Below are positions 1 to 64,000 of a DNA stretch of 64,000 nucleotides, in pieces. Under the pieces are notes generated by a model that saw nothing but the letters and a program-made list of their open reading frames with translations, did no database searches and was not told where the DNA came from. The stretch comes from Nitrospirota bacterium (lineage in GTDB: Bacteria > Nitrospirota > UBA9217), in assembly GCA_963754875.1 (NCBI GenBank), contig CAVWHO010000015.1, positions 138,201-202,200 of the forward strand, written 5' to 3'. A program made the translations under genes and the position numbers. Position 1 is the first letter of the stretch, and each line of letters starts with the position of its first letter.

Positions 1-2
1 TC

Positions 3-1682
3 CTGATCCTGGTGGTCATCAACTTCGTGGTCATCACCAAGGGTTCGGGCAGGATCGCCGAGGTCGCGGCCCGGTTCGTCCTCGACGCCATGCCCGGCAA
101 ACAGATGGCCATCGATGCCGACTTAAACGCAGGCATCATCAATGAAGCAGAGGCCCGGCGCCGCCGGTCTCAGGTCGCGCAGGAGGCGGATTTCTACGGA
201 GCTATGGACGGCGCCTCCAAGTTCGTACGCGGTGACGCCATTGCCGGCCTGATCATTACCAGCATCAACATCATCGGCGGGTTAGCCATCGGCACTCTCC
301 AGCAGGGCATGCCCTTCGTCGAAGCGCTCAAAACCTACACCGTCCTGACCATCGGAGACGGCCTCGTTGCCCAGATCCCGGCACTCCTCATCTCCACGGC
401 CGCCGGCATGGTCGTCTCCCGCGCCGGTTCCGATGCAGACATGGGCAAGGACATCTCCAAACAGCTCTTCGTCAACCCAAAGGTGCTGCTCACGACCGCG
501 GGCATCATGGCCGTGCTCGGCATGGTCCCTGGTTTGCCGCACATTCCTTTCTTCCTTCTTTCTGCGGCATCGGGGGGCCTCGCCTATGCCCTCGGACAGG
601 GCGCGGTGGAGGAAAAGGCGGCCGCGGAGCTGCACAAGGTGGAAGCGCCGCCTCAGGAAGCTCCCATTGAGACGTTTATCGAGCTCGAACCTCTCACATT
701 TGAAATCGGCTACGGTCTCATCCCGCTCGTGGAAGGCGGCAAGGCTGAGCTCCTGAGCAAGATCAAGGCCATGCGCCGACAGCTGGCTTCCGATCTCGGG
801 TTCGTCGTTCCGTCGATCCATATCAAGGACAACCTGCAGCTCAGGCCCCACGAATACACGCTTTTGATCCGCGGCATCGAAGTGGCGCGCGGCGAAGTCA
901 TGATGGGATATCACCTGGCCGTTCCCGCCGCAGACGCCCAGAAGATCGAGGGTATTCCCACGAAGGAGCCGGCGTTCGGCTTGCCTGCATACTGGATCAG
1001 CGACCGCGACGTGGAACAGGCGCGGGCCAGAGGATATATGGTCGTCGATCCGGCCACGGCCATCGTCACGCACCTCACGGAACTCATCAAGGCGCATGCC
1101 TGGGAGCTGATCACGAGGACCGAGGTACAGAACCTGCTCGACAGCGTGTCGAAAAACTATCCCAAGCTCGTGGATGAGCTCATTCCGGCAAGCCTCAGTC
1201 TCGGCGGTCTCCAGCGAGTGCTCCAGAACCTGCTCAAGGAGCGCGTTCCGATCAACGACCTGATCACGATTCTTGAAACGCTCGTCGACCATGCGCCTGC
1301 GACCAAAGACACCGAACTCCTGACGGAAGCCGTGCGCCAGTCGCTCTCGCGGTTCATCACCAAACAGTATATCGCCTCGGACGGCGGCCTCCACGCGATG
1401 ACCCTCGACCCGCGCTTTGAGCGGGCACTGATCCAGGCCACCGAGTCCGGCGGGGCCATCAGCCCTGAAGTCGTAACGAAGCTCATGAAGTCGCTGGAAA
1501 AAGCCATTGCGAATGAACGCAATCGGGGCCTCCAGCCCATCATCCTCTGTTCCACCCAGGCGCGGCGGTTCCTGAAAAAGATCACCGATCGGTTCCTTTC
1601 TTCGCTGGTCGTGCTGTCGAATGCCGAGCTGGCGCCGAGCGTGCGGCTCTATACTACCGGAGTGTTGAAATATGAAGATTAA
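3..1682 (+). CDS. flhA: Flagellar export gate protein FlhA (5' end lies outside the window)
   Basis: FHIPEP motifs RIAEVAARFVLDAMPGKQMAIDADL and DFYGAMDGASKFVRGDAIAG; followed by flhF. Confidence 0.98.
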   Translation: MILVVINFVVITKGSGRIAEVAARFVLDAMPGKQMAIDADLNAGIINEAEARRRRSQVAQEADFYGAMDGASKFVRGDAIAGLIITSINIIGGLAIGTLQQGMPFVEALKTYTVLTIGDGLVAQIPALLISTAAGMVVSRAGSDADMGKDISKQLFVNPKVLLTTAGIMAVLGMVPGLPHIPFFLLSAASGGLAYALGQGAVEEKAAAELHKVEAPPQEAPIETFIELEPLTFEIGYGLIPLVEGGKAELLSKIKAMRRQLASDLGFVVPSIHIKDNLQLRPHEYTLLIRGIEVARGEVMMGYHLAVPAADAQKIEGIPTKEPAFGLPAYWISDRDVEQARARGYMVVDPATAIVTHLTELIKAHAWELITRTEVQNLLDSVSKNYPKLVDELIPASLSLGGLQRVLQNLLKERVPINDLITILETLVDHAPATKDTELLTEAVRQSLSRFITKQYIASDGGLHAMTLDPRFERALIQATESGGAISPEVVTKLMKSLEKAIANERNRGLQPIILCSTQARRFLKKITDRFLSSLVVLSNAELAPSVRLYTTGVLKYED

Positions 1683-2808
1683 GAAATTTACCGCCAGAAC
1701 ATTTTCCGAGGCCCTCGCACTGGTCAAGAAAGAACTGAGCCAGGACGCCATCATTTTATCTACGGAAGAAAAGAAAGGTTTGCGGCCCCACGTCGAGGTC
1801 ACGGCGGCCGTGGATTATGATGCCGCGGAAGTCCGCGAAGTTCGGAGTTCCGGGTTCGGAGTTCAAAGTGAACTGCAGAAACTACAACCCAAAACTCACA
1901 ACTCACAACTAAAAACTGACTCGTCCCCCCGTCCCGTACGGGTCACCCCCTACAGCATGACGCCGGCGATCGATGATGCGGCCGACGACCTCAAGAGCGA
2001 GATCGCCGGTCTCCGGCTGATGATCGAATCCATGAAGAACAACGGCTACGAGGTGTCCCTGCCGTCAAAAAAACGCGCCATGATGACGTTTCTCAGGGAA
2101 CGGTCGATCCGCGAGGAATTCGCCCTTCGCCTCTGCGACCGAACCACGAACATCGACGAGCTCCCGCTCATGGTCTCGGCCGACATCAAGATCAAACGGC
2201 AGGGCGGCTCCCGCAAGGCCGTCATGCTGGTGGGCCCCACGGGCGTTGGTAAAACCACGACGCTGGCCAAGCTCGCGGCCCAGGCCGTCAAGGCCGGGAA
2301 AAAAGCCGCCATCATCAATCTCGACACGTACCGGATCGGCGCCGTGGAGCAGGTGCGGATCTATTCGCGGATCCTCGGCATTCCCCTGACGACGGCCCAT
2401 ACCGGGGAAGAATTCAAAAGCACCCTCGCCAAATACGCCGAAAGCCGGGATATCGTGTTCATCGACACGACGGGGAGAAATCCCCGGGACGAAGCTTACA
2501 TCGAGAGCATTGCCGGGCTCTGCAATTCCGACGTGCCCCTGGAGCTCCACCTTCTCATGGGCGCGAACGTCGACGATGAATCGATGATTGAGGCGTACCG
2601 CTCGTACCGGAAGCTCCCCATAGACTACCTCACGTTTACCAAGGTGGACGAGGCCGTACGCTTCGGGTCCCTGTACAACATTCTCATCACCTATCAGAAG
2701 CCGGTTGCCTATCTCACGACGGGCCAGCGTGTCCCCGGCGACATCGAAGCCGCGACGGTCAACAGGCTGGCAGGGCTCATCGTGAAGAAGGAGTGTTATT
2801 CATGCTGA
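1672..2808 (+). CDS. flhF: Flagellar biosynthesis SRP-family GTPase FlhF
   Basis: N-terminal MKIKKF; GPTGVGKTTT, DTYRIGA, DTTG and TKVDE motifs; lies between flhA and flhG. Confidence 0.97.
   Translation: MKIKKFTARTFSEALALVKKELSQDAIILSTEEKKGLRPHVEVTAAVDYDAAEVREVRSSGFGVQSELQKLQPKTHNSQLKTDSSPRPVRVTPYSMTPAIDDAADDLKSEIAGLRLMIESMKNNGYEVSLPSKKRAMMTFLRERSIREEFALRLCDRTTNIDELPLMVSADIKIKRQGGSRKAVMLVGPTGVGKTTTLAKLAAQAVKAGKKAAIINLDTYRIGAVEQVRIYSRILGIPLTTAHTGEEFKSTLAKYAESRDIVFIDTTGRNPRDEAYIESIAGLCNSDVPLELHLLMGANVDDESMIEAYRSYRKLPIDYLTFTKVDEAVRFGSLYNILITYQKPVAYLTTGQRVPGDIEAATVNRLAGLIVKKECYSC
1839..1917. repeat. In-frame heptamer-repeat palindrome inside flhF
   Basis: Left arm AGTTCGG AGTTCCG GGTTCGG AGTTCAA; right arm of roughly complementary 7-mers ACTACAA CCCAAAA CTCACAA CTCACAA CTAAAAA CT. 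Confidence 0.7.
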
Positions 2809-3653
2809 CGGAACCGCTGCAAAACAAGAAATACGTAAAGACCATCGCGATCGCCAGCGGCAAGGGCGGCGTGGGCAAAACTAACATCGCGGCCAGTCTC
2901 GCCATCGCCTTGAGCAAGCTCGGGAAAAAAGTCGTTATCGTGGACGCCGACCTCGGACTCTCCAACATCAATATATTGCTGAACAAGCATGCAACGTATA
3001 ACATCGGCCACCTGCTTGACGGGTCGATCACGCTCAAGGACATCCTTATCGACGGGCCGCAGGGCGTCAAAATCCTGCCCGCCGGGGAAGGCGTCCAGGA
3101 CCTGACCCGCCTTGACGAGTTCCAGCGGCTCAAAATCCTCGACGCCTTCGATTCCTACGACGGCGATATCGACATCATGCTCATCGACAATTCAGCAGGC
3201 ATTTCGGAGAATGTGACCTTCTTCTGTTCCGCTGCGCAGGACCTCATCATTGTGACGACGCCGGAGCCGACCGCATGGGTCGACGCCTATCACCTGATCA
3301 AAGTCCTCTACACGGAATACCAGGAGAACAAGTTTCACGTGCTCGTGAACGCCGTGAAAAACGAAGAGGAAGCCGACGATGTGTTTCAGAGACTCGCGCA
3401 AGCGACGGACCGGTTTCTGAACATTTCCCTCGACTACCTGGGCTACCTCCCCTATGACGAGGACGTCAAGAAGGCGGTACGTTCGCAGGCCGCATTTATC
3501 GACCTCTATCCCAAGAAATTCATTTCCAAGTGCGTTAACGAGATTGCGGCAACGCTGATCGACCGGCCGCAGAAAGTCAAGGGCTCGCTGCAGTTTTTCA
3601 TCGGCAATCTGCTTTCGGCCCGCGTAGATCCGGCCCGGGAACAGGTGCGTTAG
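2802..3653 (+). CDS. flhG: MinD/ParA-family flagellar number regulator FlhG/FleN
   Basis: Deviant Walker A SGKGGVGKT; DADLGLSN; position between flhF and fliA. Confidence 0.95.
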   Translation: MLTEPLQNKKYVKTIAIASGKGGVGKTNIAASLAIALSKLGKKVVIVDADLGLSNINILLNKHATYNIGHLLDGSITLKDILIDGPQGVKILPAGEGVQDLTRLDEFQRLKILDAFDSYDGDIDIMLIDNSAGISENVTFFCSAAQDLIIVTTPEPTAWVDAYHLIKVLYTEYQENKFHVLVNAVKNEEEADDVFQRLAQATDRFLNISLDYLGYLPYDEDVKKAVRSQAAFIDLYPKKFISKCVNEIAATLIDRPQKVKGSLQFFIGNLLSARVDPAREQVR

Positions 3654-3691
3654 GAGCAATGCGAAACAATCAAAATGGAGAGGGTGCGACG

Positions 3692-4429
3692 ATGACAGAT
3701 TATAAAGTTGAAATGAGCGAAGCGGAGAAGGAGAAGATCATTAACGATTCCCTTCCCTTTATCAAGTATACGGCCTATCGGCTGGCACACCGCCTACCGC
3801 CCCAGCTTGCGGTAAACGACCTCATCAGCGTCGGGATCGTGGGCCTGTTGGACGCGCTCCAGCGCTATACCGAAGGCCGCGTAAAGCTCAATACGTTTGT
3901 GGAATACCGGATCAAGGGAGCCATGCTCGACGAACTGCGGTCCCACGACTGGGTGCCGCGGTCGCTCAAGACCAAGATCGGCCAGATCAGAAAAACGCAC
4001 CGCGAACTGGAGCAGGACCTCGGTCGCATGCCCCGTGAGGAAGAGATCGCGGAGCGGCTTGAGATCACCCTCGACGAATATTTCCGGACCGTCCAGAGCG
4101 CCAGCAACGCCGTCGTGTTCAGCTTCGAGGATTTCCGGGACAAGATGTATGAAGAGAGCGATATGGACGTGATGGAATGCATCCCGGACCCGGACGCGAA
4201 GAACCCGCTCGAACTCCTTGAAGAGAGCAGTTCGAAGGAAGCCCTTGCCCAGCTCATCGAACGCCTGCCGGAAAAAGAGAAGCTCATTCTGTCGCTGTAC
4301 TACTGGGACGAAATGACGATGAAGGAAATCGGCAAAGTCTTGCATTTGACCGAGGGACGGGTGTGCCAGCTCCACAACCAGGCGCTCATCAGGTTGAAGG
4401 CCCAAATCAACCTTCCCGTCCACCGCTAG
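3692..4429 (+). CDS. fliA: RNA polymerase sigma-28 factor FliA/WhiG
   Basis: YRIKGAMLDELRSHDWVPRS; region 4 TMKEIGKVLHLTEGRVCQLH; RBS GGAGAGGG upstream of ATG 3692. Confidence 0.97.
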   Translation: MTDYKVEMSEAEKEKIINDSLPFIKYTAYRLAHRLPPQLAVNDLISVGIVGLLDALQRYTEGRVKLNTFVEYRIKGAMLDELRSHDWVPRSLKTKIGQIRKTHRELEQDLGRMPREEEIAERLEITLDEYFRTVQSASNAVVFSFEDFRDKMYEESDMDVMECIPDPDAKNPLELLEESSSKEALAQLIERLPEKEKLILSLYYWDEMTMKEIGKVLHLTEGRVCQLHNQALIRLKAQINLPVHR

Positions 4430-4477
4430 TCCTGTTATTTCCCCCGCCCTGCAGATTCTCTTCCGGCCCGTGCGGGC

Positions 4478-4505
4478 TAAAGAAATATTTGTTTTGTGAC
4501 GATAA
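4478..4505 (+). promoter_or_regulatory. Putative sigma-28 promoter of the chemotaxis operon
   Basis: TAAA-N16-GACGATAA (one mismatch to GCCGATAA), 21 nt before the HEAT gene. Confidence 0.65.
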
Positions 4506-4526
4506 GAGCACTACTGAGGTCTATGC

Positions 4527-6377
4527 ATGAAACCAACCGAGGAACTTTCTACAGCGATACGGGACCTTGCGGCTCCCGATCCGTCGGCGCGGCGCATTGC
4601 CGCGGAAGCGCTGGCAACAGCGGATGAGCGGGCCATCTACCCGCTCATCCGGTCTCTCCGCGACGAAAACCCCGGCGTGCAGGACGCGGCCATGCGCTCC
4701 CTCATCGCGATCGGCGGCGAAGTGACGGCATACATGACGCTGCCGCTCCTGCGGGAAAGCCCTTTTCTCCGGAATACCGCGCGCATCATTCTGAGCCAGA
4801 TCGGCATACCCGCGGTCCCGCTCCTGCGCTCTCTGCTCGCCGACAAGGATGACGACATCCGGACCTTCGCGGTGGACCTTATTTCGAACATCGGCTCCTG
4901 CGATTTTCCGGAAGAGCTTGCGCGTTTGCTCGAGACGGATCCGAACCAGAATGTGAGGGCTTCCGCTGCCAAGGCGCTGGGAATGCTCGGATACCGCGGC
5001 GGCCTGCAGGCGCTGATTAACGCGCTCAAGGACAGCGAATGGGTCTGTTTTTCCGCCCTCGAATCCCTCGCCCACCTCAACGACGACGCGTGCGTGGAGC
5101 CGGTCCTTGCCCTGCTGCAGGGTCCCTCGGAAACGGTGCGGTATGCGGCGATCGAAACGCTCGGCAGGATGGGCACCAACCGGGCAGTCGATTCTTTGAT
5201 TGGCCTCCTCCCGAAGTCAAACGATATGGAAAAATCCGCAATCGTGAAGAGCCTTGTCCAGATCGGCATCACTCCGGCCATGGCCCAGGTCGCCGATCTG
5301 CTGGTCGACCTGTACGTAAAGGGAGAATGGGACGACCGTCTCCTCGCGCTCACGGGGCTTGCCGATCTGCGACACGAGCAGGCACTACCGGTCATTCTGG
5401 ACAGCGCCGGCTCTCTCGACCCCTCGGCCCCGGAAAGCGAAGATCGGCTCTTCGCGGTGAAGCAGGCGCTCCTCCGGTTCGGTTGTGCTCCCCCGTTGAT
5501 CGCAGCCCTTGCCGACCCGGCGGTACGGTTCCGTGCAAAGACAATCGCCATTGAAGTCATCGCCGAACTCCGGTGCCCGGAGGCGGTTCCACCGTTGCTC
5601 CGGATTATGGACGGGGACCTGCGCGAGGTGCGTCGGTCCGCCGTTCTTGCGCTCGCGGAAATGCCGGGAGATGAGGCGCTCCAGGCGCTTAGGAAATGCA
5701 TCGAGGACCGCGACGGTCACGTCCGCAACGTGGCCCTTTCCGCTCTCGGCAGGATCGGCGACCAGGCGTCATTCGACCGTCTCTTCCGCCACCTCGATCT
5801 CGAAAATTACCGGGACGTGCTCGAAGAAACGGTCAAAGCTCTCCTGATGATCGATGCAAACCGGCTCTTCTCCTCTCTGGACGCCCTTTCGCCGAGGGTA
5901 AAGGAAATACTCGGACGGAACGCCCGGAATGTCGACGTCCTCCTTACCCTGTCCCGCGACCGGGAACCCGGCATCCGTCTCGCCGCGCTTACGGGTCTCG
6001 GCCGGGTCCAGGACGAGCGTGCCCGCAAGCGGCTGTCCGAGGCGCTTGCCGAAGGGGACCCGGAAATGAGGAAGGCCGCCGTTCTGGCGCTGGGCGCGCT
6101 GCACTGCTCCGTCGACGATATGAAGCAGGCGCTCGCAGACAGCGATATGTGGGTAAGGCTCTATGTGGTCAAGGCGCTGGGGGACTCGCAGGACCCGGCT
6201 GCGGCCGCGGCCGTCCTTCCGTTGCTCACAGACAAGGATGTCCCCGTCGTTCTCTCGGCGATCGATGCTTTGGTCCAGCTGGGCAGTGCAAATCCGGCCG
6301 CGCTGCGTGCTCTCCAAGACCATGGCGATGAAACAGTACGGCAACGCGCAGCGGGCGCAATGGAGCGTTTATGCTGA
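4527..6377 (+). CDS. HEAT/PBS-lyase-like repeat protein leading the che operon
   Basis: Many L..LL.D.D..VR..A..ALG repeats over 616 aa; overlaps the cheR start. Confidence 0.9.
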   Translation: MKPTEELSTAIRDLAAPDPSARRIAAEALATADERAIYPLIRSLRDENPGVQDAAMRSLIAIGGEVTAYMTLPLLRESPFLRNTARIILSQIGIPAVPLLRSLLADKDDDIRTFAVDLISNIGSCDFPEELARLLETDPNQNVRASAAKALGMLGYRGGLQALINALKDSEWVCFSALESLAHLNDDACVEPVLALLQGPSETVRYAAIETLGRMGTNRAVDSLIGLLPKSNDMEKSAIVKSLVQIGITPAMAQVADLLVDLYVKGEWDDRLLALTGLADLRHEQALPVILDSAGSLDPSAPESEDRLFAVKQALLRFGCAPPLIAALADPAVRFRAKTIAIEVIAELRCPEAVPPLLRIMDGDLREVRRSAVLALAEMPGDEALQALRKCIEDRDGHVRNVALSALGRIGDQASFDRLFRHLDLENYRDVLEETVKALLMIDANRLFSSLDALSPRVKEILGRNARNVDVLLTLSRDREPGIRLAALTGLGRVQDERARKRLSEALAEGDPEMRKAAVLALGALHCSVDDMKQALADSDMWVRLYVVKALGDSQDPAAAAAVLPLLTDKDVPVVLSAIDALVQLGSANPAALRALQDHGDETVRQRAAGAMERLC

Positions 6378-7189
6378 ACCCGGTGTTGCCGGACATGGTC
6401 TTCAAACAGATCAGGGATTTCATCTACGAGAAATGCGGAATCTACATTTCCGATGCAAAAAAGTATCTCGTCGAAAAAAAACTCGTCACGCGTCTTCAGC
6501 AGAAAAACCTGAACACCTTCGAGGACTATCTCTCTCTGCTGAAATACAGCAGCAACGGCGACGAGCTCTCGAAGCTCTACGACGCCATAACCACGAACGA
6601 GACCTATTTTTTTCGGGAGCCGCAGCAGTTGGCGGTCTGCGTCGACACGGTAATCCCGCAGGTGATGGAACAGAAAAAGTCCAGGGACATCAGGATCTGG
6701 TCTGCAGCCTGCTCCACCGGAGAAGAAGCATATACGCTGGTCATGATGCTCCTGGAAAAAAAGAGCTGTACCCGTATCGACGTGGTCGGTTCGGACATCA
6801 GCAACGAAGTGCTGGAGTCGGCAAAAAAAGCCGTATACGGTTCCTACTCCATGAGAAACGTGGCGGAGCCGTTCTTGAAAAAATATTTCCGCAGCAACGG
6901 CTGGACCCACGAGCTTGATGCGTCGGTCAAAAGCATGGTCAGGTTCACGAACATCAACCTTATCGATCCCGGCAAAATGCGGACCCTTCAGGCCATGGAC
7001 GTCATCTTCTGCCGGAACGTGCTCATCTATTTCGATGACAAGGCAAAGCAAAGAGCGGTCTCACTGCTCTATGACAGCCTGCGGCCCGGCGGATTCCTCT
7101 TTATCGGCTCGTCGGAAAGCCTCCACAGCGTCACGAGGGCGTTTAAACCGGCCATATTCGGCAAGGTCGTTGCCTATCAGAAGGTGTGA
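6371..7189 (+). CDS. cheR: Chemotaxis methyltransferase CheR
   Basis: TTNETYFFRE, IWSAACSTGEEAY, IFCRNVLIYF, GFLFIGSSESL. Confidence 0.97.
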   Translation: MLNPVLPDMVFKQIRDFIYEKCGIYISDAKKYLVEKKLVTRLQQKNLNTFEDYLSLLKYSSNGDELSKLYDAITTNETYFFREPQQLAVCVDTVIPQVMEQKKSRDIRIWSAACSTGEEAYTLVMMLLEKKSCTRIDVVGSDISNEVLESAKKAVYGSYSMRNVAEPFLKKYFRSNGWTHELDASVKSMVRFTNINLIDPGKMRTLQAMDVIFCRNVLIYFDDKAKQRAVSLLYDSLRPGGFLFIGSSESLHSVTRAFKPAIFGKVVAYQKV

Positions 7190-7190
7190 T

Positions 7191-7583
7191 ATGAAAATAC
7201 TGATCGTAGACGATGATTCAACGACAAGAAAACTACTCGGGCTGTTCCTGAGGTCCAAGGGATACGAGGTGGCTTATGCGGAAAACGGCATCGACGGCCT
7301 CGAAAAACTCGGCCAAGAAAACCCCAATATGATCATCAGCGATCTCAACATGCCCTATATGGACGGCATCGAGTTTGTAAAAAGTGTGCGGTCCGATCCG
7401 GCCCGTGCGGAGCTCCCCATTTTGATGGTGACGACCGAGGGGGACCCCGAGGAACGGGAACGCGCGCTCTCGGTCGGCGTCAACGGCTACCTGGTCAAGC
7501 CGGTGACCGCCGAAGTGGTGATCCAGCATATCCGGCATATATTGAAGAACATGTTCGCGCAAGGAGGAGGTTCCCATGCCTGA
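7191..7583 (+). CDS. Single-domain CheY-like response regulator
   Basis: [23 protein letters not shown]; real start ATG 7191 lies within the 6915 ORF. Confidence 0.92.
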
Positions 7584-7968
7584 TTATAAGATGAAGATCC
7601 TCGTGGTCGATGATTTTTCGACCATGCGTCGGATCGTTAAAAACGTCCTGAAGCAGCTCGGCTTCGAGAACATCGACGAGGCAGAGGATGGCGCGCAGGC
7701 GCTCGCAAAATTAAAAAGCGGCAGCTATGGTTTTGTCGTGACCGACTGGAACATGCCGAACATGGACGGTCTCGACTTTTTCAAGGCCGCGCGTGCGGAG
7801 CCGAATCTCAAGGAGCTCCCCTTCCTGATGGTGACCGCGGAAGCGGAAAAGGAAAAGGTCATCATGGCGATCCAGGCAGGCGTCAACAACTACATCGTCA
7901 AACCCTTTACCGCGGAAGTGTTCAAGGAGAAAATGGACCGGATCTTCGAGAAGCTGGCGAAAAAGTAG
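7576..7968 (+). CDS. cheY: Chemotaxis response regulator CheY
   Basis: [43 protein letters not shown]. Confidence 0.96.
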
Positions 7969-8025
7969 CCGCGGCCGACAGGCCGCTTCGCTTGCAAGCG
8001 TGCAAGCCGATTAGCGAGGTGCAAC

Positions 8026-9801
8026 GTGCCTGATGAAATGGAAGAAATAATCGCCGAATTTGTTACCGAATCGGAAGAGACCCTCGACAAGATCGACCCC
8101 CTCTTCATCGAGCTTGAGGCGAATGGTGAAGACAAGGAAATCCTGAACCGGCTGTTCCGGAGTGTCCACACGATCAAGGGCGCCGCCGGCTTCCTGGGTT
8201 TCCAGTCCATGGTGGAAGTATCCCACAGCGCCGAAAACATCATGAAGAAGCTTCGGGACGGCGACATCACGGTCTCTCGGCAGCTCATGGACATCGTCTT
8301 GAAGAGCGTCGATATGCTGAGGCTCCTGCTCAGGCACGTCAAGGACAAGGACGGCGTTCGGGAAAATACGACGCCTCTGGTGCAGGAGCTTAACCAGGCG
8401 CTCGAAGCGGCCCTTGCGGCTGCCGGCACTGCCCCCTCTGCTGAGCCAGCTTCTGCTGTGCCTGCAGCTCCTCCCGCATCGACGGCGCCGACAGTGGTCC
8501 CCATGGAGCAGAAGAAAGCTGCTGCTGCGATGCCTGCCCCGGTCCTCCATGAGGCTGCGATTGCGGAGAGCGGCCAGCAGAGCGAGACGGCGGCGAGGCC
8601 GGAGTCGCTTCAGACGCTCCGTGTCGAAGTGAACAAGATTGACAAGGTCATGGACCTGACCGGAGAGGTCGTGCTCGTCCGGAACAGGCTCCTGAATATT
8701 GTGAGCCGGCTCGAACACCAGTACAGCGACGACCATGACGTGCAAAGCCTGCTCGAGGCCGTTTCTTTCCTCGATCTCATCACCTCCGACATGCAGCTCG
8801 GCGTCATGAAGATGCGCATGCAGCCCATCGCAAAAGTCTTCAGCAAATTTCCGCGCCTCGTGCGCGACCTTGCCGGCCCGCTGGGAAAATACGTCGACCT
8901 GAAGGTGGCCGGAGAGGACACCGAGGTCGACAAATCAGTGATCGAACAGATCGGCGATCCGATGGTGCACATCATCCGGAATGCCATCGACCACGGGCTC
9001 GAACTGCCGAAGGACCGCATGGCAAAGGGAAAATCGGAGAAAGGCACGATTTCCATCACAGCATCACAACGGGGGAACCAGATCGTCATCGAAGTGTCCG
9101 ACGACGGCCGGGGTATCGACCTCGATAAAGTAAAAGCAAAAGCGCTCCAGAAAAAACTCATCACCGAGGACGAAGCCGTCCGCATGACGGACGAGGCTGC
9201 CACCAACCTCATCTTCCTTCCCGGCTTCTCCACCGCCGAGGTGGCCACCGAGCTCTCGGGCAGGGGCGTCGGCATGGACGTGGTCAAGACGAACATCTCG
9301 AAGCTAAACGGCACCGTCGAGATCGCGACGCACAAAGATCGAGGGAGCGTGTTCACGATTCATATTCCCCTGACCCTTGCCATCATCCAGACCCTCATGG
9401 TGCGTTCCGGCAAAGCGCGCTACGCGATCCCCCTTGCGCCCGTCGAAGAAACGCTTACCGTGTCCGAGGGCGACGTGTCCGATATGGGAGGGACCGAAGC
9501 GCTCATCATCAGGGGCAAAGTATATCCCCTCTTTACCCTCTCGAGTGCGATCGGTGGCGTTCGGGACGCCAAGACCGGCTGCAAGTACGCCGTCGTGGTG
9601 GCCATAGGGGACAAGCGGTTCTGCATCGGTGTCGATGAACTCCTGGGCCAGGAAGAAGTGGTGATCAAGACCGTCTCGGGCATCAATACGGGGTCGTCGT
9701 TCATCCTCGGCGCGACCATAACAGGCGACGGGAAAGTGGTCTTCATTCTCGATCTTGCTGCCATTTCAAAGAACGCGTACAACCTTGCGCAGGTTTCATG
9801 A
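8026..9801 (+). CDS. cheA: Chemotaxis histidine kinase CheA (no evident P2 domain)
   Basis: HPt LFRSVHTIKG; dimerisation domain; HIIRNAIDHG, DDGRGI, GFSTA, SGRGVGMDVV; C-terminal CheW-like domain. Confidence 0.97.
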   Translation: MPDEMEEIIAEFVTESEETLDKIDPLFIELEANGEDKEILNRLFRSVHTIKGAAGFLGFQSMVEVSHSAENIMKKLRDGDITVSRQLMDIVLKSVDMLRLLLRHVKDKDGVRENTTPLVQELNQALEAALAAAGTAPSAEPASAVPAAPPASTAPTVVPMEQKKAAAAMPAPVLHEAAIAESGQQSETAARPESLQTLRVEVNKIDKVMDLTGEVVLVRNRLLNIVSRLEHQYSDDHDVQSLLEAVSFLDLITSDMQLGVMKMRMQPIAKVFSKFPRLVRDLAGPLGKYVDLKVAGEDTEVDKSVIEQIGDPMVHIIRNAIDHGLELPKDRMAKGKSEKGTISITASQRGNQIVIEVSDDGRGIDLDKVKAKALQKKLITEDEAVRMTDEAATNLIFLPGFSTAEVATELSGRGVGMDVVKTNISKLNGTVEIATHKDRGSVFTIHIPLTLAIIQTLMVRSGKARYAIPLAPVEETLTVSEGDVSDMGGTEALIIRGKVYPLFTLSSAIGGVRDAKTGCKYAVVVAIGDKRFCIGVDELLGQEEVVIKTVSGINTGSSFILGATITGDGKVVFILDLAAISKNAYNLAQVS

Positions 9802-11009
9802 AGGAGGGTCCCGTGCAACAGTACATCGGCTTTAAACTGCACACCGGGGAGTTCGGAATCCCGATCACGAAGGTCCGTGAGATCATCAATCTGCCGGAGA
9901 TCACCAGGATACCGCAGTCGCCCCCCTACCTGAACGGCATTACCAATCTCCGCGGGAGCGTCATTCCCGTGGTGGACCTGAAAAAACTGATCAAAGTTCC
10001 GGCAACGGAAGCCGGCGGCACCAAGGTCATCGTTATCGCAAGCGGCAGGATAACGTTCGGCCTCCTGATAGACGGTATTACGGGTGTCATCAGCATCGAT
10101 GAAGGAATGATCGAATCTCCGGAGAACCTCCCCCAGGGACATGTGGACCAGGTCGAAGGCGTCGCAAAGCTCGACGGCAGGCTCATCGTCCTTCTGGACA
10201 TAAAAAAATTGATCCCCCTCGATGACATGAGTCTCCTCGAAGACATGGCAACGGAGGTAAGCGCCGAGGACGAGAACGGCAGTGTCCAGGTGACCCATGC
10301 AATACAGACCATGGCGGGCGAGGTCCGCGTTACGGAGCTTCGAAACGCAAAAACATTTTTTGAGAAGACGAAAGGCATCAGTCCCGACGATCCCCGCAAG
10401 GAAATCCTTGAGGATATCGTGAGCTTCATGACCGCGGTCTCGGAGCATGATTATGAGAAGGCCGACACGGCAATCCAGCAGATCGTACAGCTGGGCCAGG
10501 GAGACCTGTTCAAGGAGGTCGGCAAAATAACGCGAAAACTGCATGACGCAATTAAGGGCTTTAAAGAAGCTGTGGACCCGCGTTTAAAGGGCCTGACCCA
10601 GGCGGAGATCCCGAATGCCGTGGACAAGCTCCAGTTCGTGATCGACAAAACCGAGGAAGCCGCCAACAGGACCATGAGCGTCGTAGAGAAATATATACTG
10701 TCCATGGACGATCTCGCCACCCACCTCCGGAAAGTCCAGGGGCCTCCGGAAACGGTAGCTTTTTTGAAGGAGTTCAAGAACGGCCTTGAAGACGATCTGA
10801 CGGAAATCCTGACGACCCAGTCCTTCCAGGACCTGACCGGCCAGACGATCAAGAAGGTCATCACGCTCGTTCATGATATTGAAAACGAACTCGTTCGTCT
10901 TGTCTCGTCCTTCGGCGTTAAAATCGAGGGGGCAAAAGAACCGGTAGCTGCTGTAGAAAAGGTTTCGCAAAAGGACGTTGATGAGCTGTTGAAGGATCTC
11001 GGCTTTTAG
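9798..11009 (+). CDS. CheW-CheZ fusion protein
   Basis: N-terminal CheW (GITNLRGSVIPVVDL); C-terminal CheZ motifs LQFVIDKTEEAANRT, QSFQDLTGQTIKKV and terminal SQKDVDELLKDLGF. Confidence 0.88.
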   Translation: MKEGPVQQYIGFKLHTGEFGIPITKVREIINLPEITRIPQSPPYLNGITNLRGSVIPVVDLKKLIKVPATEAGGTKVIVIASGRITFGLLIDGITGVISIDEGMIESPENLPQGHVDQVEGVAKLDGRLIVLLDIKKLIPLDDMSLLEDMATEVSAEDENGSVQVTHAIQTMAGEVRVTELRNAKTFFEKTKGISPDDPRKEILEDIVSFMTAVSEHDYEKADTAIQQIVQLGQGDLFKEVGKITRKLHDAIKGFKEAVDPRLKGLTQAEIPNAVDKLQFVIDKTEEAANRTMSVVEKYILSMDDLATHLRKVQGPPETVAFLKEFKNGLEDDLTEILTTQSFQDLTGQTIKKVITLVHDIENELVRLVSSFGVKIEGAKEPVAAVEKVSQKDVDELLKDLGF

Positions 11010-11073
11010 GGAATGCACAGGGGGCGCGACGCAGTCGATGACCCGCCCATCACTTTTTTATCGGGAGGAGAGT

Positions 11074-11481
11074 ATGGCACTCATAGACTGGAATGACAAT
11101 CTCAGCGTCAATATCAAGGAAGTCGACTCGGAACACAAAAAACTCATCGGCATGATCAATGAACTGCACTCAGCTATGGGCGCGGGAAAAGGCAAAGACG
11201 CTTTAGGCAAAGTCCTCGCAGGGCTGGTGGAATATACGAAAACCCATTTTTCCTATGAAGAGAACCTTATGCAGAAGCACAACTACCCCGGCTACGTGAG
11301 CCACAGGGGCTTGCACGATGCTCTCGTCAAGAAGGTCCTCGGTTTCCAAAGTAATTTTCAAGAGGGTAAAAGTCTTGTCACCGTAGAAGTCATGAACTTT
11401 TTGAAGGACTGGCTCACGAACCATATCCAGAACACCGACAGGAAGTACGGACCGTTCTTAAACGGCAAAGGGGTTGTATAG
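11074..11481 (+). CDS. Single-domain bacteriohemerythrin
   Basis: W..D.EHK, HFSYEE, H...H and WLTNHIQNTD iron-ligand pattern; RBS GGAGG. Confidence 0.95.
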   Translation: MALIDWNDNLSVNIKEVDSEHKKLIGMINELHSAMGAGKGKDALGKVLAGLVEYTKTHFSYEENLMQKHNYPGYVSHRGLHDALVKKVLGFQSNFQEGKSLVTVEVMNFLKDWLTNHIQNTDRKYGPFLNGKGVV

Positions 11482-11570
11482 AAAAGGGAAGTTTTTTGCC
11501 CGGCTCAGGAAAAGGGCCGGCCGCGGCGTTGCCCTGATACGCTCACCGCAGAGAAAGTACGGAAACCACC

Positions 11571-12629
11571 ATGACCGTAACAGTGCTCATCGTAGACGAT
11601 TCGGCGTTCATGCGGAACGCGCTTACCACCATGCTCGGGTCTGATCCCGAGATCAAGGTGGTCGGCACGGCGCGGGACGGCGTGGAGGCGGTCGAGAAGA
11701 CGGCGCTGCTCAGGCCGGACATCGTCACCATGGACGTGGAAATGCCGCGCATGGACGGCATCGAGGCGCTCCGGCTCATCATGGACAAGACGCCGGTGCC
11801 CGTGATCATGGTGAGTTCGCTCACCACCGAGGGGGCCCATGTCACCCTCGATGCGCTGGACCACGGGGCCGTGGATTTCATACCCAAAAACCTTTCCGAG
11901 CTTTCGATCAACATCGTGAAGATCAAGGCAATGCTGATTGACAAGGTAAAGCAGATAGCAAAGAGCGGCGTGGCAAGAAGGACGAGGCGAAGCGCGGCGA
12001 CAGCCGCGCGTCCTGTCGACAAGCCCAGGATGTCGTCGATACTTGCTACCGGCGCGAGGCGGGTCAGCATAGTGGCCATCGGCACGTCCACGGGCGGACC
12101 GCGCGCGATCCAGGAGATCATCCCCCGCCTGCCCAAGGACTTTCCGGTTCCCATCGTGATCGCGCAGCACATGCCGCCGAACTTCACCAAACCCTTCGCC
12201 GAGCGCTTGAACCAGCTCTCCCAGATCGCGGTGAAGGAAGCCGAAGAAGGCGAGACGCTCAAGCCTGGCGTCGCGCTTGTGGCGCCGGGTCGGGGCCATA
12301 TGCGCACGTCGCGTCTCCGCGGAATCGAGACGGTGGTGAACATTTCGGAAAACCGCGAGGAATTCATTTACCGGCCTTCCGTCGATTATCTCATGCAGTC
12401 CGTTGCCGAGTGCTTCCCCGGCAGGGCGCTCGGGGTGATCCTGACCGGCATGGGCAGCGACGGCGTCAAAGGTCTTACGGCGCTCAAACAGACCGGCGGC
12501 AGGATCTTTGCTCAGAACGAAGAAACCTGCGTAGTCTACGGCATGCCGCGTGCCGTGGTGGATGCAGGCATTGCGGACAAGGTGCTGGGTATAGAAGAGA
12601 TGGCGGGAGAGATCATCAACGCGGTTTGA
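11571..12629 (+). CDS. cheB: Chemotaxis methylesterase CheB (receiver + esterase)
   Basis: GTSTGGP, AQHMP, RPSVD, LTGMGSDG, VVYGMP. Confidence 0.97.
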   Translation: MTVTVLIVDDSAFMRNALTTMLGSDPEIKVVGTARDGVEAVEKTALLRPDIVTMDVEMPRMDGIEALRLIMDKTPVPVIMVSSLTTEGAHVTLDALDHGAVDFIPKNLSELSINIVKIKAMLIDKVKQIAKSGVARRTRRSAATAARPVDKPRMSSILATGARRVSIVAIGTSTGGPRAIQEIIPRLPKDFPVPIVIAQHMPPNFTKPFAERLNQLSQIAVKEAEEGETLKPGVALVAPGRGHMRTSRLRGIETVVNISENREEFIYRPSVDYLMQSVAECFPGRALGVILTGMGSDGVKGLTALKQTGGRIFAQNEETCVVYGMPRAVVDAGIADKVLGIEEMAGEIINAV

Positions 12630-12702
12630 CCAAGCCTGGCAACGGGGTGCGGGAAAACGAGCCGGATTTTGAAACAGCAATTCATCAGGGGGTATGTGTG
12701 CA

Positions 12703-14298
12703 ATGAAGATAACCTTGTCAAAGAAGCTCTATGGTGCAGTGGGCGTCGTGCTCGTCGCGATGATAGTGATATCAGCCATGTCCTATTTCACCAACCGCAG
12801 CCTGATCAAGGGCTACCAGCAGCTGTCTAATGAGGACGGCGTCCAGATGCAGGTGAGCGTCCATGCCGAGAACGAGCTCGGCCTGTCGGTCCAGGCATTT
12901 AAGGACTACCTGCTCCGGGGAGACGATAAGTATGCAAATGACTTCCGCGAAAACATCGGCAAAATCCGTGATGATATGGCCGTTTTCGAGAAGCTCGTCG
13001 AGTCCGAGGAAGAGCGGACAGTGCTCGGCAATGCGAAAGAAGCTTTCGCAAAGTATGAGAACTCGATCGACAACCTGATAGCGGGAAGGAAAACGAACCA
13101 CGATGCGGCCTATCTCGACAAGAGCGTGCGCGGAGCTGATAAGCCGCTCCGGCTCGCGTTGGAAGAGATGAGCAATGTGGCGGAGCAGGCCTATTCGGAA
13201 AAGAAAGTTATGCTCCAAAAGCATGCCGTACGTAGGGAACTGATAGAAATCGCCATCGCCCTCATCGCAGTCCTCGTGGGCATCGTTCTCAGCACCCTGA
13301 TCATCAAAGGCATCCTGAAGTCCATCCTCCAGGTCACAGCGGCTGCCGAACATGCGGCCAAAGGGGACCTGTCCCACGAGATCACCGTGCACACCACCGA
13401 CGAAATCGGGGAAATGGCCCAGAGCTTCAACCTGATGATCACGAACATCCGGCGCATCATCGGCGAGATCAACGCCGCAACCAGCTCCCTGGCCTCCAGC
13501 TCCGAAGAGCTGTCGGCCACCTCCGACGACATGAGCAAAGGCGTCAACCAGCTTTCGTCCCAGACCGAGCAGGTGGTAACGGCCATGACCGAGGTGTCCC
13601 AGACCATCATGGACATGGCAAAAAACGCCAGCAATGCAGCCGCGGGCAGCAAGAACGCGTCGGAAACGGCAACGAAAGGAAAACGGACCGTCGATACAAC
13701 AGCCGAGGACATGGTCAAGATCGCCCAGACCGTCCAGGAGGCAGCCGGCACCATCGAGGAACTGGGCAAAAGCTCGGCCCAAATCGGCGAGATCGTGGCT
13801 GTGATCAACGGCATAGCGGACCAGACCAACCTGCTGGCGCTGAACGCGGCAATCGAGGCTGCCCGGGCGGGTGAACAGGGCCGGGGGTTCGCCGTTGTTG
13901 CCGACGAGGTGCGTAAGCTGGCCGAGCGGACCGGTCAGGCCACGAAGGACATCGCCCAGCGGATCGAAGCGATCCAGGCGGCAGCGGGAGAATCGGTAGA
14001 TGCCATGAAACGGGGCAGCGACGAAGTGGACAAGGGTGTGGGCCTTGCCAAGGAAGCCAGCGCGGCCCTTGACTCTATCGTGTCCGCCTCGACGAACGCC
14101 ATGGACATGGTCCAGCGCATTGCTGCGGCCACGGAGCAGCAGTCCGCTGCGACCGAAGAAGTGACCCAGAATATGGAGAGCATTTCGGGCATCAGCAGGC
14201 AGTCCTCGGCTTCAACGGAGCAGATAAAGGTATCGGCTGCAGAGCTGGCGAAGCTGGCTACCAGCCTGAAGGAGATGACAACGTTTTTTAAGACGTAA
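12703..14298 (+). CDS. Methyl-accepting chemotaxis protein (helical periplasmic sensor, HAMP)
   Basis: Two TM segments, [41 protein letters not shown]. Confidence 0.96.
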
Positions 14299-14466
14299 AA
14301 GAACACATAGGAAAAACATGGATGATCGTCTTTTTTACAACGCCGTGAATCGGCGCTTTCATGGGCAGATGGACATTCTTTGATTCGTTGAGCTCTTATG
14401 CTTACAGATTTTTTTCATCAGATCGTGGCGGAACGTCACCTATTACACAAGAAGGAGGAAGTAGAG

Positions 14467-14919
14467 ATGAAGAAAGTGCTGGGAGTGGTACTGATGGTAA
14501 GTTTCTTTATGGTGAGCCTTGGTTTTGCCGGCGATAAAGGCACACCGGCCGAAGCGAAAGCGCTGGTAAAAAAGGCGATCAGCTACATCACGGCGAACGG
14601 CAAGGACAAGGCCTTTGATGCATTCACGAACAAGGATCCGCAGTTCATTGACAGGGACCTTTATATCTTCGTCTACGACATGAACGGCAAGGTCCTGGCC
14701 CACGGCCAGAACCCAAAGATGGTCGGAAAAGATCTGTATGATCTCACTGACCCCGACGGCAAACTGTTTGTCAAGGAAAGAATCGACATAGCAAAAACAA
14801 AGGGCAGCGGCTGGCAGAATTACAAGTTCTCCAACCCGAAAACAAAAAAGATCGAGGAGAAAACCTCGTACATCGAAAAGTATGATGCTTTCATCGTGGG
14901 ATGCGGGGCCTATAAATAG
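14467..14919 (+). CDS. Stand-alone periplasmic single-Cache domain protein
   Basis: Signal peptide; DLYIFVYD, LAHG, DPDGKLF, GSGWQNYKF, K.SY pattern of sCache_2; RBS AAGGAGG. Confidence 0.85.
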   Translation: MKKVLGVVLMVSFFMVSLGFAGDKGTPAEAKALVKKAISYITANGKDKAFDAFTNKDPQFIDRDLYIFVYDMNGKVLAHGQNPKMVGKDLYDLTDPDGKLFVKERIDIAKTKGSGWQNYKFSNPKTKKIEEKTSYIEKYDAFIVGCGAYK

Positions 14920-14926
14920 CCGTCAA

Positions 14927-15034
14927 GCGGCCGGCCGGGCATGCTCCCGGCTGGCCGCCGTCTGAATCCCGACGCGACACTCGCACCTCAGCTGTCATTC
15001 GCAAAAGGACCGCACTGCTGTCCTTTTGCGAATG
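14927..15034. terminator. Two tandem hairpins after the Cache gene (probable terminator/processing sites)
   Basis: 13-bp stem 14927-14939/14946-14958 and perfect 15-bp stem CATTCGCAAAAGGAC/GTCCTTTTGCGAATG at 14996-15034. Confidence 0.55.
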
Positions 15035-15236
15035 GGACTCTGAACCGGACCGGGCAGCACGGATTTTCCAAACGAAGGAGCGTGGTTGGTGATACCGGCA
15101 GTGGACTTCAGGGAAAGGACGGCAGAGTTTAAGATAAACAGCGGCGGGCACGGCAGCGTGTCCGGGAAAATCCGCAGGACCTCGCTCGCTGTAGTTCAGA
15201 GATGACGATATCACCGAAATTGTTGAGGAGGACACT

Positions 15237-15446
15237 ATGAAACAATTGCTGAAAAAACTCAAAAAATTGCTGGCCGGAATGTGGTTCACCAAGAGCAGCG
15301 CGGGAGCAGGAAAGCGCACGATAACCAGGACCAAGACCTATGCACGCCGTTCTCAGCCGGGTGCTGCCAGGGGTGAAGCACCGGCAGCCAAGCCAAAACG
15401 AAAGGCATCTGCACCGGCGAGGCGCCGCAGGCAAGCGAAGGATTAA
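15237..15446 (+). CDS. Small basic hypothetical protein (69 aa)
   Basis: Strong RBS GAGGAGG; K/R/A-rich; directly upstream of cheW. Confidence 0.5.
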   Translation: MKQLLKKLKKLLAGMWFTKSSAGAGKRTITRTKTYARRSQPGAARGEAPAAKPKRKASAPARRRRQAKD

Positions 15447-15499
15447 ACGACCGCGCTCCGGCACGAAGCCGCAGCTTTTTTTCTGGTAAAAAGGAGGTC

Positions 15500-15985
15500 A
15501 TGATCATGCAGACAACCGCGCATACGGAGATGCTCCAGCTTGTCACGTTCAAGCTGGACGGGCAGAAATACGCCGTCGATATCTTGAAAGTACAGGAAAT
15601 CAACAATATGAAGGAAATTACTTCCATACCCAATGCGCCGGCGTACCTGGAGGGAGCCATCAACCTCCGGGGCAAGGTGATCCCGGTCCTCAATCTCCGG
15701 AAGAAATTCGGATTTGAGGAAAACGCCAGCAGCGAGCTTCGCAAGATCGTCATCATGGATGTCCGGGGGGTCATCATGGGCCTGGTCGTTGATGCGGTAT
15801 CGGATGTCTTGAGGATAACCCGTGACGTGGTCGAGCCGCCGCCCCCGGTTTCTTCGAACGTCAGCTCCGAATTCATCGCCGGCATCGCCAAGCTTCCCGA
15901 AGGACTCGTCATCTTGCTGGATATGGACCGGCTCCTCGACGCCGAGGAACACAAGACCGTATTTGGTGAAGCACCCGTCTCGTAA
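15500..15985 (+). CDS. cheW: Chemotaxis coupling protein CheW (second copy)
   Basis: [43 protein letters not shown]. Confidence 0.96.
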
Positions 15986-16020
15986 GGATGGCAATGTTTC
16001 GCTCAATGGTGGGGGAACTT

Positions 16021-17694
16021 ATGATAAAAAATATGATCTATAATATGAACCTGAAGAAAAAATTGTACATCATTTTCGGCGTCATTATTGTGGCGACCGC
16101 CTTGGGTATTACTATCGGCGTGTCAGCCTTTTCCCGCGTCCAGGTGGGCGGGAAAACCTATAGCGCCATCGAGCGGAACATGCTGATTGCCGATAATATA
16201 GCCAAGCTGCGTGCGAATCTAGCATTCGTACGGACCACTCTCCTGACCATGATTATCGATGATGATGCGGGAAGGCGGGAGTCCTCTCGCCAGGACATAA
16301 ATGGCCTGTCCGTTCGGATCGATGAACTGTTCGACCTTATCGATGGGCAGCTGAAAGCGTCCGATCATCCTGAAGTGGTGGAAAATATAACGGCAGCTCG
16401 TGATGCCTGGACCGCATTCAGGGAAACACGGGACAAGGAGTTAATTCCCGCCATCCTTGGAGGAAAGACCAGCGCGGCGATGGCGCTCGCCCGCGGCGTT
16501 CAGTCGGACCGCTATCTCGTGATGTCGGAAGAGACCAAAAAAGCGGTCGATCGCGTGCGCGCAGAGGTCCCCGAAACGGTGGCCCGAATGAAGGGCGAGT
16601 CGCGTTTGATTCAGGTTTCATTTATTGTCGGGGGCGTGCTCATTGTCCTGTTCTACATCATCGTAGCCTTCTTCTTTTCGAAAACCATCATAATCCCTGT
16701 CGGCCTGGTTTCTGACCGGTCGGCGCAGATGGCGCAGGGCGATTTTTCCCATGCTGCCCTGCATGCACGGGGTAAGGACGAGATCGGCGCCATGATCACG
16801 AACTTTTCGACCATGACATCAAAAGTCGGCGACGCCGCATCGCGACTGAAGATGAGCATCATGAATCTTTCTTCCTCGTCCGAAGAGCTGTCCGCGACGG
16901 CGGAGGACCTTGGCAAGGGCACTGCGCAACAGACGCACCAGGCAAAGGAAGTGGCCGCCGCGACGACCCAGATGTCCCAGACGATTTCCGAAGTGGCCCA
17001 GAACGCCGTCTTGGCGGCAGACGCTGCCAAGAACTCTTCGGAGAACGCTACGACAGGCAAGGAACTCGTAAAAAAGACCGTCGAACGGCTGGCTTCAATC
17101 ACTGAAACGGTCGGGGAAGCCTCGCAGACGATTGAAGAACTTGGCAGAAGTTCGGGACAAATCGGCGAGATCGTGAACCTTATCCATACCATCGCCGACC
17201 AGACAAACCTCCTCGCACTGAACGCGGCAATTGAGGCCGCCCGTGCAGGAGAACAAGGCCGCGGTTTTGCGGTGGTCGCCGATGAAGTGAGAAAGCTGGC
17301 GGACAGAACCACGAGCGCAACCAAGGACATAGAGCAGAAGATCACCACCATCCAGGCGGAAGCGGAAAAATCACTCGTAGCGGTGAAAAAAGGAAACGCC
17401 GAGGTCGAGAAGGGAGTAGGCCTGGCAAAGTCCGCCAGTGAAGCCCTCGACACGATCGTCAAAGCGTCAACCCAGGTCCTGGACATGATCCAGCGCATCG
17501 CGGTGGCCACCGAGGAGCAGTCCGCGACCGCGGAGGAGATCAAAAAAAACATGGGGACCATCTCCGAGGTGACAGACCAATCTTCGGAGTCGACGAACCA
17601 GATCCAGCAGGCCGCCCATACTCTTGCCCAGCTGGCGTTGGAAATCCAGAACAGCACAGCCTGGTTTAAAACGGAAGGCGCTGATCCGAAGTAG
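16021..17694 (+). CDS. Methyl-accepting chemotaxis protein (four-helix-bundle-type sensor)
   Basis: TM-periplasmic-TM-HAMP-MA architecture; conserved hairpin-tip motif. Confidence 0.96.
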
Positions 17695-17731
17695 ACAGTC
17701 ATAAGGCGCCGCTGGCCTGAGGAGAAAAGAC

Positions 17732-19288
17732 ATGCATATTAACAGGCTGCTCAAACTGATCGTAATGGTCCTCGCGATAATCGCGATTCTGGGCGCTTTT
17801 TCCGTCTTTCTTCAGCTCAGCGCCATGTCTGCCGACGGGAGAGTGGTAAATTACGCCGGGATCGTCAGGGGTGCGACCCAAAGGCTCGTCAAACTGGAAC
17901 TGGAGGGGCAACGTTCGGATGCCCTGATCAGCAAACTGGATATTATCATGCAGGGACTCTTGACAGGAGACAAGGAGCTTCAGCTGCCTCCTGCAGCCGA
18001 TGAAGTCTTTGTTGCAAAAATGCAGGAAGTAAAACAGGAATGGGAAACCCTTAAGAAGGACATTGCCGCATTCAGGCAAAATCCGGCAACAACGCGTGAG
18101 CAGCTTCTAAAGGCAAGCGAGTCCTATTTTGAATTGACTAATGCGGCAGTATCGTCAGCGGAGGCCGCTTCCAAAGCGAAGACAACAAAACTGCAAACCC
18201 AGCAGATGTGTATTCTACTGTTAACCCTTATTATTCTTGCCGTTGTCTGGACCATCAGCAGCAAGAGAATATCCCGACCCCTCAGGGACCTTGCCGACAA
18301 GCTGGCCCCTCTTGCCGAAGGCGACCTGAGGGTCTCCATCGGGCAGACAAGCGACGATGAGATTGGACGACTATCAAAGGATATGGATAAAGTAATTGGG
18401 TCATTCAATACCATGATTCAAGCCATTCTGGAAATCGTAAGAGATGTCGTGGGCTCCATTGATATCATGCGGGTAAAAATGAAAAGCACCCGCGAGGCGA
18501 CCGCCCTCCAGTTCCAGCAGGTGGGTCTGATATCAGCCGCGGCTGACGGCATGATGGGTACGATCGTGAACGTCAGCGAAAACTCCTCGAGTGCAAACGA
18601 AAGTTCTTTGTCTGCCATGAAGACCGCTCAACAGGGCAAGGAGGTCTCCAATGGGGCCGTACAAACCATACAAAGCGTCCATGCGACCACCCTTGAACTT
18701 TCCGACGCGGTCAGCGGCCTTAATAATAAAGTCTCCGAGATCGGGGAGATTGCGACGGTGATCAAAGGAATCGCCGATCAGACGAACCTTCTGGCCCTCA
18801 ACGCGGCCATCGAAGCAGCCCGCGCAGGCGAACAGGGCCGCGGCTTCGCGGTCGTCGCCGATGAGGTGAGGAAGCTTGCCGAACGCACCATTCAAGCCAC
18901 CGGCGAGATAGATTCGAAAATAGCCGGCGTCCAGGAGAAAACCGAAACGACCACCCGGTCCATGAAAAAAGCCTCGGAAGAAGTGACGAACGCAACCCGA
19001 CAGATCAGCGACGTGGGCAATTCCCTGGCCTCAATAGTCGAGGCGATCAGCAGCTCCCATGCCAAGATAGCAAAGATTTCGGGAGCGGTAAGCGAACATA
19101 CCGTGGGGTCTCTCGACGTATCGGTCAATATTGAAAAGACCCTGAGCGTTTCCCATGACGTTCAGGACATGACCGAATCGATGGTGAAGGAGGTGGACAA
19201 TCTCATCCTCATCGCGGAACGGCTGCGGTCAAAAACCTCCGTCTTCACCATAAAAGGAAGCGCTCCGGGCATGCAACCGGGGCGATAA
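17732..19288 (+). CDS. Methyl-accepting chemotaxis protein with PilJ/NarX-like sensor domain
   Basis: [18 protein letters not shown]-box-like motif after TM1; HAMP; MA domain. Confidence 0.93.
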
Positions 19289-19387
19289 GAACAAGGTCGG
19301 ACAAGTTTATAAGCAGTTGGAGGCAACCTCGAAGGAGGTGATTGGCCTCCTCGATATGATAAAACAGGAATACCGGTAGAAGCATCT

Positions 19388-20290
19388 ATGGAAAACCAGC
19401 GGATAGATACCCCTGAGAACATTAAAAAAGCGGAAGAAATCCTCGGACAGATCGGGCTTCCCCTCCAGCCGAGGGCCGTCATGGATATCCGCAGGGAGAT
19501 GGCAAAACCGGACCCTGACTTTCAAAAGATAGTGCATTCTGTGAGCACGGACGTCGCGCTTTCGGCCGCAACCCTGAAAATCACCAATTCCGCTTTTTTC
19601 GGCGGGATGAAGACCGATTCCATACCTCATGCCCTCCTCCGTCTGGGGCTGAGCAACTTCTATTCCATCGTGTTGACGACAGCGCTGTATAACGCAATGG
19701 GGTGCGGCACAAATCGCGCTCTCGACAAGTTCAGGAGACACTCTTCGTCCGTGGCACTTGTCTGCTCGCATATCACGCATAAGCTTCAGATTGACCTTGA
19801 AGAAGCAGCGTATACGCTCGGCCTTTTCCATGATTGCGGGGTACCTCTTCTTCTGAGGAAATTCCCGGACTATGCGAAAATGGCCGACTATGCGTTACCC
19901 TCTTCGCCTTTGGAGGCGATCCCCGACTACTTCGAATCGGTCGTCGGTCTCGAGACGGATCGCTACAACACGAATCACTGTATCATGGGCTATATCATGG
20001 CTAAGTCATGGGGACTGTCGGATACCGTGCTTTCGGTAATTTTGAACCACCACAACATCAGCATGCGCGCGCTGAAAGACCCCGTCCGAAGAAAGTTGCT
20101 GGGGATTCTGTTCCTCGCAGAGTTTATCTGCCAGTCCTGTGATCCGGACACCTATGCATTCCATCAAAATGCGTCGGAATGGCATGGTGTTCACCACAGG
20201 ACCCTTGCGGTGCTCCGGGTAAATCCCGTTGATATCAGGATACTGGAAGAGGAATCATGCGAGATCATAAAAAACAATGACTGGCTTTGA
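19388..20290 (+). CDS. HDOD domain protein
   Basis: DVALSAATLKITNSAFFG, ALLRLG, GLFHDCG, NHCIMG..MAKSWGL, ILNHH. Confidence 0.92.
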   Translation: MENQRIDTPENIKKAEEILGQIGLPLQPRAVMDIRREMAKPDPDFQKIVHSVSTDVALSAATLKITNSAFFGGMKTDSIPHALLRLGLSNFYSIVLTTALYNAMGCGTNRALDKFRRHSSSVALVCSHITHKLQIDLEEAAYTLGLFHDCGVPLLLRKFPDYAKMADYALPSSPLEAIPDYFESVVGLETDRYNTNHCIMGYIMAKSWGLSDTVLSVILNHHNISMRALKDPVRRKLLGILFLAEFICQSCDPDTYAFHQNASEWHGVHHRTLAVLRVNPVDIRILEEESCEIIKNNDWL

Positions 20291-21938
20291 CGAAATCAAG
20301 CACATAGCTGAAAGACTCTCCGTCCTTGGCGTATCGTGCGACGCAGCAGTGAACGACCTTTTCAACGATCTGCTTGCCGGACTTTTTAAAAAGGCAGTCA
20401 TCGTAGGTGACGCCGAAGAAGGCGGCAAAAAGCTGCGTAACGGCGATACGGACGTCCTTATCGTCGATGGTGCCCCCCCCACGCTTGACGGGCTGAAGTT
20501 GCTGAAGGAAATACGGCGGACGGATCAGAAACTATCGATCATCGTGATCGTTTCCCGTGAAGACGCCGGGGGCGTGTTCGACGCAATTTCCCACAGCGCG
20601 ACGCAGTTACTCGTAAAGCCTGTTCAGGTGGATAAACTCCTGAGCGCGTTGGATGCTGCCCTACAACGCAGCATGGGAGAACGTCAAAAACTGTTGGTAC
20701 ACGAGTTAACGCTTACGAGACAGCGGGAACGGCAGAGGCTCATTGAAGAAAAAATTTCTTTTTTTAAGGCATTGAGCACCATCAGAAATGATTTATATTA
20801 TAAAAAACTCGACGTTGTTGCAGCAGACGGGGAAAAATCGGAGTGGCTCATCAATATCCGCTATAAGCCGAAGGACGTGCTTTCCGGGGACTCCTATTCG
20901 ATCAGGACCGTGGATGAGGACCGGGTTTTCGTGTTCCTTATTGACGCCATGAGCAAAGGGCTTTCCGCATCATTTACCGCGCACCTGGTGACCGCTTTTG
21001 CGAACTATTTGATAGACAGGGAAAAGAACAATTTCAACTTCGGACTCTTTGTCCGCGAGTTTCAGCAATTCATCCGGCGAAACCTGCACGAGGAGGAGCC
21101 CTTGTCGGCCTCTCTTGCTCTTCTGGACCTGAAGAAGGGGATCATGGATTATGCGCTCTTTTCCATGCCCCCTCTCTATCTCCAGACAACCCATGATGAG
21201 GTGCTGAAACTCAATGGCTGCGCTATACCGATCATGAGGGATGCTCATGAAGTTGAACTCCGGCAGGCGGCGCTGCATCAATGCAAAAAAATACTGATCT
21301 GCAGCGATGGGTTGCTGGATCCCGACTATTATGAGCATCTTGAAGAGGATTTTGCCTCCTCATCGTTCAAGAACATGCTCTACAACCGGTTTGTCGACAG
21401 GGTGGGCGAAATACGGGATGATCTTACCATGGTTTTTCTCAGAAAGCTTGGAGGAGCAGTCCGCTGGGAGAAAACGTTCACGATACGCGCCCTCTTCGAT
21501 GAAGTAAACCGATCAATCCAGGATGTTGAAAAGCTGCTCACGACAATGGAGTATCGCTTCGAGTTTGTCATGGAATGCATAAATGCATATACCGAGATCA
21601 TCATGAACGCCTATGAGCACGGCAGCCTTCATATAGGGTCAACGCTGAAGAACAAGCTTGTCAGGGCGGGTGAATATGAAGACTACCTTCTCAAGAGGGA
21701 ACAGGAGGCGGGCGCAAAGATAACGATTACCCTGAAAGCGCTGGCGGACAACAAAAATGACATCGTGGTGGTAAAAGTCCGCGATGAGGGTGAGGGATTC
21801 GACACTGTCATCTTCAGGGAAACTATTCGCAATCCGGAATTTGTGGACGGGAGAGGGTTAAAAATGGCCCGCTCGCTCGTGGATGAATTATATTTTAATG
21901 ATGTCGGCAATGAAGCGATACTTATCAAGGTGGCCTAA
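20277..21938 (+). CDS. Receiver-like + PP2C (SpoIIE) phosphatase + HATPase (RsbW-like) fusion
   Basis: SGDSY, FLIDAMSKG, CSDGL, RDDLT (PP2C); EIIMNAYEHG, VRDEGEGFD, GRGL (HATPase). Confidence 0.85.
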   Translation: MTGFDEIKHIAERLSVLGVSCDAAVNDLFNDLLAGLFKKAVIVGDAEEGGKKLRNGDTDVLIVDGAPPTLDGLKLLKEIRRTDQKLSIIVIVSREDAGGVFDAISHSATQLLVKPVQVDKLLSALDAALQRSMGERQKLLVHELTLTRQRERQRLIEEKISFFKALSTIRNDLYYKKLDVVAADGEKSEWLINIRYKPKDVLSGDSYSIRTVDEDRVFVFLIDAMSKGLSASFTAHLVTAFANYLIDREKNNFNFGLFVREFQQFIRRNLHEEEPLSASLALLDLKKGIMDYALFSMPPLYLQTTHDEVLKLNGCAIPIMRDAHEVELRQAALHQCKKILICSDGLLDPDYYEHLEEDFASSSFKNMLYNRFVDRVGEIRDDLTMVFLRKLGGAVRWEKTFTIRALFDEVNRSIQDVEKLLTTMEYRFEFVMECINAYTEIIMNAYEHGSLHIGSTLKNKLVRAGEYEDYLLKREQEAGAKITITLKALADNKNDIVVVKVRDEGEGFDTVIFRETIRNPEFVDGRGLKMARSLVDELYFNDVGNEAILIKVA

Positions 21939-22009
21939 GGAGGAGGTATGATGCACATTATTGAGGTCCGCACAGTTATGGGAGCAACATGCTCTAGGGA
22001 GGTGTCCAA

Positions 22010-22297
22010 ATGGACATAGCCTCGACGGGCCCATCCGAACTTACCATTCGGGGACAGATTCAAACGCTCGAAGATTATATGCGCATTAAAATAACCATTG
22101 TGGACCTGGGAGGCATTAACGCTATTACCATAAAAATTCCGGACTCACTGTTCATAACGTCTGCTGTCATAGGCTTTTTTCTGGTGCTCGTTCGTGAAAA
22201 AAAAGTGCGTCTTTCTCTGCTGGTGGGAAACGAGAAACTGCTCAAGCACCTTGATGTGCTGCAGCTGTTGTCTGTCCTGCAAGTGAAAAAGGTGTAG
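22010..22297 (+). CDS. STAS-like anti-sigma antagonist
   Basis: 95 aa; DSLFITSAVIG resembles the STAS phosphoacceptor loop; follows the PP2C/HATPase gene; RBS GGAGG. Confidence 0.65.
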   Translation: MDIASTGPSELTIRGQIQTLEDYMRIKITIVDLGGINAITIKIPDSLFITSAVIGFFLVLVREKKVRLSLLVGNEKLLKHLDVLQLLSVLQVKKV

Positions 22298-22433
22298 CCA
22301 CGGGAGCCAACGACACGAGCGCCGGGGCGCTGCAAACCCCCAGATTCGCCGAGGTCATGACTTACTTAACTGAAAAGAGATTATTGATGGCATTCATGGA
22401 CCGGAACGACCGTCAGAGCGTCAGGAGGCTACT

Positions 22434-24674
22434 ATGGTGAGTCGAGAGAATACATCCGATGCCGACGCAGCTCGTAAACAAGAGCTCCGGGACATCCAGG
22501 CCCAGAACGCCGCAGATGCCAGACGCATTGCCGAACTGCGTGCTGAACTTAATGCGGTCAAAGCAGAGCATTTACAGGAAATGCTGGCGCGCACCCGGGT
22601 GGAAGATTCTCTCCGGGAGTCGGAAGCGCGGTACCGCACGATCTTTGAAACATCGGAAGCTGCAACGATCATCATCGAAGAAAACATGATCATCTCCCTC
22701 GTGAATGCACGTTTCGAGACATTGACCGGCTATACCAAGGACGAGGCCGAGGGGAAGCTTCCCTGGACCATCGGCATCCTTCCTGAAGACCTCGCGCGGA
22801 TGCAGACCTACCATGTCCAGCGCAGAAAGCAGACCGACGCGGCCCCGAGCCGGTACGAGTTCAGGATCAGGGACAAGGACGGCGCTGTCAAGGACATCTA
22901 TGCAAACGTGGCATTGATTCCCGGGACGCGGAAAAGCGTGGCGTCCCTGATGGACATAACGGACCTGAAAAAGACCGAACGGGAGCTGCGTAAATTGTCG
23001 CTTGCGGTCCAGGGCACCTCCGACTGGGTCCTCATTACTGATCGAAACGGCACCATTGAGTATGTGAATGATGCAGTTGTCGACCTCAGCGGTTACCGAA
23101 GAGAAGAGCTCATTGGACAGAACCCGCGAATTCTCAAATCAGGCAAAAACGATCCTGGGGTCTACAAGGAGATGTGGGCAACGATCCTTGACGGGCGGTC
23201 CTATCAAGCCATCCTGACCAACCGCAAAAAAGACGGCCAGCTTTTTGAGCTTTACCACACCATCACGCCACTCGAAGATGAAAATGGCGAGATCTCTCAC
23301 TTTGTTGCCACATCAAAAGACCTGACTCAGATGCGGCTCCTGGAGGAGCGGCTCAATTACGTTGCCAATTACGACAGCTGTACCAATCTGCCGAATAAAA
23401 CCCTGCTGCTCGACCGGATCAAGCTGGAGATCCCGCGCGGGGAATTCCGGAAGCGGCTTGTCGCCCTGCTGGCCGTGGAAATCGACCGCTTTACCTTCCT
23501 TAACGAAACATTCGGCACAGCTTGCGGAAACGGGGTCCTTGCCGAGGTCGGCCGCCGGCTCACGACTGTCGTGCGCGAGGGGGACACCGTGGCCCGACTG
23601 GGGGGAAATACCTTCGGGGTCCTGCTCGTGGACATGGCCCAATCTCAGGACGTCATCTTAGTTGTGAGCAAGGTGTTCAACGCGCTCAAGCCGGCCATCT
23701 CCGTCGATGGCACCGTTCTTACCGTGGCCGTGCACATAGGAATTTCGGTCGCACCCCAGGATACCCAGGATACCGACGCGCTTGTCACAAACGCGGAAAT
23801 TGCACTCTCCAAGTCTCAAGAGCAGGGTCTGAACACGTACCAGTTTTTCACTGCGGACATGAACCGGGCTGCGTCAACCTTTGCACAGCTCCAGAAAAGC
23901 CTTTTCCACGCTCTTGCGAATAACGAGCTCGCGCTTTACTACCAGCCCTATTTCGATGTCCATACCCGCAAAATCGCGGGAATGGAGGCCCTGCTCCGCT
24001 GGAACAGCCCCGAACACGGCTTCGTCTCTCCGTCGAGCTTTATCCCCTTGCTCGAGAAGACCCGGATGATCATTGACGTAGGGAAATGGATCGTGCAGGA
24101 GGCCTGTCGCCAGATCAGGGCCTGGCAGGACAAGGGCTATGCCACGGTGCCTGTCACCACGAACCTTTCCGTAATCCAGTTCAAACAAACAGACCTGGGT
24201 GAGTTTCTGGAACAAACAATAGGAGCTTCCGGCATAGACCCCCGGAATCTTGCCTTTGAGCTGACAGAAAGCTCGCTCATGCAGAACGAAGAAAAGGTAC
24301 AGGCGCTGCTTGCCCGACTCAAGGAGCTGGGATGTCCGATCAGCATCGATGACTTCGGCACCGGCTATTCGTCCCTGAGCTATCTCAAAAAACTTCCTGC
24401 AGACAACCTTAAGATCGACATCTCCTTTGTCCGGGACATCGCGAACAATCCGGACGACGGTGCGATCGTTTCCAGCATCATCTCCATGGCGCACAATCTA
24501 CGACTCAAGACCATCGCTGAAGGTGTTGAGACCGAGGACCAGCTCAAGATCCTTCACATCCTGCGCTGCGACATGGCCCAGGGATATTACTTCAGCAAAC
24601 CCGTGACAGCAGCAGTTGTTGAAGAACTGTTGGTTAAAAGGCATGATGCGCTGAGAATGGATGGGGCCCGCTAG
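22434..24674 (+). CDS. PAS-PAS-GGDEF(degenerate)-EAL c-di-GMP phosphodiesterase
   Basis: Two PAS/PAC domains; ARLGGNTF in place of GGDEF; intact EALLRW, ELTES, DDFGTGYSS, KID, AEGVE. Confidence 0.93.
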   Translation: MVSRENTSDADAARKQELRDIQAQNAADARRIAELRAELNAVKAEHLQEMLARTRVEDSLRESEARYRTIFETSEAATIIIEENMIISLVNARFETLTGYTKDEAEGKLPWTIGILPEDLARMQTYHVQRRKQTDAAPSRYEFRIRDKDGAVKDIYANVALIPGTRKSVASLMDITDLKKTERELRKLSLAVQGTSDWVLITDRNGTIEYVNDAVVDLSGYRREELIGQNPRILKSGKNDPGVYKEMWATILDGRSYQAILTNRKKDGQLFELYHTITPLEDENGEISHFVATSKDLTQMRLLEERLNYVANYDSCTNLPNKTLLLDRIKLEIPRGEFRKRLVALLAVEIDRFTFLNETFGTACGNGVLAEVGRRLTTVVREGDTVARLGGNTFGVLLVDMAQSQDVILVVSKVFNALKPAISVDGTVLTVAVHIGISVAPQDTQDTDALVTNAEIALSKSQEQGLNTYQFFTADMNRAASTFAQLQKSLFHALANNELALYYQPYFDVHTRKIAGMEALLRWNSPEHGFVSPSSFIPLLEKTRMIIDVGKWIVQEACRQIRAWQDKGYATVPVTTNLSVIQFKQTDLGEFLEQTIGASGIDPRNLAFELTESSLMQNEEKVQALLARLKELGCPISIDDFGTGYSSLSYLKKLPADNLKIDISFVRDIANNPDDGAIVSSIISMAHNLRLKTIAEGVETEDQLKILHILRCDMAQGYYFSKPVTAAVVEELLVKRHDALRMDGAR

Positions 24675-24841
24675 AGGGTACGTGTTTTCCTCCTGTTTGA
24701 AACCGAACGGCTACAGCCGGCCCATCTGTGATTTACCGATGAATTGTTACGTCACACCGCCCCGCCTGTTGACTATATAAAGATCACAGGCCAACATTTC
24801 TTGAGGATACTGGCGGCGGTTCTGGCATGCAGGGAGGGCTG

Positions 24842-25663
24842 ATGAGAGGCATTCTGCGCACGATGTTCTTGCTGTTGTGTCTTTTTGCAGTTCCTGTGCC
24901 CGCCCGGGCATCGGAAGCACTCATCGGGAGCGGGTGCTCCGTGAGCGTGCCGGGATATCTGTCCGACCTGGCCAAGGCCTATGAGAAGGAAACCGGCGTC
25001 GCGGTCCTGGTCCTGGGCGGCGGGAGCATCCGTGGCCTCGCGGACCTAAAGGACGGCAGGATGGATTTCGCCGCGTCCTGCCAGTCGAAGTCGGCGGACG
25101 ACCCCGCGGACTTTGACTACATCATCGCCTCCTGGGACGCCCTCGTGTTTATCGTTAACAAGGCAAACCCCGTGAATTCCATACGTCCCGGGCAGGTCAG
25201 GGACATCTATGAAGGCAGAATCAACAACTGGAAAGAGCTCGGCGGTCCCGACATGAACTTAATTTCCGTTATAACGACGACGAAAGGCTTCGGCGGCATC
25301 GGCGAAGCCCTGGCGAAATACATCCTGAACGGCAAGCGTCCGCTGAAGCAGAAGAATTCGACCATGCAGGCGTCTTCAACCACTATCTGGGAGCAGCTTG
25401 TCGAGGATATGCGGGAGGCCTTCGCCAGTTCCGGCTTCGGAAGTGCACGCAAGCGCAACATCAAGATGCTGAAGGTAGACGGCATTGCTCCGACCCGGGC
25501 GAACATCATATCCGGTAAATACCCGTACCGGAGGCCGCTGTACATCGTCATCAAGAAAAACGCCCGGCCGGAGGTCAGGCGGTTCGTCGATTTCGTCCTG
25601 AGCGCGAAAGGACAGAAGATCATATCCTCCATCGGTATGCCGTCGCTCGCTGATATCAAATGA
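24842..25663 (+). CDS. PstS-like periplasmic substrate-binding protein
   Basis: Signal peptide; GGGSIRG, WDALVFIVN, I.NWKELGG, GKYPYRRPLY motifs of PBP-like proteins. Confidence 0.85.
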   Translation: MRGILRTMFLLLCLFAVPVPARASEALIGSGCSVSVPGYLSDLAKAYEKETGVAVLVLGGGSIRGLADLKDGRMDFAASCQSKSADDPADFDYIIASWDALVFIVNKANPVNSIRPGQVRDIYEGRINNWKELGGPDMNLISVITTTKGFGGIGEALAKYILNGKRPLKQKNSTMQASSTTIWEQLVEDMREAFASSGFGSARKRNIKMLKVDGIAPTRANIISGKYPYRRPLYIVIKKNARPEVRRFVDFVLSAKGQKIISSIGMPSLADIK

Positions 25664-27918
25664 CATTCTCGCTGCGTACAAAGGTGACCTTCTTCATTAC
25701 GGTCGTGGTGCTGGTCGTCAGCACCGCCAGCACCGCCTTGTTCTTCATCGCACAGAAACGGAGCCTGGAACGGGAAGTCGTGGCCCGGGGGGGCGCCCTG
25801 TCCGAGGCCCTGGCGCGGTCCGTGAATGAGGGCCTCGCCGCGGAAGACCTCAACCTCATTAAGCAAGTCCAGAATATCGTCCATACCGACGATATCGTCC
25901 TTACCCAGGTGTTCTCGCCGGTCTGGCTCGGCATCGCCGCGGTCCCGGTCGAGCAGCTGAACGTTCCCCCCGGCCCCGCCGCGGTCGCATACTTCAAAAC
26001 GCATAAAGAGGAGCGGGATCATTTCACGGCCGATGACGGCATGTGGATCGATGTTTACAAGCCGGTTTTTCTCGATCCCCACGACCCGAGAATCGCGAGA
26101 AAAATATTCATCGGCTATGTCCGGCTCAGGATCTCGACGCAGCCGGTGATTGCGGCCGCCCGCAAGGCCGCATTTTACAACATCCTCGACGCTGCCATCC
26201 TCACCCTGGTTGCAGTCCTGTTTCTCCGTCTGATCCTCGGGAAATACGTCGTTTCGCCGCTCCTGGGTCTTCACCGGGCGGTGTTGCAGCACAAACTCGG
26301 TGAGACTCCCGAGAGGGTCCCGGTTTTTGCGGCCGATGAAATCGGGCAGCTTTCCCGGGAATTCAACCTGATGAGCGCCGCCGTCAAGGAACGCGAGGGC
26401 CGGCTTGCGGAGGAAAAAGAACGTCTGGCAGTGACCCTGCGCAGCATCGGAGATGCCGTGATCGTTACCGATGTGGAGGGAACAATCACCCTGCTGAACA
26501 AGGTGGCCGAGCAGCACACGGGTTGGACGGCGTCCGAAGCCGTGCATAAGCCACTCACAGAAGTTTTTCACATCGTCAATGAAAAGACAGGCGAACGCTG
26601 CGTGAACCCTGTTGAAAAAGTCATAGAGTCCGGCGCCATCTGGGAGCTGGCCAATCACACCGCCCTCATAAAAAAAGACGGGACGGAGATTGTCATTGAA
26701 GACAGCGCAGCACCGATCCGTGACCGGGAAAGCAGGACCATCGGTATTGTGCTCGTGTTCCGGGACGCGACGGAGAAGCGCAAGAGGGAAGAAGAACAGG
26801 TCAAAGTGGAAAAGCTCCAGTCCCTCGGCGTGCTTGCAGGCGGTCTCGCCCATGATTTCAACAATCTTCTCACCGCCGTGCTCGGCAATATCAGCATGGC
26901 GAAAATGTATGTCGACGGCCGCAGTAAGGCGTACGGGCGGCTGGTGGAGGCGGAATCGGCTTCCCGACGGGCAACGGAGCTGACCTACCAGCTGCTTACC
27001 TTCTCGAAGGGTGGAGCGCCCGTCAAGTCAACAACGTCGATCGTCAATATCATCCGGGAGGCAGTGAGTCTCTGCCTCCATGGCACCAATGTGGCGGCCC
27101 GATTCAACATCGCCGAACATGTCCGGCCCGTGAACGTCGATAACAGCCAGATGAGCCAGGTTTTTAATAACCTGATCATCAACTCCACGCATGCCATGCC
27201 GAATGGTGGCGTGATCACCGTTACCGTTGAAAATATCGTGCTCCAGGACAGGGCGATCGCCGCACTGCGAGCAGGAGTCTATGTGAAGATCACCATCCGC
27301 GACGAAGGGACGGGAATTCCCGACGAGCATCTCACGAAAATATTTGACCCCTATTTTACCACCAAGCAGCAGGGAAGCGGCCTCGGGCTTGCGTCCGTCT
27401 ACTCAATCATAAAAAAACATGACGGCCATATCACCGTTGCATCGAAACCCGGCCAGGGGGCGGCCTTCCATGTCTATTTACCGGCCTCGCAAAGCGTTTC
27501 GACGGTCCAACCTGCCGCACCGGCCTGCCCCGTTGTCGCTGGGCAGGGAAGAATTCTCATCATGGATGATGAACAGCTCGTCCGGGATGTTTCAGGAGAG
27601 ATGCTGAAGGAACTTGGCTATGGTGTTGACTTTGCACGGAACGGGGCGCAGGCAGTCGAGATGTACCAACAGGCGCAGGAAGCGAAGACGCCCTTTCATG
27701 TCGTGATCATGGACCTCACCATCCAGGGCGGCATGGGAGGCAAGGATGCGATCGTCCACCTGCTCGCATTCGATCCTGATGTGAAGGCAATTGTGGCGAG
27801 CGGTTATTCGAACGACCCCGTCATGGCAGAGTACAAAAAATTCGGGTTTAAAGCAGTCATTATCAAGCCCTACACCATTGACGTTTTCAGCAAGACGCTC
27901 CGCGAGGTGCTGCAGTAA
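25660..27918 (+). CDS. Membrane hybrid sensor histidine kinase (HAMP-PAS-HisKA-HATPase-REC)
   Basis: LAGGLAHDFNNLL, NLIINS, DEGTGI, FDPYFTTK, GSGLGL; C-terminal receiver; ATGA overlap with the binding-protein gene. Confidence 0.95.
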   Translation: MTFSLRTKVTFFITVVVLVVSTASTALFFIAQKRSLEREVVARGGALSEALARSVNEGLAAEDLNLIKQVQNIVHTDDIVLTQVFSPVWLGIAAVPVEQLNVPPGPAAVAYFKTHKEERDHFTADDGMWIDVYKPVFLDPHDPRIARKIFIGYVRLRISTQPVIAAARKAAFYNILDAAILTLVAVLFLRLILGKYVVSPLLGLHRAVLQHKLGETPERVPVFAADEIGQLSREFNLMSAAVKEREGRLAEEKERLAVTLRSIGDAVIVTDVEGTITLLNKVAEQHTGWTASEAVHKPLTEVFHIVNEKTGERCVNPVEKVIESGAIWELANHTALIKKDGTEIVIEDSAAPIRDRESRTIGIVLVFRDATEKRKREEEQVKVEKLQSLGVLAGGLAHDFNNLLTAVLGNISMAKMYVDGRSKAYGRLVEAESASRRATELTYQLLTFSKGGAPVKSTTSIVNIIREAVSLCLHGTNVAARFNIAEHVRPVNVDNSQMSQVFNNLIINSTHAMPNGGVITVTVENIVLQDRAIAALRAGVYVKITIRDEGTGIPDEHLTKIFDPYFTTKQQGSGLGLASVYSIIKKHDGHITVASKPGQGAAFHVYLPASQSVSTVQPAAPACPVVAGQGRILIMDDEQLVRDVSGEMLKELGYGVDFARNGAQAVEMYQQAQEAKTPFHVVIMDLTIQGGMGGKDAIVHLLAFDPDVKAIVASGYSNDPVMAEYKKFGFKAVIIKPYTIDVFSKTLREVLQ

Positions 27919-28092
27919 GCCCGCCAACGCCTCCTTTGACGGCCATACCAGAACAGCGGGGACAACCCCCGATGTCCGTCCCTGTACCGAATCCTTACCG
28001 GGAAATTGTCATTGCTCATAACGTATGATAAATTCATCGCATCTGAGCGTATGCATGCGTCCGGCATTTCGCTGTTTCCTGCGGCACCTCAT

Positions 28093-28128
28093 AAAAAAGG
28101 CCGCGGATCTTACAATCCGCGGCCTTTC
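28093..28128. terminator. Intrinsic terminator between the convergent kinase gene and flgE
   Basis: AAAAAAGGCCGCGGAT-loop-ATCCGCGGCCTTT; U-tract on the minus strand. Confidence 0.85.
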
Positions 28129-28146
28129 TCGGTATTGTCGCCCTCT

Positions 28147-29487
28147 CTACTGCTTAAGGTTCACGAGCTCCTGCATCAGCTGGTCCGTCGTAGTAATGAT
28201 CTTCGAGTTCGCTTCGAACCCGCGCTGCGACGCGATCATGCTCACAAACTGCGTTGCGAGATCCACGTTCGAGAGTTCGAGACTGCTCGAAAGCACCTTC
28301 CCGAGGCCCGAGGTATTTGCCGTGCCGACGACGGGCTGACCCGAATCGAACGACTCGGCGTAAAGATTTTTGCCCAATTTTGTCAGTTCCGTTGGCGCTA
28401 TGAACCGGGCAAGCGCCACCTGGCCGATTGCCCGCGTCTGGCCGTTCGTGAATACCCCGTCGATGACGCCGGCATCTGATACGTTCACACTCTGGAGGGA
28501 CCCCGAGGCATACCCATCCTGGTTCACGCTCATGACCGAGTTGCTGCTTGCATACTGCGTTGACAGGTCGAGGCCGGTTCCCGGCGGCGTTTCGCCGGTG
28601 CCCGTGCCGTAGTTAAAATTGACCGTTGACGCAGCTACTGCAGCGCCGAAGTTGAAGGTAACCGCCGTCCCGCTGTTGTCCGTGTTGAGGGAGCCGTCCG
28701 TATTAAATACGAGTTGCTGGACCGTGGCGGCGCCCGTCGGTACACTGCCCGCGCCGCCTGATGTCTGGCCCGGTTCTATGAGCTGGCTGGGTTGCGCCTG
28801 GTCCGCATAGGCGTAATGGACGTCCCACGTGTTCGCCGCAGTCTTCACAAAGTACATCGTTACGGGATGGGCGCCGCCCTGGGAATCATAGACCGTCGTG
28901 GTGTTCGAGAAATTGTAGTTTGCAGGATCGTTCGGCACGCCGTCCCCGTTGCCGTCAAGCGTGAATGCGCCTGCCGGCGCAGTCGCCGAAGCGTCAAGGT
29001 TGATTGCCGCGTTGACCCGGGTCGTGGCGTTCGCCGGGCTTTGGCTTGCCGCAAGCTGCAAGTTGCCGATCGTACCGGTTATGTTCCCTGCCGCGTCGGC
29101 AAGGTAGCCCTGTAAGACGTACCCGTCGGGATTCACGATGTTTCCGCTCTTGTCCAGCGAGAACTGGCCGGCCCGGGTATAGGAACGCAGGCCGCCGTTG
29201 TTCACCATGAACAGCCCGTCGCCGTCAATGGCCAGATCCAGGCCGTTTGACGTGGATTCAAACGAGCCCTGCGTGAAACTCGGCGATACACTCGTTACCT
29301 CGACCCCGCGGCCGACCTGCGAAGATCCGCTGGCGTCGGAGATGCTCTGGCTCAGCACGTCGCCGAAGGCAACCGTACTTCCTTTAAATCCGACGGTGTT
29401 CATGTTTGCGATATTGTCCCCGATCACGGAAAGCGAGGTACTGTTTGCGTCCATGCCGCTGACTGCCGTATACAATGCCGATAACAT
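28147..29487 (-). CDS. flgE: Flagellar hook protein FlgE
   Basis: LYTAVSGM..IGDNIANMNTVGFK; YTRAGQF; LELSNVDLATQFVSMIASQRGFEANSK. Confidence 0.97.
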   Translation of the reverse strand: MLSALYTAVSGMDANSTSLSVIGDNIANMNTVGFKGSTVAFGDVLSQSISDASGSSQVGRGVEVTSVSPSFTQGSFESTSNGLDLAIDGDGLFMVNNGGLRSYTRAGQFSLDKSGNIVNPDGYVLQGYLADAAGNITGTIGNLQLAASQSPANATTRVNAAINLDASATAPAGAFTLDGNGDGVPNDPANYNFSNTTTVYDSQGGAHPVTMYFVKTAANTWDVHYAYADQAQPSQLIEPGQTSGGAGSVPTGAATVQQLVFNTDGSLNTDNSGTAVTFNFGAAVAASTVNFNYGTGTGETPPGTGLDLSTQYASSNSVMSVNQDGYASGSLQSVNVSDAGVIDGVFTNGQTRAIGQVALARFIAPTELTKLGKNLYAESFDSGQPVVGTANTSGLGKVLSSSLELSNVDLATQFVSMIASQRGFEANSKIITTTDQLMQELVNLKQ

Positions 29488-29488
29488 A

Positions 29489-30151
29489 TCAAGCTCCTCC
29501 TAATATTTCGTGAACGTCTCCGAGCTGAACCTGCGTCGAATTGTCCAGGGTCAGAGAGGTCACGTTATTGTTGAACGAAATCCCGGTCACCGTTCCGCTG
29601 GTCAAGGGCGTCGCGGTGATAGCCTGCCCCGATCCGTCCGCGGCATTAACGGCAAAGGTATACTTGCCCGCCGGAAGCGTATTGCCGTTCTGGTCCCTGC
29701 CGTCCCACGTATAACTGTTATTGCCCGCCGCCTCTTGGCCGAGCACTGCCGTCTTCACCAGGGCGCCGGTTGCGTCATAGACCGATACTGAGACCGCGGC
29801 AGCATCGCTCGGGAGCGTATAGGACATGACGGCTTGCCCGTTGAGCGTGGCCGTGTTTCCCGTAACGACGACCTTTTTCCCGATGAGGTCCGAGGCCATC
29901 GTATTCTGCAGCGAAGTCTGGGACGCAGCCATGTTCGTGAGCTGGGTATTAATGTTCGTCAGTTGTTCGACGGAACTGAACTGGGCAAGCTGTGCGGCAA
30001 AATTCGCGCTGTCCATGGGGTTCAGCGGGTCCTGGGCCTGCATCTGTGCGGTCAGAAGCTTCAAAAAATCATTCTCACCCAGGGTCTGGGTCGGCCCTGC
30101 GGTTGCCGCACTTGCTGTTTGGGTGGCGCTCGTGGCGCTTGTTATGTCCAT
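29489..30151 (-). CDS. flgD: Flagellar hook capping protein FlgD
   Basis: DFLKLLTAQMQAQDPLNPMD, AQLAQFSSVEQ, TWDGRD. Confidence 0.97.
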   Translation of the reverse strand: MDITSATSATQTASAATAGPTQTLGENDFLKLLTAQMQAQDPLNPMDSANFAAQLAQFSSVEQLTNINTQLTNMAASQTSLQNTMASDLIGKKVVVTGNTATLNGQAVMSYTLPSDAAAVSVSVYDATGALVKTAVLGQEAAGNNSYTWDGRDQNGNTLPAGKYTFAVNAADGSGQAITATPLTSGTVTGISFNNNVTSLTLDNSTQVQLGDVHEILGGA

Positions 30152-30169
30152 ATCCCCTCCTTGTACGAT

Positions 30170-31264
30170 CTAAATGAAAATATTCACCATGCCCCGTGTC
30201 GTAGTTGTGCTTGGTGAAATGACTGACTGAAGGGCGGGCCTGCTGCTTTGCCGGGCCTCGTCCTGCTGGTACGAATCCGAGCCGTCCCGGGTCCCCTGCT
30301 GTCTCAGTGACACGGAAAACCCGCCGACGCTCACGCCGTCTCCGAGAAGAGAATTGACGATCTGCTGCATATTGTTTTCAATCATTTTTTTCGCAGCGTC
30401 ATCGGCCACATTGATCTGCGCGTTGACGGCCCCTTTATCGAGGCTCAGGTTGATATCGAGTTTACCAAGACCGTTGTGGTCCAACTGTACGGCAATACGG
30501 TTTCCGTCCTTCACGATAGAGACCGCATGGTCAAACGCGTCGGAAGAATCAACCCCATGGGGCCGCGTGGCAGCCGGAAAAGCTCCGGTGTCCGTTGTTT
30601 GGACAGCCGCGTCACGGGGCGCCGTATGCTGGCCTGAAGATTGGGCCTGCTGAACCATCGTTGCGAAGTCCGTCTTTGCCGGCCCGGATAGCGTCGGCTC
30701 TGTTTTTTGTCGTCCCTCGTCGTTTTCGCCTTGCCTGTTCAATATTGCGGCGTCCTGCAGCAGCGAGGCGTCGCGCTTCCCGGACTTGTCCGATAAATAA
30801 AAAACATTCTTGCCGTCGAGATCATTCTGTCCCGTTTGCGCATTCCCGTCCGGGGACGTTCCTTTTGTTTCTGCAGGGGCCTTCCGAACACGATCAGGGT
30901 CTTCCAAATTCTCCTTGATGTTCTTCAGCGACTCGGCAAACTGGGCTGCTGCATTTCCCCCGTCTGTCGTTTTGTCTTGATTTTGAATTCCCAGGAACAG
31001 CTTGGAAATATCGGCTTGCTGCTGAGCCGCAGGCTGGGCTTGAGGTTGCTCTGCGGGCTTTCCAGCCGGCTGCGTCTCATCGCCCAGTTTCGCCGCGTCA
31101 AAAGGCGTTTGCTGTCCATTCTGGAGGACTGCCGCCAGCAACTGGCCCAGCAGAATGCCGAAGGCAGGATCAGCAGTGTCGCCTGCTGCGCCGGGTTTGG
31201 GAGCTGCGGCCGGGCCGTTCTGTACGTCCGATGACGGGATTTTTGCTGCCGGTATCATGAGCAT
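30170..31264 (-). CDS. fliK: Flagellar hook-length control protein FliK (start approximate)
   Basis: Low-complexity N-terminus; C-terminal IAVQLDHNGLGKLDINL hook-length domain; upstream of flgD; start placed downstream of the sigma54 site. Confidence 0.8.
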   Translation of the reverse strand: MLMIPAAKIPSSDVQNGPAAAPKPGAAGDTADPAFGILLGQLLAAVLQNGQQTPFDAAKLGDETQPAGKPAEQPQAQPAAQQQADISKLFLGIQNQDKTTDGGNAAAQFAESLKNIKENLEDPDRVRKAPAETKGTSPDGNAQTGQNDLDGKNVFYLSDKSGKRDASLLQDAAILNRQGENDEGRQKTEPTLSGPAKTDFATMVQQAQSSGQHTAPRDAAVQTTDTGAFPAATRPHGVDSSDAFDHAVSIVKDGNRIAVQLDHNGLGKLDINLSLDKGAVNAQINVADDAAKKMIENNMQQIVNSLLGDGVSVGGFSVSLRQQGTRDGSDSYQQDEARQSSRPALQSVISPSTTTTRGMVNIFI

Positions 31265-31288
31265 GGTACTCATCGTACTCATGCCTAG

Positions 31289-31304
31289 AGCAACTCCCAT
31301 GCCA
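31289..31304 (-). promoter_or_regulatory. Sigma-54 -24/-12 promoter of fliK-flgD-flgE
   Basis: Minus strand TGGCAT-GGGAG-TTGCT. Confidence 0.8.
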
Positions 31305-31533
31305 GAGCGACCAGGGACTGCAAATCCGCTTTCATTTGATTGAAATAGCTGTAAAAATCGTACTCTCCCTTTCCGGCCCCCTGCTGCACTGGGCTTCGCG
31401 TGCATGAACACTTTTTGCCGGAGAGGGAAAATTTTTCTTAGCCGGGGATCTCCGAAAAGAGCCGGCCGCCGAAATGTTGTATTTACCCACGAACAGGGCA
31501 TTCAAAAACGTGAGCCCCTGCTTTTTCCATGAT

Positions 31534-31561
31534 TAAAGTTACAAGCCCCGAATGCCGATAA
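31534..31561 (+). promoter_or_regulatory. Sigma-28 promoter of the HDOD gene
   Basis: TAAA-N16-GCCGATAA. Confidence 0.8.
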
Positions 31562-31597
31562 GAACGATGGGAGACGAAGATCCATTTCGGGAAGCCG

Positions 31598-32425
31598 ATG
31601 ACGGACAGTGACGTAAAACGTTTCATCAAACAGCTCCACGATCTTTCCACCACGCCGGCCTTACTGGGTAAAATCCTTTCCCTCGTAGGAGACGAAACAA
31701 AATCAACAGAGGATCTGTGCGAGCTGATATCGTACGATCCGGCCATGGCCCAACGGGTATTGAAAATCGCCAATTCCGCCTTCTTTGCGCATTCCGGCCA
31801 GATCAAGGACATTCATCAGGCAGTGCTCTTTCTCGGCCTGGACAGGATCAAGTCCATCGTCATGGGCATGACGGTCATGAACATTTTTCCATCTTCCGGG
31901 GCGTTCCGGGTGGAAAATCTCTGGATCCACAGCTATGAAGTGGCGTTCCTTTCCTCGGTGCTGACCGAGAAGATCGCCATTACCATGCCGCAGGAGTCGT
32001 TTCTGGCAGGACTGCTCCACGACATCGGGCGAATCGTGTTCTACAGTTTGGACCACGCATCATTTCAGACAATCGAGACCACGGATACCATGCTCGAGCA
32101 AGAAACCGCGGTCTTTGGATGCACGCATGCGGAAGCCGGAGCATGGTTTGCCGAAGACATCGGCCTGCCGGACAGTATCGTTTCGACGATCAGGTACCAC
32201 CACAAGCCGTCTGCCGCACCCGGTGAGATGAACCTTGTTTCCCTGGTTTCTCTCGCAGAAGCATTTGCCAGGATGTTCAGCCCGCGCGTAGAGGACGATG
32301 GTATCTGGACACGTGAACATGACGCCATCCTCCTTGAATTTTCTCTGTTCAACGAAGATATTCACGCCATCGGCGACAGATTCAGCGCCGCGCGTGACGA
32401 CATGGAAAGCTTCTTTGCTTCCTGA
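31598..32425 (+). CDS. HDOD domain protein (second copy)
   Basis: DPAMAQRVLKIANSAFF, LWIHS, AGLLHDIG, THAEAG, IRYHH. Confidence 0.93.
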   Translation: MTDSDVKRFIKQLHDLSTTPALLGKILSLVGDETKSTEDLCELISYDPAMAQRVLKIANSAFFAHSGQIKDIHQAVLFLGLDRIKSIVMGMTVMNIFPSSGAFRVENLWIHSYEVAFLSSVLTEKIAITMPQESFLAGLLHDIGRIVFYSLDHASFQTIETTDTMLEQETAVFGCTHAEAGAWFAEDIGLPDSIVSTIRYHHKPSAAPGEMNLVSLVSLAEAFARMFSPRVEDDGIWTREHDAILLEFSLFNEDIHAIGDRFSAARDDMESFFAS

Positions 32426-32710
32426 TCACTGGCTCGAATGATATTCCTAACAACCTGCGCAATTCTTTTTTTCATCTCAATATCCTGACCCGTTCTGACT
32501 TCGCACATGATTAAATTACATCAACTCGTCAAAAAGCTGACGTCATTTCATATTCATTTCCTCTCTTGCAAATCGACATTATAGGTCATCGTTTTCAAGC
32601 CAATCTGCAATGATGCATAACATACTGAAATACCGGTGCTTTATTTACTCTTTTTGTTCTCTAAAAAAATCATACTCAGTATATGACTGTCTATGAATAC
32701 AATCTTACTA

Positions 32711-32726
32711 TGGCACGCCTCTTGCT
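32711..32726 (+). promoter_or_regulatory. Sigma-54 -24/-12 promoter
   Basis: TGGCAC-GCCTC-TTGCT with an AT-rich upstream region. Confidence 0.85.
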
Positions 32727-32792
32727 TTTTAAGATACAGATGTATGGCTGTCATAAAACAGTCAATGGCTAACAAACAAGAGGACCCAGGCG

Positions 32793-32942
32793 ATGCCGAT
32801 AGAACCTCCGGGAAAAATAAGCGGGTTGAAGATAGTACGGCGTGAAGAAAATGCGACCCTCGGGCAGAAGAAAAAGCAGGCAAAGAAAGAACGGCCGAAG
32901 CAGGAACAGGAAAAAACCGGGAAGATAGACATTAAAATCTGA
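32793..32942 (+). CDS. Small basic protein (49 aa), not in the ORF track
   Basis: MPIEPPGKISGLKIVRREENATLGQKKKQAKKERPKQEQEKTGKIDIKI; RBS AAGAGG; first ORF after the sigma54 promoter; stop 3 nt before the next ATG. Confidence 0.65.
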   Translation: MPIEPPGKISGLKIVRREENATLGQKKKQAKKERPKQEQEKTGKIDIKI

Positions 32943-32945
32943 AAT

Positions 32946-33866
32946 ATGGGAAAGAACATCATAACAGCCGACGCAAAAACGGCGGCAACGAAAGAAAAGA
33001 ACCTCCTGACGCTCGAGCTTGCCGAGATCAAGGAGATTTCGGAGCTTATTTTTAAAAAGCTGGAAAAGAAAATACAGGCCGTCGAAACGCTCGAAACAAA
33101 GGTGGACAAAAAAATATCCCTGTTCCAGCAGCTGATGCAGCAGGCGGCCGGCAACGCATCACCGTCTGCTGTTGAGACATCACTGGACGGCAAAATGGCA
33201 GCGCTCAAGGATACGATCCAGCGCTCGGAAGCCGCCGGATCACAGGCTCTCGCCGCACTCGAAGCATCGATGAAAACGAAGATGGCTGCATTCCAGCAGA
33301 TGGTCGAGCAGTCGGAAACAGCACGGTCACGCGCGCTTGCTGCACTCGAGGCGGCGGTGAATAAAAAAGCTCTTGCCGCGCTCGAAGCATCAATGGAAAC
33401 GAAGATGGCCGCATTCCAGCAGATGGTCGAGCAGTCGGAAACAGCACGGTCACGCGCTCTTGCTTCACTCGAGGCGGCGGTGAACAAGAAGGTGTCCGCC
33501 ATCGAAGGGCTGGTCCGGCACGAAGAGACGCTGCAGAAAAAAATCGAAGACGTCACTTCGCGGGAAGCGTCGCTCGACAAAAAGGCAGCCCTCCTCGACC
33601 GGCTGATCCAACGGGCCGGCGTCCTGGAGCAGAAGATACAGAACGTTGAGTCGCTGGAAGGATCGATTGACAAAAAACTGGGCGCCCTGGAACTTCTGGC
33701 GCGCAGGGCAGAGACGGTTAAGTCCCACTGGGGAGGCGCGGGCCGCCAACACGAAATCTTCGCCCTGTGCCAGAAAGGACTCTCATCGGCAGAAATCGCC
33801 GGGGCACTGGACATGCCGCAGGGTGAAGTAGACCTTACCCTGGAGCTGAACGCGCAACAGGCCTGA
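32946..33866 (+). CDS. Coiled-coil protein with C-terminal HTH-like domain (DUF2802-like, flagellar context)
   Basis: Helical heptad-rich body; C-terminal EIFALCQKGLSSAEIAGALDMPQGEVDLTLEL. Confidence 0.75.
   Translation: MGKNIITADAKTAATKEKNLLTLELAEIKEISELIFKKLEKKIQAVETLETKVDKKISLFQQLMQQAAGNASPSAVETSLDGKMAALKDTIQRSEAAGSQALAALEASMKTKMAAFQQMVEQSETARSRALAALEAAVNKKALAALEASMETKMAAFQQMVEQSETARSRALASLEAAVNKKVSAIEGLVRHEETLQKKIEDVTSREASLDKKAALLDRLIQRAGVLEQKIQNVESLEGSIDKKLGALELLARRAETVKSHWGGAGRQHEIFALCQKGLSSAEIAGALDMPQGEVDLTLELNAQQA
33246..33491 (+). repeat. 123-bp in-frame tandem duplication (2 copies, 41 aa each)
   Basis: ALAALEASM(K/E)TKMAAFQQMVEQSETARSRALA(A/S)LEAAVNKK at 33246 and 33369. Confidence 0.95.
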
Positions 33867-34011
33867 GGCAATTCTTACCACGGGAGGGAATTTTTTTCCC
33901 GGTATGGGGAAGCGGGTCTCAAACACGGTCCTGCGAAACAGCTCACAGTAAGGGCGTGAATATATGATGAATTTTTTCAGCTTCTCAGCAGAGCAGGAAA
34001 AAACAGGCCGC

Positions 34012-34027
34012 TGGCACGAGACTTGCT
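34012..34027 (+). promoter_or_regulatory. Sigma-54 -24/-12 promoter of the flgF operon
   Basis: TGGCAC-GAGAC-TTGCT, 15 nt before the flgF ATG. Confidence 0.85.
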
Positions 34028-34042
34028 CATTCAAGGACTGAC

Positions 34043-34771
34043 ATGTACAAAGGAATCTACATAGCAGCATCCGGGGCCGTATTAATGCAGACGCAATTGG
34101 AAATGATCTCGCAAAATTTGGCCAACGCGAACACCGCAGGGTACAAGAAGGACACGCTGGCGTTTAAAGATCATCTCGTGCAAACGGATGCGAGCACCGG
34201 GCCCGACGGCCGGGACATGAGCGATTATTCCGGCTCCAAGATCGATATGTCGAACGGCACCTCGGTCAAGACCGGTAATACGCTCGATATCGCCCTCGAT
34301 GGCGACGGTTTCATCGCGCTCGAAGGCAACCGGTATACACGCCGGGGAGACCTCAAAAAGAACAGTGACGGCTACCTTACCACCCATGATGGGATCAAGG
34401 TCATGGGCACGGGCGGTCCGATCTCGCTGCCGGAAGACAGCACGCAAATCAATATCGACCTGGAGGGAAAGGTTTCGGTAATGCAGGCCGGTAATGCACT
34501 GCCGACGGAGATCGATACAATAAAGATAGAGAATTTCGGTCCCGATGCCGGCATGACCGAGGCAGGCGACGGGATGTATACGTTTAGCGGCGAGGGAACG
34601 CAGTCGACCGCGACGGTGAAACAGGGATATATCGAAACGTCGAATGTCGATGCGATAAAGGAAATGGTGCGCATGATCGATACCATGCGGGAATTCGAGT
34701 CCTATCAAAAAGCCATTCAGATGTTTGATAACGCCACATCAAAGGTCACTAACCAATTGGGGAGTCTCTAA
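34043..34771 (+). CDS. flgF: Flagellar basal-body rod protein FlgF
   Basis: [42 protein letters not shown]; precedes flgG. Confidence 0.93.
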
Positions 34772-34772
34772 C

Positions 34773-35561
34773 ATGCTAAGATCACTTTTTATCGCCGCGA
34801 CGGGAATGGAAGCACAGAAACTGAGCATCGACGTGATATCCAACAACCTCGCCAATGTCAACACGACGGGCTTCAAGAAAAGCAGGGCCGACTTCCAGGA
34901 CCTGCTGTACCAGACCATCAGGACGCCGGGCGCGACGTCCGCGGAAGGCTCGCAGATCCCGTCGGGCATCCAGGTGGGTATGGGGGTAAAGCCCGTGGCG
35001 GTCGAGAAAATTTTTCAACAAGGCGATTTTGTCCAAACGGGCAACAAACTAGATACGGTCATCGAAGGCGACGGCTTCTATCAGATTCAGACGCCGGACG
35101 GCACGACGGCTTACACCCGGTCCGGCGCCTTCAAGCTCGACAGCGACGGCCGGATCGTGAATTCCGACGGCTACCCGCTCGACCCGTCGATCACCATTCC
35201 GGCGAACGCAACGGACATCAGCATAAGTTCCGACGGAAAGATATCGGTGACACAGGCCGGCAGCTCGACGCCGACGCAGATCGGCCAGATCGAGCTGGCC
35301 AACTTCATCAACCCCGGCGGCCTCAACGCTCTCGGCAAGAACCTTTTCCAGCAGACCGGTTCGTCGGGAGACCCGACGACCGGCAACCCGGGCACCAACG
35401 GGCTCGGCACCATCTCGCAGGGATTCGTCGAAATGAGCAACGTAAACGTCGTCGAAGAAATGGTGAACATGATCGTGAGCCAGCGGGCGTACGAGATAAA
35501 CTCCAAGGCTGTCCAGGCATCCGATCAGATGCTGCAGGTCGCGAACAACTTGAGACAATGA
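34773..35561 (+). CDS. flgG: Flagellar distal rod protein FlgG
   Basis: [54 protein letters not shown]. Confidence 0.97.
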
Positions 35562-35750
35562 TATGTTAGTTCTACTCAAATTTGATCTGTTCGCGCGAAT
35601 TCTGGGCAAAAAATCTTGGACACGGATAAAGGCGGATTTTGTTTTTCAAAACCGGGATTACATCATTTATTTTTCCGCCTTGATCATGGCCTTTATCGGA
35701 TTTTATCCGGGGCAAAGGTCTATTCTTTAGTTGCTGCCGGAGGCAGTGCT

Positions 35751-36502
35751 ATGAATTTGGAGTGCGAAATGCGTAATGCGGAATTTAAACGCGGCGGGCG
35801 GACAACGAGGCTTGCTTCTTTCTTCCTCCTTGTTTCACCCGCCGTCCTCCCTATCGTCACGGCGTTCTTCTTTTCGTTCCTTCAACCTGTGGTCGCTTCC
35901 GCCGCGTCCTGGAGTCACCGAGAGCGAGCTCAAGATCCTACTTGAAGGAACACTACCCCTGGGCTGAAGTGGACATCAGCGATCTCCAGGTGAGCACTGC
36001 TCTTCCAGCGGAACGGCCCGTCACCATCATCGTGGAAAAAACCCCTCCCGGCCGCTCCGTGTTCCGGTTCGAGTTCCGAAAGAGCAGGAGCATAATCGCA
36101 ACGGCACTGGTCAAGACCTTTGACCGGGTTTTCATGAGCAGGACCGCATTCAGAAAAGACTACGTGTTGCGCGCGGGCGATTTTTATCCTACGCTGATGG
36201 AGACCAGCCGCCTTCCGAAGGGCGCAGTGCGGGAGGAAGGCAGGCTCATCGGAAAGCCGCTCGTCCGCTCCATTGTGCCGAACGCTCCCATTACGGACTC
36301 GATGGTGTCGGAAACACCGATCGTGAAACGGGGCCGTAGCGTCGTTCTTTGCGTCGAGTCGGCGGGATTTTCGATCAAGGCGATGGGCGAGACCATGCAG
36401 GATGCCGCGGTCGGCGATTATGTAAACGCAATGAACCTGTCATCGAAAAAGATCGTGACCGGTCTGCTGGTGGACGAAGACACGGTCCGGGTGGAGTATT
36501 GA
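35751..36502 (+). CDS. flgA: P-ring chaperone FlgA (apparent frameshifts at ~35916-35932)
   Basis: SAF-like domain and IVKRGRSV..G.TMQDAAVGD.V..MNLSSKK; N-terminal part in another frame, rejoined by removing two single bases. Confidence 0.85.
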
Positions 36503-36503
36503 G

Positions 36504-37272
36504 ATGAAGAGCAGTCATGCGGTAGAAGTGGGAAGCGAGGTGCGGATTGAACAGGCGGAACAGGAAGTGCGGGTCCGACTCCTCGTCGTCTTCATTTTAT
36601 TGGCGTCGTCCTCCTCGTCCTGCGCTTCCACACCCAAGCTTCCTCCCCCGCCGCCGCGTTACGTGTACCAGAACCGGCCGTCCGACGAGACCAGGATGCC
36701 GACCCGGGGAAGCAACTCGCTCTACCGCGATACGGCAAGCCTGTACGAGGATGTGAAGGCCCATCGTTTGAACGACCTCATCACCATCAACGTCGTGGAA
36801 AATATCTCCGGATCGGGCACGGCCGACACGGCGGCAAACAAAGCATCGACCGTCGACGAATGGCGTCAACAGCCTCCTGGGCATACCGATGAACCTGAAC
36901 CTGTCGAACCTCTACGGCAAGGGCAATACGTTCTCTCCCACCGTAAACGGTGCGGCAAAAGAAGACTTCAAAGGCAGCGGCGCGACGAACAGGGCGGGAA
37001 GCCTGGTCGGAACGATCACGGCCAAAGTCGTCGAGGTGATGCCGAACGGTATTCTTTCGATCGAGTCCAGAAAAGAAATTACGATCAACAATGAAAAACA
37101 GATCCTCATCCTCCGCGGCATGGTCAGGCCCGACGATATCGCGGTGGACAATTCTGTTTTGAGCAACCGGATCGCGGACGCCGAGGTCTTTTTCGTCGGC
37201 GACGGCGTGGTACAGAACAAACAGGATACGGGCTGGCTCGTAAAATTAATGGATAAAGTATGGCCATTCTAA
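36504..37272 (+). CDS. flgH: L-ring protein FlgH (apparent frameshift at ~36860)
   Basis: Lipobox-like SSC; SLYEDVKA..NDLITINVVE; GTITAKVVEVMPNG; GMVRPDDI; ends WPF. Confidence 0.92.
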
Positions 37273-38428
37273 GAAAAGCAGAATACAGGGGTCAGGGGGC
37301 AGGAGTCAGGAGAAAAAAAATCGTGAGGCTGCTTTTCTGTTTTTGCCTTACGCTGGCTACTGGCTACTGGCTACTAGCTACTGATATTCACGCCGAGCGT
37401 ATCAAGGACATTGCGAGCTTCGAAGGCATGCGAGAGAACCAGCTGATCGGCTACGGCCTCGTGGTCGGTCTTGACGGCTCGGGAGACAAAGGCAACCAGA
37501 CGATCCAGACCATCGCCAATCTGATGAAGCGGATGGGATTGACCGTGTCCATCGCCGATATTAAAACAAAGAACGCAGCGGCCGTCATGGTAACGTCCTC
37601 TCTCCCGCCGTTTCCGAAACCGGGAATGAAACTGGACGCCCTCGTTTCGACGATCGGAGACGCCAAGAGCCTGCAGGGGGGGACCTTGCTTCTCGCTCCG
37701 CTCAAAGGACCGGACGGCAAAGTGTACGCGCTCGCGCAGGGCGCAGTGTCTGTCGGCGGGTTCATCGGCGGGGGCGGCGGTACGACGGTCCAAAAGAACT
37801 TCACGACGGCCGGCAGGGTGCCGAGCGGCGTTACGATTGAGAACGAACCGCCGTTCACGCTCGGTTCCGGGAACAAGATCAGGCTTTTTTTACAACGGCC
37901 GGATTTCACGACCGCGACGGAGGTCGCCCGGAAGATCAACGAAGCGCTCGGCGACGAGACGGCAGCCTCGACACTCGATCCGACGACCATTACGATTAAG
38001 ATCCCCGAGCAGTATCGGGGCAAGCTGGTCCAGCTGATCTGCGCTCGTGGAGGGTCTTGACGTGCCCGTGGACCAAACGGCACGCGTGGTGATCAACGAG
38101 CGCACAGGAACGGTCACCATCGGTGAGAACGTCAGGATCTCTCCGGTCGCGATTGCACACGGCAACCTGACGATCGAGATCAAGACCGAGTACCGGGTTT
38201 CGCAGCCGCCGTCCGTTCGCACCGAACCAGGCCCAGACCGTGGTCGTGCCGGAAAAGACCGTAAATGTAAAAGAGCAGAACGCTTCGCTCATGCAGGTGT
38301 CGGGAGCCACGCTTGGCGAGGTTGTGCGGGCGCTCAACGCCCTTGGCGTTACGCCCCGCGACCTGGTATCGATCCTCGAGGCGCTCAAGGCCGCCGGCGC
38401 GCTTCGGGCCGAGATGGAGATCATCTGA
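37260..38428 (+). CDS. flgI: P-ring protein FlgI (apparent frameshifts at ~38040 and ~38212)
   Basis: RIKDIA..RENQLIGYGLVVGLDGSGD; DAKSLQGGTLL; VVINERTGT; LNALGVTPRDL..ILEALKAAGAL spread over three frames. Confidence 0.93.
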
Positions 38429-39184
38429 TGCGGGACCTGTCGAGCATACAACCTTCTTTTACCGGGAATATCGAGGAGCTTCGCAACAGGAAAGATCCCG
38501 CGGCCGTCAAAGCGGTCGCCAAGGAAATGGAATCACTTTTTGTGTACGAGATGCTGAAAGTCATGAGGGAGTCATCGGGCACGTCTTCGTCAGGCAGCCT
38601 CGGCAGCGACACGTACACGAGCATGTTCGACATGGAACTTTCCAAAGTCATATCCCAGCGGCGGCCTCGGTTTGGCAGACATGATTGCAAAGGAGATGCT
38701 CGCCACGACCAATAAAGCAGGACAGTCTCCTGCACCTGCAGCGCCGTCCCAAGGGACAGGTCGCAAAAGCAGTCCCCGGAATCGGAAATTCAGGCGGTGC
38801 TTCCTGACATCACCAATCCCCGCATCAGCTCCGGCTACGGCACACGGCATGATCCCGTTCAGCGGAGAGCTTAAATTCCATCATGGTCTTGATATCCCGG
38901 CACCGGCGGGAACGAACGTCCATCCGGTTAGGCCGGGCACGGTCCTTTTCAGCGGTCAGCAGAGAGGATATGGAAATGTGGTGATCATTGATCACGGGGA
39001 CGGTTTTACGTCCAAGTACGCGCATAATCAGGAAAATCTCGTACAGGAGGGAGAGAAGGTCGATTCAGCGTCCGTTATAGCCCGGGTCGGTTCTACCGGA
39101 AAATCAACGGGCTCGCACGTTCATTTTGAGGTGGCCTACAGGGGTCGAGATGTCGACCCCGGCATGCTCCTGGCCCACAGGTAA
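38428..39184 (+). CDS. flgJ: FlgJ-like rod-binding protein fused to an M23 peptidase (apparent frameshifts)
   Basis: AVAKEMESLFVYEMLKVMR..YTSMFD (rod-binding), then HHGLD, GYGNVV.IDH, YAH, STG.STG.HVHFEV (M23). Confidence 0.82.
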
Positions 39185-39187
39185 GAT

Positions 39188-39214
39188 TAAAGTTTTTCCG
39201 GCAGTTGCCGATAA
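39188..39214 (+). promoter_or_regulatory. Sigma-28 promoter of flgMN(KL)
   Basis: Perfect TAAA-N15-GCCGATAA. Confidence 0.92.
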
Positions 39215-39250
39215 GAAAACCACAAATCTTACCTCGCAGAGGAGGACCAC

Positions 39251-39559
39251 ATGAACATCAATTCCAGCAAGCCCCCTGAAGGCCAGGGACCGAACCGGAG
39301 TGCCCAGCCGGCGCAGAACGTCCCGAAACCCGCGAACGTTGAGTCAAAAGACAACGCGGCCCCGGTCAAGAACGCGAGCCCGAAGGACCGGGTGGACATA
39401 TCAAGCAGGAGCAAGGAAATCGCCGATATCATGTCTGCGATCAACCAGCTCCCTGACGTGCGGACAGACAAAGTCCAGGAAATCCAGAAGAGCGTCGAAG
39501 CCGGCACCTATTCCGTGGATTCGAGCAAAGTCGCTGACAAGATCCTGAAAAACATATGA
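39251..39559 (+). CDS. flgM: Anti-sigma-28 factor FlgM
   Basis: DRVDIS..PDVRTDKV.EI...VEAGTY.VD..KVADKI; sigma28 promoter; RBS GAGGAGG. Confidence 0.93.
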   Translation: MNINSSKPPEGQGPNRSAQPAQNVPKPANVESKDNAAPVKNASPKDRVDISSRSKEIADIMSAINQLPDVRTDKVQEIQKSVEAGTYSVDSSKVADKILKNI

Positions 39560-40011
39560 GCACTGCCGATCACATAAAGTCCATTCTCACCGAGCAGGTC
39601 AACGGCTACCGCACCCTCCTCGAAATTCTCCGGCGGGAGCGCGAGTCCCTGCTCCACTTCAATGCGCCTGAAGTCGAGGCCCTTTCGAAGGAAAAGGACA
39701 CCATCGTCCTCAAGCTGAAGCTCCTCGAAGAAGAGCGTATCCGGCTCGTCCGGTCCTTCGTTTCGGAGCACGCCGTTGACGAAAAGGCCGCATTTCAGAC
39801 ATTAAGCGAGAAGACCGGCGATGATTCCTTCCAGCGGCTGCGGCTGCAGCTCATCTCGCTCCTCCAAAGCATCACGGAACTGAACGGTTTCAACCGTGTA
39901 TTGATCGAGCGTTCGGTAACGGTAGTAAAGAACGCCCTGAACTTTCTCGGTTCAATAGGCGTGACCGTGCAATCCACCAAATCAGGTTCGCTCCTGTCGA
40001 GGGAAGCATAA
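39556..40011 (+). CDS. flgN: Flagellar export chaperone FlgN
   Basis: Helical 151 aa protein between flgM and flgK; LN..N..LI motif. Confidence 0.85.
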   Translation: MSTADHIKSILTEQVNGYRTLLEILRRERESLLHFNAPEVEALSKEKDTIVLKLKLLEEERIRLVRSFVSEHAVDEKAAFQTLSEKTGDDSFQRLRLQLISLLQSITELNGFNRVLIERSVTVVKNALNFLGSIGVTVQSTKSGSLLSREA

Positions 40012-41643
40012 ATGGCTCTCTCCGGCCTCTATGAAATCGGCAAATCTGCGCTCATTGCCAGCCAGACCGCGCTCGCCGTAACCAGTAACAATATCGCGAA
40101 CGTCAACACTCCCGGCTATTCCGCGGAGTCCGTGACGCTTGATATCGCGTCCCCAACCTCTACCAGTGCCGGCCAGGTCGGTAGCGGGGTGACGGCGGCG
40201 AACGTCACGCGTAACTACAACAGTTTTGTTGAGGCCCAGCTTTTGAACGAACAAAAAAAGCAGAGCATGTCCGCGTCCATGGACCAAACCTGGGGACAGG
40301 TGGAACAGGTATTGAACGACTCGCAGGGCATCGGGCTTTCGGGACCGCTCTCCAACTTCTTCAACGACTGGAGCGCAGTAGCCGCCAGCCCCGATTCTTC
40401 GGCTGCCCGTTATCAATTACTACAAGATGCGAATACGCTTGTCCAGACTGCGCAGTCGATCGCGAGCAGTATCAACGACACGGTGAACAATGCCAACGCC
40501 ACCATAACGACCGACGCCAAGCAGGTAAACACACTCGCCTCGGATATTGCATCGCTCAATCAGCAGATAGTCGCGGAGGAGGCGGGCACTAGGGGGACGC
40601 AGGCGAACACTCTGCGGGACCAACGGGACGCAAAACTCACGGCGCTTGGCAAGCTCGTCGACTTCACGTCATACGAAGACCAGAATGGATCTCTCACCGT
40701 TGTCGTTGGAAATCGGAATCTCGTGTCTGGCTACCAGACCAACCAAATGACCACGGGTTCGGACACGAACGGCAATACAACCGTGATTCTAGACAACACC
40801 GACATTACATCGAACATTCAAGGCGGCGATATCGGCGGACTCATGCAGTCCAGGAATGACATCCAAACGAAAACGCTCGCGGGGCTCAATTTGCTTGTTG
40901 CTTCGATAGCACAGCAGGTGAACAGCGTGCATACTCAAGGATTCGGCCTCGATGGATCCACAGGAAATAACTTTTTCACACTGGCCGTACCCACGGCCAG
41001 TAACGCAGCTACGGCAACAATTTCACCGCCGAAAGTGACCGGCCCGGCTGCACTCACTTCAAATGAATACATGGTGAATTTCAATGCAGCAGGCACCACA
41101 TATACCATCAGCAATAAACAGACCGGTGCAATCCTTGCGACCAACGGGTATACATCGGGGAGTGCCATTAACTTCAACGGGTTGAGCTTCACCATCACTG
41201 GCGCAGTCGCGAATACTGACAGCTTCACCATCGGGAGCCCACTTCCCACAGCCATCAACAGTTTCGGCGTTGCAATAACCGATCCTAATAAGGTCGCTGC
41301 CGCGTCAACGGCCGCAGGAGTCCCCGGGGACAACGGGAGCGCGAGCCAAATAGCTCAGCTTACAAACACAGCGATCGGTACGCTCGGAAACACCACCTTT
41401 TCAGGATACTACAGCGGTGTGGTGACCACGGTCGCATCGACCAAACTGGCAACATCTGACAGCCTTACATTCAACAATAATCTCTTGTCTCAGCTGCAGT
41501 CCAGTCGCGATTCGGCTTCGGCCGTGTCGCTCGATACCGAAGCGACCAATCTTATGCTGTTCCAGCGGTCCTATGAGGCCGGAGCACAGGTAATCAAAAT
41601 TGCCGATGAGCTTGTCCAGTCGGTCCTCGCTCTCGTTACATGA
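40012..41643 (+). CDS. flgK: Hook-associated protein FlgK
   Basis: GKSALIASQ..SNNIANVNTPGYS; LRDQRD; SAVSLDTE..NL..FQRSYEA. Confidence 0.95.
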   Translation: MALSGLYEIGKSALIASQTALAVTSNNIANVNTPGYSAESVTLDIASPTSTSAGQVGSGVTAANVTRNYNSFVEAQLLNEQKKQSMSASMDQTWGQVEQVLNDSQGIGLSGPLSNFFNDWSAVAASPDSSAARYQLLQDANTLVQTAQSIASSINDTVNNANATITTDAKQVNTLASDIASLNQQIVAEEAGTRGTQANTLRDQRDAKLTALGKLVDFTSYEDQNGSLTVVVGNRNLVSGYQTNQMTTGSDTNGNTTVILDNTDITSNIQGGDIGGLMQSRNDIQTKTLAGLNLLVASIAQQVNSVHTQGFGLDGSTGNNFFTLAVPTASNAATATISPPKVTGPAALTSNEYMVNFNAAGTTYTISNKQTGAILATNGYTSGSAINFNGLSFTITGAVANTDSFTIGSPLPTAINSFGVAITDPNKVAAASTAAGVPGDNGSASQIAQLTNTAIGTLGNTTFSGYYSGVVTTVASTKLATSDSLTFNNNLLSQLQSSRDSASAVSLDTEATNLMLFQRSYEAGAQVIKIADELVQSVLALVT

Positions 41644-41750
41644 GATCGTGTGGGTCACGATCAATAAGAACATAAATACGCTTTCTTAGGATTCTTTTGC
41701 TGATTTTCTCCGCCGACGAAGTCAGCGGATGTCGTGAACGGGGTAAGACC

Positions 41751-42800
41751 ATGCAAATAACCACTTCTACAATATACAATCAGATCCGAAGCGGTCTCCA
41801 AAACTTCCAAACGAGTTATTCAGATCTGACCACGCGCCTAGCGACGCAGAAGAAAATCCTTGCTCCTTCCGATGACGTCGCGGGCACAATGCGCGCCATG
41901 GATTACCAGGTAAGCATCAACAATAACAGCCAGTACAAAAACAACATAACCATGGCTTCGACGAATCTCAACCTGACAAGCACCGTTCTTACAGGGGTCT
42001 CAAGTGCATTATCGACATTAACAAATTTGACCTCGTCCAGCAGCTCAGATCCTGCCACTTTGGCTTCCTCCGCGCAACAGGCAGCGCTGGTGCGAGATGA
42101 GCTTTACGATTACGCGAACACAAATAACGGCAATGGTGGTTATCTTTTTTCAGGATTTCTTTCCAACCAGCAGCCATACACAGTCCAAAACCAGCCCCCC
42201 GGCACAGTGCCATCCACGGCGTATGTCTATAACGGCGATAATGGCGCGCTCAACGTCCCGGTCGCCCCCGGCGCAACTATGCAAGCCAATGTCACCGGCA
42301 ACGAGGCTTTCAGCTTATCCCAGAGCGCTCTTCCAGCCCAAGTCAATTTAAGCAATGGCCAAATAGTCCAATACGCTGCTGGAGCGGGCACAACCGTCAA
42401 CGTCACAATACTGCAGTCTGACGGCGTGACAGTTGCAGACACGTTTAGCTTTTCGAACATGATGGACATGGCCAATATCATCAGCTCGGCTATCGGAGCG
42501 AATAATACGTCCCGTATCGAAGCAATGGCCCAGCCACTGAGTAAGATGCTGGACCAAGTGAATGCTAGCGAGGCTCAAGTCGGTACTCGGATAAATGCTC
42601 TTACTGACCAGTCGTCCCAACTAGACCTGAGCACGAATACCCTGGAAAACGAGCTCTCTTCGGTCCAGGATGCGAACACGAACGAGATTTCACTCCAGCT
42701 CACGCAGACCGATACGGCGCTGAAAGCCCTCTATTCGACAGCAGCACAGCTCCTCCCCCAGTCACTCATCAGTTTTCTATCAACAGGGTCAGCTGGATAA
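41751..42800 (+). CDS. flgL: Hook-associated protein FlgL
   Basis: Flagellin-like N-terminus LATQKKILAPSDD; GYLFSG; follows flgK. Confidence 0.92.
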   Translation: MQITTSTIYNQIRSGLQNFQTSYSDLTTRLATQKKILAPSDDVAGTMRAMDYQVSINNNSQYKNNITMASTNLNLTSTVLTGVSSALSTLTNLTSSSSSDPATLASSAQQAALVRDELYDYANTNNGNGGYLFSGFLSNQQPYTVQNQPPGTVPSTAYVYNGDNGALNVPVAPGATMQANVTGNEAFSLSQSALPAQVNLSNGQIVQYAAGAGTTVNVTILQSDGVTVADTFSFSNMMDMANIISSAIGANNTSRIEAMAQPLSKMLDQVNASEAQVGTRINALTDQSSQLDLSTNTLENELSSVQDANTNEISLQLTQTDTALKALYSTAAQLLPQSLISFLSTGSAG

Positions 42801-42841
42801 TCTTCTCCAACCGAGTAGCGCCAGCCTTTATCGAACTCCAT

Positions 42842-42875
42842 AAAAAAAGGCCCCTATACTATGGGGGCCTTTTTT
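42842..42875. terminator. Bidirectional intrinsic terminator
   Basis: AAAAAAAGGCCCC-loop-GGGGCCTTTTTT between convergent genes. Confidence 0.88.
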
Positions 42876-42895
42876 TGTAGGTACTTTTCGTCCTC

Positions 42896-44764
42896 TCAGA
42901 GGAACAGTCCTTCGACGATTTCCGAGTTCACCCGGTGGATCCAGTGGAGGATGTCGTACTTTGCCGGCTTCCGGCAGGTCTTCAAAACAGAGCCCGACAT
43001 AGTAGGCCCTGTCCTGTTTTCTGGCGTGATAGACCGTGGCGCGGACCGTGATGTTGCCCAGCGCGATCATGTTGAAGTTGACGTTCAATTTGGAGCCGAT
43101 GCCGATCGGGCCGCCGACTTCCAGAAGGCAGCCGGCCGGGCCGATGTTCTTTACCACGGCGGCGTTCGATTCATCGGAAAAACCTTCGAGCGAATAGGTC
43201 ACCGACGCGTCCGTGGCCTTTCTCATGAACCGCCTGGTCCCGCCTTTGACGGCCACGGCTTCGGCGATGCTGATCGGATGGTCCTTTCCCTTTACCATGA
43301 CCGGTGACAGTTCTTTCCAGGTCGCCTGATCGCCGATCTCATCGGCGATGATCTTGCTGACCAGCACCTGTCCCGGCTGCGCAACGCCGCAGAGCCGCGC
43401 CGCGATATTGATGTTGTCGCCGATCACCGTATAGTCCATGTGGTCTTCCGAACCCATGTTGCCCATGACGACCTCGCCGCTGTTCAGGCCGATGCCGATG
43501 GCTGATCTGTTTTTCCCCGGCCGCCGCCCTCGCCGCGTTCAAGGCCCTGCAGTAGCTCTGGATCTCCACCGCCGCGCGGACCGCGTTGATCTCCATGCCC
43601 TTCCCTTCGAAGATGGCCATGACCTCGTCGCCCACGAATTTATCGACGATCCCTCCCCAGTGATGGATGACCGTGGTCTGCAGGTTCAGATAGATGTTCA
43701 TGAGACTGACCACGTCCTCGGGGCTCATCTTCTCGGACAGGGACGTGAAACCGCGCGCGTCGGAGAACAGGGCGGTCACGTACTTCCGCTCGCCGCCCAG
43801 CTTCAGCTGCGTCACGTCCCGGTGCTCCTTGATGGAGAGGACCGTTGACTGGGACAGATATTTTTCCATGAGGAGCTTTTCCCGGAGGCTCAGGATCATC
43901 TGGTTGAAGACGTTGGTCAATTTCCCGATCTCGTCGTCGGAGGGGACCGCGACCAGCTTGCGCAGGTCCCCGCGGGCGACGACCTGGATGCCTTCCTCCA
44001 GCGAATCGAGGGGTTTCGTGATCATCGCGGGCGAGCGCGAAGGAGACCAGCAGGCCGACGACGACGAAACCCAGGGCGACCCAGAGATAGGTGATTTTCT
44101 GTTCGCGGATCGCTTCGTTCAGCGCTTTTTCGGAAAGCCCGATCCGCGCGACGCCGAGCTTGAGTTTTTTCGTCTGCAGCATGATGGGGATCGAGGCGTC
44201 CAGAACCGAATCGTTGTTCAACACCGTCTCCTGGAACAGGAGCGCATCGGCCTTCAAAGCCGCCTTATCAGCCGCTTCGGAAAAGACTGCCCCCTTCTTC
44301 GAAAAATCGCTGTGCGCAAAGACGCGTCCCTCGTCGTCGATGACCATGGCATACACGACGCCTTCTCGCTTCTGGATGTCCGTGATGGTGGAAAAGACCG
44401 GCAATTCCTGTTTGGTCAGCAGGCCTTCCTTGCCCACGTTCGCAAGCTGCTGGACCAGGACGGCAGCCCGGCTGTTCAGTTCATTACGAAGGATCGCATT
44501 CTGGCGGGCAAAGGTCACGACGCCGAGAGAAAGAACGGCGAGGCTCAGGACCATGATGAGCGTGCCTGCAATCTTATAGCGGACCTTGATCGAGGAAAAG
44601 AAACGGAACAGCCAGGAATGGCGGAGCGGTTGCTGGACAATCGGCTTTGCCGGTGCAGGCGCAGCTACTGCGCTCCTTTTGTCAGGAGGAGTTTTCTGCA
44701 CGTCCGTTGCCGGCCCTGCGGCACCTTCGTTTTCGGCAATATTATTTCCGCCGTCGTCGCTCAT
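42896..44764 (-). CDS. Membrane class III adenylate cyclase (sensor-HAMP-cyclase) with C-terminal PilZ-like domain; three apparent frameshifts
   Basis: Pieces 43640-44764, 43339-44025 and 42828-43466 join into one protein: LFSDARGFTSLSE, VDKFVGDEVMA, IGIGLNSG, DYTVIGDNINIAARLC, VKGK, then RRFMR..NIGPAG. Confidence 0.85.
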
Positions 44765-45117
44765 TTGGATTCAAGTTCGTTCAGCGTTTTCAATATCTTT
44801 TCAATCTTTCTGAGGTTCTCCTGGGCCTTAATCCCGAGAGCGGTATGCGGGCCGAGATCAACGACCTCCTCAAAGGCCCCCTTGGCGTTTGCATAGTCCT
44901 CCGCGGAATAATATTGAAGGCCCTCGTCATAATAACGCTTCTGAGCCTTCGCATCAACCGGCCTCTGCTGCGGACGGACCACCCGTTTGGGGTGCCGCGG
45001 TGGCGGCGGAGGGGCTTGCGGCGCCGTAGCACAGCCGGCAACGATGAGGAACGCAGCGCCGTACAACAACAGTTTGCGAAACGCTGTTTCTGTCAACACG
45101 AACTTCCTTGATATCAT
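44761..45117 (-). CDS. Lipoprotein with proline-rich linker and TPR-like motif
   Basis: Lipobox VAGC; YYDEGLQYY..EDYANAK..FEEV; ATGA overlap with the cyclase gene. Confidence 0.8.
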   Translation of the reverse strand: MISRKFVLTETAFRKLLLYGAAFLIVAGCATAPQAPPPPPRHPKRVVRPQQRPVDAKAQKRYYDEGLQYYSAEDYANAKGAFEEVVDLGPHTALGIKAQENLRKIEKILKTLNELESK

Positions 45118-45406
45118 GTAACGTGCTTCCTCTCTGTTACGGAAAAAGAAACCAGAACACGCCGTTTGTTGTGAATAACCCGCATCCTGTTTGTTTCGCG
45201 TGGGAATTGAACCGTGCGCCCAGAGGGGACATGGACGGAATTAAAATTTTCTGGACAAGCATATCACACGAGATTCGCTGTTGTCAACGTGATTGCGCAA
45301 CTGGTCCGGGCAGCCGGCCAACCTAAAACTTTTTTCCTGTGCGCTCGGAAAGCACCGACAGCCCGTGCGGAAACGCGGCACTGCAGGCAAGAGATTGCAC
45401 GCCCCT

Positions 45407-46255
45407 TCAGCCCTGCTCCCTGCCTGCGGCCTCCCGTGCAAGCATCGCTTTTTTCCGCGCAATGCCCCATCTATAGCCGCCCAGTGCGCCGCTCTTCTGC
45501 AGAACGCGGTGGCAGGGAATGAGGTATGCTACCGGGTTATGGGCCACGGCATTCGCGATTGCGCGCACGGCTTTCGGCTGTTTGATGGTCCTGGCGATGT
45601 CCGAGTAGGACACGATAGTGCCGCGCGGGACGGTGAGGAGCGCTTGCCAGACCTTGAGCTGGAAATTCGTGCCCACGAGGTGGATCGGAAGCGCGCCTTT
45701 CGGATACCTGGAGTTGAATATGCGGTCGACATAGGGCCGGGTGCGCGAAGGGTCCTCGGCAATATCGGCGAGACGCCATTGTTTCCTCAGGTCAGCGACG
45801 ATCTTTTTTCGATCTGCCGGTCCTGCAAAGGCGAGATGGCAGATCCCCCTCCCCGTTACTGCCACGAGACATTCGCCAAAGGGGCTCGGATGGACGCCGT
45901 AGAAGATCTTCACGTGCAAGCCGCGCTTTTTGAACTCGCCCGGCGTCATCGCTTCGCTGTTCACGAACAGGTCGTGTAGCCGGCCCGCGCTCGACAGGCC
46001 GCTTTTATCCGTGACATCAAGCAGGTTTGCAGACTCGTCCATGACCTGCTTTGCGTAGGAAACGGTCAAAAGCTGCAGGAACCGCTTCGGGCTGATCCCG
46101 GCCCAGCGCTTGAAAAGCCGCTCGAAATGGTACTCGCTCAGGTGGACCGCCTGGGCGATTTTCTTTAGATCAGGCTGCTCGCGGAAATGTTTCTCCAGGA
46201 AGAGAATGGCCTTTTCAATGCGCTCGTAATCTTTTGCCAGTGATTCTCGGTTCAT
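45407..46255 (-). CDS. AraC-HTH + methylated-DNA-protein-cysteine methyltransferase (Ada-like, lacking the Zn domain)
   Basis: LSEYHFERLFKRWAGISPK; GTNFQLKVW; IPCHRV active site; GGYRWG. Confidence 0.93.
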   Translation of the reverse strand: MNRESLAKDYERIEKAILFLEKHFREQPDLKKIAQAVHLSEYHFERLFKRWAGISPKRFLQLLTVSYAKQVMDESANLLDVTDKSGLSSAGRLHDLFVNSEAMTPGEFKKRGLHVKIFYGVHPSPFGECLVAVTGRGICHLAFAGPADRKKIVADLRKQWRLADIAEDPSRTRPYVDRIFNSRYPKGALPIHLVGTNFQLKVWQALLTVPRGTIVSYSDIARTIKQPKAVRAIANAVAHNPVAYLIPCHRVLQKSGALGGYRWGIARKKAMLAREAAGREQG

Positions 46256-46379
46256 GGTAAATACCTCATCTTGATGTTATCATAACGCGGTGTGTATGCC
46301 GACACAACCCGATTCTTGCTCTTTTTGGGACCACCAAAGGCTGTCATCGATGAAAGCTCCAGAAAGATTCTCGTACTTT
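46020..46379. repeat. 360-bp direct repeat, copy 1 (5' end of the ada-like gene plus its upstream region)
   Basis: Appears identical to 51296-51655. Confidence 0.95.
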
Positions 46380-46563
46380 CGGGGAATTGCTGGTATCTCA
46401 GGAGTGATATCTTTTCAGCAAAAGAATTGAATATCGCAGAAGGCGAATGTCAAGAGTAAAGACCTGTATAACCATATAAAGGGCACCTCCAGAGCATACC
46501 AGAGTGGTTAAGCTCTGATATGCTCTTGGGAGAAGAGACCAATCTTATCCCAGGAGGTGCTTT

Positions 46564-47592
46564 ATGAGATTGTACACAGGAATTGATCTACATTCAAGCA
46601 ACAGTTATCTGGCGATCATCGATGAAACTGGTAAACGGGTGTTCAAAAAGAAGCTTCCCAATGATCCGGAACAAATTCTTTCCGCTCTCGCACCATACAA
46701 GGATACGATTATCGGCATCGTCATCGAGTCCACGTACAACTGGTATTGGTTGGTGGATGCACTCATGGCAGAAGGATACAAGGTGCATCTCGCAAACCCT
46801 ACGGAGATCAAGCAATATAAGGGGCTCAAGTATTCAGACGATCAGCATGATGCCTTCTGGCTGGCCGAGATGCTGCGGCTCGGGATCCTTCCCGAAGGCT
46901 ACATTTACCCGAAAGAAGATCGACCAGTCCGTGACTTGTTACGCAAACGAAGCCATCTCGTAAAGCTCAGGACCTCGCTCATCATCAGTTTGCAGAACAT
47001 CATTTGCCGTAACAACGGGTTCCGGCTCAAGACGAACGACGTCAAGGCATTGAAAACGGATCGCGTTGCGCCGTTTCTTGAGCAGAACGAGGACCTGGCC
47101 TTGGCCGGCAAGATCAGCAAGGAGTCCATAGATTTTCTGACGCTCAAGATCAAAACGGTTGAGAGCATCATAGAAGACAGAATGGAGCTGCGCGAACCAT
47201 ACAAAAATCTCCTCACGTTGCAGGGAGTGGGTAAAACGTTGGGACTTACCATCATGCTGGAGACCGGCCCGATCAGCCGCTTCTCGCAAGTCGGCAACTA
47301 TTGCTCCTACTGCCGGAAAGTTTCAACCAAATGGATCAGCAACGATAAGAAAAAGGGCAAAGGGAACAAGAAAAGCGGCAACAAGTACCTGGCATGGGCC
47401 TTTTCCGAAGCTGCCGAGATCGCCCGACGCTATTATCCGGAAGCCCGGGCATATTACCAGCGCAAGATGCAAAAGACCAACGCCATGATAGCCCATCAAG
47501 CCCTGGCCCACAAACTGGCGCGGGCAGCGTATTACATCATGCGAGATGGAGTTCCCTTTATGCCGGAGAAAATCTTTACACAAAGTTCATAG
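46564..47592 (+). CDS. IS110-family DEDD recombinase/transposase
   Basis: GIDLHS, VIESTYNW, KYSDDQHDA; C-terminal GVG..G..I..E and SNDKK..G.KSGNKYL motifs. Confidence 0.96.
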   Translation: MRLYTGIDLHSSNSYLAIIDETGKRVFKKKLPNDPEQILSALAPYKDTIIGIVIESTYNWYWLVDALMAEGYKVHLANPTEIKQYKGLKYSDDQHDAFWLAEMLRLGILPEGYIYPKEDRPVRDLLRKRSHLVKLRTSLIISLQNIICRNNGFRLKTNDVKALKTDRVAPFLEQNEDLALAGKISKESIDFLTLKIKTVESIIEDRMELREPYKNLLTLQGVGKTLGLTIMLETGPISRFSQVGNYCSYCRKVSTKWISNDKKKGKGNKKSGNKYLAWAFSEAAEIARRYYPEARAYYQRKMQKTNAMIAHQALAHKLARAAYYIMRDGVPFMPEKIFTQSS

Positions 47593-47596
47593 GCTG

Positions 47597-47950
47597 GCTG
47601 GGACGGTGAACCTTGCTTAGGGTTGGCAAAAAACCACGAGACCTGATTGGTAATCCGTCCCACCCTTTTATAGCGTTATCAGCATCTTTACTGCCCATGC
47701 CGCGAGCCATCATGGGGCTGGTTAACAACCATAAGACTTGTACATACTCCTGGACACGGCATGGAACCGAAGATTTTCTGGTCCGCCATAAGGCGGAAAG
47801 GGTCATGGATAAAAAGCTTCACCAATGACCTTAATCCCGATGGGTGACTGGTGCAGTGAAGACTGACACCGAAACCGAATGAAACTGCGGCAATGGTAAT
47901 GATGAAGATAACGAAAAGGCTCGGCGAGAAACATTCGTTTCTCGCCACAA
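47597..47950 (+). ncRNA. Predicted bridge/seek RNA of the IS1111-type element
   Basis: Stem-closed loops contain AGACCTG (matches target+core), AAGACTTG and ATGGGTG (matches donor end+core); terminal hairpin 47923-47946. Confidence 0.72.
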
Positions 47951-48219
47951 GATAGCTTTTTCCGCTTGACGGTGCCCTTTAAATGGGTGACCTGAGATGT
48001 TCATCTGGTATTCTCCGCGTACTCCGTTTATGGCCGCGTTTTGGACACAGCAGGCTTACACCTCCGCGGGAAACGTCTCTTCTTCTTAATTCATCCTTCC
48101 TACGTCTTACTTCCTGCTTCTTAATTTAATAAGGATTCATTTGCCGAGCAGGGCCATGATGCGTATAATAGAAAGAAAATGGGTCGAATCCAGCTTCATC
48201 TTCCCCGGAAACGCCATCC

Positions 48220-51200
48220 ATGATAAAACTGAAACGAAAGTATTTCTGGTGCGCCTCTATTACGGGTTTTCTGACGATCCTGGTGATCGCCATGACCGTA
48301 GTCGTCCCGATCTACCTGAATTCCGCGGCTGTAAAAAGTAGGATCAAGACCGCGGTGGCGGAGAAGCTCGGCGGGAAAGTTTCCTATGGGAAGATCGATA
48401 TTTCTCTGTTCCCCCGGCCCCAGGCAACGATCGAAGATCTCAGCCTGGCCTATCCCCATACGTTCAGAGGCACGCTCCGGTCCCTCAGCATTGCCCCGCA
48501 GATCCTTCCCCTTCTGAGAGGCCGCGTCCAGTTCTCCAAGATACGGATCCAGGAGCCCGACTTCAGGATCATCATGCCTGTTGCGAAGCCGGACACGACA
48601 TCCGAGGCCCCAACCCTGGAGGAAGTGAAAGCGAACATCAGGTCTGTGCTCGGCTATCTGCAGATGATAGGCCCCAGACTTGTTGTCGAGATGGACAACG
48701 GGAAATTTCTCCTGAGGAGAAACCACAGGGATTTTCTGTCCCTGAAAAATGTGGCCGTTCATTTCAATGCCCCGCCCGGCGACATGCACGTCCTGGTCAA
48801 GGCCGGCACGGACCAGTGGGGAGATTTTACCCTGAGCGGAGCCTACTCCTTTACCGAAACCCAAACGGAGATCCGGGATGTGACCTTGTCCCTGGGACAC
48901 TCCAGCCTCACGAACTTTTCCGCGCTCCTCTTCTGGGACCGCAATCCGCGCATTGAAATTCGTTCCGGCAAGGCCGAGTTTGCGCTGAAGGAAATCTATA
49001 CCTGGCTCAAGTCATCAGACAGCCTGACCCCCTTTATGAAAGAGCTGTCGTCCTTAAACGGCACGCTCTCGATCACGTCCATGCAGGGACGGGGGTTGAT
49101 CTCCGAGCCCGAGAAATGGCGTCTGCGGCTGATTGGCGAAGCTCGTCATATCGAATTCTCGTCCCCGCGGCTTCCCGCTCCCGTTATGGTCAATTACTCG
49201 TTCACCGTCGAGGACAATCTGCTGGAAATAACCGAATTGTCGGCGCGCATGGGCACGTCTTCCCTGTCTCATGTGTCCGCGCTTCTTACCGGACGGGACA
49301 ATCCCGTGCTCGAGCTCCGGAGCGGCAACGCGGCCATCAATATCACCGAGATCTTCGGTTGGCGCACCTGGCATCCGGCATTGGAGCATCTTCTCGAAGG
49401 AGTGGACACCCTGGCCGGAAAGTTCACCCTGACCGCGCTTAGGATCAACGGGCACCTGTACCGGCCCGAGACATGGAGGATCATGGCCAGCGGCGTGCTG
49501 GATCGCATCGTCTTTCATGCGCCGATACTTCCTGGCCAGATCAGCCTGGTGCAAGGAACGTTCAGCTATGTTCCCGACAAACTGTCTTTCAGCCTGAAGC
49601 AAGCCTCGATCCTCGACTCGACCATAACCGGCACCGCCGTGGTGAGCAACATCACCACGACCGTGAGCGACGTGGACCTGACGCTGAACGGCAGTTCAGG
49701 CAGAAAGACCGTTGACTGGGCCTTTGAGAACCTCAAACTGCCCCCCGAGCTCATGGTCAAGACCCCCCTTGCTCTTTCCGATGCCCATCTGGTCTGGCAG
49801 CGGAAAAAAGGCGTCTCCTTTTCCGGGACCGCGTCCGTAGCAAAGGGACCGAAGTTCGACCTGGACCTCTCCCAGCAGGGCACGGATCTGGCGGTCCATA
49901 AACTCACGATCAGGGACCAGGAAACAAAGGCGTCGTTCACCCTGAACTGGCAGAAGCAGGCGGCGGACTTCTCCTTCTCCGGTCTTCTCGCGGAAACAAC
50001 CTTGAGCAGGATATTCGAGCAGGGAACCTTCGGGAGCGGGACCATGCAGGGCGACCTTCATTCCAAGGTCCGCACTGACGAGCCGCTCAAGTCGCGGATA
50101 CGGGGAAGCCTTACAGGCAGCGATCTGTTCATTCCCTGGGGAATGCCGATCCCGACCACGGTGAACAAGTTCGTTCTCCACGCCGAGGACGACGTGCTCA
50201 CCGTCGACTCCGCGGACGTGACCTGGGGCAAGAATCATCTCTTCCTGACCGGGGCCGCGACCACGTCGGACGAGGGACTTGCCTTCGAGCATGACGCTCA
50301 CTGCAGACGGCATTGATATCCAGACGATCCAGCAGGCCCTGAAGCAGTCAGACAAGAAAACCGCACCTGTCCCCCCGACCGAAGAGAAAGAGAAGGTGAG
50401 GTCGTTCCCCCTGCCGCCCTATCGGGGCTGACTTCACCGCCTACTCGACGTACGTCAAGTTCGGACGCTTTACCCTGGCGCCCGCGCACGCCGTCATGAC
50501 CGTGGAGCCCGGCAAGGTGGGCATGGAGTTCAACAATACGAAGACGTGCGGAGTTTCTTTGGCAGGCGCGGTCCTCATGTCCGGGGCAACCATGTCGTTC
50601 ACCTTTACGCCCTCGGCAAAGGCGGAGCCCCTGGAGCCGACCATCGACTGCCTGACCGGCAAGGAACTGCACATAACCGGCGACTATGACCTGACTGCGG
50701 ATATTCAGTCCCACGGAACAGGCACGGACATGCTTTCCGCCCTGGAAGGCCGGGTGGATTTCAAGGCGCGGAAGGGAAAGATCTATCAATACCCGACGCT
50801 CGCAGAAAGTACTGTCCGTTCTGAGCGTGCTCGAGATCTTCCGCGGGCGGATCCCGGACATCGGGGGAAACGGCTTCCCCTACAACTCCATGGCGCTCCG
50901 GGGAGACATTCACAAGGGCGTATTCACGATCGAAAAGGCCTACATCGGCGGGCAGTCGCTGGACATCATTGCGGAGGGAGAGGTCGATCTGGGGAAACAG
51001 AAGATCGACGTGGTCGTGCTCGTGGCGCCGTTCTCGACGATCAACTGGCTCATCAGGCACACGCCGCTCCTCGGCACGATCATGGGAGGCACGCTCATCT
51101 CGATCCCGACCCGCGTGTCCGGCGATCTGACCAATCCTGACGTGGTCATTCTCTCCCCCACGGCCGTGGGGGGGAGAATAGTGAATCTTCTGAAAAATAT

Positions 51201-51261
51201 CGTCACACTACCTGTTGAAATCATCTCGCCGATCTTGCCGAAGGAGGAGAAGAAGAAGTGA
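48220..51261 (+). CDS. Large AsmA-like envelope protein (apparent frameshifts at 50290-50810)
   Basis: N-terminal TM and AsmA-type start; beta-rich body; C-terminal ..TINWLIRHTPLLG..GG..ISIP.RVSG.L.NP; pieces 48220-50316, 50496-~50805 and 50827-51261. Confidence 0.75.
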
Positions 51262-51291
51262 TGCGCAGAAGACTTGAGGAGGGCTTGAGAG

Positions 51292-51531
51292 TCAGAGCAG
51301 GTTTGCAGACTCGTCCATGACCTGCTTTGCGTAGGAAACGGTCAAAAGCTGCAGGAACCGCTTCGGGCTGATCCCGGCCCAGCGCTTGAAAAGCCGCTCG
51401 AAATGGTACTCGCTCAGGTGGACCGCCTGGGCGATTTTCTTTAGATCAGGCTGCTCGCGGAAATGTTTCTCCAGGAAGAGAATGGCCTTTTCAATGCGCT
51501 CGTAATCTTTTGCCAGTGATTCTCGGTTCAT
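51292..51531 (-). pseudogene. Truncated duplicate of the ada-like gene (first 79 codons)
   Basis: Identical to the N-terminus of the 45407-46255 protein; stops right after the repeat boundary. Confidence 0.88.
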
Positions 51532-51655
51532 GGTAAATACCTCATCTTGATGTTATCATAACGCGGTGTGTATGCCGACACAACCCGATTCTTGCTCTTT
51601 TTGGGACCACCAAAGGCTGTCATCGATGAAAGCTCCAGAAAGATTCTCGTACTTT
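51296..51655. repeat. 360-bp direct repeat, copy 2
   Basis: Appears identical to 46020-46379. Confidence 0.95.
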
Positions 51656-51762
51656 TGTTGAATTGATATTATTTCAGGCAGTGGTATCTTTTAAGCAGAA
51701 GTGTTGAGCATCAGGGGCGCACCGCGCTCAAGTGTACAATAAGGAGATGAAGACATGAAAAT

Positions 51763-52322
51763 AAGTGAATTACCCCGCAGCAGAGCTGCGGGGCATCCTA
51801 AATGCGCTAGAACCTAAAGCCAACTTGCTCATCATGCTGATACCGAATATACTTTCTTATAACTTCTGCCGTTACTTTGTCGCCAACCGAACGGACAAAG
51901 TAGCCGTCATTCCAGAGTTCTCCTCCCCAAAGTTTTTTCTTTATCTCGGGGAATTCTCGAAACATCATCTTTGCCGATATGCTTTTGATTATCTGTACTA
52001 CCCTCGCTGGAGCATACTTCGGTGGCACAACCAAAAACAAATGCACATGATCATCCATTGCTTCCATCGTATCTATTTCAAATTCATATCGCTCTGCGAT
52101 CTCACGAAATATCTCTTTCAGTCTCGTCGTCATTCGATCGCTGAACAGCTTCCTTCGATATTTTGGTATCCATACAAAATGGTACTTCAGATCATAGACG
52201 CTATGTTTGCTTCTTCTCAATGGGCTCATGGCCCGTATTGTAACAGATTCTCATCCTGACTTCGTCAGGATATCCTTTTCATCCCAGCAGCAGAGCTGCT
52301 GGGTATTTCAGGATGTTTTTAT
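51763..52322 (-). mobile_element. IS200/IS605-family element (tnpA only)
   Basis: Sub-terminal hairpins CCCCGCAGC-AGA-GCTGCGGGG and CCCAGCAGC-AGA-GCTGCTGGG flank tnpA. Confidence 0.88.
51807..52229 (-). CDS. tnpA: IS200-family HUH (Y1) transposase TnpA
   Basis: YHFVWIPKYRR, DHVHL (HUH), KSISA, LW..GYFV, YIRYQ. Confidence 0.96.
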   Translation of the reverse strand: MSPLRRSKHSVYDLKYHFVWIPKYRRKLFSDRMTTRLKEIFREIAERYEFEIDTMEAMDDHVHLFLVVPPKYAPARVVQIIKSISAKMMFREFPEIKKKLWGGELWNDGYFVRSVGDKVTAEVIRKYIRYQHDEQVGFRF

Positions 52323-53012
52323 AAAATTGGTATCGTCGGATCAGGCAGTATCGGGGGAACGCTTGGAATTCTGCTCGCAAAGGCAGGTTACGAGATCTTC
52401 TATAGTTCAAGACATCCCGGTACTCTCAAAGACCTCGTCAGGATTGCCGGGGCCAAAGCCCGCGCCGGGACCGTGGCCGAAGCAATCGCATTTGGAGAGG
52501 TGATCGTGCTGTCAGTTCCCTTGAAGGCCATACCGGAGCTTGACGCTGAAACAAAGGAGTCCCTGAAGAGCAAGATTGTGATTGACACGTCGAATCCTTA
52601 TCCTCAGAGAGACGGGACGATTGCAGAAGAGGCAAGGAAAGAACCGGGTGGCATGGGCACTTTTGTGGCCCGTCTTCTACCGGGCGCAAGGATAGTAAGG
52701 GCGTTCAATACGGTTTATTCTGAAGACCTCAAGAAAACAGTGAACAACAAGGGTGAAAAAATCGGGATTCCGATAGCCGCCGACGACGAGGAAGGATTGA
52801 AAGCCACCGCTGAGCTCGTGGAGCAGGCGGGTCTTGACCCTGTTGTCGTAGGAGGCTTGAGCACATCGAAATTGTTCGATGTGGGAGCAGCTGTGTATGC
52901 AACGAGCGCCCCGGCAAGAGAGATCAGGGAAAAATTAAACTTAAAACCTGCCGGGTCAAGGCGTGCGGCTTAGTCGGATCGAGAAGAGGGATTATTCAAC
53001 AGGAGGTTGGCT

Positions 53013-53219
53013 ATGGAGACACTTTCTCAAAAATGCGTGGATATCAATGCGGTCGGTTCATTCTGCGACTGCATCGCCGGCGAGGAACCCGTGGATCCGG
53101 CGGCAGAGGCATTCTGCAACCGGGCGAAGTCCGATAAAAACATCACTGGCGAGGATCTGGCCGAGTTGAAAATGGCGTTGATAGATCTGGAAGATGATGC
53201 ATGCTGCTGCGACTGCTAG
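53013..53219 (+). CDS. Small acidic cysteine-rich hypothetical protein
   Basis: RBS AGGAGG; 68 aa with 8 Cys; ends ACCCDC. Confidence 0.65.
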   Translation: METLSQKCVDINAVGSFCDCIAGEEPVDPAAEAFCNRAKSDKNITGEDLAELKMALIDLEDDACCCDC

Positions 53220-53412
53220 GAAAGAGGGCTGCGGCTTCACCCCAGGGCGGCACGGAAAAACCGACAGGATGTCAAGAAAGCAGACCGGACCCTCAGATGC
53301 TAAACTGGCAAAGTCTAACATTAAAGGCCTGCCCCCTCAGATGTTTGCGTGCTGCAGAACCTGAGGAGAAAGAAGGTACGGACTGAGGGTGAGGTGCAGC
53401 TGTGGTTGGACC

Positions 53413-53547
53413 CTATACGCCTCTGCTTTTTACCTCAAAGGAGCTTTTCTGCTGCTTGTCCTTCTGCTGCTGCACTTCATGTACATGCTTCATTGTTTTC
53501 TGCTTCTGGCTCTTTTCCTTGCCCTTCCTGCCGCCCTTGTCTCCCAT
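53413..53547 (-). CDS. Small K/Q-rich protein (44 aa), not in the ORF track
   Basis: MGDKGGRKGKEKSQKQKTMKHVHEVQQQKDKQQKSSFEVKSRGV; RBS AAGGAG. Confidence 0.65.
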   Translation of the reverse strand: MGDKGGRKGKEKSQKQKTMKHVHEVQQQKDKQQKSSFEVKSRGV

Positions 53548-54078
53548 TGCGCGTCTCCTTTTTCTACCTGAATAGTGTGCATTTGATTATTATACCATTT
53601 ATTTTTCTTGTCAGGGGCACAGGAGAGATCGGGAGGGGATGATATTGTTATAAAAGGGAAAGAGGTAAATGAGGGTTTCTACTTCTCGATCCTGGACATG
53701 CATGCCAAACATTAACGGGCTGTTGCCCAAATCATATTGAGAAAGCCGCTAAGTAATGCTATATTGCTGCGACGTTAATCATGACATGAGGATTCGATAG
53801 CCATGATGGGATCGCAGCAACCGCTTCAAATTTGACTTCGCCTATGGAACGCATGCGCGAATAGGTCGTTCAGCCAATGCACGATACGACATCAAAAAGC
53901 GTCAGCCCCCGGTCATGGATAAGGATGCGTTCCTGGTCAAGGGATGCCATACTTCTATTATAATTCGGGATTGCGTTCCCGGGGGCGGAAAGGATTGAGA
54001 GGCAGACTGGAAAAGGGCGGGGAGAAAGGGAGGAAATTAAAAAAAGGAACAGTCAAACAGTATAGACCTGACAATATG

Positions 54079-54384
54079 CTATTCTATGTGTGCTTTTGCC
54101 GTTTGGAGAGCAATATCTTTATCCTTGGTAAACAGCCTCCACTTCATGTTTGATGAATGAATACCTGCTCTCTTGTCTTGACCTCTGCAGTAATACCAGT
54201 GTCCAAAGCGTTCGACCGTAGAAAAGGGATGATTGCCTGTACAGAGAATCCCGCAAGGTTTGATCTCTTTAAAAAAAATCGTTTCCTCCGGGACTTCATC
54301 ATAAGACATATCCGCCGGCAAGATGATTTGAGATACATCCACGTTCTCTGCTTCCTTTTCATCAAGCCAATCTGAAATTTTCAT
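54079..54384 (-). CDS. Hypothetical protein (101 aa)
   Basis: RBS AGGAG; plausible protein composition; no family recognised. Confidence 0.7.
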   Translation of the reverse strand: MKISDWLDEKEAENVDVSQIILPADMSYDEVPEETIFFKEIKPCGILCTGNHPFSTVERFGHWYYCRGQDKRAGIHSSNMKWRLFTKDKDIALQTAKAHIE

Positions 54385-54482
54385 TTGATTTTTATCTCCT
54401 GCAGAAACCTACGCCTGTGATCGAATCAACCGCTCGTAATAAGGGAAAGAGAGAGGATGTTCCGGCCCCGAGACGCTCTAGT

Positions 54483-54515
54483 AAAAAAGGCCGCTAAGTT
54501 TAACTCAGCGGCCTT
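54483..54515 (-). terminator. Intrinsic terminator
   Basis: AAAAAAGGCCGCT-loop-AGCGGCCTT downstream of the 54545-54898 gene. Confidence 0.75.
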
Positions 54516-54544
54516 CGGCTTGTAACGTTCCGGGTAACCCAATA

Positions 54545-54898
54545 TCAGATAAGACCGCCGGAGAAGAAAATGCTCTCGAACGTACGATTCAATGTCTTGC
54601 TCGTGAAATTTTTCATCTCCATGCCGGGCTGACACTTCACTTCCTGCCCGACCTTGACTGCCGTAGCCGGTATGGCGACCCAGGTCTTCTTCCCGCTATT
54701 CTCAAGGCAGACATAGGTATAGCCGCCGGAGTTCATCGTTTCCACCACTTTCCCGGAAAGAGGAAATGCTGCTGGCATGGGTGCACCAGGCTGCATCTGA
54801 GCTGCAGGTGCAGGGGCAGCGGCTTCTTTCTTAGTACACCCGCTTGCGATGACCAAAAACATAACGCATACTGCAAAAACCAGTGTAGACCGTTTCAT
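54545..54898 (-). CDS. Lipoprotein with NrfJ-like GKVVETMNSGGYTY domain
   Basis: Lipobox ASGC; GKVVETMNSGGYTYV..KTWVA..MKNFTSKTLNRTFESIFF. Confidence 0.75.
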   Translation of the reverse strand: MKRSTLVFAVCVMFLVIASGCTKKEAAAPAPAAQMQPGAPMPAAFPLSGKVVETMNSGGYTYVCLENSGKKTWVAIPATAVKVGQEVKCQPGMEMKNFTSKTLNRTFESIFFSGGLI

Positions 54899-55475
54899 TA
54901 TCAATCTCCTTTTTTGTTAGTACCGGAGCACTCAATCAGCTGAATGAGATAAGCGGTACGAAAATTTTAACGGTGTAAATTTTACTGTTTTTGTCGTGAA
55001 CATGCAAGCCCGTTTTTTTGTACTTTACACATTTTACACTGAATTGCACTTTGTTACTTTGGTGCTATGCGAAGTGAATCTCAGGGAAAAACTGAAAGTC
55101 AAACATTAGAGACCTGGCGCTATGGTTTGATCAGTTCGCCAATGGCCCGTATCTGCAAATCGCGGTCCTTCTTCGGACAATTCTTGCCTTGACAGGAGAA
55201 GTGAAAGGGAGAGAAAACGGTCTTGTGATTGGAATGAAATAAAACCGGCGGCGGACCATACCCGGGTGTCGGCTCGTCATGCAAAACAAACCTGATAGAA
55301 CCTGATAGGGTCTACTTTCTTGCCATTCAAGTCACTTCAAATAATTAAGTAGTAAACCCCTTGGGGGGGCCGGTCTTTAATGTTGATATTCTGCCAGCTT
55401 TTAAAGTAAGAAGCATGAAGTAAAAAATAATAAGACAAAATTTTCTGCCTTTCTAATTCTTCCTTCCTACTTGTT

Positions 55476-55820
55476 TCAATGATATCCTTGCTCTCCGAAG
55501 GGTTTGAGCTTCTCCAGCCACATCGTCTCGAGCGCTTTCAAGTCATCTAGGTAGTCGTACGCAGGATCGTCAACGGGCTTCAGTTCGTCGAGGACCTCGA
55601 CAACGAAGTTCTGCTCTCCCATCTCCTTCCAGTCTTTTGCCAGGCCGGGGCTGGGGAGAAAGGTCCCCATCTTGAGCTGAAACCGTATGCTGTTGATCGT
55701 CCCCGCGGTATTGGCGCTTGCCGTAAGGTAAACGCGGCCGTTCTTGAGGTTCTTGACCTGCACGATCCCCATCGGATGGATGGTTTTTTTGTATTCCTTG
55801 ATCATTTCTCTGCGATTCAT
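55476..55820 (-). CDS. Small GIY-YIG-like protein
   Basis: MGIVQVKN..NGRVY; L.KDW..GE.NF..EVLDEL; LE.MW.EKL. Confidence 0.7.
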   Translation of the reverse strand: MNRREMIKEYKKTIHPMGIVQVKNLKNGRVYLTASANTAGTINSIRFQLKMGTFLPSPGLAKDWKEMGEQNFVVEVLDELKPVDDPAYDYLDDLKALETMWLEKLKPFGEQGYH

Positions 55821-55881
55821 TATTGTTTCCTTAACGTCCCCTTGGGGTCAGATCGTGCAGATTGCTACTGCAAATTATTGT

Positions 55882-55913
55882 AAACTTTACTCCAGAGATT
55901 GGGAAATGTCCAG
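55882..55913 (-). promoter_or_regulatory. Repeated promoter module, diverged copy
   Basis: TGGACA-N17-TAAAGT upstream of the GIY-YIG-like gene; similar to the copies at 57407 and 58030. Confidence 0.55.
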
Positions 55914-56099
55914 AAAAAGAGATAGACCTCTGACGCTTTACAGGAGAAGTCCAAACAGATATAATTCATACTGCTTAAATCGAAAGACAAAGCATCTCGC
56001 GCAAGGTCGCGTTCAACCTTCGACACGCTCAGGACGAACGGAGAAGAACGCGGACAGACCGTGCGCTGAAATTTGAATTGGACGACAGGGTGAACCGAT

Positions 56100-56585
56100 A
56101 TGAAAGTGGAGATCTCTAAGGAAGAATATCTTGAGCTGCTGGACATGGTCCATATTGCAAGCTGGGTCCTGGTGTTCCACAAAACCGAGCCGGACCCGCG
56201 TATAGATAGATACGACAGGATCACGCAGAAGCTCTACGCCCTGGCAAAGGACATGGGCTATGCGGGCCTGATCAATTATGATCCTCGGAGCAAGAAATAC
56301 CGCCCGTCGAAAACATTGGAAGAGACGACCGACACCTGGCAACTCATCGACGAGTTCGTTGACCGCTCCTTTTGGGACGAGCTCGTCATCCGGTTCACGG
56401 AGCGGGACGCGGCCCGCAAGGCAGGGAGCTACGAGCAGCTGGACCAGTTGAGCCACGAAGAACGGCACGCGCTGGAGGACCCCATCGAAGAGAAGTATTC
56501 AAAGGAGTTCGACGACAACGGCATCGAGCATTTGGAAATCGAGGAGCACTACGGCAGTTCAACGCCCGTAGTGACGCACGACTGA
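56100..56585 (+). CDS. Acidic hypothetical protein (161 aa)
   Basis: Open frame with host-like codon usage; no family recognised. Confidence 0.75.
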   Translation: MKVEISKEEYLELLDMVHIASWVLVFHKTEPDPRIDRYDRITQKLYALAKDMGYAGLINYDPRSKKYRPSKTLEETTDTWQLIDEFVDRSFWDELVIRFTERDAARKAGSYEQLDQLSHEERHALEDPIEEKYSKEFDDNGIEHLEIEEHYGSSTPVVTHD

Positions 56586-56608
56586 AAGGTTCAGTGAAGA
56601 AAGGAAAC

Positions 56609-56649
56609 CTTGGGGTCAAAGGAAACTTTGGGGTCTTTACTCTTGACAT
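56609..56649. repeat. GGGGTCAGGTCTTTACTCTTGACA-type intergenic repeat (same family as the IS110 target)
   Basis: GGTCTTTACTCTTGACAT is the exact reverse complement of 46447-46464, which flanks the IS. Confidence 0.75.
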
Positions 56650-56689
56650 CCCTGTGCGCAGCTTAGTATGAGTTCCTCGTCGAGAAAGG

Positions 56690-57358
56690 TTAAAAGCCGG
56701 CAAATTTGACAACCTCTTCGAGCTTTCTCCTTCCACTTCTGAACTTGTTCTGCGGGCTGTCAGGATCGGGATGGCCAAGAGCGATGCCGATGACGATCGC
56801 GAAGGTGTCGGGGATGCCCAGTTCCTTCCGGAGGATGTCGGGATGGGCTGCGAGCGTGACTGCCACGGCCGACCCGATCCCCTGCTCTTCTGCCGAGAGC
56901 ATGATGCTCTGGCTCAGGGCGCCGAGATCGAACATCGACCACGGCGTGAGGCAGCGGTCCATGCAGAGGTAAACAACCACGGGCGCGCCAAAGAGCTTGT
57001 AGTTCATCTGCATGAGGTCCGGGATGGCCTTGGGGTCATGGCACACCTGTTCCAACGCCTCCGTGCGCCCGCTCTTCAGCGCTTCCATGCGCACCCGGCA
57101 CGCGTCGGGCCACTCCTTGGGCATGGTGATGTCCGGGTTCCGGGGAACGCAGTTCTTGAGCATCTCGGCATAGCCTTTGCGGACCCGCTCGAGAGGCTCG
57201 CCTGCAGCGACAAAAATCTCCCAGGGCTGGGTATTGGCCCACGACGGCGCAAAGAGCGTTGGCTCAAGGATCTTCTTGATCAGGTCGCGGGAAATCGGGC
57301 CCGGCTTGAAGGCACGGGTGGTACATCGTGTTTTTAAGGCAGCGCTGACTGTGGACAT
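56690..57358 (-). CDS. Nitroreductase family protein
   Basis: R.TTRAF, APSWANTQPW, FDLG..SQSIML.A..QGIG. Confidence 0.92.
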   Translation of the reverse strand: MSTVSAALKTRCTTRAFKPGPISRDLIKKILEPTLFAPSWANTQPWEIFVAAGEPLERVRKGYAEMLKNCVPRNPDITMPKEWPDACRVRMEALKSGRTEALEQVCHDPKAIPDLMQMNYKLFGAPVVVYLCMDRCLTPWSMFDLGALSQSIMLSAEEQGIGSAVAVTLAAHPDILRKELGIPDTFAIVIGIALGHPDPDSPQNKFRSGRRKLEEVVKFAGF

Positions 57359-57406
57359 GGTTACCTCGCTCGTAAATGACGGGAATCTGGAAGGCGGCTG
57401 TGCAAT

Positions 57407-57470
57407 TTTAAAAACTTTACTACAAGTACCCGGGAAAGTCCAGCGCGATTCAAAAGCGGAATGGAGGATC
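57407..57470 (-). repeat. Repeated promoter-bearing module upstream of the nitroreductase gene
   Basis: AAAACTTTACTACAAGTACCCGGGAAAGTCCAGC; minus strand TGGACT-N17-TAAAGT. Confidence 0.8.
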
Positions 57471-57491
57471 AGGTGACAGATGGCAGGCGAT

Positions 57492-57746
57492 TTATTTCAG
57501 CAATTTATCGTAATCGGCATGCGTTCCTATCCAGAACAACAGAAGCCCCTCTTCGACTTCAACGGCAAGGGCGCGGTGTCTCATGTCGACTCGCACGGAC
57601 CAGTACTTGCCTGTTTTCTTGATATGGAGGGATGGATGCCTCGGATCCTCTTTCAGGAGGGAGAGATTCTTGTCAGCCAGAGTTTGAATCTGTTCAGGAA
57701 GTTGGTCGTAACACTCCCAGAAAGAAGGGCCGGCAAGGTGCTTCAT
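57492..57746 (-). CDS. RelE/ParE-like type II toxin
   Basis: MKHLAGPSFWECY..DPRHPSLH.KK..WSVRV...HRAL..WIGTHADYD; ATGA overlap with the upstream gene. Confidence 0.85.
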   Translation of the reverse strand: MKHLAGPSFWECYDQLPEQIQTLADKNLSLLKEDPRHPSLHIKKTGKYWSVRVDMRHRALAVEVEEGLLLFWIGTHADYDKLLK

Positions 57747-57943
57747 AACGGTTTTGCTTTTCCTTTTCGATAATCTCCCAGCGCCTTTTCCGCGACTGGG
57801 TCGAGCTTCCCGGACTGCGCGTCCTCCTCGATCTGACGGTCCCACCACGCGGCATCGAACGACTCGAACCATGACCGGAATTCCGCGAGCTGTTCCAGAG
57901 ACAAGCCGGTGATGGCTTTTTCCAGTTCTTTGACCGTGATCAT
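57743..57943 (-). CDS. Cognate antitoxin (66 aa)
   Basis: ELEKAI..LS..QL..FR.WF...WDRQIEED..SGKLD; upstream of and overlapping the toxin; RBS GAGGTG. Confidence 0.8.
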   Translation of the reverse strand: MITVKELEKAITGLSLEQLAEFRSWFESFDAAWWDRQIEEDAQSGKLDPVAEKALGDYRKGKAKPL

Positions 57944-58029
57944 TTGCTCACCTCTTTTATTTGGACATCTTTTCCCTGCACGCCGTCGTCGTTTCGATTA
58001 AATCGTACCACTCTTCATCCCCTCAGTTC

Positions 58030-58100
58030 TTTGAAAACTTTACTACAAGTACTCAGGAAAGTCCAGCCTGTTTCAAATGCAGAACGGGGAGTGCAGGATC
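58030..58100 (-). repeat. Repeated promoter-bearing module upstream of the TA operon
   Basis: AAAACTTTACTACAAGTACTCAGGAAAGTCCAGC; near-identical to the 57407 copy. Confidence 0.8.
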
Positions 58101-58176
58101 AAATCTTTTCTTGCTTGATGGGCAGTGGTCGGACGCAGGCTTGTTCAAAGGAAGACGACGTGAGGCAGCACAAATG

Positions 58177-58248
58177 AAAAAGCCCCTTTTCTCAAGGGGC
58201 GTATGCACTGTTGGACTTCGTGAGATTATTGAATGGTGGTCCCAACGG
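58177..58248 (-). other. Putative island attachment site: tRNA 3'-end-like fragment plus terminator
   Basis: Minus strand CCGTTGGGACCACCA (58234-58248) followed by GCCCCTTGAGAAAAGGGGCTTTTT; sequence to the right is more AT-rich. Confidence 0.55.
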
Positions 58249-58514
58249 TCATCTAATAGATTGTCCAATGCGTTGAAATAATGAGGCCGCTTTGAGCTCA
58301 ACTTTGTCACTTGCCCCCAAAGTTACCCCAGGTCTTTTGCTGTCTCTTACTACTGAACCACTCAGCCGTCGTGAGTTCATTGTGGAATTTGGCCAGTATT
58401 TCTCTTGCACACTTCTACCTGAAAATTGCAAATAAACGAACATCTTTTAAGGCCTCCACCTACTACTGTTGGAGTTGCAAGATCGAAGAACTCCAACAAA
58501 TCCGGTCGTAACAT

Positions 58515-58572
58515 TCAGAACGCGCGGGTCAGTCGCGTCTTTTTTGCGACGATCTGGACCCGCTCCTTATTC
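58515..58572 (-). other. attC-like site (58 bp, degenerate)
   Basis: Minus strand GAATAAG..GCGGGTC..TCGC-AAAAAA-GACGCGA..GACCCGC..GTTCTGA, starting at the gene stop. Confidence 0.55.
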
Positions 58573-59245
58573 ATTGAATCGCTTCAATGTGTTTACATTT
58601 AGGATACGCACTGCAGGCCCAGAATTCTTTCCCTGCATTCTGTCCTTGCTTGGCAACACGCCTGACCATGCCAGATGAGCATTTTGGACAGCTTTTTTCT
58701 TTCAGTATTTCTTGTGGCTCTGCTAGATGGTCTGGTGCGGACGGCCGCGTCTTATTTTTTATATAACCTGTCAAATGTTCTCTAATTTCATTGAGGTTAT
58801 AAACATTTTTTGCTGGGATTTGAAGGAGCGGAACATTCGCCGCCTTGCACGCGTTCAAAAGAAAATCGTCTCTTTCTGCTCTATTTGTTGCCTTGTGTGA
58901 GCTGTCATTCAGTTCCACAGCGCATATAACAGCTAAATCGGTTTTATTACATAGCAGAAAATCAAAGTGTTTTGCTGAGATTTTGTTGAATGCTTTTTGG
59001 CGCGCACTTGGTGACATGCCTTTTTGCGGTGTGATGACATCCGCAACACGTACTTTCCCAAAAACTTCTAGTTCCTCTCCCACAGTCTGTTTTAATACGC
59101 CTAAAAATGAGCGCTCAGCTGGCGTGAAAAGTATTCCGACTTTTTGATAAGGATAATCTGCCTGCTCTTGTTTACCCGAAGTCTGCTTTAAGACGAAGAC
59201 AGCTACGGCGATAATGACAATAAAAACTAATGCAATCCAAATCAT
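58571..59245 (-). CDS. DUF2726 protein with C-terminal topoisomerase-type C4 zinc ribbon
   Basis: N-terminal TM; LFTPAERSF, KVRVADV, KHFDF, ELNDSSH..RD; CPKC..M..R..G..FWACS.YPKC. Confidence 0.9.
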   Translation of the reverse strand: MIWIALVFIVIIAVAVFVLKQTSGKQEQADYPYQKVGILFTPAERSFLGVLKQTVGEELEVFGKVRVADVITPQKGMSPSARQKAFNKISAKHFDFLLCNKTDLAVICAVELNDSSHKATNRAERDDFLLNACKAANVPLLQIPAKNVYNLNEIREHLTGYIKNKTRPSAPDHLAEPQEILKEKSCPKCSSGMVRRVAKQGQNAGKEFWACSAYPKCKHIEAIQ

Positions 59246-59262
59246 GTCATTTCCCTTTCTGT

Positions 59263-59452
59263 GGATAACACCCCAGGTGAACGGCTTACCCCGAAGGGGT
59301 AAAGTTCGTCTCGACCGGTTTGATGGCTCGCGCTGCTTTCGCGCGAGACGTCAGGTCGGCCGCTCACCTGGGGTGATGGGCCGCGCGAAGCGCGGGCCAT
59401 CGCGCGCCTGACGCGCCGCCCTTTGGCGCGTCGCTGTAGGCGCAAGTTAGAA
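59263..59452 (-). other. Composite/long attC-like palindrome
   Basis: TTCTAAC ... GTTATCC on the minus strand; GC-rich nested hairpins including CACCCCAGGTGA/TCACCTGGGGTG; lies between two AT-rich genes. Confidence 0.6.
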
Positions 59453-59478
59453 ATACCTAGACCTTGTGTTTAAAACGA

Positions 59479-60207
59479 TCATTGCCTCGTCTCTCGTTCT
59501 TTCAACCCATCAAAGTAAGACCACTTATATAGCCAAGCCAAGTATTTGCTGATCCCATCGACATCGGGGAATAGGGAGCCATATGTTATGCCTGCTGCAT
59601 TTAAGCTACGTTTTATGGGCCAACATGAGTGCCGATCGATTAGCCATTTCTCGAGATTGGGATGGCTAAAGCCGATATCTGGTTTCGGATGTATCAAGAA
59701 CACGCTTCTTTGAACCGGGATCCTTGCACTTATGTGTGGAGGACGATACATCTTTACCGAGTTGATACCCGAAAAGATATTTCGACCTTCAGTGTCTTCA
59801 TCGATCTCTTCAAGCCCCTTTATGCAGTAGATCACGCCGTCTTCTTTTCCAGCCTATTCGACCGCCAAGAAAGCGGCGACAAACAAACTGGCACTCCAAT
59901 CGAGCAGTCGAGTTGGAAGGCCATGATGCTGGGCAATCGCCAACCATTCAATTTCCGACTTGGGTTCGCGCTGAAGATGCGGTCGCACAGCCTTCTTGAA
60001 ATCTTCAAATACACGACGCTCGTCGGTGAGCTTGTATGGGTACTTTCTTGGCGAGCCAGATTCCGTATCATACCGACCGACCTTAGGTTTCAGTTCTTTA
60101 TACAACGCGCTCATTTCACCACGAAACAACCATCCTTGATCCTGGTATTCTTCCAGCCATGCCGTAAGCTCCTTCCACGACGATATGCTTTTTTGTTTAA
60201 CGCTCAT
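59479..60207 (-). pseudogene. FRG domain protein with one in-frame TAG at 59854-59856
   Basis: WLFRGE; AQHHGLPTRLLDWS; RI..Q.SVF; L...GIT..SLFPD.DG; the two ORF-track pieces share one frame. Confidence 0.85.
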
Positions 60208-60231
60208 AGGTGTTACCTCGTTTTGCTGTTA

Positions 60232-60266
60232 ATCGGGATAGGAAGGAGCCTCGCGGCTCCTCGCCT
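60232..60266 (-). mobile_element. Group II intron 3'-end (domain VI) remnant
   Basis: Minus strand AGGCGAGGAGCCGCGAGGCTCCTTCCTATCCCGAT: hairpin, bulged A and terminal AT; no domain V or RT. Confidence 0.6.
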
Positions 60267-60356
60267 ACAATGCGGATAGGCTAGAAGTCTTTTGGTGCAT
60301 TCCACCATTTAGGTGAGGAACTTAGGTGAGGAACCAACATTTCCAGAACTCTTATT

Positions 60357-61076
60357 TTAGTTCCGAGTCACCCATGGTAAGTCGCCATCATCCAAGACTT
60401 GGAATTTAATATTTGAATTATTAGCTTCCAGAATTTTCATCTTTATTGATTTAAAAACAATTTCATTTGTTGTGTTAAGGTCGTACTTTACCTCTTGGTA
60501 AAATGAGGGCCTTGAAAAATCTTTTATAAACTCACGATAGTTTATAACGATAACATTATTCATTACACCACTATAAATCAACTCAGCGGAAAAATCTCCA
60601 TCAGCTTGAATTATATTATCTACACGTTCGAACAATTTATTATCTTTTAAATTATCAAAAGATGCTCTCTTATATTGCTCACGAAATGCACTGACCACAA
60701 ATATCTTCTTAATGTTCTGCATTACAGGCTTATCATCTGTTATTTCACCATCTTTATTGACAATTATCGCGGTATCATTATTGTCAACTTCTTCGCAAGT
60801 CAATATATATTTACTTTTATCATTACGAAATCCATTATACGCAATCCACCGTTGACCAGGAGCCAATTTGCCGCCAGGAAACTCTTGAACAAAACGTGGT
60901 GTAAATGCTGCATAAGAATAAGCTTTACCAATAATACGAATCATTACTGAGCCTGCACTCGCATCTCTTGTACGACCTATAACATAATTTTTACCAACAA
61001 CATCATCATGTAGCGATGTTATAGGGCCACATCCTGTGACAACCAATAGTACCGAAATCCAAATCAGTTTTATCAT
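60357..61076 (-). CDS. AT-rich putative lipoprotein
   Basis: Lipobox VTGC; C-terminal ELIYSG...I.INYREF...RPSF.Q...YDL; RBS GAGG. Confidence 0.8.
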   Translation of the reverse strand: MIKLIWISVLLVVTGCGPITSLHDDVVGKNYVIGRTRDASAGSVMIRIIGKAYSYAAFTPRFVQEFPGGKLAPGQRWIAYNGFRNDKSKYILTCEEVDNNDTAIIVNKDGEITDDKPVMQNIKKIFVVSAFREQYKRASFDNLKDNKLFERVDNIIQADGDFSAELIYSGVMNNVIVINYREFIKDFSRPSFYQEVKYDLNTTNEIVFKSIKMKILEANNSNIKFQVLDDGDLPWVTRN

Positions 61077-61398
61077 ATTGACCTCACTTTATTATTAGAT
61101 ACGTTCCCAGAATACTCATGCAGAGAAATGATTAAGATGGAAGTAGTGCGATTTTAGTACGAATCTGATTGTGTTGTAAGGAAGATAATCAGGGTACATT
61201 TGGGGTATCTGCAGCAAATATTCTAGATGAAACATGAAGGCTACAAAGAATTAGGTCGACAAACACTTCAGGAAGAACGGCTCGCCGAACGTTGCGACCA
61301 TGACATATTAATCTTCGTGTTTCATTCTACCGTCGAAACCACAAGCATGCTTTTGTGGCAAATTGAAAACGCTACGCATTTCTTGGTCGTAACATGCA

Positions 61399-61439
61399 AA
61401 TGAACGTTGCAATAACCGGCGCTTGACGCTTTGTTAGGC
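61399..61439 (-). other. Short, internally deleted attC-like site
   Basis: GCCTAAC AAAGCGT...CCGGTTATTGCAAC GTTCATT; GCCTAAC is complementary to the GTTAGGC at 61735-61741 upstream of the same gene. Confidence 0.5.
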
Positions 61440-61465
61440 ACTGGGCCGGTGCCGCAGCGCTTAGC

Positions 61466-61633
61466 TTACGGGTTCTTCAGAAGTCTCAAATAGAAGGCTG
61501 CAAACACTAAGACGATGCCGATGTTCACCATCAGCCGTTCCCAGAATCGATTCCTAAAGAACAGTAAATCTACGCTGACGACAACGGCTGTCAACATCAC
61601 AATGTAAAGCACGACGGACATGTTCCTTGTCAT
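61466..61633 (-). CDS. Small two-TM membrane protein (55 aa)
   Basis: LYIVMLTAVVVSVDLLFFRNRFWERLMVNIGIVLVFAAFYLR. Confidence 0.7.
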   Translation of the reverse strand: MTRNMSVVLYIVMLTAVVVSVDLLFFRNRFWERLMVNIGIVLVFAAFYLRLLKNP

Positions 61634-61788
61634 TTCAATCACCAGTTCAAATATATCAAAAGCCGCCTCCCCATGGTCCAGACCGTCTATTCGGTCCATT
61701 TTTTCATGAGACTATCGATGATTCTGTTGTCCTGGCCTAACAGATTTACTCAAAGACAGGGTTGCCTTGTCACCACAGCGGTCGTTAA

Positions 61789-62343
61789 TTATTCCACCTT
61801 GAACGTTGCGGACTTGAGCGCCTTTCCGGACTCATCGAGCACATCAACCTTCCAATTGCCTTTTTTGCCGCTAATCGCCTTGTAACTCCACGTACGCCAA
61901 TGCTCCGACTTTTTGACATGCTGGGTCGCCCTATCCGTTTCCCGCCCAAAAGTCCAAGCATAGGTAATCACTTGATCCCTTGTCACATTCGTGAGTTCAA
62001 GATAACAATAGACCCTGTCCTGCGATGCCGGGAAGGAAGCGGCGATACCCGACGGCTGCCGGTCCTCGACTGATCGTGCGATTACCATACGTGAAATGGT
62101 CAGGCTCGCGGCCACAACCGGAACCGCGGCAGGTGCTGAAGCAGCAGGGGTAACGGGCAACGTTGGAGGGGCCGGTGGAACCGAGACGGCGGCTGGCGCG
62201 GAAGGAGTAGGAGTGGTGACAGGCACCGCTGGAGGCGGAGCGGATGCCGGCACAGAAGGAACCGGGGGCTTTATCTGCGTGCTCAGCAGAAAAACCAACG
62301 CGATGAACAAGACCATAAGACCGATGACCACTTTGCTCTTCAT
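61789..62343 (-). CDS. DUF2914-like protein with Pro/Ala linker
   Basis: N-terminal TM; IAR.VEDRQP; VYCY; WRTWSYK; GNWKVDV. Confidence 0.8.
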   Translation of the reverse strand: MKSKVVIGLMVLFIALVFLLSTQIKPPVPSVPASAPPPAVPVTTPTPSAPAAVSVPPAPPTLPVTPAASAPAAVPVVAASLTISRMVIARSVEDRQPSGIAASFPASQDRVYCYLELTNVTRDQVITYAWTFGRETDRATQHVKKSEHWRTWSYKAISGKKGNWKVDVLDESGKALKSATFKVE

Positions 62344-63098
62344 ATATCTTTCTCCTTTTCGACCCGGGGCCTTGCAGGCGACGTTGTTGCACCTCTTGCG
62401 TTCTCGTACGTTTTACGTTTCCTCGGGCGAGGCCTGCAATTGATGCTCAACCAGGCTCCTGCCGCCTGAAGTCAGGCGATACTTTATCTTCATGAATATC
62501 TTAAGTTTCAGCTAATAATAAGGCAAGGCTTATTTCACTCTATTCCAAATGTGCGGCCTTTTCAACCAACTGAAGCATGCCTTGCTTCACTTGAATCAAT
62601 AGGTGATGGTTGGTGTGCACGCCAGAAGTTTATGATACCAGAATCAGAATAAAATTGGTTAACACTTTTGAGATGAAGTATTGACTGTTTACAAGAATGG
62701 CAACTTGACTAGTTCAGGAAGAACCAAATGATGCTTCTTTCGATCGGAAGGTGTTACGCCAATTTAAGTTAGTTTATGCTTCAACGTCCAATTTGCTGCT
62801 CCAGTACTCTATAAAAAAATAAGCCCTATGGAAAATCAGTCGTCTCTTGTTCTTCCTTAGAGCGGTTCCCCGCACTTGTGTGGAACTTTAGACCGATTGT
62901 TTTCGATCGCTTCGATGATTCGCTGTACCTATGTTCTGACTATCCTCTTGGTTCTTTGCAACCAACGCACGGTTGATAATCTTATACACGGAGCCGCCTC
63001 TAGAATTCCGTCAAAGTGATTGTCTTTTCGTTAGAGTCCCGGCTTCGATAAAGTACCCCATGCGACCGTGACACGGTTGCTCGGATAGAGTTCACTGA

Positions 63099-63419
63099 CT
63101 AAGCAGTCTTAGCAAGCATGACCTTTCCGATTTCTTTTTTGGACGATCCAAGGGCAATAATTGATCGCACGATAAGGTCGAGAGATACGGAAGATTCCGC
63201 ACGCTCGATTTTGGCGACACGAGACTGGCTGGATTTTATCCTGGCAGCAACCTGAACCTGAGTGAGGTTCTTTTTCTTCCTGAGCGCCTGGAAATACTGG
63301 GCGAGAGCCAGCTTCATCTCGATATACTCTTCCTCTTCACGGTTTAAATTAAGAAATTCGGACACAGTGCCGACTTTCCAGCCCTTCTTTTCAAGATTCT
63401 TAATTTTATCTTTTTTCAT
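63099..63419 (-). CDS. XRE-family HTH antitoxin (HigA-like)
   Basis: LTQVQVAARIKSSQSRVAKIE; downstream of the toxin; RBS GAGGTG. Confidence 0.9.
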   Translation of the reverse strand: MKKDKIKNLEKKGWKVGTVSEFLNLNREEEEYIEMKLALAQYFQALRKKKNLTQVQVAARIKSSQSRVAKIERAESSVSLDLIVRSIIALGSSKKEIGKVMLAKTA

Positions 63420-63433
63420 TATATTCACCTCAC

Positions 63434-63757
63434 CTAGCTATCATAATGCACAATTCTTTGCTTGCAGACATCGATAACATTTTTCGGAGTTTTTGGACTT
63501 TTCTTCTCGAAAATCTCCAAGATAATAACAGCATCATCGTCCAACCGGTATATTATTCTCCACGTTTTATCCCTATCACTGATCCTCAACTCATGACATC
63601 TGTTACAAATCGACGTCATCGGCCTTGAATGCGGCATTGATAGCCGAACATTTTTCTGCAACATCCGCAAAAGGTATCCAGCCTCAATCCGCGCTTCCTT
63701 AGAAAGAGGCGGGGTCTTGACTTCTCCGTGCAACCATACAATTGGTTTTTGTTTCAT
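63434..63757 (-). CDS. RelE/HigB-like (Gp49-type) type II toxin
   Basis: KTPP.S.EAR.EAG.LLR.LQ; MPHSRPM; CHELRI; WRIIYR; F.KK..KTP. Confidence 0.9.
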   Translation of the reverse strand: MKQKPIVWLHGEVKTPPLSKEARIEAGYLLRMLQKNVRLSMPHSRPMTSICNRCHELRISDRDKTWRIIYRLDDDAVIILEIFEKKSPKTPKNVIDVCKQRIVHYDS

Positions 63758-63765
63758 CTAATGAT

Positions 63766-63794
63766 ATAATATGTCATTTTTGACATATTGTCAA
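63766..63794 (-). promoter_or_regulatory. Sigma-70 promoter with overlapping palindromic operator for the higBA-like operon
   Basis: TTGACA-N17-TATTAT; perfect inverted repeat AATATGTCA-TTTT-TGACATATT at 63768-63789. Confidence 0.85.
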
Positions 63795-64000
63795 ATACAA
63801 TATTATTCATTAGTCGCGTGGACTACGCTTATTTCTTACTTTAGATTTTGCACGAAAACTAAAGTAACGTAGCCTCTTATTTTAGGTAGGGAATGTTAGC
63901 GTAGGCTAGGGAGCAAGCCCGGGTGACTTGATCTTTTTTAGCAATTTAAAGAATTCGTTTTTCATTCTTGTTCATTCTCCATTTGCGCTAAAATCCGCTA

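Follow-up and report, generated by a model that had tools for sequence, protein, structure and literature searches.

The 3′ non-coding tail of an IS110-family insertion sequence, found in a 64,000-nt stretch of Nitrospirota DNA (the window), appears to encode a bridge or seek RNA in which a donor loop is joined by two target-type loops homologous to each other, as had been predicted from the letters of the window. Comparison with relatives indicates that the guides of both target-type loops (modules 1 and 2) follow the target, and that it is module 1 that determines where the element is found. The second target-type loop proved not to be peculiar to the window's element. Because the layout is common to the whole clade sampled, we regard the three-loop arrangement, on sequence evidence, as an old, clade-wide design rather than a local or recent duplication.

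The recombinase of the element (342 aa; 46564-47592, + strand) is an IS110-family DEDD enzyme (PF01548, E 9e-20; PF02371, E 4e-11; E 7.5e-8 against IS621), with the RuvC-like DEDD domain and the serine-bearing Tnp domain of that family. Residues D8, E55, D93, D96 and S259 align with the acidic residues and the serine of IS621, and the ISCro4 residues align too; we take these residues to be catalytic, and the IS621 numbering, other than S241, is likewise presumed. The intact insertion sequence spans 46467-47989, between TG cores at 46465-46466 and 47988-47989 (+ strand), the left boundary being set from three genomic copies and from empty sites. These three full copies (C15, C5 at 100% and C20 at 98.9%) all have the two-base core TG at both ends and are all preceded by the left flank AGACC (46460-46464, + strand), which the 3′ guide of module 1 reads. 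Their right flanks differ: ACCTGA in the window (47990-47995, + strand), and ACCCTA and ACACTT at the other two copies. Empty sites read AGACC-TG-ACCCTA, and there is no target duplication beyond the core. The genome also contains two remnants. One (G000 C7, 59909-60258; 75% identity) is a right end that retains modules 2 and 3 but not module 1, and the other (G000 C18, 61243-61395) consists of a left end and the opening codons of the recombinase gene. The nearest relatives of the element are in Nitrospirota assemblies.

Outside the gene the element has a left end of 97 nt (46467-46563, + strand) and a right end of 397 nt. Since these unequal ends are accompanied by a 16-nt, 94% complementary subterminal inverted repeat (46472-46487 and 47971-47986), we assign the element, from its sequence, to the IS1111 group of the IS110 family. 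The order of the guides in modules 1 and 2, with the top-strand guide 5′ of the bottom-strand guide, is also that of the IS1111 group. The left end opens with TATAAC (at 46467), a candidate −10 box, and the terminal part of the right end (47966-47989, + strand) contains TTGACG (47966-47971), a candidate −35 box. Joining of the ends would put the two boxes 18 nt apart, as a candidate junction promoter; no circle junction was among the joints listed in four RNA runs. In the window's lineage the left end is one base longer than in most relatives (TATAAC versus ATAATC; 46467-46472). The extra base breaks the handshake match of module 1, weakens the match of the 5′ guide of module 3 and alters the junction −10 box, and copies of this lineage have spread despite it.

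Several features surround the element. An Ada-like AraC/methyltransferase gene lies directly to its left (45407-46255, − strand), and further away are an IS200-like Y1 transposase gene with short GC-rich palindromes on its flanks (51807-52229, − strand) and a gene apparently split over three reading frames, possibly by assembly frameshifts (42828-44764, − strand), which its motifs suggest to be adenylate/guanylate cyclase-like. At 21 of 58 insertion sites, a hexamer resembling TGTCAA (TTGACA when read on the opposite strand) precedes the core by 8-14 nt; windows of equal size further out have 0-7 each, and the counts are not corrected for kinship. The hexamer is present in the window (46446-46451) and beside all three exact empty sites of the genome. 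The elements may land just upstream of −35 boxes.

All three homologous modules are present in the tail, with the motifs and stems first quoted for them, and begin with GAACC-N11-TGG at 47608, GAGCC-N10-TGG at 47704 and GAACC-N10-TGG at 47764. Module 1 (47596-47667, + strand) is a stand-alone target-binding loop closed by the stem TGGGACGG/CCGTCCCA (47599-47606/47655-47662). It carries a 5′ guide, TAGGGT (47618-47623), a 3′ guide, AGACC plus TG (47639-47645), identical to the left flank and core at 46460-46466, and a handshake, AT (47646-47647). Module 2 (47694-47764, + strand), the second target-type loop, is closed by CCATGCCG/CGGCATGG (47695-47702/47757-47764) and has the guides TGGGGC (47713-47718) and AGACT plus TG (47734-47740, within AAGACTTG at 47733-47740). 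Its 3′ strand is longer than that of module 1 (from TG to the closing GG, mostly 10-17 nt versus 3) and its handshake is not conserved; its TG is present in 103 of 103 parsed elements, a figure partly built into the parse. Covariance models of the two modules, made from near-identical relatives, score 77.5 bits (R1, module 1) and 72.9 bits (R2, module 2) in the window. R2 also matches module 1 (E down to 5e-4 in relatives, 0.085 in the window) and R1 barely matches module 2 (E 9), so that the model support for homology is one-sided, coming from R2 on module 1.

Module 3 (47764-47851, + strand) retains its predicted role as donor loop. Its 3′ guide, ATGGG plus TG (47840-47846), is identical to the right end and core of the element (47983-47989), and in several elements a change between GGGTG and GGATG in the module coincides with a change of the right end. 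The donor guide, however, sits in a multi-branch loop and not in a simple internal loop. Its 5′ guide region (47769-47778) matches the left end in part only, and worse in the window's lineage; the handshake is AC (47847-47848). Because the metagenome loci were fished with the module 3 motif, the constancy of that motif among them is circular.

The predicted fold refines the arrangement of three modules in another respect. A long stem (47674-47913, + strand; 47674-47691 with 47896-47913), predicted on 19 relatives, encloses modules 2 and 3 together and leaves module 1 outside as a free hairpin. Among the 19 relatives, 6 of the 15 pairs of this stem show two-sided changes (0/500 shuffles, and above all slid controls), and the stems of modules 1 and 2 covary in 45 diverse relatives (0/500 shuffles each on the covariation score). 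As the shuffles take no account of kinship, and the sequences tested are those on which the structures had been drawn, the covariation supports the modelled folds without proving them. The tail region folds better than its shuffles (z −4.3, 0/100). A perfect 10-bp inverted repeat forms a terminal hairpin (47923-47946, + strand) that probably marks the 3′ end of the RNA; the terminator scan did not call it, and the promoter and terminator scan was empty inside the tail. Rfam had no family for the tail and returned two chance-level matches. In the four RNA runs, chosen from six candidates, contigs of relatives (82% likeness, at a small share) cover gene and tail alike, and give neither strand nor level. 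Depth peaks near module 3 in three of the four runs, which we do not take as evidence because summed relatives and motif conservation explain it.

The guides of both target-type modules change with the insertion site among relatives, the covariation that the original prediction had called for, and therefore the motifs of the tail are more than chance resemblances. In 93 guide-set groups the mean number of matches to the left flank, out of five, was 3.97 for module 1 (null 1.90) and 3.31 for module 2 (null 1.97); on the right flank, taken as the best of three registers in data and null alike, it was 4.58 (null 3.08) and 3.81 (null 2.98). In each comparison p was 0.0005, without correction for kinship. 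We also compared 48 sister pairs. In 29 cases, where 6.1 were expected, the 3′ guides of the two modules had changed alike, to identical letters (p 0.0005); for the 5′ guides there were 10 such cases against 2.0, and for a control stretch 4 against 2.5 (p 0.24). Thus, AGAC(C/T)TG is not an invariant scaffold kept whatever the target, and the tail has what is seen in IS110 elements: target-loop guides that covary with the insertion site and a donor loop that matches the element's ends. These results bear on two further readings of module 2. A mainly structural or regulatory part, in which it would load a further recombinase dimer, stabilise the RNA or damp recombination by holding the flanks of the element, and take no part in exchange catalysis, is consistent with its more strictly paired stems (95% of cells versus 85% for module 1), its longer 3′ strand and a predicted alternative fold that hides its 5′ guide. 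A purely structural loop, however, would have no need for guides that change to the letters of module 1, and we consider a structural or regulatory part distinctly unlikely. That module 2 is a vestige, kept like module 1 by gene conversion, would fit the relatedness of the two modules seen with R2. Against this, their scaffolds and hairpins stay distinct and the co-change is concentrated at the core-proximal bases; with no intact element lacking module 2 among those examined, this explanation is extremely improbable.

We compared the two modules at the insertion sites themselves (151 site rows, 72 with both flanks). Module 1 fits better at 56 of the 72 sites, module 2 at 4, and 12 are ties; with wobble allowed, the counts are 55, 3 and 14. 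Where the 3′ guides of the modules differ, the flank follows module 1 in 81 cases, module 2 in 23 and neither in 26, and only 9 of the 23 flanks that follow module 2 are unreadable by module 1 with wobble. The original prediction had gone further, and saw in the two loops a naturally multiplexed recombinase addressing two variants of a repeat family. Both loops do keep their scaffold, the TG and target-tracking guides, and in most elements the guides of the two are not the same. The insertion sites nevertheless did not fall into two classes, one for each loop. Indeed, elements with AGACC in module 1 and AGACT in module 2 have AGACC flanks at 7 of 7 sites, and a G-U wobble pair allows AGACT itself to read AGACC. 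In the C20 copy of this genome both modules carry AGACC, and the 4.3-Mb genome contains three empty AGACCTGACCC sites and no AGACTTGACCC. Likewise, the left flanks of a seven-copy Methylococcales element end in ACTC, the module 1 version, in six of seven cases and in ATTC, the module 2 version, in none. Two equal target loops serving two host-repeat variants are, thus, very unlikely. Some insertion through module 2 may occur, since 9-10 of 10 bases match it at 14 of the 72 sites, and at 30 when wobble is allowed.

The two-target-loop layout is widespread among relatives. Loci were drawn from genomes, metagenomes (at least 119 matches) and plasmids, and modules 1 and 2 were not used as bait. 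Distinct tails lying downstream of a recombinase numbered 90, and in 82 of these the automatic parse recovered both modules. On 49 untrained loci, many of them close kin of the training set, the covariance models detected each of modules 1 and 2 in 45 and the pair together in 44. Among the five loci that fell short, three carry truncations or deletions, and in the other two both modules can be seen by eye. The layout occurs in Nitrospirota, Geobacterales, Methylococcales, Wenzhouxiangella, Paraburkholderia and others, at 45-96% protein identity, and these elements thus depart from the exactly two loops (one target, one donor) of IS110 bridge recombinases. For these comparisons, 21 of 146 tails without the module 3 anchor were dropped, rows L142, L146 and L179 were left out for doubtful register, and six tails that failed the automatic parse were accepted by eye. 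In viral contigs the module 3 motif gave 17 matches, none with a recombinase among the matches listed, and all 17 were left out. The FastTree recombinase tree holds 130 proteins from the 151 rows and seven outgroups; 21 of the 151 rows were dropped, and rows with fewer than 150 aligned residues are absent. A retargeted sub-clade (L007-L014, L030, L038) has the handshake TC and a shared target that resembles the end of another insertion sequence, and one genome has 13 matches to its recombinase, at several different targets.

Beyond this range, R1 and R2 gave no match in a sister clade (L280-L283, L285, L289-L304; 29-33% identity for five plasmid members) or in the Rhodococcus and Rhizobium outgroups. 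The sister-clade modules were read by eye because neither model reaches that clade, and two target-type modules were seen in 14 of 15 distinct elements. The handshakes, also read by eye, are again AT in module 1 and mostly AA in module 2. The 5′ guides of both modules are near-identical (CTAAC) in this clade, and the inner hairpin of its module 1 often carries a long insert. Its flanks resemble what we take to be integron attC sites or ends. A Rhodococcus element (30% identity) shows two loops by eye, and the folded tail of a Sphingobium element gave no clear module layout.

Modules 1 and 2 differ in how far they read the target. In 121 guide-set groups, module 1 matched the left flank at positions −1 to −5 in fractions of 0.96, 0.83, 0.70, 0.77 and 0.70 (null 0.31-0.45), compared with 0.85, 0.69, 0.59, 0.58 and 0.57 for module 2 (null 0.37, 0.31, 0.47, 0.45 and 0.45). 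At +5 on the right flank module 2 was at its null (0.52 versus 0.50) and module 1 above it (0.86 versus 0.60). Module 1 therefore tracks five bases on each side, and module 2 clearly tracks only −1, −2 and +2 to +4. The same asymmetry is seen in the 24 sister pairs with both left flanks: when the target changes at −1 or −2, module 1 follows in 16 of 21 cases and module 2 in 10 of 21, and at −3 to −5 they follow in 11 and 2 of 27 cases, respectively.

The handshakes differ as well. In IS110 elements the handshake of a loop matches its partner after strand exchange, and this is the case for modules 1 and 3. The module 3 handshake equals target positions +1 and +2 in 102 of 110 sites (30 of 34 where these are not AC), and the module 1 handshake is identical to the first bases of the left end in 86 of 97, three AG and two AA variants among them. 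The corresponding dinucleotide of module 2 agrees with the left end in 11 of 97 sites and with the target in 1 of 110 (1.7 expected by chance). The window's lineage is an exception, its module 1 being mismatched: the left end starts with TA, which is the dinucleotide of module 2 (7 of 8 sites) and not that of module 1.

The reading we prefer, at slightly under an even chance and from sequence comparison, is a three-loop bridge RNA with a division of labour, in which module 1 would be the seeker and modules 2 and 3 a closed unit for excision or second transfer. By analogy with work on IS621 and IS1111 elements, the circle junction would make a promoter, transcription would run through the recombinase gene to yield the RNA, and one recombinase dimer would bind to each loop. 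Module 1, as a separately folding 70-nt hairpin comparable to a short seekRNA or a TBL-only RNA, would pair over about 5+TG+5 bases with a handshake that matches the left end of the element, and would team with module 3 for insertion at new sites. Modules 2 and 3, in one closed fold, would make up a complete two-loop bridge unit, where the pairing of module 2 would be limited to the core and its closest 2 and 3-4 bases, with a handshake that is neutral. Module 2 would most likely hold the target flank loosely, for excision or circle formation or for the second strand transfer of a direct-transfer route.

The division of labour stays below even because the module 2 handshake is neutral, while a loop tuned for excision should have one equal to the target, and because excision by IS621 is reported to need no target match at all (10.64898/2026.08.31.748434). 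It also has to accommodate the TA of the window's lineage, which fits module 2 and not module 1 in an element that nevertheless spread, and the 14 sites that fit module 2 almost completely. Two related candidates were rejected: an excision-optimised loop with a target-matching handshake, on the 1 of 110 sites above, and a reader of element junctions (target half plus donor half), on inspection of the 3′ guide of module 2, which is like the target flank but unlike the right end. Alternatively, module 2 might be a low-stringency back-up insertion loop that keeps a short, slowly changing clade target as module 1 drifts, so that the element still finds sites after a move to a new host. Module 2 guides do differ less between sisters (132 versus 169 differences in the 48 pairs) and on the tree stay the same within a clade in which module 1 varies. 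Module 2 has the higher score at four sites, three Geobacterales sites are exact on the left (AGACC) for module 2 where module 1 needs wobble, and module 2 is covalently tied to the donor loop. However, module 2 lacks an insertion-favouring handshake, and the flanks at differing 3′ guide positions follow module 1 far more often, with few readable by module 2 alone; we consider the back-up role rather unlikely.

If the division of labour is right, its consequences reach beyond this element. How IS110 and IS1111 elements insert and exit with one RNA is disputed, as insertion-favouring handshakes block excision, and whether a target-only RNA is sufficient is a point on which the seekRNA and bridge-RNA models differ. 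A clade with a stand-alone precise loop and a closed two-loop unit with a looser loop would allow each step to be deleted or reprogrammed separately. That a whole IS110/IS1111 clade has a natural three-loop bridge RNA with both target loops functional and separately programmable is a real prospect, though we put it somewhat short of an even chance. If true, one compact RNA would run precise insertion (loop 1) and excision or second transfer (loop 2), and its loops could be redirected to two different targets simultaneously. Engineered bridge editors, multiplex or direction-controlled, would also gain a natural scaffold with three loops, and the clade supplies more than 100 natural guide/target pairs for pairing rules.

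A second target loop was not found in the literature searched (Durrant 2024, ISCro4, ISPpu9, a 2026 review and surveys), whose supplements and figures were only partly covered, and a prior description is possible. IS621 and ISCro4 (Durrant 2024, PMC11208160; Hiraizumi 2026, PMC13626964) share with the window's element a DEDD recombinase with serine, a two-base core, two guides around a small hairpin, and target and donor handshakes that match the partner after exchange; in IS621 the handshakes that pair after insertion drive insertion and block or hinder excision (PMC13626964). The guide order of IS621 is the same when the window's element is read on the opposite DNA strand. In contrast to both, the window's element has its RNA 3′ of the gene, a TG core, three loops instead of two, a short-pairing second target loop without handshake match and a donor guide in a multi-branch loop. 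Many of the 86 models of one survey are reported to deviate from IS621 (10.64898/2026.10.21.760802). More than two loops were also predicted at an IS110 locus with several donor-binding loops (10.64898/2026.08.14.744561); there the extra loops are donor loops at a single locus, and here a second target loop is clade-wide. An ISGsu4-like transposase (the depositor's label) on Paraburkholderia plasmids is 48% identical in protein and belongs to an element with both modules, and ISGsu4, ISGsu5, ISShfr7 and ISShwo5 form one cluster in Durrant's Supplementary Table 1.

The seekRNAs of ISEc11, ISPa11, ISKpn4 and ISPst6 (Siddiquee 2024, PMC11187229) share with the window's element the 3′ non-coding position, the subterminal inverted repeats and the guide order. 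IS1111 elements yield short and long RNAs, and the 70-nt unit of module 1 is comparable to the short seekRNA of 82-96 nt (PMC11187229). The long RNAs, of 148-172 nt, are described with one target match (PMC13604230), whereas the RNA predicted in the window would be about 350 nt long, with a second target loop inside the donor unit. The pattern that we propose has a counterpart in CazIS110-1, where a TBL-only RNA performs one strand transfer and the full bridge RNA the other (10.1101/2025.10.25.684509). In CazIS110-1, however, a single target loop gives rise to the two RNAs through truncation, whereas the element described here has two separately encoded loops, which could specialise.
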